This document shows positions 1 to 64,000 of a stretch of 64,000 bases of DNA, piece after piece. Within the stretch, counting starts at the first letter, position 1; each line of letters opens with the position of its first letter. Both the position numbers and the translations under genes were made by a program. The notes under the pieces were generated by a model, which made no database searches, was not told the DNA's origin, and saw nothing but the letters and a program-made list of their open reading frames with translations. The stretch is taken from assembly GCA_964016885.1 (NCBI GenBank), contig OZ024749.1, positions 43,090,001 to 43,154,000 of the forward strand. The letters are read 5' to 3'. The DNA is from Eledone cirrhosa (lineage: Eukaryota).

Positions 1-15507: not shown

Positions 15508-15880
15508 ATCATTGTTATCTGTTAAGCTTGTATGGGTCTATAACAAAAAAAAAAAACCCAAAAAACCATTGCAGTTAACGTTTCAATCATATTAGTTTAA
15601 ATTACAGAAGTTCTTATTTGCTTTATTCTATTAGATTATTACCTACGAATATATTACTTTTTCTCTTAAGGTTTTTTGAAACTGTGCATTATATTTACCA
15701 GCGTATTGTAACAGCAGGCATGATATATCTCTTTACTGCGCTGTGTGTATTCATTAATACAAATAGAAAATTGGTACTGATTAATATTAAAGATTAATTA
15801 AGAAATGAATATTAACTCATTACCAAATTCCAACGCGTCTTTAATAAAACAAATATTTGCATTCTACTGAAATAAACAAT

Positions 15881-16103
15881 ATTGGTTTCTGATTTAGCAC
15901 AAGGCCAACAATAATTTTTTGGTGGAGGAGAAAGTCGATTAAATCGACTTCAGTGTATTACTGGTACTTTATTTTATCCACCCAGTAATGATGAAAAGTA
16001 AAGCTAACCTCGGCTAGATTTGAACTCGGAACGTAAAGGACCGTAACTATATGCCGCAAAGCGTGTTGTCCGACACTCTACCGATACTCCCAATCCACCG
16101 CCC
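15881..16103 (-). mobile_element. SINE family A, longer-tail variant
   Basis: Matches the consensus, with an extra gtcgattaaatcgac segment also seen at ~15145-15160. Confidence 0.8.
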
Positions 16104-16301
16104 TTTGAATGCGTTACATTTTCTCACGTGTATGTTTTCAAATATAAATAAGTGTAGGGGAAAGCCATTGTATTTAGCAATACTAACTCTTTAATATCTA
16201 ATGCAAGGTAAATTGGATCAATCCAGAAGAGATCATAGTTGTAACCAAAGTTCGTGATAAGGTTTACCATTTTAACAAGTATTTTCTCTTTTATATTTTA
16301 T

Positions 16302-16730
16302 TGTTCGTTAGGATAAAATAAGACGAGAAGGAGGGGAATATAATGAATGGGGTGAAAAAGAGTTGAGTTAAACATTAAATTTAACGCATTATATATATCT
16401 ATAATTGTTTCTACTTTTGGCACAAGGCCAGCAATTATCCCAGTGTATTACTGGTACTTCATTTTATCGACCCCGTAAGGATGAAAGGCAAATGCGTTAA
16501 ATTTAATGTTTAACTCAACTCTTTTTCACCCCATTCATTATATTCCACTCCTTCTCGTCTTATTTTATCCTAACGAACATGCTTTGACGCATAGAGTTAC
16601 GGCCCTTGCCATTCTGAGTTGAAATCCTGCCGAGGTTAACTTTGCCTTTCATCCTTACGGGGTCGATAAAATAAAGTACCAGTAATGTACTGGGTAATTG
16701 CTGGCCTTGTGCCAATAGTAGAAACAATTA
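16302..16730. mobile_element. SINE A fragments (- 16401-16491; + 16578-16730) interleaved with an 89-bp inverted duplication
   Basis: 16302-16390 is the near-perfect reverse complement of 16491-16579. Confidence 0.85.
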
Positions 16731-16787
16731 TATATATATATAGAGAGAGAGAGAGACACACACACACACACACATATACACACAGAT

Positions 16788-16824
<37 letters not shown>

Positions 16825-17285
16825 CAAACACATACATATATACAAACACACACACACATATATACAAATACACACACATATATATATATATATATACCCA
16901 CACACATACATATACACAGAAACACGCATACATATACACACAATCACACATACACACACATACATATATGTATACACACAAACACAGAGACAGACAGAGA
17001 GAAAGAAAGAAGAGCCAGACAGACAGACAAAGAGAGAGCGAGAGCGAAACATTACTAGGTATATCTCTCCGTTTTTAAGCCGACAGAAAAAGGAAATAAA
17101 GTCAGTCTATGTAAGTGAGGTAAGTAACAGTAAATAAAAAGCTGCTGTTTAATGGAATTATGTAAATATGGGAAACTGTTGTTGGGGGCAGAAATAATTC
17201 GCTGAATTTCTTTCTCTGCCTTTTTATTTAGTGATCAAAATATACCCCAACAGGACATGTAGCTCATTACGAACACACACAGACA

Positions 17286-17355
<70 letters not shown>

Positions 17356-17385
17356 TGTCTGTGTGTGTTCGTAATATATTTATGT

Positions 17386-17640
17386 CAGGTCACCAGTTGG
17401 TGCTACTGGTAACATGTATCCCAGTACAACCTGTCTCATGGTCGGGTCGTTGGCGACTAAACTGGCAACCCCACCAAGGTTTCTTGGTGAGGAGGGTGAC
17501 TTTGGACATCCTGCAGGACTAAAAACAAAACCTGTCAAAGAGTCAATGGCCATCCAAAATCACCGGGAGAGATGACCCCTTAGCCTTTGTAAAGGCAGAA
17601 TTCTAGGAGAAGGAAAACTCTGATATAACACCTGCAACCC
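17386..17640 (+). mobile_element. Probable RTE-clade LINE 5' UTR remnant
   Basis: ctaggagaaggaaaactctga and ggcgactaaactggcaaccccacc resemble RTE 5' regions from recall. Higher GC than the flanks. Confidence 0.4.
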
Positions 17641-18331
17641 TGATGGTATCCAATGATGTTGACTTGTTCTTCTTTTTGGTAAATATCATCTTGGTTAAGA
17701 GAGTGGGACTGGCTTTGTGCAGTGCCTTTGCTCACTATAAAAGCTTCACGGCACAGGCATTGCTTTATATCTGGAGATCTCTCTGCACTTGTCGTCACAT
17801 GGAACCATGGGCCCAGCACTATGTGTCAATAATTGTCACAGGTGTAGTGTTTGTACCAGAGTTTTCAAGTAGCTAGCTGGACTAAAATGTCACACTCGTT
17901 CAGCGCATCGGTAGGAGTTCTCCTACATGGATATAAAGTAGTGGCCGTACTCGAAAACGAGTTGGCAGCCACTATATATATATATATATCTGTATATGTA
18001 TATAAGTACAAACACCCACATATACATATATCTGTATAAGTATATAAATACACACACACACAGACTCACACACATATATATATATATATATCTGTATATG
18101 TATATAAGTACAAACACCCACATATACATATATCTGTATACATATATAAATACACACACACATACACTCACACAAATATATGTTTATACACACACACACA
18201 CACATATATGTTTATACACACACACATATATATGTTTATACACACACACATATATATGTTTATACACACACACATATATATGTTTATACACACACACACA
18301 TATATATTTATACACACACACATATATTTAT

Positions 18332-18372
<41 letters not shown>

Positions 18373-18410
18373 TGTATGTCCACATACATGTAAATATATT
18401 CTTCATAATA

Positions 18411-18454
<44 letters not shown>

Positions 18455-18524
18455 GCACAAATATTCATGCAAGTTTATATAATAATGTATATATACATAC
18501 ATGTAAATATATTCATGTAGCAGT

Positions 18525-18576
<52 letters not shown>

Positions 18577-19047
18577 GGTAGCATATGTGAGGATTCCTAT
18601 ATTCATTTATGGCAGTTTTCTTTTAAACCTTTCTACAACTTTCTATTTCTTCTTTCTTGCTCTGTTGCTTCATCTCATTAATGGAAATATCTGATTATAC
18701 TTAACACTATAAAGAAATATCCCCGCTGGATAATAAACCTAGTTTTTATTCTGCTATATTTTCTGTGATTAAAGCATTTGTTAGCTCTTCCTGGTGTATC
18801 TTGTAACAGATGTGTCGGTTGCATGACAAACTGCTATGGTTAAATAAAGAAATCAGGTTAACTATTATTAGCTTAATGTTTTTACTATGCATGTAGAAAG
18901 AACAGATGGCATATCATCTATCTATCTATCTATCTGTGTGTGTCTCTGTGTGTGTGTGTGTGTGTGTATGTGGTGTGGTGTGGCGTGGTGTGGCGTGGCG
19001 TGGTGTGGTGTGGCGTGGCGTGGCGTGGCGTGGCGTGGTGTGTGTGT

Positions 19048-19122
<75 letters not shown>

Positions 19123-19307
19123 CATCTGTCGCTTGTGCATGCACACTGAAATATCGTGTGTATATATATATATATATATATATTTCTTGGCAACCTTTGG
19201 CAACAGGTGAGTTTTGCATGATATAGCGAGAACGATATTAGCATACTTGCAACATGATTATATGTCATGTCATGTTGGTATATGTTTGTCTATGTATATT
19301 TGCTTGG

Positions 19308-19707
<400 letters not shown>

Positions 19708-20643
19708 GTTATGTAATAAACAACATAAGGCAATTATTCCATTTACCAGTGGTTTCTTAAAAGCAAAAAATGTTGCTTTTAATCCTCAGAATGAAAAAAT
19801 CCTGGTCTGTTTATTGAATTTGGATTTTAAAAACAAAACTATTATGCTCTGTTACATAGAGCACTTTTTTTTCCTGGACTTTTCCGACGGAATTACTTCA
19901 CATATATATATATATATGTATGTATATGTATCTATGAATATTTATATAAATATATATATATATTTATATGTATGTGCGCGTGTAATCACTAACGCAGACT
20001 CACACATATATATTTATATATATATAGAGAGAGATGAACGATCCAAGATATGTAAATACAATATACGTATGAATTTTATGACTCATGAATCAACTGGTAA
20101 CCAGATTTGTAGATTCTTCGTTGTTGCCGGGGAGTTGATGTAAATACTATCTCTTCATTTTCACGAATATGGATGAATTTATTTCAATGAAAATTATGTG
20201 TTTGCTTTCCAAAGTTTAGCGCAGACATATTGATTTAATTCTAACTAGTTAGGAAGGGATGTGAATCATTATGTTTCTTATGTGGAATAAAGCATTAGAC
20301 TGTGATTGCGTTGATTGTATCGATTTCAACAACGGATTCGAAGAATTGTTAAAGTGTCGGACAACATATTTGTCGGTTTCCAGTTAAAGTTCTTTATCTT
20401 CCGAGTTGAAATACGACAGATTTGAACTTTGATCTCGTTTTTCTTTCTGTCTCTAGTTTTGGGACGTTTCTATAATCATATCTAATGTACTGGGATCAAT
20501 ATGGATAAGTTAAAAGGTCTTTAACTCCTGGTGAAATCTAGGTTATTTTAAAACCTGCTGGAACCCATACTTCTCCGAGTCAGTCATAACAGATGTTTTA
20601 CATTACACACACAAACTCACACATACATAGTCCCAGACCGCTC

Positions 20644-20682
<39 letters not shown>

Positions 20683-20686
<4 letters not shown>

Positions 20687-20838
20687 GAGGAAATCATCAA
20701 GAAAGCTTTCCTGATGATTTCCTCCGATTGAAACAGTTCTAGTCCTCAAGAAGCCAATTCTTTATTAAACATTTATACTCTGCTATGTATTGAGTACTTT
20801 ATTTACTGTGGTTACCCCTGATTGAACCCGGGATAAAC
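20683..20838 (+). mobile_element. Palindromic short repeat, same family as 41221-41402
   Basis: Shares gaaagc-centred palindrome, acagttctagtcct and tttatactctgctatgt...gtggttaccc...gattgaacc. Confidence 0.7.
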
Positions 20839-21818
20839 ATATATATATATATATATATATATGGGGGGGGGTACCCACACATACCAATGTTCAAAAACTA
20901 GGGTCGATATTATCATTCGTATCCTTGAGGGTGGTGAGAGTTTATTTTCATCAACTAGTAAATAAATATGAGAAAGCCTTTTGCAAACGAAGACTGAGCG
21001 TTTATTTTTATATAAAAATCTCTTTAAAACCGTACTATATCATCTTAAAAACAATATGAAGGATAAAATGTATGAGCATTTCATACGCAAAACATATCGA
21101 AAAGATATATGTTATGGCCACAGATCAGAGCCTGGAACTGAACAGCAGGAATAACAATGGAGAATTCTATTTTTTGTCGTTTACAAACCTGCCATATCAG
21201 CTAAAATATATAAATAACAACTTCAGCACATTTACTCCACAGATTGAACCACTAATGAAAATATTCATTGACTAAAACTTTTGACTAATGGCAGTAACCT
21301 AATTCATTGATATTGGTGCATTTTTGCTTAATCAATCGCAAACATAACCCGGGCAGATTTCCAGTGTCAACTTCATTTAATTCCCTCAAGTCTTTTTTTT
21401 TGTTTCAAGTGTTAATATATGTAGGTTGCCAAAATGTATTGCTGCTGATATCAGTGAAGATCGGGAAAATGAAATACATATAATATAAATACGAGGCTTG
21501 AAATAAAACAAAGATAAATACTATATAGTGTAACGTAAACCATTTATTTGCCATACAGATGAGTTTCCCTGGCCTTAAAAAACATAAACTAGATAGCAGA
21601 AAGAACATGAAAGAGTTGGCCTTCCGCATTTCATTCTGTCCTATTATCTTCATCTCATTACTATTAGTATTATCCTTTGATTCTCTGTCCCATTATCTTC
21701 ATCATTAGTATTAGTATTATTATTATTATTGCATTATTGCAACTACAAGTAGCAGCAGTAGTGGTGGTAGTAGTAGTATCAGCAACTGCAGTAGTAGAGA
21801 TTGTGATGGTAGTGGTGA

Positions 21819-21874
<56 letters not shown>

Positions 21875-22027
21875 TATTTGGTTGGCTGAAATGTATCTTT
21901 TGTGATGAAAAATGATTTTATTATTCCATTTCATTGGTTTGTATTTGTGTTTATCCTAGAGCAGTCGAGACCCCCTCACACTCCCCCCTCTTGTGTACTC
22001 CGACTCCTACTTGCTGACATGTGTACA

Positions 22028-22076
<49 letters not shown>

Positions 22077-22205
22077 TATATTTACACACACACATATATA
22101 TATGTATATATACATAAACACACACTCACATAAGAGAGAGATTGCTACGTAGATGCCAACATATATACATACATTCATGCTACACACCTACATGCATATG
22201 TATGT

Positions 22206-22238
<33 letters not shown>

Positions 22239-22274
22239 CTTGTATGTATGTATTTATATATAGGTTTGCATATG

Positions 22275-22340
<66 letters not shown>

Positions 22341-22382
22341 CTTGTATGTATGTATATATAGGTTTGCATATATATATAGGTA

Positions 22383-22428
<46 letters not shown>

Positions 22429-22666
22429 GTATAAAAAAACAACAATACAATATAATTACCTCATTACCAGAGGTTTCCCGAATAAGGCGAAACTTCAACA
22501 CTTATACATATATATAACAACAACCCAAAACAGATTAATGAAAATAAACAAAGAATAACGAATCAAACCTTTGTCCTATGTCATCACATTGAAGGGTTAT
22601 TCAATAAAATTACCTACTGACGTGTAGTGTCTAATTCTAGCAAGGGATATATATATATATATAAAT

Positions 22667-22858
22667 TAATTGTTTCTACTTTAGGCACAAGGTCAGCAAT
22701 TATTCCAGTGCATTACTGGTACTTTATTTTATCGACCCCGTAAGGATGAAAAGCAAAGTCAACCACGGCGGGATTTGAACTCAGAATAGCAAAGGCCGTA
22801 ACTCAATGCGTCAAAGCATGGCGTCCGACCCTCTACCGATACTGCCAATTCACCATCC
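22667..22858 (-). mobile_element. SINE family A, full length
   Basis: Consensus match. Confidence 0.88.
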
Positions 22859-23393
22859 TATTATATATATAAATTATATATATATATAAAGTAATGTCCA
22901 GCTTATGTGTTGCAGCAATTGATATATTCTTATGACTTGTTGAGGTTAATTGGCTAGCTCAAGAGTCACTGGGCTCAAATCTATAAACATTAGTTTAAGT
23001 ACGGTTAGCTAAACATGATTAATAGTACGTTAATAGCTATATATATTCTATTGATGAGAGCTACACTTTCCAGTAAAATAGACTAGACACACCTGCTGGT
23101 TCAATTGTGAATGTCATAGAAAATTATAATAAATCATATGCAGGAAATGAAACCAGATTATTTCAAGTAAGTAAATTGAAGGAAGATATATTAGTTGTTT
23201 GTTTGTTTGCAGAGAACTACAGCATTGTGTGTTTTAGGCAATATATATGTAATAAACAACACAATATAATTATTCCATTACCCAAGGTTTCACGAATACA
23301 GGCGACCCCAACAGAGGGGTCCCAATTCGTTCATCAGAACGAACATTTAAAATTAATTTTTTCTTCTGATGAACGACTTCGGACGCCTCTGTT

Positions 23394-23939
23394 ATATAAA
23401 ATATATATATAAATATATATATATATAAAAAATATATATAACTATATATAGATAAATATATATAACTATATATATATAAGTATATATATATATATATAAC
23501 TATATATATATATATGTAAATATGATAATAATGGAGCTGCGGCGCTGCAAATGGGTTACATATGAAAAAGTTTGTCCTCATCAGTGGCCATCCAACCGTC
23601 GTAGGCATTTCGTCGCATTAAAGGCCATATACCTCAGGTTGGTGCGAGCAACGGCTAAAAAAAAGTCGTTGGGACACGTAAATAAAGCGGACGCTAGGGT
23701 AAACAAACATATGGTTTAAGCAGCAGAAAGTGATGAAGAAGGAAACAAGTCCCAGATTTCTATGAATATAAATTCGGTGGAATCGTGAACGAGAGAATAA
23801 AGACCATCAAACCTGGTTGAAATGTGAGCAAGGAAGGAATTTCGCACATGTCTAACGGGAGGAAGAAAGGGTCTGGTCTGCAAATTCGGTAAACATAAGT
23901 TCTGTGATATATATATATAACTATATATATATATATATA

Positions 23940-23978
<39 letters not shown>

Positions 23979-23994
23979 CTATATATATATTTAT

Positions 23995-24027
<33 letters not shown>

Positions 24028-24230
24028 ACTATATATATATATATAACTATATATATATATATATAACTATATATATATATATAACTATATATATATAACT
24101 ATATATATATATATATAACTATATATATATATAACTATATATATATATATAACTATATATATATATTTATATATATATATATAAATATATAACTATATAT
24201 ATAAATATATAACTATATATATATATTTAT

Positions 24231-24279
<49 letters not shown>
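23394..24279. repeat. TAAC(TA)n satellite, continuing at 29191-29405 and 30762-31163
   Basis: Same TATAACTATA unit on each side of the inserted elements. Confidence 0.9.
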
Positions 24280-24281
<2 letters not shown>

Positions 24282-25185
24282 CTTGGCACTTGTTGGTATA
24301 AGATGTGGATTGTCGTCTCTCCGGATTTTGAAATTTTAATATTTTAAATCGACAGTAATCGGATTTATGTATGGTTTTAATTCTTCAGAGGACAAGGAAA
24401 ACATACAAAAAAGATAAGTTTTTGTGCTTTGTCGCAATTATTTTGAAGTATATTTTACATATATTACCGTTTTGAACATGTTTATTTTCACTGTATGATT
24501 CATTCATGGGAGACAACACACACACACGTGCTTTCTATTTTTGTTTCATACAGAGCATTTTGGTTTAGCTTAAGCAATTTTGTATTAACTTTGATATTTC
24601 TGAGTAACATAATTTAATTTGATATAATCTTGTTTGATTTTGTATAATCTTATCTGTATTTGACCCGATTTCGTTGTTTCTTGTATGATATGCTGATATT
24701 ACAATAACTCCGTATATTTGTAAACAGACATTTACATCGTGTTTCTATATCTCTGTTTCCGGTTTCTCCCATTCATTAATTTAAATTTAGATTTAAAAAT
24801 TTATTTTTATATTTATGAACTGCAGTTGCTCACGCTCTCACGCTGTCTCTATCTCTCTCCTTCCTCTCTCTCTCCCCCTCTCTCTCTCTCGATCAACGAG
24901 CTCTCTTTCTCCCTCTCTCTAGATCAACGAGCTCTCTCTCTCTCTCTCTCTCTATCTATCTTCTCTCTCTCCCTCTGACCCCCCCCACTCTTCCCGCTAT
25001 CTCTCTCGCTCCCCTCTATCTCTCTCGCTCCCCTCTTCTGTCTCCCCCTTTTCTTTTCTTTTCTTTTCTTCTGTTTCTCTTTTTCTCTCACTGGAGTTAT
25101 ATCTCTATCTCCCTCCCTCACTCTGTCCCTCTCTAACCTCTACTCTACACCTCCCACTGTCCCTCTTTCTCCCCTCCACAGCGAA

Positions 25186-26148
25186 ATGGACTGCATGCAG
25201 GAAAAATGGGAAAAATGTGAAATCAGGAGTCAGCGAAACTGGTCGAAGATTGAACTAGCGGTTTTGATCAAGGGGTGGACTATGGCTGATGGGTCTCCAC
25301 CAAGCAAAAAGATGGCGGAGAACCTGAAGAGCCATGGGTTTATGAGGACCCTGGTACAGATAGAGAGAAAGAGAAAAGAAATTGAGAAGGCGTATGTCCT
25401 CATAGCGCCTCATATGGCGATGCTAAGCCGTGTCCTCAGGGAGGAGAAAACCGAAGGGAGGGATGAGGAGAAGGAGAGGGAAAAGGAAGAGGAAAAGGAA
25501 AGGGAAAAAGAAAAGGAGGAGAGCACAAGCACGGACCTGAAAGAAAATGATATACCCTCCGCTACAGGCAGGGAGGGCAGGCCGGGCAACCAACAAGCTA
25601 AGGGCAAAGGTGAAAAGCGAAATCACCTTCCGAAGGAGAACCAAGCGCAGAGGGACCAGTGGACAACTGTTCAAAGAAAGAACAGAAAGCACCGAGACAC
25701 TGGGAGCAAAAAACACCAAGTAATGTGCAAGTTTTTCAAGAACGGGACATGCTGGCATGGAGAGACAGGGATGGGATGCAGATTCGCCCACCCTAGGTCT
25801 CAAACGAACTATGCCCATCATACTCGCGCAACATGCCCCAGCCAAAGCCGAAATAAGCCGCTCCAGAAGTATGCTGATGTCGCGCGTGCTGCACCAACAA
25901 GGAGAAGGCACGCACATGCCGACGAGATACAGATGGCAGCAGCAGATCAGAAAAATTTTTTAGTGATGGCAGAGAAGATTGTGGGACAGCTGACCTGGCT
26001 GCATCGTCTCCAGAGCCAGGGTCATCCACACCAGCACTCGAGACCACCGCAGTTAAGGGACCCAGAGTGGCCGCCGCTGACACCAGACCAGGTGTCATAC
26101 CGACAGCCATTACTGGCACCCCAAAAGTCACACCAGTGCTGCTGCTGA
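25186..26148 (+). CDS. LINE ORF1 protein (Myb/SANT-like N-terminus, E/K-rich tract, CCCH zinc finger)
   Basis: 320-aa ATG-started ORF. Contains WSKIELAVLIKGW...MAENLKSHGFMRTLVQIERKRKEIEKAY and C-x7-C-x8-C-x3-H (CKFFKNGTCWHGETGMGCRFAH). Confidence 0.8.
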   Translation: MDCMQEKWEKCEIRSQRNWSKIELAVLIKGWTMADGSPPSKKMAENLKSHGFMRTLVQIERKRKEIEKAYVLIAPHMAMLSRVLREEKTEGRDEEKEREKEEEKEREKEKEESTSTDLKENDIPSATGREGRPGNQQAKGKGEKRNHLPKENQAQRDQWTTVQRKNRKHRDTGSKKHQVMCKFFKNGTCWHGETGMGCRFAHPRSQTNYAHHTRATCPSQSRNKPLQKYADVARAAPTRRRHAHADEIQMAAADQKNFLVMAEKIVGQLTWLHRLQSQGHPHQHSRPPQLRDPEWPPLTPDQVSYRQPLLAPQKSHQCCC

Positions 26149-29108
26149 ATGTCAGGGGCCTGGTGAAACTCAGCAACATGAGTAAAATTTCCTACCTGGG
26201 AGACTTAGCCATAAGCAATCAAGCACTATGCATGGCACTAACCGAAACGCACCTGACAAGCAGTATAGCAGATGCAGAAATACATATACCGAAATATACT
26301 GTATTTCGTTCGGACAGGAAGGAGAGAACTCATGGTGGGGTTGCTCTGTATATCCGTGAAGATGTCACACCAATTGTACTGTTGACACATTCAAACTCAG
26401 TCTGTGACACACTGATAATACATATGAAGCAACTACAGACGGTAATATGTGTCACATATCGGCCGCCCGATGCCCCCAGTCATGAGGGTAAATTTGAGGA
26501 TAGCCTAAGTAGGATAGAAGAGGTCCTTGACAAACTGGACCAGGGTCTCAACATCCTACTGCTGGGAGACTTCAACCTACCAAAGGTCAAATGGCCTGAG
26601 GGCCACCTCCTCCCTGGAATGACGTCAATAGAACAGAGACAGACGGAATCCCTGCTGGCCCTCACACACAGGCTGTTCATGGAGCAAGCAATACTCCTCC
26701 CAACAAGAGGCGAAAATGTCCTGGACCTCTGTTTTACAAACAACGAAGTGCTCATCCACAATGTAAAAGTGACACCAACAATTCTCTCGGATCATAACTT
26801 GGTAGAGCTAATGATATGTGGTCCAAGAGAACCAACAGAGACAAAACCACCAAGAAGCTCCGGGACGCTATCCAGCCTTAACTTCTACGGGGCTGACTGG
26901 AAGAAGATTAAGAGTGAAATCCGGAAGCAAACATGGAGTGCAAACATCGCCACACAAGACACTAACACACAATTTCAACACTTCATGACAACGATACACA
27001 CCATATGCAAAAAGTGTGTCCCGGAGAAAGAGGCAAACAGACACAAAAATCTTATTCCCAGAGATAGGAAAATCCTTATGAGACGTAGAACTAAACTCTC
27101 AAACCAGTTGAATAGTCAACAAAACCAAAACAAGAAGGAATCCTATTTGAAACGTGCACTACTTGACACCGAGATTGCACTCAAGCTTTCACATGAGAAT
27201 GAGAGGGCAAGGAAAGAGAACAGGGCCATAGAAAACATTAAAACAAACCCTAAGGCCTTCTTTAAATTTGCAAAAGAAACTGCCTCAGTACACTGCAAGA
27301 TTGGACCACTCTTCCACACGGACGGTTCATTAACCGAAAATCCCCAAGAGATATGTGAAATACTGAACGAACAGTACAAAAGTGTCTTCACATGTCCACT
27401 GAGGCACATGCAAATAACGAAGCCAGAGGAGTTCTTTGATGCCACAACACTACATCAAGAAATGGCAACCATCAACCACATAGACATAACGGAGGAGGAT
27501 GTGGTGTACGCCATTGATGAAATTAGAACAGACTCGGCTGCTGGACCTGATGGATTCCCAGCAGTTCTCCTAAAAATATGTAAGCGGGCCTTAGCAACTC
27601 CACTGAAGATGCTCTTCAGAAGCTCCTTGGCTAGCGGTGTACTACCCAGGGAGCTGAAAGAAGGCACAATATGCCCTATCCATAAAGGAGGTAGTAGAGC
27701 GGAGGCCAAGAACTATAGGCCAGTCTCCCTGACGTCGCATATCAGTAAGGTCATGGAGCGAGTCATCAGAAAGAAACTAATCACTTTCCTCGAAGAAAAT
27801 GACCGCCTGACTAGCACGCAACATGGCTTCCGCCCAGGAAGAAGCTGCCTTACACAGCTGCTACATCACTACGACTGGGTACTGAGACAGCTACTAGACA
27901 GCTCACATGTAGACGTGATATATCTTGACTTTGCGAAGGCCTTTGACAAGGTCGACCACGGAATGATATGTCACAAACTACACGGACTTGGCATAGCTGG
28001 AAAAGTAGGTGAGTGGCTGCATGGCTTCCTGAGGGACAGAAGCCAGGCAGTCGCAGCAAATGGGGCCCTCTCGAGGGAAACACCGATAACAAGTGGGGTG
28101 CCTCAGGGGACAGTCCTGGGACCACTACTGTTTTTGGTGGCTCTCTCGGACATGCCCTCTGTGGTGCATGCAACAACATCCCTCACTAGCTATGCTGATA
28201 ACACTAAGGTAGCACAGGCAATCAAAAACCCGGCTGACGCTGCCCTCTTACAGCAGGATCTGGATGCCATATACAGATGGGCGGAAGAAAACAACATGCA
28301 GTTTAATGCTGGCAAATTTCAAGCCCTACAATACAAACCTGCAAACACAAACACAAATATAGCGGAACACAGCTACACAGGACCAGGAGGGACCGATATC
28401 CCCGTGTCAAAATCGATACGAGACCTGGGCATAGACATGAGCGATGATGCATCTTTTTCTTCACACATCATGAAGGTGGCGACAGCATGTAGACGATTCG
28501 CTGGCTGGATCTTGAGGACTTTCCTTACAAGAGATCGAGACACCATGTTGACACTGTGGAGGACTTTTGTCCTAAGCCGCCTGGACTACTGCTCCCAGCT
28601 GTGGTCACCCCATAGTGTCAAACTAACCACAGAGCTTGAGGCAATCCAGCGAAGCTACACCAAGAGGATTGCCAAGATGAGGGAGACAAGCTACTGGGAG
28701 AGGCTGAAGGAACTGAACCTCTACTCCTTGGAGCGAAGACGGGAGAGATACGCAGTGATCTACATGTGGAAAATCCTGGAGGGACTAGCACCAAACTTTG
28801 GCATTGGGAGCTGGACCAACCGTCGAACAGGACGTCACTGTGTGGTGCCAAAGGTCCCGTCTTCCACATCTAGAATAAGGAGCAGGTATTGCAATAGCCT
28901 GGGATTCAAGGGCCCTCAACTCTTCAACAGGCTGCCGAGGCATCTGCGAGACTTGCATGACGTGGAGGTGGATGTCTTTAAGAAACATCTCGACACCTTG
29001 TTATCCAGGATCCCGGATGAGCCCACAGCAAGACACGAGGGAAACCTAAGGGCAGCAGCAACAAACTCCCTCCTACACCAGTGGCCAACCTATACAGGCT
29101 GGAGATAA
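26067..29108 (+). CDS. LINE ORF2: AP endonuclease plus reverse transcriptase (frame open from 25878; true start unclear)
   Basis: APE motifs NVRGL, LTETHL, YRPP, GDFN, SDH. RT motifs NYRPVSLTS, QHGFR, DFAKAFD, GVPQGTVLGP, YADN. C-terminal LYSLERRR. Confidence 0.96.
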   Translation: MAAADTRPGVIPTAITGTPKVTPVLLLNVRGLVKLSNMSKISYLGDLAISNQALCMALTETHLTSSIADAEIHIPKYTVFRSDRKERTHGGVALYIREDVTPIVLLTHSNSVCDTLIIHMKQLQTVICVTYRPPDAPSHEGKFEDSLSRIEEVLDKLDQGLNILLLGDFNLPKVKWPEGHLLPGMTSIEQRQTESLLALTHRLFMEQAILLPTRGENVLDLCFTNNEVLIHNVKVTPTILSDHNLVELMICGPREPTETKPPRSSGTLSSLNFYGADWKKIKSEIRKQTWSANIATQDTNTQFQHFMTTIHTICKKCVPEKEANRHKNLIPRDRKILMRRRTKLSNQLNSQQNQNKKESYLKRALLDTEIALKLSHENERARKENRAIENIKTNPKAFFKFAKETASVHCKIGPLFHTDGSLTENPQEICEILNEQYKSVFTCPLRHMQITKPEEFFDATTLHQEMATINHIDITEEDVVYAIDEIRTDSAAGPDGFPAVLLKICKRALATPLKMLFRSSLASGVLPRELKEGTICPIHKGGSRAEAKNYRPVSLTSHISKVMERVIRKKLITFLEENDRLTSTQHGFRPGRSCLTQLLHHYDWVLRQLLDSSHVDVIYLDFAKAFDKVDHGMICHKLHGLGIAGKVGEWLHGFLRDRSQAVAANGALSRETPITSGVPQGTVLGPLLFLVALSDMPSVVHATTSLTSYADNTKVAQAIKNPADAALLQQDLDAIYRWAEENNMQFNAGKFQALQYKPANTNTNIAEHSYTGPGGTDIPVSKSIRDLGIDMSDDASFSSHIMKVATACRRFAGWILRTFLTRDRDTMLTLWRTFVLSRLDYCSQLWSPHSVKLTTELEAIQRSYTKRIAKMRETSYWERLKELNLYSLERRRERYAVIYMWKILEGLAPNFGIGSWTNRRTGRHCVVPKVPSSTSRIRSRYCNSLGFKGPQLFNRLPRHLRDLHDVEVDVFKKHLDTLLSRIPDEPTARHEGNLRAAATNSLLHQWPTYTGWR

Positions 29109-29211
29109 AATGTGTAGCAACAAGGGCGGTGCCCCAGCATGGCCTCAGCCGGATGGCTGAAACAGGTAAAAGAGTAAAAGAGTAAAAGAGAATATATAAA
29201 TATATAACTAT

Positions 29212-29244
<33 letters not shown>

Positions 29245-29300
29245 AATATATAACTATATATATATATAACTATATATATATATATCTATATATATATATA

Positions 29301-29337
<37 letters not shown>

Positions 29338-29405
29338 CTATATATATATATATATAACTATATATATATATATATAACTATATATATATATATATAACTA
29401 TATAA

Positions 29406-30761
29406 CAGTTGCAAACTATCCCTGAAAGGTCGGGCGGAAGTGGCGAACACCTACATAGCGTCCGTCATCTACTACCGCCTGACCGTAGTGCCCTGCCCAA
29501 GGGAAACCCTCACCAAGATGGAGCGCGCGCTCTTCCAATTCCTTTGGAAGAGGCGGGCTCCTATGGTGAGGAGATCCATCTGCTGTCAACACCCTTCGAA
29601 AGGAGGGCTGGGGATGCCGTGGCTAATGATGCGTAAACACGCATTAAGGCTACGGCACCTCTACGTATTCCTCACCGGACAACCGGTGTGGGCCTCGTTT
29701 GTGAGACGAACCTTTCCCAGACTCGTCTCACTCACCGAGCTGCAATCCTGGGTCAAGCAAAGACCGAGAAAACTGGGCGCCTTGCACACTGAGTGTGCCC
29801 AGGCGCTCACCGCCCTCTGGCAGGCGGATCCGGTTATCAGTGGAGACTCCACCGCAACATTCTATAGAGGGCTGGTACGCAGCAGGTGCGACGACGCCCT
29901 CGGAGAAGCCCTAGACATGGAGGAGGACGAACTGGCCAGCCTGTTCGGTAGGACATTCAGCCCAGGACCTATGGACAATTTCCAGAAGTCCCTGGCCTGG
30001 CAGTGCTACCGAGGGGCTTTACCCGTTCGAGAAAGGCTCTACAGACACGGGCGCCCGGGTAGGGACCCCGCCAAAAAGATCTGTCCCAGATGCGTGTGCG
30101 ACGAGGAAACCGTTGCACACGCATTGGTACACTGCTCGGGCGTAGCCGATCTGTGGGGCTATGTCGAACAACTGCTGTCAAGGGTGGGACCGATCCGGTT
30201 GACCACCGAGTCTATTGTAATGATCAAGCCGCCTCCCCCCTTCAAAGATGAAGCAGAGGCGGTGTTTCTGTGCGTAATAGCCATGGCGAAAGAGGTTGTA
30301 TGGTGGACGCGTCTGAAAGGACTGAGGTCAGGCACCTTTCTCTCTGGCCAACAACTGGTCCGTTTCTTCCGATATCATTTCGGAAGAAGGATCAGGATGG
30401 AGAGAGAGGTGCTGCACCCCAGCCGTTTCTATGAAAGATGGGTGAAAGTGGCGAGAATGGCCCGTGTGAATGGGCCTTCACTCTACATCAGACTATAGGT
30501 GAGGAAGATGAAAGACCAAGGGAGCACCCCTTCTCTGTGCTCCTGAGGAGAAGGGTTGCACACTTTTTTCGGGGGTGTGTGCGACCCCCCAAGGCGCCTC
30601 CTCTCTATTGAGGATTTTGTTAAAAATTTTATTTTTTGTTATATCTTATTTTATTTTTATATTTTGTTATTGCCTCCTCCTTATTGAGGACGCCTTTTTG
30701 TGTAAACTCCCCCCTTTGTACTTGTCCCACTTTTGATGCCCTAGTGGCAAATAAAAGAAAC
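29406..30761 (+). mobile_element. 5'-truncated L1/Tx1-clade LINE
   Basis: Open frame 29407-30498 with LSLKGR...FLWK...GGLGMP and C-x2-C-x8-H-x4-C (CPRC...ETVAHALVHC). 3' UTR has AATAAA at 30750-30755. Confidence 0.88.
29407..30498 (+). pseudogene. C-terminal part of L1/Tx1 ORF2 (post-RT region plus zf-RVT-type zinc finger)
   Basis: Uninterrupted frame starting directly at the (TA)n junction, with no endonuclease or RT core. Confidence 0.85.
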
Positions 30762-30960
30762 ATATATATATATATATATAACTATATATATATAGATAAC
30801 TATATATATATATATATATAGATAACTATATATATATATATATATATATATAACTATATATATATATATAACTATATATATATATATATATATAACTATA
30901 TATATATATAACTATATATATATATATATAACTATATATATAAATAACAATATATATATA

Positions 30961-30994
<34 letters not shown>

Positions 30995-31163
30995 ACTATA
31001 TATATATACTTATATATATATATATAACTATATATATATATATAACTATATATATATATACTTATATATATATATATACTTATATATATATATATATATA
31101 TATATAAATATATATATAAATATATATATAAATATATATATAAGTATATATATAAATATATAT

Positions 31164-31289
31164 AACGATGGAAATGTGGTAAGGAACCAGATGGACCATA
31201 ACCCACCAAAGTACTCAATACTTAGGGTAGTAGAGTGGGTAATAGGAACGAGTAGCACCCCCACGGCTGAGCTCAAGCCGTTTCGATAC
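31164..31289. mobile_element. Short (TA)n-embedded repeat, same family as 11156-11281
   Basis: About 64 bp of inverted similarity to 11211-11272. Confidence 0.6.
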
Positions 31290-32172
31290 ATATATATATA
31301 TATACATATATATAAATATATATATATACATATATATAAATATATATATAAATATATATATACATATATATAAATATATATATACATATATATAAATATA
31401 TATATACATATATATAACCATATATATACATATATATACATATATATAACCATATATATACATATATATAACCATATATATACATATATATAACCATATA
31501 TATACATATATATAACCATATATATACATAAATATAACCATATATATATACATATATATGAATATATATATACATATATATAACCATATATATAAATATA
31601 TATATACATATATATAAATATATATATACATATATATAACCATATATATACATATATATAACCATATATATACATATATATAACCATATATATACATATA
31701 TATAACCATATATATAAATATATATATACATATATATAACCATATATATACATATATATAAATATATATATACATATATATAACCATATATATACATATA
31801 TATAAATATATATATACATATATATAACCATATATATGCATATATATAAATATATATATACATATATATAACTATATATATACATTTATATAACCATATA
31901 TATATACATATATATAACCATATATATATACATATATATAACCATATATATATACATATATATAACCATATATATATATACATATATATAACCATATATA
32001 TATACATATATATAACCATATATATATATACATATATATAACCATATATATATACATATATATAACCATATATATATACATATATATATATACATATATA
32101 TAAATATATATATACATATATATATACATATATATATATATATACACATATATACATATATATATATATATA
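31290..32172. repeat. ~22-bp CCATATATATACATATATATAA-type minisatellite
   Basis: Directly visible. Confidence 0.92.
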
Positions 32173-32188
32173 TTGAGAGAGTGATAAG

Positions 32189-32224
<36 letters not shown>

Positions 32225-32244
32225 TATGTATATATATATATATT

Positions 32245-32294
<50 letters not shown>

Positions 32295-32317
32295 AATATA
32301 TATATATATACATACAT

Positions 32318-32356
<39 letters not shown>

Positions 32357-32406
32357 TTTATATATACATATACATATTGAGAGAGTGATAAAAGCATATA
32401 TATATA

Positions 32407-32451
<45 letters not shown>

Positions 32452-32723
32452 GGATCTATGTATATCTGTGTGCGTGCTTATATAAATATTTCTGTGTGTG
32501 TATATATGTATGTGTTTGTTATCCAACTTTACCACGTCTTGCAATCAATACGTGCGAGTTTATCTACACGCCTCATCGCTGGAAGTATATCTCAACGTAA
32601 TTTGTATAGCTAATCATCAACTGTTGCTTAGAAGCTGTAGATTTCCCTTTTGTATATAACACAACAGCCAACACAACGCCCAACACCCGCCATTGCTATC
32701 AACGACTCATTTCCACACACATA

Positions 32724-32756
<33 letters not shown>

Positions 32757-32986
32757 TCATGGCATGTTTGCTTGCGATAAAATATATTTTGAAAATTACT
32801 CCCGATTGTATCGGTTTGTTGTATGTCGAGATACCTCGTTTGTTTTTTAAGCCTAATCTTACGTCCCCTGTCCGCAAGAATTTTCTAGAAATACAGCAAT
32901 GAAGAAATATATATATATGGAAATATAATCAAATGTAGATGTCGATGAAGATGAAGATGAAGATAATAATAACAACAACAATAATA

Positions 32987-33103
32987 ATAATTGTTTATAC
33001 TTTTGGCACAAGGCCAGCAATTACCCAGTGTATTACTGGTGCCTTATTTTATCGACCCCGTAAAGATGAAAGAGAAAGCTAATCTCGGGGGGGATTTGAA
33101 TTC
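32987..33103 (-). mobile_element. SINE family A, 5'-truncated
   Basis: Consensus 3' half up to the B box. Confidence 0.8.
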
Positions 33104-33342
33104 ATATATATATATATATATACAGTATATATATATATACACAGTATATATATATATATACTGTGTATATATGTGTATATATACACATATATACAGTATA
33201 TATATATATACACATATATACAGTATATATATATATATATATACATATATACAGTATATATATATATACACATATATACAGTATATATATATATATACAC
33301 ATATATACAGTATATATATATATATATATACACATATATACA

Positions 33343-33385
<43 letters not shown>

Positions 33386-33390
33386 TACAG

Positions 33391-33422
<32 letters not shown>

Positions 33423-33426
33423 TACA

Positions 33427-33477
<51 letters not shown>

Positions 33478-33482
33478 TACAG

Positions 33483-33516
<34 letters not shown>

Positions 33517-33520
33517 TACA

Positions 33521-33555
<35 letters not shown>

Positions 33556-33750
33556 TATATACAGTATATATATATATATATATATATATATTCATATATA
33601 CAGTATATATATATATACATATATATATTCATATATACAGTATATATATATATATATACATATATACAGTATATATATATACATATATACAGTATATATA
33701 TATATATACATATATACAGTATATATATATACATATATACAGATATACAG

Positions 33751-33784
<34 letters not shown>

Positions 33785-33788
33785 TACA

Positions 33789-33822
<34 letters not shown>
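33104..33822. repeat. CATATATACAG(TA)n minisatellite
   Basis: Directly visible. Confidence 0.93.
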
Positions 33823-33840
<18 letters not shown>

Positions 33841-35227
33841 CAGACCTCGAGATAGATAGATATATAAATGGGGAAAGAAAGGAGAAAAGGGACGTGAGAG
33901 GAAGAGTGTGGCAGATATGAATACCGAGAAAGATGTGGAGAAGGAGTGAGAGGGAAATAGAAAAAGGGCTCATCTCCTAGGTAGACGGCGACACATTAAA
34001 TGAAAAGTCTCGCCCTGTCTTATTATGGACATTTACTTTTAAGACCTATACTTTTAAATGGGTGGATTCCGTCTGTTCGTCCGTCACTCAGTTTACGCCC
34101 CACCATTACCGCCGCTGCCACTGCTACCGGCATCACCACCACCATCACCTGTCATTTGAGAGCCTCTGAGGTGTTGATAATGTTACCTACATAAGGATCA
34201 GGTGTCTCGTTTTTCCGGATTACTTTCCTTCCCCTTTCTCTCTTTCCAGCCTCGGAATCTCTGAAAATATCTAATAGGTTCAGCCTTTCCTTGCCTGATT
34301 AAAGATTAAATAAGAGAATATTTTATGATCTGAACCTTTACAGATATAAGTTTTATAAAGCGTGTCAAATAACATCACATGAGTAAGACGATAACTTCTG
34401 GAACTTACCTGCATTCTATGCAAAAGAGATATCTATTTTTTAACGAAAACGAAAGTTCATAGAATAACTAAAATTAATGAGAACATAAAATCAAGGTTAT
34501 ATATAATGTTTGTTTCCTATTTGTCTATATATAGGAGAATAAAATTGCCTAAGACACGCCTAGCTTTGATTTTTATGTTGCTAATATAACATAGCACACA
34601 CATACAGTAGAAAGGTAACTCCTAGCAGAAATATTCTATCGTAAATAACTGGGAAAATTAAACCTTTTATATTCAGCAAAGATCAATGGCAGAATTAATT
34701 TTCCTAATAACTTTCTTGTTTATGGGTGTAGATTTAATGAGATGCCAGCTTTTATTTCAACTTCAATTTACGATTAAAGCACCTTAAGTGGTTTCAATGA
34801 TAGAAATGTAAGCCAGATAATTGACAGTCAACTTGCAATTATTTCCACATTACTCTCTAATTGGAATTTGGGTAGGTTAATTCTACAACTGTTCAATGGC
34901 TCTCCACACGGCAAAAGGATTCTGATTGAAATTCACTTTATAATTATTGAAACTTTATATCAATCAGGCACATGCAAAAACTGACAAAATCCATACAATA
35001 TTATTATACTGATGAAGTAAGGTTTGCTGCTTGCATGCACCACACTCTAAGCTAAATGCGGTGTCCTTGAGAACTACACGTAACTTTCAATAGCTAGATA
35101 CTAGCGCTTATAATTGTGAATGTAGAAACATTGACAATGGTTCTTATTGATAAATACACTTATAGATTGTCATTTCCAGTTACGCTACTGAACATTCACA
35201 CACTAGCAAATAATATACACCTGTACA

Positions 35228-35516
35228 GTCTAAAAAGTCTAAAGTCTGTCTTAAGCCAGAAGGCTTATTTGGTCGGTGCTTATCCCGGTTTCATGGCGTG
35301 AAGCGACTGAGAGTACAAGACTCCTTCCTGGACAGAATGCTAGTCCATCGCAGGGTTAAACCTCCAGCTATTGCTGGTACTCATTTTCAGCTGAGTATAC
35401 TGGAGCAATGTAAAATGAAGTATTTTGCTCAAGAACACAAAACGCAATCCAGGAATCAAACCCATGGTATTATGATCGTAAGTCCAACACCGTTATCACT
35501 AGGCCACGTGCCTCCA
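35228..35516 (-). mobile_element. tRNA-derived SINE family B (CORE-like centre)
   Basis: Minus strand reads GGAGGCACGTGGCCTAGTG (A box), GGTTTGATTCC (B box), GTGTTCTTGAGCAAAATACTT, with a (TTTAGAC)-like tail. Paralogs at 50325 and 54152. Confidence 0.8.
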
Positions 35517-36777
35517 CCTACCTCTACAATATATAGTATGAAATTTATAGATTAAACGAATTCACATGTCGTCACTATTGAAGTATTTTCTTGGTATGGA
35601 TTATTCAGAACTATATAGTTGCAGGATTGAATGTAACTGTATCCATATAATTCGCTTCGTAAAAGAAGATACACTTATAACATATCATTACAAGAGGTAA
35701 TACAATATTTCTTGAAACGATCATTAAAACTAATGAACAGAGAACTAAATATTAGGAATTTATTCTATACCAGTTCAATAAAATATCACATATTAATTAT
35801 ATGCCTCTATAGAGTCTTTATGTTGTACACTATTTAATTATTAACACCTGTTTGTTATAGCATTTAATATGAAAACTAAGTATTCTTTTACCAGTGTAAC
35901 ATCACAGTTTGTAGTAACAGTCGAACATAGTCGAGTTAAGACAATAGTCATATATGCCATCACGTAGCCACAACCACTAATGGTAGAGGAATAGAATAAA
36001 TATGTTGTGTTCTATATTCTAGTGCGAGAAATAGGACCAATTAGAAGTTTTAACGTTGTTCATTGAGAACCCATCAACGTATCATCTGTTCTATTGCTAT
36101 GGCTTTCAACAACGTGAGGATATGAGAACTGTCATGCTAATGTGTTTAACAAAAGATTCGCTGGCATATCTGTATTAGTTAAGATCACGGTTTGAAACAG
36201 GTTCAAAGGTTCAACAGGCTAAAATCTTACTTTAGCTCAACTACGACAGAAAATTTACAACAGAATGAATCTAAACAATGCGACAATAATTTGATTTGAA
36301 GACAGAAACAATTAAATATGACAGAAAACTAAACTAATAAAGCCAGTAGTGGTCTATAGTCCAGCTCTGTAGATTGAAGTGAGGAATAAATTACTCCTAT
36401 TATAGATTATAAGGCGTGTGATAGGCATAAAGGAAAGTCGGAGAAATGTTTTGCAGTAATTTTTCGGGGTTCAAATCTGCACATTCGCCCTTCAAAAGTT
36501 GATAAAGTATAAATAAAGTATTGATTTCAATTCTGTTTTGCTCACTCAATTTTTCTTTGTCCCTCACTTCACCATACACTCTTTCTCTCACACACACATA
36601 CATACAGGCAACTTATTACACACATTATAGAGACAGGCGTGTATAATATATAACATCTTATTCAAAATCACTCTTCTAAAAAAACATTTCACAAGCACAT
36701 TTCCCTAACCTAGGAGCATATTCACAGTCAAGCAATCTAAAGATAGGAAGTCTGACTATACAGACACAGACACACAT

Positions 36778-36809
<32 letters not shown>

Positions 36810-37541
36810 TGTATGTGTTCTTCTGGTTTTATAATTTCACAAAGTTTTACCAATAGAGAGAGAGTCGGTTTCTAACATAGACACAAGACTCTCTCATTGG
36901 GATTTACACAACATCAACTAGGTAGATATGTATGTATGCATGCATGTGTAGATACGGATGTTATTGTATGTGTGGATGTGGATGTTTTGAGTTGTATGTA
37001 TGCATGTGTATATGCTTTCTATCTGTACATTTGTATATGCAGTTATTAGATGCAAAACTTTTGGGATGTTTTACATATTTTTACTGTTCCATTAATGGAT
37101 TGTACTTGTAGTTTCCTAACTAGTTGTATTCTTTCTGTTCCCGTGAAGCCTAGCTGCTCAAGATTTGTATTGAAGCAGTTACTAACGTATGTATGTATGT
37201 ATGTATGTATGTATGTATGTATGTATGTATGTATGTATGTATGTATGTATGTATGTATGTATGTATGTATGTGTGTATGTGTATATATATATATATATAT
37301 AACACCAATATTAAAAAGAAAAAGTATGTTAAATATTGATAGCTCAAAAATAGTAAAACTAGAATACTGAGCGACCTGTTAAAAACCATATGTATCTTCA
37401 TATAAGCAGGCACAACAGTTTTTCATGTTTCCTTTTATATATTTTTCCATCGTAAAGATATTTTTGTTCTTAGATTAAACTTGCATTATATTAAAACTCT
37501 AATGCTGTTTTATAAGATTATATTTCACGATAAGCTTCTTT

Positions 37542-37592
<51 letters not shown>

Positions 37593-38197
37593 ATATATCA
37601 GTATGTATTTTTACTGAAATACTTCCGAAGTAAATAGTACTTTTATTCCTGCTCAATTGCATAAATTTCCTTAGAAAGTCACATACTCAAAAATATATTT
37701 ATCGTGTTACTTCCATTCAAAATGTCTGCTTTCCTGTTCAGAAAGCATGAACATTACTAGCTACATATCTATGCACTTCCGCATATATATACATATATAT
37801 ACGTATGAAATTTGTAGAAATTTGTAGAAGGAAAGCAAATTTCTACAAATGTCATACTTGATGGTATAATATATATCGACAGACGCACAAGCGTTAACCT
37901 AATATAACTGTGTAAAATTGCCTCCTGTGCTTTATTTGTTTCATATATTAACAATATATATATATATTGTTTACATACTCGCTTTGCTGTCTTCATCAAA
38001 AGACACTCCGTTTTTTTCCTCTGTCTCTCTGTTGCCATATATGCACTTTACTAGAAATTGTTCAAGCCGTTGTATAACCTAGTCCTAATATTATTATGTA
38101 TCCCCATCCTTATGCACAAAATTTCCCTGCCTCGATGATGGTTGAATGTGAATTGGTTGTTTTATACGTTTCATGTTTTTTGTCTTTTCCATACGCA

Positions 38198-38255
<58 letters not shown>

Positions 38256-38397
38256 CAGGACTAGCGTCGGAAACGTTAAGTACCTCTTCCTGCTATTTCA
38301 AGCGTTAACATAATATATTCCTTCCATATACAGTACACATTGTGTTGTTATTTCTGTTTACCTTTTACACATACATACACACACACACATATATATA

Positions 38398-38719
38398 TAT
38401 GAACATTAATCAGTATACACTGAGGATGAAAAACTCAGAGCTGAATGGGAGCATCCCAAAAGTCAGCTCAAAAGTGACACAGAGGAGATTGAGGTTAGCT
38501 GAATATGCTCACCGACATCCAGAGTTGACATTGCACTCAGTGCTCCTTTGGGAGCCCCTACATGGACACACTAGAAGAGAAAGACCAAGGTTAACGTATG
38601 TTGATGCCCTAAGGACAGACACTGGTCTGTTGGAGACGCAGGACATGTCAGCGATAATGAGGGACAGAGACCGCTTGAGAGAACTCGTCCATGGATCTCG
38701 GGAATTTTACCCGCCTTAG
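38398..38719 (+). mobile_element. RTE-group LINE 3' fragment
   Basis: NSELNGSIPKVSSKVTQRRLRLAEYAHRHPE...LLWEPLHGHTRRERPRLTYVDALRTDTG...DRDRLR, flanked by (TA)n. Confidence 0.8.
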
Positions 38720-39349
38720 ATATATATATATAGAGATATATATATATATATGCGCATGTATGTATGCGCGGTTTCAATGTTCTAAAAACAACCAAAAAAC
38801 AGAGACAGTGGAAGGATTTCAAAATTGAATTTGAACCTTAACTACTATGTAGAAGACACTCAAATTTCGAAAACATTTCAGGAAAAAAAAATGCAAAATG
38901 TTCAGTTGCTTATAATACATCGAATAAACGGTAAAGATAGGGTGAAAAATTTAAGAAACGGGAAATTTGGAGCATTTTTGATATTAATTTTTCCTTTTAG
39001 TGGATCTCTTCAAAATCCTCTCTATCGTTTTTATGATGCTATATTCTCATCATAAGTAGTGTCTTTGAGTTTTTAATGGATTTGAAAGTACAGAATTAAA
39101 AAAAGGATAAATAAAATTGGTGGTTTTGGTAAATTTTGAAACAGCAAATGCTTAGGGTTATGGAACTGACGGGTAAAGTACTTTTTTCATATATAAATAT
39201 AAATATGTTTCGATTGCATTAAAGTATATAAGTGTTTTTCATCTGGAATTGTAATTATATTTTCATTCTTTATATACTTAAACTGAGCTAGAAGCAGCCT
39301 TTAAAATGTTTATAGATTGGAACAAAAGTAAAGGGAACATATTCACGTC

Positions 39350-39650
39350 TGACCTTCGTCGTTTACGACGAAGAGTGTTCCAGTTGTTTCACGCAACGGA
39401 ATTGCCCGCTCATGAAATTAACGTTGAAGTGGCAGAGCATTCCACAGATAAATCTAAGCTTAACATAGTTGTCAGGGCGACAGGGCTAGTCATATTAATA
39501 ACAGGCACTACTTATTTTACCAGTTGAGAGTACTGGAGGAACGGGAAATAAAAGATCTTGCTCAAGGGCAAAACTCACAACTGTCCAGGAATCAATATCA
39601 GGATCCTGAGAGGAACATCTTAACCACTAAACCACCCTCACCACTCCTTG
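39350..39650 (-). mobile_element. Degenerate SINE (CORE-like, third family)
   Basis: cttgctcaagggcaaaac...ggaatcaat...cttaaccactaaaccac resembles the family B head and core, with a different tail. Confidence 0.5.
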
Positions 39651-39799
39651 CCCTCCTTCTTTTTCCAACTTATATTTCACATACTACATACTGTATATAT
39701 TATATACTATATACATTTTATAATATATCTGTATACTACATGTATCATAATCTCTCTATATAACATACTTTATATATTAGATAATATTACATACTATAA

Positions 39800-39990
39800 G
39801 GGCGGTGGATTGGCAGTATCGGTGGAGGGGTGGACGCCATGCTTTCCAGCGTAGTTACGTCCCTTTACGATCTGAGTTCAAATCCCGCCGAGGTTGACTT
39901 TGCCTTTCATCCTTACAGGGGTCGATAAAATAAAGTACCAGTAATGCACTGGATAATTGCTGGCCTTGTGCCTAAAGTAGAAACAATTAT
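39800..39990 (+). mobile_element. SINE family A, full length with TSD
   Basis: A box TGGCAGTATCGG, B box GTTCAAATCC, TSD atactata. Confidence 0.9.
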
Positions 39991-40010
39991 ATACTATATA
40001 TATATACGCG

Positions 40011-40292
40011 TATATTGAAAGGATAACAAGGACGATCGGTTACTCCTTTATTACATTTATTGGTAGGTGACGCGCGTTTCTCCACTGACAGCTCAAGGTT
40101 TGATCTGTATCGATGTTACCCGACTCGATAATCGTCACCTACGAATAAATGTAACGAAGGAGTAACCAAACGTCCTTGTTTTCCTTTCAATATATTACAC
40201 TCTGTATAGCTTTACACCTCAACACAGAAGTGAACCTAAGCATTGAGTGCTCACCCGGGTGAACCTGCAAAAACTCCAAGTTACACTCCCTA
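40011..40292. mobile_element. (TA)n-embedded element with ~60-bp inverted arms, possibly Penelope-derived
   Basis: atattgaaagg...ggtgacg mirrored by cgtcacc...cctttcaatat. Minus strand has GAAACGCGCGTC. Confidence 0.55.
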
Positions 40293-40350
40293 GATATATA
40301 TATATACATATATATATATATACTTTATATAATATTATATACTATATATA

Positions 40351-40459
40351 TCCCGCCGAGGTTGACTTTGCCTTTCATCCTTACGGGGGTCGATAAAATA
40401 AAGTACCAGTAATGCACTGGTTAATTGCTAGCCTTGTGCCTAAAGTAGAAACAATTATA
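40351..40459 (+). mobile_element. SINE family A 3' half, near-duplicate of the 39800 copy end
   Basis: Same sequence and same downstream atactata flank. Confidence 0.82.
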
Positions 40460-41220
40460 TACTATATATATATACATTATATAATATTATATACTATATA
40501 TATATATATTATATAATATTATATACTTTATATATATATATACATTATATAATAGTATATACTATATATATATATACACTATATATTTATACGTTGTGTT
40601 TTCTGTAGTGTTATTACTTCTCCTATTATAGAATATGTATTTTTTGGTAAGAATATTCAGACAGGCGTTCAAAAACTATTTGGCAGAATTAATAGGAAAT
40701 ACATTGAATCAGTTAACCATAGTATTACATTAAGATCTCTAGTTTCCAACTCTATCATGTAATATCAGCTATCATCATTCATCATTCATTTAACTACGCC
40801 ATTTATTTTCCTCTTTATAATATGTATGTATGTATCTATGCATGTAGGTATTTATCTATGTACGTATATATTTGTGCGCGTCGGCGTGTGTATATATATA
40901 TATATATATATATAGTATTAAGGATACTATTTATGGTTATGTATATATTAAAACCTTTTATAGTTATATATATATTAAACCCTAAATAGTGAAAGACAGT
41001 AATTTATTACTATCCTATTACCAGTAAGATAAATAGCTCAATGTAACAACATCAGTTGTTTTACAGAGCAGTTATATAGAAATTACATGAATCAAAGTTC
41101 AGTTTAAATCATTTATTTTCTTACAATTGTTTCTTCCAAACCGAGGTTTGGGGTCTTCGGAGCAATTATTTAGTGATGTTTTACATACTATAATTTCGAG
41201 AGAGAGAGAGAGAGAGAGAG

Positions 41221-41402
41221 AGAAATGGCTTCTGCAGGACTAGAACGGTTTCATTCGAATGAAATTATCGGGAAAGCCTTGACGATTTCCTCCGAATAAA
41301 ACAGTTCTAGTCCTGTAGAAGCCAGTTCTATAATAGATATTTATACTCTGCTATGTGTTGAGTACCTTACTTACTGTGGTTACCCACGATTGAACCTGGG
41401 AT
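41221..41402 (+). mobile_element. Palindromic short repeat, same family as 20683-20838
   Basis: ~52-bp imperfect arms over 41221-41329, plus the shared 3' segment. Confidence 0.7.
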
Positions 41403-41481
41403 ATATATATATATATATTTACATAAGCAAGTAATGAAGGAGTCGCTAGCCGTTATAACAAATGATTTATACGATTCTTAC

Positions 41482-41542
<61 letters not shown>

Positions 41543-41754
41543 GGCGTGTGTGTGTGCGTATTTCTGAATGTGTGCATGTGGGTGTATGTATGTAAGTATG
41601 TATGTGTGTATTATGTATGTACATATATATTTATGCTTGCATATACATACAGAAGGAAGTCACAATATATACACATATCCGGCTCTGTCCTATTTTATGT
41701 TCCAATTGCAGCGAGAGTATTTATATGCTTGCATATATTCACTTTAAATGATAT

Positions 41755-41939
41755 TTGTTTCTAATGTTGGCACAAGGCCAGCAATTACCCAGTGTATTAC
41801 TGGTACTTTATTTTATCGACCCCGTAAGGATGAAAGGCAAAGTTAACCTCGGCGGGATTTGAACTCAGAATGGAAAGGGCTGTAACTCTTTGCGTCAAAG
41901 CATGGCATCCGACCCTCTACCGATACTGCCAATCCACCG
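41755..41939 (-). mobile_element. SINE family A, full length with 14-bp TSD
   Basis: TSD actttaaatgatat at 41741-41754 and 41940-41953. Confidence 0.92.
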
Positions 41940-42175
41940 ACTTTAAATGATATCGCTAAGTATTATACCTTGTTTTGTTAAATTTTTGGAGAGTTCTAGG
42001 GAATAATTGGGCACGAAGGAAGGAAAAGAACAGTACCAGCAGACGAACGAACATACCTTTACATCAGAGACCGTCAACTTCGCTTTGGTCCTTCACAGTC
42101 TCAAGTCGGGCTGCTCCTGTGTCGAAAAACCAAGTCATATCATGACAATGTATATGTTCAGCCATGCCACAAGGA

Positions 42176-42367
42176 GCGTTGTGATTGACAGTATCGGTAG
42201 AGGGTCGGACGCCATGCTTTGCAGCATTGAGTTACGCCCCTTAATGGTCTGAGCTCGAATCCCGCCGAGGTTAACTTTGCCTTTCATTCTTAAGGGGTCG
42301 ATAAAATAAATTACCAGTAATGTACTGGGATAATTGTTGGCCTTGTGCCAAAAGTAGAAACAATTAT
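42176..42367 (+). mobile_element. SINE family A
   Basis: Consensus match, head-to-head with the 41755 copy. Confidence 0.87.
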
Positions 42368-43499
42368 TTATTCCTTTTGCTATCAAACCACCTATATATC
42401 ACAGTGGTTCTAAGATAGAAAGTTGTTTACGTATCAATAATTACCTATCATAATTGTATTCAATTGTATTTATTAAGATGTGTTCTACACACCAGCTTAA
42501 TAATGAAGTTAGTTATATTACTAAACCTCTACAAATTCTTGATTATCTTCAAAGTAATTTTTATATAATAGGCAGTGTTTTTTGTATAAATATTTTAACA
42601 AAGAATGAAAGAATATATTTGGAGAATTTACCTTTACTATATGAATGAAAATTCGTGGTTTATTGTTTAAGGGGCTTCTGAAAGCTGGAATCATACGATG
42701 TGGATTCGGTCGCCAAGGCAATGTCACTGTTATATTATCATAAGCCAATTACTGTTTGGCGATAATAGTTTCAGACGAATAATTAAGGCTGCTCTAATAT
42801 GTGGGTGTATGTATATAAAATTGTGCTTGCGTATATGTATGCATGTGTGTGTAAAATTGTGCTTTCGTATGTGCATATGTGTATGTGGGTGTGTATGTGT
42901 ATGTGCATCTGTATGTGTATGTGTGTATGTGTATGTGGATGTGTATGTGTGTATATGTGTGTATGTGCGTATGTGTGTATGTGTGATTAATTATGTTCTT
43001 TTCTATTCGAAATGAATGACGTTGCAGTCATATTCCAGCTATGTTGATTAGACTGTACCCACTGGCTAGTTGGCAGCGGGTTTAAACATTGACAATCTGT
43101 CTAAAACAAGCTACGAGATATTTAACTTGGCAAACAGACTTTTTTTTTCAAACATACACAGCCCTTTACGTTTTAAAGAAATTGGCCAAAAAAGATAATT
43201 AGATTAGCGTATATATGGTTTAATTTACGAAAAAGTTATATTTTACTTTGATGGACTTTATTTCTTATCTATAATTTTTCGAACATATTTTCTTAGATTT
43301 ATTTGTTTAAAGTGAAGATGGAAATAATGATAATTTCTTTTTTTAATTGAAACTTCTTAATGTCTCTGTGATCATAATAATACAAAAATGAAAATGTTTA
43401 ATACAATATTGTCGGAAGTTTGCTTGGCTTATTTCTATTTAAAAAAAATCGATATAGGTTGGTTTTTCATATTTGTAATGCAGTATCTACATACCAGAC

Positions 43500-43670
43500 T
43501 TGTAGTTAGAATGCCTCATTAAAGGATATCTGGGCAGGTTTCAATGGCAAAACCAACCAGCAGGAGAATCTGTGGTAGACCCCGAGCAAGATGGTTGGAG
43601 ACCATCCATCAACTCGTCTAGTCTCGCTTGGGAATCCAGCCGGATCAATTGGAGACAGTTGAAGAAATAC
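43500..43670 (+). mobile_element. Degenerate RTE LINE 3' fragment
   Basis: VVRMPH*RISGQVSMAKPTSRRICGRPRARWLETIHQLV*SRLGIQPDQLETV. Confidence 0.7.
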
Positions 43671-43823
43671 TCGAGGAATCGGCAATTAATGAGATGAATT
43701 ATAAACTGAGACAAGCATATGTATGCATAATCTTTGTGTGTGTGTCTATGTTCGCATGTATGTACATATATATATATATATATATATATGAGGGTCTGTG
43801 GGGGGAGCGTGTGTGTGCGCGTG

Positions 43824-43878
43824 TATATATATATATATAGTATAAGAATACTATATACATATATATATAGTATAATAC

Positions 43879-43925
<47 letters not shown>

Positions 43926-44075
43926 GTATAAGAATATATATATATATAGAATAAGAATATATATATATATAGTATAAGAATATATATATATATAGTATAA
44001 GAATATATATATATATATAGTATAAGAATATATATATATATATAGTATAAGAATATATATATATATATAGTATAA

Positions 44076-44117
<42 letters not shown>

Positions 44118-44120
44118 TAA

Positions 44121-44156
<36 letters not shown>
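43824..44156. repeat. GTATAAGAA(TA)n minisatellite
   Basis: Directly visible. Confidence 0.9.
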
Positions 44157-44159
<3 letters not shown>

Positions 44160-44270
44160 GAAGTTCTATTTAAATTGTTGGAATACAACAAGCAAATATT
44201 TTTATAACTGATTGTTGGAGCAAAAATACGATATATTAACAAATGGAAACTATATTTATAAAACCATATT

Positions 44271-44335
44271 TATTTCATTATATATATTTCAAGGACACCA
44301 AGTTAAATTATGGTGTGCTTTCATCAGATAAAATA
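44271..44335 (-). ncRNA. Minimal type I hammerhead ribozyme, intact core
   Basis: tattttat-CTGATGA-aagcacacca(taatttaact)tggtgtcctt-GAAA-tatata-TA-atgaaata: 8-bp stem I, stem II with one mismatch, palindromic stem III. Confidence 0.75.
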
Positions 44336-44430
44336 TAATATAGACCAGTTTTATAAATAAATATTGACATACCCTTAAAGAATGCGACCATTTCTGTTGG
44401 AAGCTCCCGGATAGTGGGGTTATAAAATGC

Positions 44431-44723
44431 ATATATATACTAATTAGAGATTTTAAATCTCGTTTCAATAACCATAAAAACTCTTTTACACATCTAAACA
44501 AAAAATCTTCAACTTCTCTATCTAGCTTATTATGGGACCTCAAATTAAAGAACGTTAAATATTCGTTGCTTTGGAATATTATTTCAAAAGCTACTCCTTT
44601 TAACTCCTCTTATAAATATTCTTTATATTAAAGACCAAAAATTCCCTGAACCTAAGGAGCAATTTATTCATTTGCTGCAGACATAGATTGAACTCAACGT
44701 TTAAATGTAAATTTAAAATGTAA
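44431..44723 (+). pseudogene. Penelope-type GIY-YIG endonuclease C-terminal remnant
   Basis: DFKSRFNNHKNSFTH...STSLSSLLWDLKLKNVKYSLLWNIISKATPFN, then after a frameshift FILKTKNSLNLRSNLFICCRH. Confidence 0.75.
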
Positions 44724-46311
44724 TATATAATTAATTAATTCTATTAATATATTGAATCTATCGATAAAACATTAGATTCCTTCATTTGACTGCTTAAACT
44801 CTAAAGTTAAAAAATTTTTTCCTAAATAAAAATAATAAATTCTTCTAGAGAAACATACTGACAGCTCTTAAAAGGGGAAAATATTTTATTTGAAAGTTTC
44901 TCCTACTTTTGAAAGTTTCTCTTTTGAAAGTTTCTCTTTCTTTTTCTTATGGCTATAAGATTAAGTTAAACATACTGAGAACTAAATATTATATAGAAAA
45001 TTTAAATGTTTATACTGAATCTATTAAACATTCTTATTTTAAAATTATATCTTGAAATATTCTATAATATTTTTTAAAATTATATGGATTTAAAGTTATA
45101 TTGCTTATAATTATATTTCCAAATCGTAATATAATATATTTTTATTTTTTATTTTGTTTTATTTTATATGATATATAATATGTACTTCTATTATACTATG
45201 TACTGTATTTTTATCTCTCTCTCTCTCTATGTATGTGTGTATATATATATATGTATATATATATATGTGTGTGTATGAGTGTATATATATGTGATGCATA
45301 TCTGCCTGTATGTGTAAGTACGTGTATGTGTATCTATGTGGGGATTATGTGTATATATATATATATATATGCATAAAATTCGAATGCACTCGTTTGTAAG
45401 GATTTACTTAAGATTCGTGATAAACAAACTTATATAATAATAGTCACAACTGCATAACAGGTGGATTTATTAGATATAAAACGTATAAAAAAAATTTGTA
45501 TAATAACATAGGGTTTGTATAACCTAAAATTTCCTTTACTATCTTAACATTTGTAACATTTAATATAAGTAAATAACTTAATTTCCTTCACGCTGTTTCG
45601 CTATTACAAAGAAATGATTTTCTCTGTTTTTTCTACGATTTTCTCCGAAAAATCTATAAGTTTGTGAAAATTCCTATATCTTAAATTAAAAAGTCCTTTA
45701 TTGTATGTATGTATATGTACGTGTATGTATATATATTTATATGTATATATATCTGTGTGCGTATGTATATATACGAATATATTCTTTTAATAATATATAG
45801 ATTTTTATAATATATAGTCTTAATAATATATAGATTTTTTAATAATATATCGATCTCAATTTTTAATGTATAGATCTCAATCTAATTGATAAACTAAACA
45901 TTTAATCATATTTAAACAATGGTTACATTCTCCTATTATTTATGTATTTTGCATTCACGCTTATTTACACTTCTTTGCTGATCCATTAAATATTTATTCT
46001 TTCACTTCATCTCAAAAGTTAAGCTAATACTATCACTTAGAGCTTTCTCTTTCTCTTTTCTTTTTTCTTCCCTTTCTCCTTTTCTTATTTTTCTTATTTT
46101 CCTCTTGGAGTTTGCCCTTTTTTCTTTTTTTCTTTCTCTTTCTCCATAACCCAACGGCTTATTTAAATCAAATTTCATTTAAAAATATCCGAAACTAATT
46201 TGCAGAATAGTATAAATAAATTTATAACCCCACTATCCGGGAGCTTCCAACAGAAATGGTCGCATTCTTTAAGGGTATGTCAATATTTATTTATACAACT
46301 GCTCTATATTA

Positions 46312-46376
46312 TATTTTATATGATGAAAGCACACCATAATTTAACTTGGTGTCCTTGAAATATGTATAATGAAATA
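46312..46376 (+). ncRNA. Hammerhead ribozyme copy with mutated core (ATGATGA)
   Basis: Paralog of 44271-44335 with the core C changed to A and stem III reading tatgta. Confidence 0.6.
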
Positions 46377-46462
46377 AATATGGTTTTATAAATATAGTTT
46401 CCATTTGTTAATATATCGTATATATATATATATATATATATACACACAATATATATAGTATA

Positions 46463-46651
46463 ATAATTATTTCTACTTTAGGCACAAGGCCAGCAATTAC
46501 CCAGTACATTTCTGGTACTTTATTTTATCGACCCCATAAGGATGAAAGGCAAAGTTAACCTCGGCGGGATTTGAACTCAGACTGTAAAGGGACGTAACTA
46601 TGATGAAAGCATGGCGTCCAACCCTCTACCGATACTGCCAATTCACCGCCC
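46463..46651 (-). mobile_element. SINE family A, full length
   Basis: Consensus match. Confidence 0.88.
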
Positions 46652-46826
46652 TAGTGAATTTATATATATAGTATAATAATAATATATATATATATAGTAT
46701 TATTATACTATATATATATATAGTATAATACTACTATATATATATAGTATAAGAATCAGTGTTGCATCACTGCAACCACCTACGAACGCAATTATCTTAC
46801 ACCTCTCTCTGAGAGAGAGAGAGAGA

Positions 46827-46889
<63 letters not shown>

Positions 46890-47563
46890 AGAGAGAGGTG
46901 TGTGTAAGATAATTGCGTCCGTAGGTGGTTGCAGTGATTCTTATACTATATATATATATATAGGTCTGTCTGTCTGCGTGTGCGTGTGCGTGTGCGCGCG
47001 TGCGCGCGTGCGTGCGCGCGTGCGTGCGTGCGTGTGTGTGTTTTCTATAATCGATTATGTTACTGAATAATTTTCGGTTAGCCTGCTTCAGAAAACCCTC
47101 CCAACATGCGACAACAATTTTGTTAACACTGATTTCATTCAAGTTAGATCAACGCCACGTATTACCTATTGTACATTCATATTTACTGTATTGTACTTGA
47201 ACATAACTGTATATGACAGTCAGGTGCGTTGGACAGAACGAGATATAACACTATTTATTTCAGACAAAGTGCAGAGCTGGTTACATGAGACAACAAACTT
47301 CTATTTACTTTGGCAGTTTAACGAGCTGTATAATAGCTTTTCCAGTTTCAACACACTTGGCTAAATTATAAAGATTATAATAAATAAATTTGTATAATTA
47401 TTTGTAACATTAGTAATTTCTTAGATATCGTGCTGGATAGTCAGATTAATTATAACCTCGGACTAAATGTATTATATTTTGTTATTTATATTTACTGTAT
47501 GAATCTTTTTCCAAAAAACATTGGCAACCATATATGCATACACAGACACACAGACACACACAG

Positions 47564-47610
<47 letters not shown>

Positions 47611-49853
47611 CATACATATATATACGTACACACACACATATATATATGTGTCTGCTTGACGCACGAGCAGAAGGACATGTGTTTTTTCCTGCCAGTGGAA
47701 TATCACTACATCGCTTTTCACCTGCGAATACCGTCTCATAACAACAACAAATTCATGAATCCCATCTTGATTAAATGGGGGAATCGCGGAAATAATTATA
47801 ATTGAGAAACGATTCATGTAACATCAACATTTTTATTTATGTTATTTTTATATTGAATCTCCATCGTAACTACAAATTATGAATGTTGAGAGCTTTCTCC
47901 TGCTTATTCCTGTTTTTTTACCAAAACAATCTCTTCGGAACACACACGCACGTACACACACACAGTCAGACACACACATATATACATATATTTATGTATG
48001 TATGTGTGTGTATGTATGTGTGTGTATGTGTGTGTCAATAAGAAACATCTTTTCATTGAAACATCTAATATTTATGAGATGATCCTATTCTATGTTAATC
48101 TTTTGCTAATGATAATTACCACATGTCATTATTCATTCCTCATATCTAGATTGCATCAGTTACATTCATATATCCATTAACGTTTCATGGCACTCTCAGT
48201 CTTATCTTCAGAATGATGTGAGCATGATGGTGGCAATTTAATTGCTGCGATTTTGTTATAGTTAGCAAATATTACAGGAATGATGTTGGAAGTGATAAAG
48301 CCATAATCCTGCGATTTTAAATTGGTTTAAGAATAAATTCCAAAATTCCTTCAGCGACCAGTGAGATAGATGACAGTGATAACTTGTATGACGTGGTCAT
48401 GGATGTTTATAGCTTGACTGCCTTTGATAATAGGTCTGTTCAATATCCATTGACCTTGGGCTAAACAACAACAGCAACTACTAACTACTATTATGTTTAA
48501 GGCAGGAATCCATATGTATAATATAAATATAAGAAATGTAAGATAGCAGTTACAACCTGGAAAACCATTTTAGGCATTCCAAAATATAAAAAATTCACTA
48601 ATATTGTTAACATCACTAAACACTTACAATATATTTATTGATGTCAAACTATTTGTCACAGTTTGCGTTGGAACCGTGTTAGCGACAACAAGAAATAAAC
48701 GATATACGTAAAAATATGTTCACAGATTGAGTAATTTTAAATGGCGAAAATGTTTCTTCCCCGCTGTAATATCTTTAGCTTAAACAAAAAAGGGTCTCAG
48801 ATCAAGACACTTGCCACACACATGCAATTTCAAAATGTAGGATATTTAACTCTAACTTACAACGAGATATTTAATGTGGAATGTAGAAGATAAAATGAGT
48901 AATATGACAAGCCAGAATAAACGATGTAAACAAGACAATGTTTCGAAATATAAGGAGTAAAAGTTGAAGATATGTGGAGAAAAGGGGACATATTTAATAA
49001 AAAATTATATACATGGATGAACGAGCAATGAGAAGAGATATATTCAAAGAATGAATGGATGATTGGTTGGATTTATGCATGAATTAATATAATCGATTGA
49101 AGGTAAGAACATCGGATATATTTCAGAATTTCTACAAACAAATCATTGTGTATTGCGAAAACGTTTAAAGGATAGAAATACTGGATTGAAAGATAGAAAT
49201 AATAAAATGGAAATAAATACTAAAAATATATATAAATAAACGATTTAAGGAGCGAATGAATGAAGATGAAATGAAGAACCTCTTACAATATAAATACTTG
49301 AATACTTAAAAGAAACAATCATATAAAACAAAGCAAGTCAATCGAATGTATAAAAGAACAGGGCCAAAAAATGAAGCAAAAACTGCACTATTTAAAACAA
49401 ACTAAATAGAAATATGTAAGGAAGTATTTAAAAACTGCATCTAATGCATGGCTGGATGAGGTTGTAAAATAATGTTGAAAAACATATAAACAAATGGAAA
49501 TGGTATGGATGCATAAGAAACTATGAGAAAATACAGTAAACATAATATAGAAAGAGAAGGAAATCTGGAAAGGAATCTAGGATTTTCCCAATAAAAATAC
49601 ACGTATTTAAGGATGAAAGGGGAATAGGGAAAATGATTTTAAATCCAAACTATAACATACATGCATGCAAACATACATACACATATATACATACGGACAG
49701 AGAGACAGAGATACAAACGCACAAAGATACCTTCATACACTCATACATACATACATATATACATACACACATACAAACGTACATGCATACACATATTTAT
49801 AAATATATAAGAAAAATCAAACAGGGATGTTTATACAATGTAACATGAATATA

Positions 49854-50026
49854 ATAATTGTTTCTACTTTAGGCACAAAGCCAGCAATTACTGGTACTTT
49901 ATTTTATCGACCCCGTAAGGATGAAAGGCAAAGTTGACCTCAGCGGGATTTGAACTCAGAATGGAAAGGGCCGTAACTCTATGCGTCAAAGCATGACGTC
50001 CGACCCTACCCTATACTGCCAATCCA
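49854..50026 (-). mobile_element. SINE family A
   Basis: Consensus match with a small deletion. Confidence 0.86.
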
Positions 50027-50324
50027 TAATAATGAAATATATGAAGATAAGATGGAGCCTGCATATGGATGTGTGTCGGGGTACAAGCAAGATGAAAAAA
50101 AATAACAGATTTAAAAGAAAACACAATCTTGAATGTAGCTCTGGTGAGTATGTAACATAGGTTGATCACAGGAGTAAACAACTTGCCTAGTTATATAAAC
50201 GAATGAGCTTAGATGTTCCTCTTATTTAGGCCCAGATCAAACTAGATGAAGTAAAGTATGAAAGGGATTTCGGCCCTGGTCAACACGTATTCATTTTTAA
50301 CGTATAGTGTTTTGGGGACTCCAG

Positions 50325-50549
50325 AGTCTGTCTTAAGCCAGAAGGCTTGTTACGTCGTTGCTTATCCTGCTTTCATGGCATGAAGCGACTGAAAGTACAA
50401 GACTCCCCCCTGGACAGGACGCCAGTCCATCGCAGGGTTAAACCTTCAGTTTCAGGCGAGTATACTGAAGCAACGTAAAATGAAGTGTTTTTCTCAAGAA
50501 CACATCACGCAACCCACGACATTATGATCGCAAGTCCAACACCCTTACC
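50325..50549 (-). mobile_element. SINE family B, with deletions
   Basis: Aligns with 35243-35500. Confidence 0.78.
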
Positions 50550-50949
50550 AGATTCTGGGACTACTTTAACAGAATGTATCCACCATTTCAAGATGAGATG
50601 GTGTTGCTATTAAAACTAGGGTTCATTGGTACCAGGATAATATTTATAGAGAGAAAATTGAAATATATTAGCCACATATCTTCAGTGAAATAGCTACAAA
50701 TGAGAAAAAATATTGTCTCTCCATAGAACGCTTTCTTTAAAGTTTAGTCAGGCTGCGCAGATATTTTGTTTTGCCAATGCTTTTGATTTTTTTTTTCCAT
50801 CTAAAATAAAATGTGCGCACTGAATATATAATATTTATAAAGTATTAATTATATTATTTCAGCCAACTAAACTTTGGTGCCCACATTAAATTCTTTTGTG
50901 TGTTGGTTATACATACGACCTAACATATTTAAGACAGACAGTCATACGT

Positions 50950-50991
50950 ACATACGTTGAAATGGTTATACATTTTTGGGGACGCCCTGTA
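50950..50991. mobile_element. Possible Tc1/mariner terminal inverted repeat (one end)
   Basis: Reverse complement reads TA-CAGGGCGTCCCCAAAAATG, like Tc1/mariner ends. No partner end found. Confidence 0.4.
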
Positions 50992-53041
50992 TATATATAT
51001 ATATATACATCCATGAGAAATATGTATGTTAATCTATCTATCTATCTATCTATCGAGAAAGAAAGATAAGTAGGTAGATAGATAATGTTGAATAATTTAA
51101 TGATTTCTTTGCATGAGAGCTATCTTAAATCCCTATTACATCGTTTCGCTGACCACTGTAATGCTATTCTTGTAGTGTTTTTTAATATATACGATATTTC
51201 TTTGAATAATGGATTTATGCTATCAATGATATATAATAACTATAAGCGACATATAATCGAATGTGCGATCGGATTGTCAAGAGTTTCTTTACCTGATCCA
51301 TTCCAAACCAGCATTTCAACATCTTTATATATATTCAGCAATGGTGATAATGACAGTGAAGTTCACTGTATTCTATCAAACAGAGTGATTTAATGAAGGT
51401 ATGATGCAAATATAAGACGTCGTGTATAGAGATGTCAGGTATCATTATACCTATTATTTACTGTTATTACGAGTTCTCTCGTATGCAGAACGATAAGGAC
51501 TTGGGATTTACTTCGAGAGGGAAAAAATCATAGCAATAATATCAGTTAATATATTCTTGGTATTCTTCCATCAGTAAGATGTAAACCAGAATTCCCTCTG
51601 GCATTATATGAAGAAATTGCTAGCGAAATATGTTCTGAATCAGCCATCTATAATAGAAGGTTTAATCTCAAATATTTAGGCTGCTTTGACATCAGTCAAC
51701 CGAGAATTACATGGTGGAAAAATATGTTGACCTGCAACGAAATAAAACTCCCCCCTCATTACAATTCCTTTGCACATAAATGCACTTAAATTTCCCAAAG
51801 AACTTGCTTTCAGCTTCGATAAACTGACAATAGGCATATTCAAATGTATTGAGGTGTAATAAGTATGGAGTGCAATAAAATTACTCCAGAAGTAGTTTTA
51901 CAAGTAGAAATATTGTATATCTTTGTTGAGCTACTGGTGGGTTGAGATTTATACATAACAGGATCTATTTTCAGATGTGGCAGCTCAATATCAAGGATAC
52001 ATCGAGGTTACGACTTAACAAAGTAGTCGATAGGCTTGAGAACCCAAGGATTGTAAGTTGTGGAAATATGAGATGAAGACAAAACATCTCTACTTCTCTA
52101 TACATTAAAATTATATTGTATAAATCAGTGTGTGTACATTTCTATACATAGAACAGTAGTGTGTGTACATATGTATACATGGAGAGGTAGTGTGTGTACA
52201 TTTGTATACAGAGGCAGGTAGTGCGTGTACATTTGTAGACATAGACAAGTAGACAAGTAGAATCTTAAGAACACAGATAAAAAAAACCTTACGGGACTTA
52301 GGTTTGTTTACGTTCACAGTTTCTCATCCTTTCTAGGACCACAGGATATTACCTGTAAAAGACTAGGGTTGATATGATCACCTCTCCACTCCCCACATAT
52401 TGTTAGCCTAGTGTCTGAATTAAAGATCATGTATGTGGTGAACTAATAGTATCATTAGAATGTCCTATAGAATACTCTGATGTAGTCGGTCCGGTTTACT
52501 GTTCTCCCTGAGGTCAAATCCCATCGAGGTAAACTTACATATATACAGAGAGAGAGAGAAAGAGAGAGAGAGCGACAGACAAAGAGATATACACTTTCTC
52601 ACTGTATGCACCCACGCACGCACTCACGTATGCACAATTACATACATGTACATACTTACATTCATATAGATATGGATGTGTGGATGTCTTAGTGTGTGTA
52701 CGTGCGTATGTGTGCGTGTCTGTCTGTGTGCATGTGTGCCTGTGTGTGTATGTGTCTGGGTGTGCGCCTGTGTGTGTGTTTGCGTCTGTGTGTGTGTGTG
52801 TGTCTGTGTGCGCCTGAGTGTGTATGTATGTGTGTGTGTGTTTGTGTATAATTGCGTGTATGAATCAGCAATGTTAGTGTGTGTATGTGTGTGTATGTGT
52901 GTGTGTTTGTTTGCTGATTCATACACGCAATTATACACACAAAGTTAGTGTGTGTGTGTGGGTGTGCGCGTCTGAATGTTTACGTCTGTGTGTGTGCGTG
53001 GGTTTCTTTGTGTGTATAATTGCGTATATGAATCATCAATG

Positions 53042-53107
<66 letters not shown>

Positions 53108-53587
53108 AGTCTGAGTGTTTACGTATGTGTGTGTGTGTGTTTGTTTGTGTGTATAATTGCGTGTATGAATCACCATGTTAGTGTGCGTATGTGTGCGCGT
53201 GTGTGTGAGTGTGTGCGTCTGTGTGTGTCTGTGTTTGGTGAAGGCCTCACAAAGAAGTGACTAAACACATACGATGTATCTACATAGAAATACCAACAAT
53301 GACCGTTGTTGTTGTTTGTTATTGTTGTGTTTGTTGTTGTTGTTGTTGTTGTTTCACACTCACGTAATCTTGACACGCATCAAGACGAGTTTCTCTTATT
53401 TGTTTTCTATTAATTTAACTTACAGGATTATAATTGTCTTATCTTCCAGAGTGAAACCTTACAAGTCACACAGTATTTTTCTCGATAATGTCATAATATC
53501 TAACGTGGAATTACCATATCAATATGTAATAACAACTACTAAAACATATTACTCATAATATCGAGTATTATATTTTAAAGAAAAAAT

Positions 53588-64000: not shown

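Follow-up and report, generated by a model that had tools for sequence, protein, structure and literature searches.

A full-length LINE was found on the + strand of the window (the whole 64-kb stretch of DNA analyzed here), embedded in (TA)n at positions 24280-29190. Its features, all on the + strand, were as follows:

24280..25185, +: 5' UTR with an internal (CT)n-rich tract; the 5' end, GGCTTGGC, is at 24280
25186..26148, +: ORF1, 320 aa, from the ATG at 25186 to the TGA at 26146-26148 (ORF list)
25726..25797, +: CCCH zinc finger (weak Pfam matches)
25878..29105, +: ORF2 frame (-1 relative to ORF1), stop-free for 1076 codons (ORF list)
25878..26144, +: open -1 frame without ATG; past the putative shift site, an S/T/P-rich linker toward the endonuclease
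25953..25959, +: second in-phase heptamer, A_AAT_TTT, overlapping T_TTT_TTA
25956..25962, +: slippery heptamer T_TTT_TTA, read as AAT TTT TTA; predicted -1 shift site
25991..26024, +: stem-loop (arms 25991-26000 and 26014-26024), 28 nt downstream of the heptamer
26145..26795, +: APE endonuclease domain (PF03372, E=4e-9; PF14529, E=4e-11)
27678..28331, +: reverse transcriptase (RT) domain (PF00078, E=2e-28)
29106..29108, +: ORF2 stop codon
29166..29190, +: 3' tail, (GTAAAAGA)x3, followed by (TA)n

The presence of APE and RT in ORF2, a simple-repeat 3' tail ((GTAAAAGA)x3), and many 5'-truncated copies (1,359 genome-wide matches to the RT motif vs 353 to the junction motif) identified the element as an APE-type non-LTR retrotransposon, the C-terminus of ORF2 being presumably like that of CR1-group elements. 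ORF1 consisted of a weak Myb/SANT-like N-terminus, one CCCH finger, an F-L helix, and a Q/P-rich tail; its Pfam matches, zf-CCCH (E=0.097) and Myb (E=0.13), were both below the cut-off. The sole relative of ORF1 among proteins of 176-560 aa was an Octopus vulgaris protein (54% identity), which makes an octopod host likely, and a search of the ESM Atlas with ORF1 gave no usable match. The catalytic motif of RT (28191-28202) was YADN in the window and YADD in 99 of the first 100 copies listed, and the window copy itself is, therefore, probably inactive. Both ends of the element were inside (TA)n tracts (24200-24279 and 29192-29404). By look, 15 of the 18 full-length copies inspected (among L001-L030) started straight after (TA)n: 12, including that of the window, with the GGCTTGGC end directly after the repeat, and three a few bases off. 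The family may target TA microsatellites; the genome itself is also very TA-rich. A second, different LINE was represented at 29398-30498 by a 3' fragment that encoded a zf-RVT domain (E=5e-6) and was open for 366 codons.

The ORF list and translation bore out the description of the junction in an earlier note: ORF2 (APE and RT) was in the -1 frame relative to ORF1 and stop-free from 25878; T TTT TTA at 25956-25962 was in the X_XXY_YYZ phase of the zero frame; and no in-frame ATG preceded APE, the first one being at 26178, ten codons past the Asn of NVRGL and inside the endonuclease. ORF2 was open from the site and had no start of its own. ORF1 extended 61 codons past the heptamer, and this stretch included a helix that was conserved among relatives. 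Taken by itself, the window had a -1 frame whose openness did not exceed chance (codon shuffle, P=0.45; synonymous resampling, P=0.065).

The family was young and abundant, with 858 junction candidates in the 3.0-Gb genome, the best 40 of which were ~100% identical; such near-identical genomic copies say nothing on the conservation of the heptamer. Of 120 loci retrieved, 104 remained once duplicates and the window itself (16 in all) had been removed, and 96 of these spanned the junction. T_TTT_TTA was intact in 77 of these 96 copies (59/67 young and 18/29 older) and A_AAT_TTT in 59 (7/29 older). As a candidate for the main site, A_AAT_TTT was rejected on this lower retention in older copies and on its absence from all 21 clade relatives (see below), and is likely incidental. 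In the copies spanning the junction, the A5T6 run (25951-25961) showed 4.2 substitutions per site vs 1.4 at other A/T sites; it was a hot spot in young copies too (1.45 per site vs a background of 0.23), with A25954C in 10 of the 96 copies, and misalignment of RT at the run is perhaps the cause. Since copies with the same heptamer change had at most one other rare change in common, these changes appear to have arisen repeatedly, in dead copies, and not to mark lineages.

A pattern search of the whole genome detected 173 exact junctions, no copies in which the run was longer by one A or T between intact flanks, and no copies with three non-T bases replacing the run (control pattern, 353). These results indicated that the two-frame state is the family's own, and that neither fused nor obviously spliced templates are copied back. 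An ATG in the ORF2 frame before APE was found in only 3 of 86 indel-free copies, at three different positions. Therefore, neither of two observations that the earlier note had named as counting against its reading, a family-wide in-frame ATG before APE or a single fused ORF, was made. Searches of the same genome with pieces of the proteins P0002 and P0003 recovered the same family only. The main contig of an independent run (X3) carried the same junction with one difference, located outside the run. In a related organism, one contig had T25958G in the heptamer, and the O. vulgaris protein P0001, with KKFCG where the -1 frame of the window gives EKFFS, implies by its residues a copy without the heptamer.

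Relatives were sought by an APE-only alignment, and loci were thus picked by likeness in APE, blind to the junction: the best 80 of 222 confirmed matches in metagenome contigs were kept and, together with 2 further APE matches from genome contigs, gave 82 loci. A search of viral contigs yielded no relatives. A quick IQ-TREE analysis of 68 of the 82 loci (14 had too little APE), the window, and seven proteins, built from APE-region sequence only, though after the junctions had been inspected, grouped the window with 21 DNA loci (SH-aLRT of the clade, 96). Pairwise APE identity in the clade was 28-80% (median, 38%). The ORF1s of the clade had weak PHD and CCCH matches, and, as judged by eye, the CCCH finger of the window was like the first CCCH of these PHD+CCCH ORF1s.

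ORF2 was in the -1 frame in 21/21 clade loci, and between the site and APE this frame was free of stops over 180-654 nt. An exact T_TTT_TTA was found in 16 of the 21, near where the -1 frame opens. The remaining five sites were assigned by eye: four were variants at the same F-L position (G_TTT_TTA in L126, T_TTT_TTG in L144, and G_GAT_TTT in L130 and L134), and that of L201, A_AAA_AAC, was without F-L. The abstract of PMC11050907 calls G_GAU_UUU a typical -1 motif. The conservation of heptamer, phase, and -1 frame in relatives, by which the earlier note had proposed to check its reading, was thus observed. No in-frame ATG preceded the APE start in 15 loci, and one was present in 6. ORF1 ended at the APE start or 8-68 nt before it in all 21 relatives, and likewise in the window. 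When sequences were clustered at 60% identity, the motif was found in 13 of 16 clusters, the window included; the sites are homologous, and these counts are, therefore, of non-independent events.

In the overlaps of the clade, all 16 occurrences of T_TTT_TTA were in the right phase, and the two wrong phases contained none. Elsewhere, no in-phase occurrence was found at 16,607 codon positions (0/4,267 in upstream ORF1 and 0/12,340 in ORF2). Only this specific motif was phase-specific: generic canonical heptamers were not (19 vs 15 and 2). Since none of the 60 other F-L pairs used T_TTT_TTA (Fisher p=1.8e-13, uncorrected for descent), the conservation of the heptamer is not a protein-level effect. 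As a descent-aware check, the codons of invariant APE residues were scrambled (5-6 codons for the Leu of LDLxF; TTC in 17/20 for the Phe of GDFN), and the F-L junctions used TTT in 21/21 and TTA in 18/21 cases, including the window. The site, therefore, had the nucleotide-level conservation beyond protein need that characterizes -1 frameshift sites. The last stop in the -1 frame preceded the site by a median of 18 nt (n=22), and the frame was open thereafter, with a summed log10 P of -24.5 (codon shuffle) and -34.8 (synonymous resampling). These statistics show that, from the site on, the -1 frame has been under selection to stay open, and heptamer, phase, and open frame were all far beyond chance across relatives.

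We consider it likely that ribosomes reach ORF2 by a programmed -1 frameshift at U_UUU_UUA, the product being an ORF1-ORF2 fusion of ~1307 aa. This fusion had been proposed in the earlier note, and the lack of a family ATG, the lack of a fused ORF, and the conserved heptamer support it. Most ribosomes would finish ORF1, producing the 320-residue protein with the conserved F-L helix and Q/P tail. In a minority, tRNA-Phe and tRNA-Leu would re-pair on UUU UUU (tandem slippage), and the slipped ribosomes would read through a disordered S/T/P linker into APE. In the predicted product, 259 ORF1 residues are followed by 1048 read in the -1 frame, which gives the ~1307 aa in the order ORF1-linker-endonuclease-RT, and slippage by a minority would provide a high ORF1p:ORF2p ratio. 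The overlapping -1 peptide was of low complexity and variable length (60 to 218 residues across relatives), as a linker would be. As far as sequence comparison can indicate, the claim is wider than the family of the window, extending to the whole clade and more distant LINEs. The junction is real, and the frameshift mechanism is strongly indicated by comparison.

Four other explanations were considered, which, even taken together, are improbable. The main rival is that TTTTTTAG is a 3' splice acceptor, and that splicing, in cis or in trans, supplies ORF2 with an in-frame upstream exon; we regard it as unlikely. A G follows the heptamer in 15 of the 16 exact relatives and in the window, and splicing would likewise predict a fixed phase. 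However, the slippery site was found without that AG in L128 (TTTTTTA-TTG), L126 (GTTTTTA-CGG), L130/L134, and L175; the run was always T, never TTC, after a sequence that was A-rich, not pyrimidine-rich; and distant relatives had A_AAA_AAC or T_TTA_AAC at the equivalent place. Moreover, the RNAs of LINEs that make ORF2p are normally copied back, so that spliced copies are expected, whereas no genomic copy joined the downstream sequence to three non-T bases (control, 353; a search covering some exon ends only).

Equally unlikely, in our estimation, is that ribosomes terminate at the end of ORF1 and reinitiate nearby without an AUG, the mechanism suggested for human L1 and SART1, with the heptamer being simply an F-L motif. 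Reinitiation is in print for both elements (PMC2881922), GTG/CTG codons are present at 26136-26145 beside the ORF1 stop, and the ORF1 end close to the APE start in all relatives and the window would suit it; however, that position is equally expected from a linker needing only to span the ORF1 tail. Reinitiation also leaves unexplained the exact codons (0/60 in other F-L pairs), the -1 frame open over 180-654 nt from the heptamer, and the heptamers in distant elements.

Slippage of RNA polymerase on A5T6, by which one added base would fuse the ORFs in a share of transcripts, is very unlikely. The run was a mutation hot spot in copies, but six T's are a short run for polymerase slippage, and such transcripts should be copied back, whereas no extra-base copies were found against 173 exact ones; moreover, codon phase is not needed, yet the motif was found in one phase only. 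That the family has a single ORF, split in the window copy or assembly by a one-base mutation or error, would suit a homopolymer run and the existence of single-ORF relatives (L155, L166, and P0084), but is refuted, with next to no probability left, by the 173 genomic copies and the X3 main contig with the same junction, the lack of extra-base copies, the 61 codons of ORF1 past the site with their conserved helix, and the offset common to 21/21 relatives.

Regarding RNA structure as a stimulator of the proposed frameshift, a stable stem-loop 5-9 nt after the heptamer, as in the HIV-1-type cassette, was not found, and the likeness was at the heptamer only. The stem placed by the earlier note at 25991-26023 was present in sequence, 28 nt away, and ended one base further, at 26024; its proposed stimulatory role was not borne out, since the minimum free energy folds of the window were no more stable than those of shuffled sequences in any of five windows (z=-0.16 to +0.85). 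The region at +4..+44 behind the heptamer gave z=+1.1. GATGGCAG (25965) and CTGCATC (25999), a pairing suggested in the same note, were both present; however, folding that allowed for pseudoknots gave no support beyond shuffles, 26 of 150 of which matched the best pseudoknot, starting 6 nt after the site (a crude, stacking-only scan), and in the contigs of the related organism G25965A and G26001A break the pairing. The stem arms were changed only in some of these contigs.

In the clade, a 40-nt fold just downstream of the site had z<-2 in 5 of the 21 relatives, and a hairpin was located about 7 nt downstream in L131, L132, L136, L137, and L138. The excess of structure was weak in the clade (Wilcoxon p=0.06 for 40 nt and 0.04 for 60 nt) and somewhat more distinct outside it (p=0.01), and no consensus structure or covariation was detected among nine relatives (RNAalifold and two named structures). 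The heptamer, slippery in itself, may work here aided by weak RNA structure or by none at all.

A long candidate ORF1 that overlapped ORF2 and was in the right frame was present in 40 loci: the 21 of the clade and 19 outside it. After dropping a duplicate (L179) and four whose candidate was unlike a real ORF1 (L155, L158, L166, and L202), an in-phase canonical heptamer was found in 13 of the 14 remaining two-ORF LINEs with a -1 overlap (0.7 expected): T_TTA_AAC, A_AAA_AAC, T_TTT_TTA, or A_AAA_AAA. Elements with an esterase ORF1 used T_TTA_AAC or T_TTT_TTA in overlaps of only 10-43 nt; others used A_AAA_AAC. In the esterase (GDSL)-ORF1 LINEs L143, L149, L165, L175, and L185, ORF1 ended at T_TTA_AAC-TAG or T_TTT_TTA, and a strong GC hairpin was located about 10 nt downstream of the site in L175 (z=-2.9) and L185 (z=-3.2). 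In other relatives, the two ORFs were fused into one, shared a frame that a stop interrupted, or were in a +1 arrangement, and the mechanism is, on these arrangements, apparently widespread, not universal. We are inclined to think that -1 frameshifting is the usual route to ORF2 in a large part of CR1-like animal LINEs, whose ORF1s are of three or more unrelated types (PHD+CCCH, esterase, and, by eye, L1-like), that their replicase is a Gag-Pol-like ORF1-endonuclease-RT fusion and not a free ORF2p, and that stop readthrough or outright fusion takes its place in sister lineages.

The -1 site of HIV-1 gag-pol is U_UUU_UUA (PMC5009743). The heptamer, phase, N-F-L reading, and 3' G are the same as in the window, and in both the ORF of a nucleic-acid-binding protein precedes a polymerase ORF that lies in the -1 frame. 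In contrast to gag-pol, the window element is non-LTR, with no protease seen to free the enzyme, its family is without a stable stem close behind the site, and a long ORF1 tail overlaps the linker. Dictyostelium TRE5-A and TRE3-A are likewise two-ORF APE-RT LINEs which, according to a passage of PMC5911963, "require a -1 frameshift" for ORF2; however, they are amoebal, target tRNA genes, and have a C-terminal zinc finger, and that passage names no slip site or test, whereas the site of the window family was identified and is conserved over a separate group of elements related to an animal LINE. Human L1 and silkworm SART1 also have bicistronic RNA and a low ORF2 output dependent on ORF1 translation (passages of PMC2881922, PMC3894237, and PMC10275272), but these make a separate ORF2p by reinitiation (PMC2881922 and PMC10275272), whereas ORF2 of the window family is without a start codon and is predicted to be fused to ORF1.

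Recoding has been proposed for other non-LTR elements. The part of PMC5009743 consulted lists frameshifting for Drosophila HeT-A and unusual initiation for L1; unlike in the window, the shift in HeT-A is within gag, and RT is absent. For Paramecium non-LTR groups 1-3, +1 shifts, reinitiation, or readthrough were suggested from consensus sequences (PMC5405496). The CR1/L2 lineages of the Jockey superfamily, as described in passages of PMC4120745, share an ORF2 with APE and RT and a short tandem 3' tail, and their PHD or esterase ORF1s occur among the relatives found here, but these passages list no CCCH-type ORF1; in its main text, as available, "frameshift" and "overlap" do not occur. The window family may be called CR1-like; the APE tree contained no named reference elements. 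In descriptions of overlapping-ORF LINEs from the 1990s, frameshifting was raised as a possible mechanism. The literature searched by title and start of abstract, a scope that most subscription papers and Repbase Reports fall outside, contained no description of a slippery site conserved among LINEs of animals, and the portions consulted of PMC1965478, PMC4700185, PMC1925062, PMC1947958, PMC3087515, and PMC10294476 contained nothing bearing on the question.

The translation of LINE ORF2 is named as an open question in PMC3894237 (passage), and the worked cases, L1 and SART1, are of reinitiation. A defined seven-base site makes this question testable by a reporter for a whole group of elements. 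If the frameshift is true, the real N-terminus of the enzyme would be ORF1, which would change its annotation, expression, and use as an insertion tool, and the ORF1p:ORF2p ratio would have a simple basis; these elements would also enlarge the catalogue of frameshifting by many old, naturally occurring -1 sites, some apparently without a close RNA stimulator.

Several arrangements among relatives differed from a -1 overlap. P0084 was recorded as a single ORF1-ORF2 frame (one contig; protein record only), and PHD or PHD+CCCH domains were joined to APE-RT in one open frame in P0084, L155, and L166, which suggests tolerance of fused products. In L171 (1173-1178) and L174 (1930-1935), one TGA, with CTG or CTT directly after it, was all that separated ORF1 from an ORF2 in the same frame, and APE was not preceded by an ATG; both are candidates for stop readthrough, UGA-C being a context associated with readthrough. 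The contigs that contain the LINE fragments L201 and L202 were assigned to bacterial MAGs, for which eukaryotic contamination is the most likely explanation.
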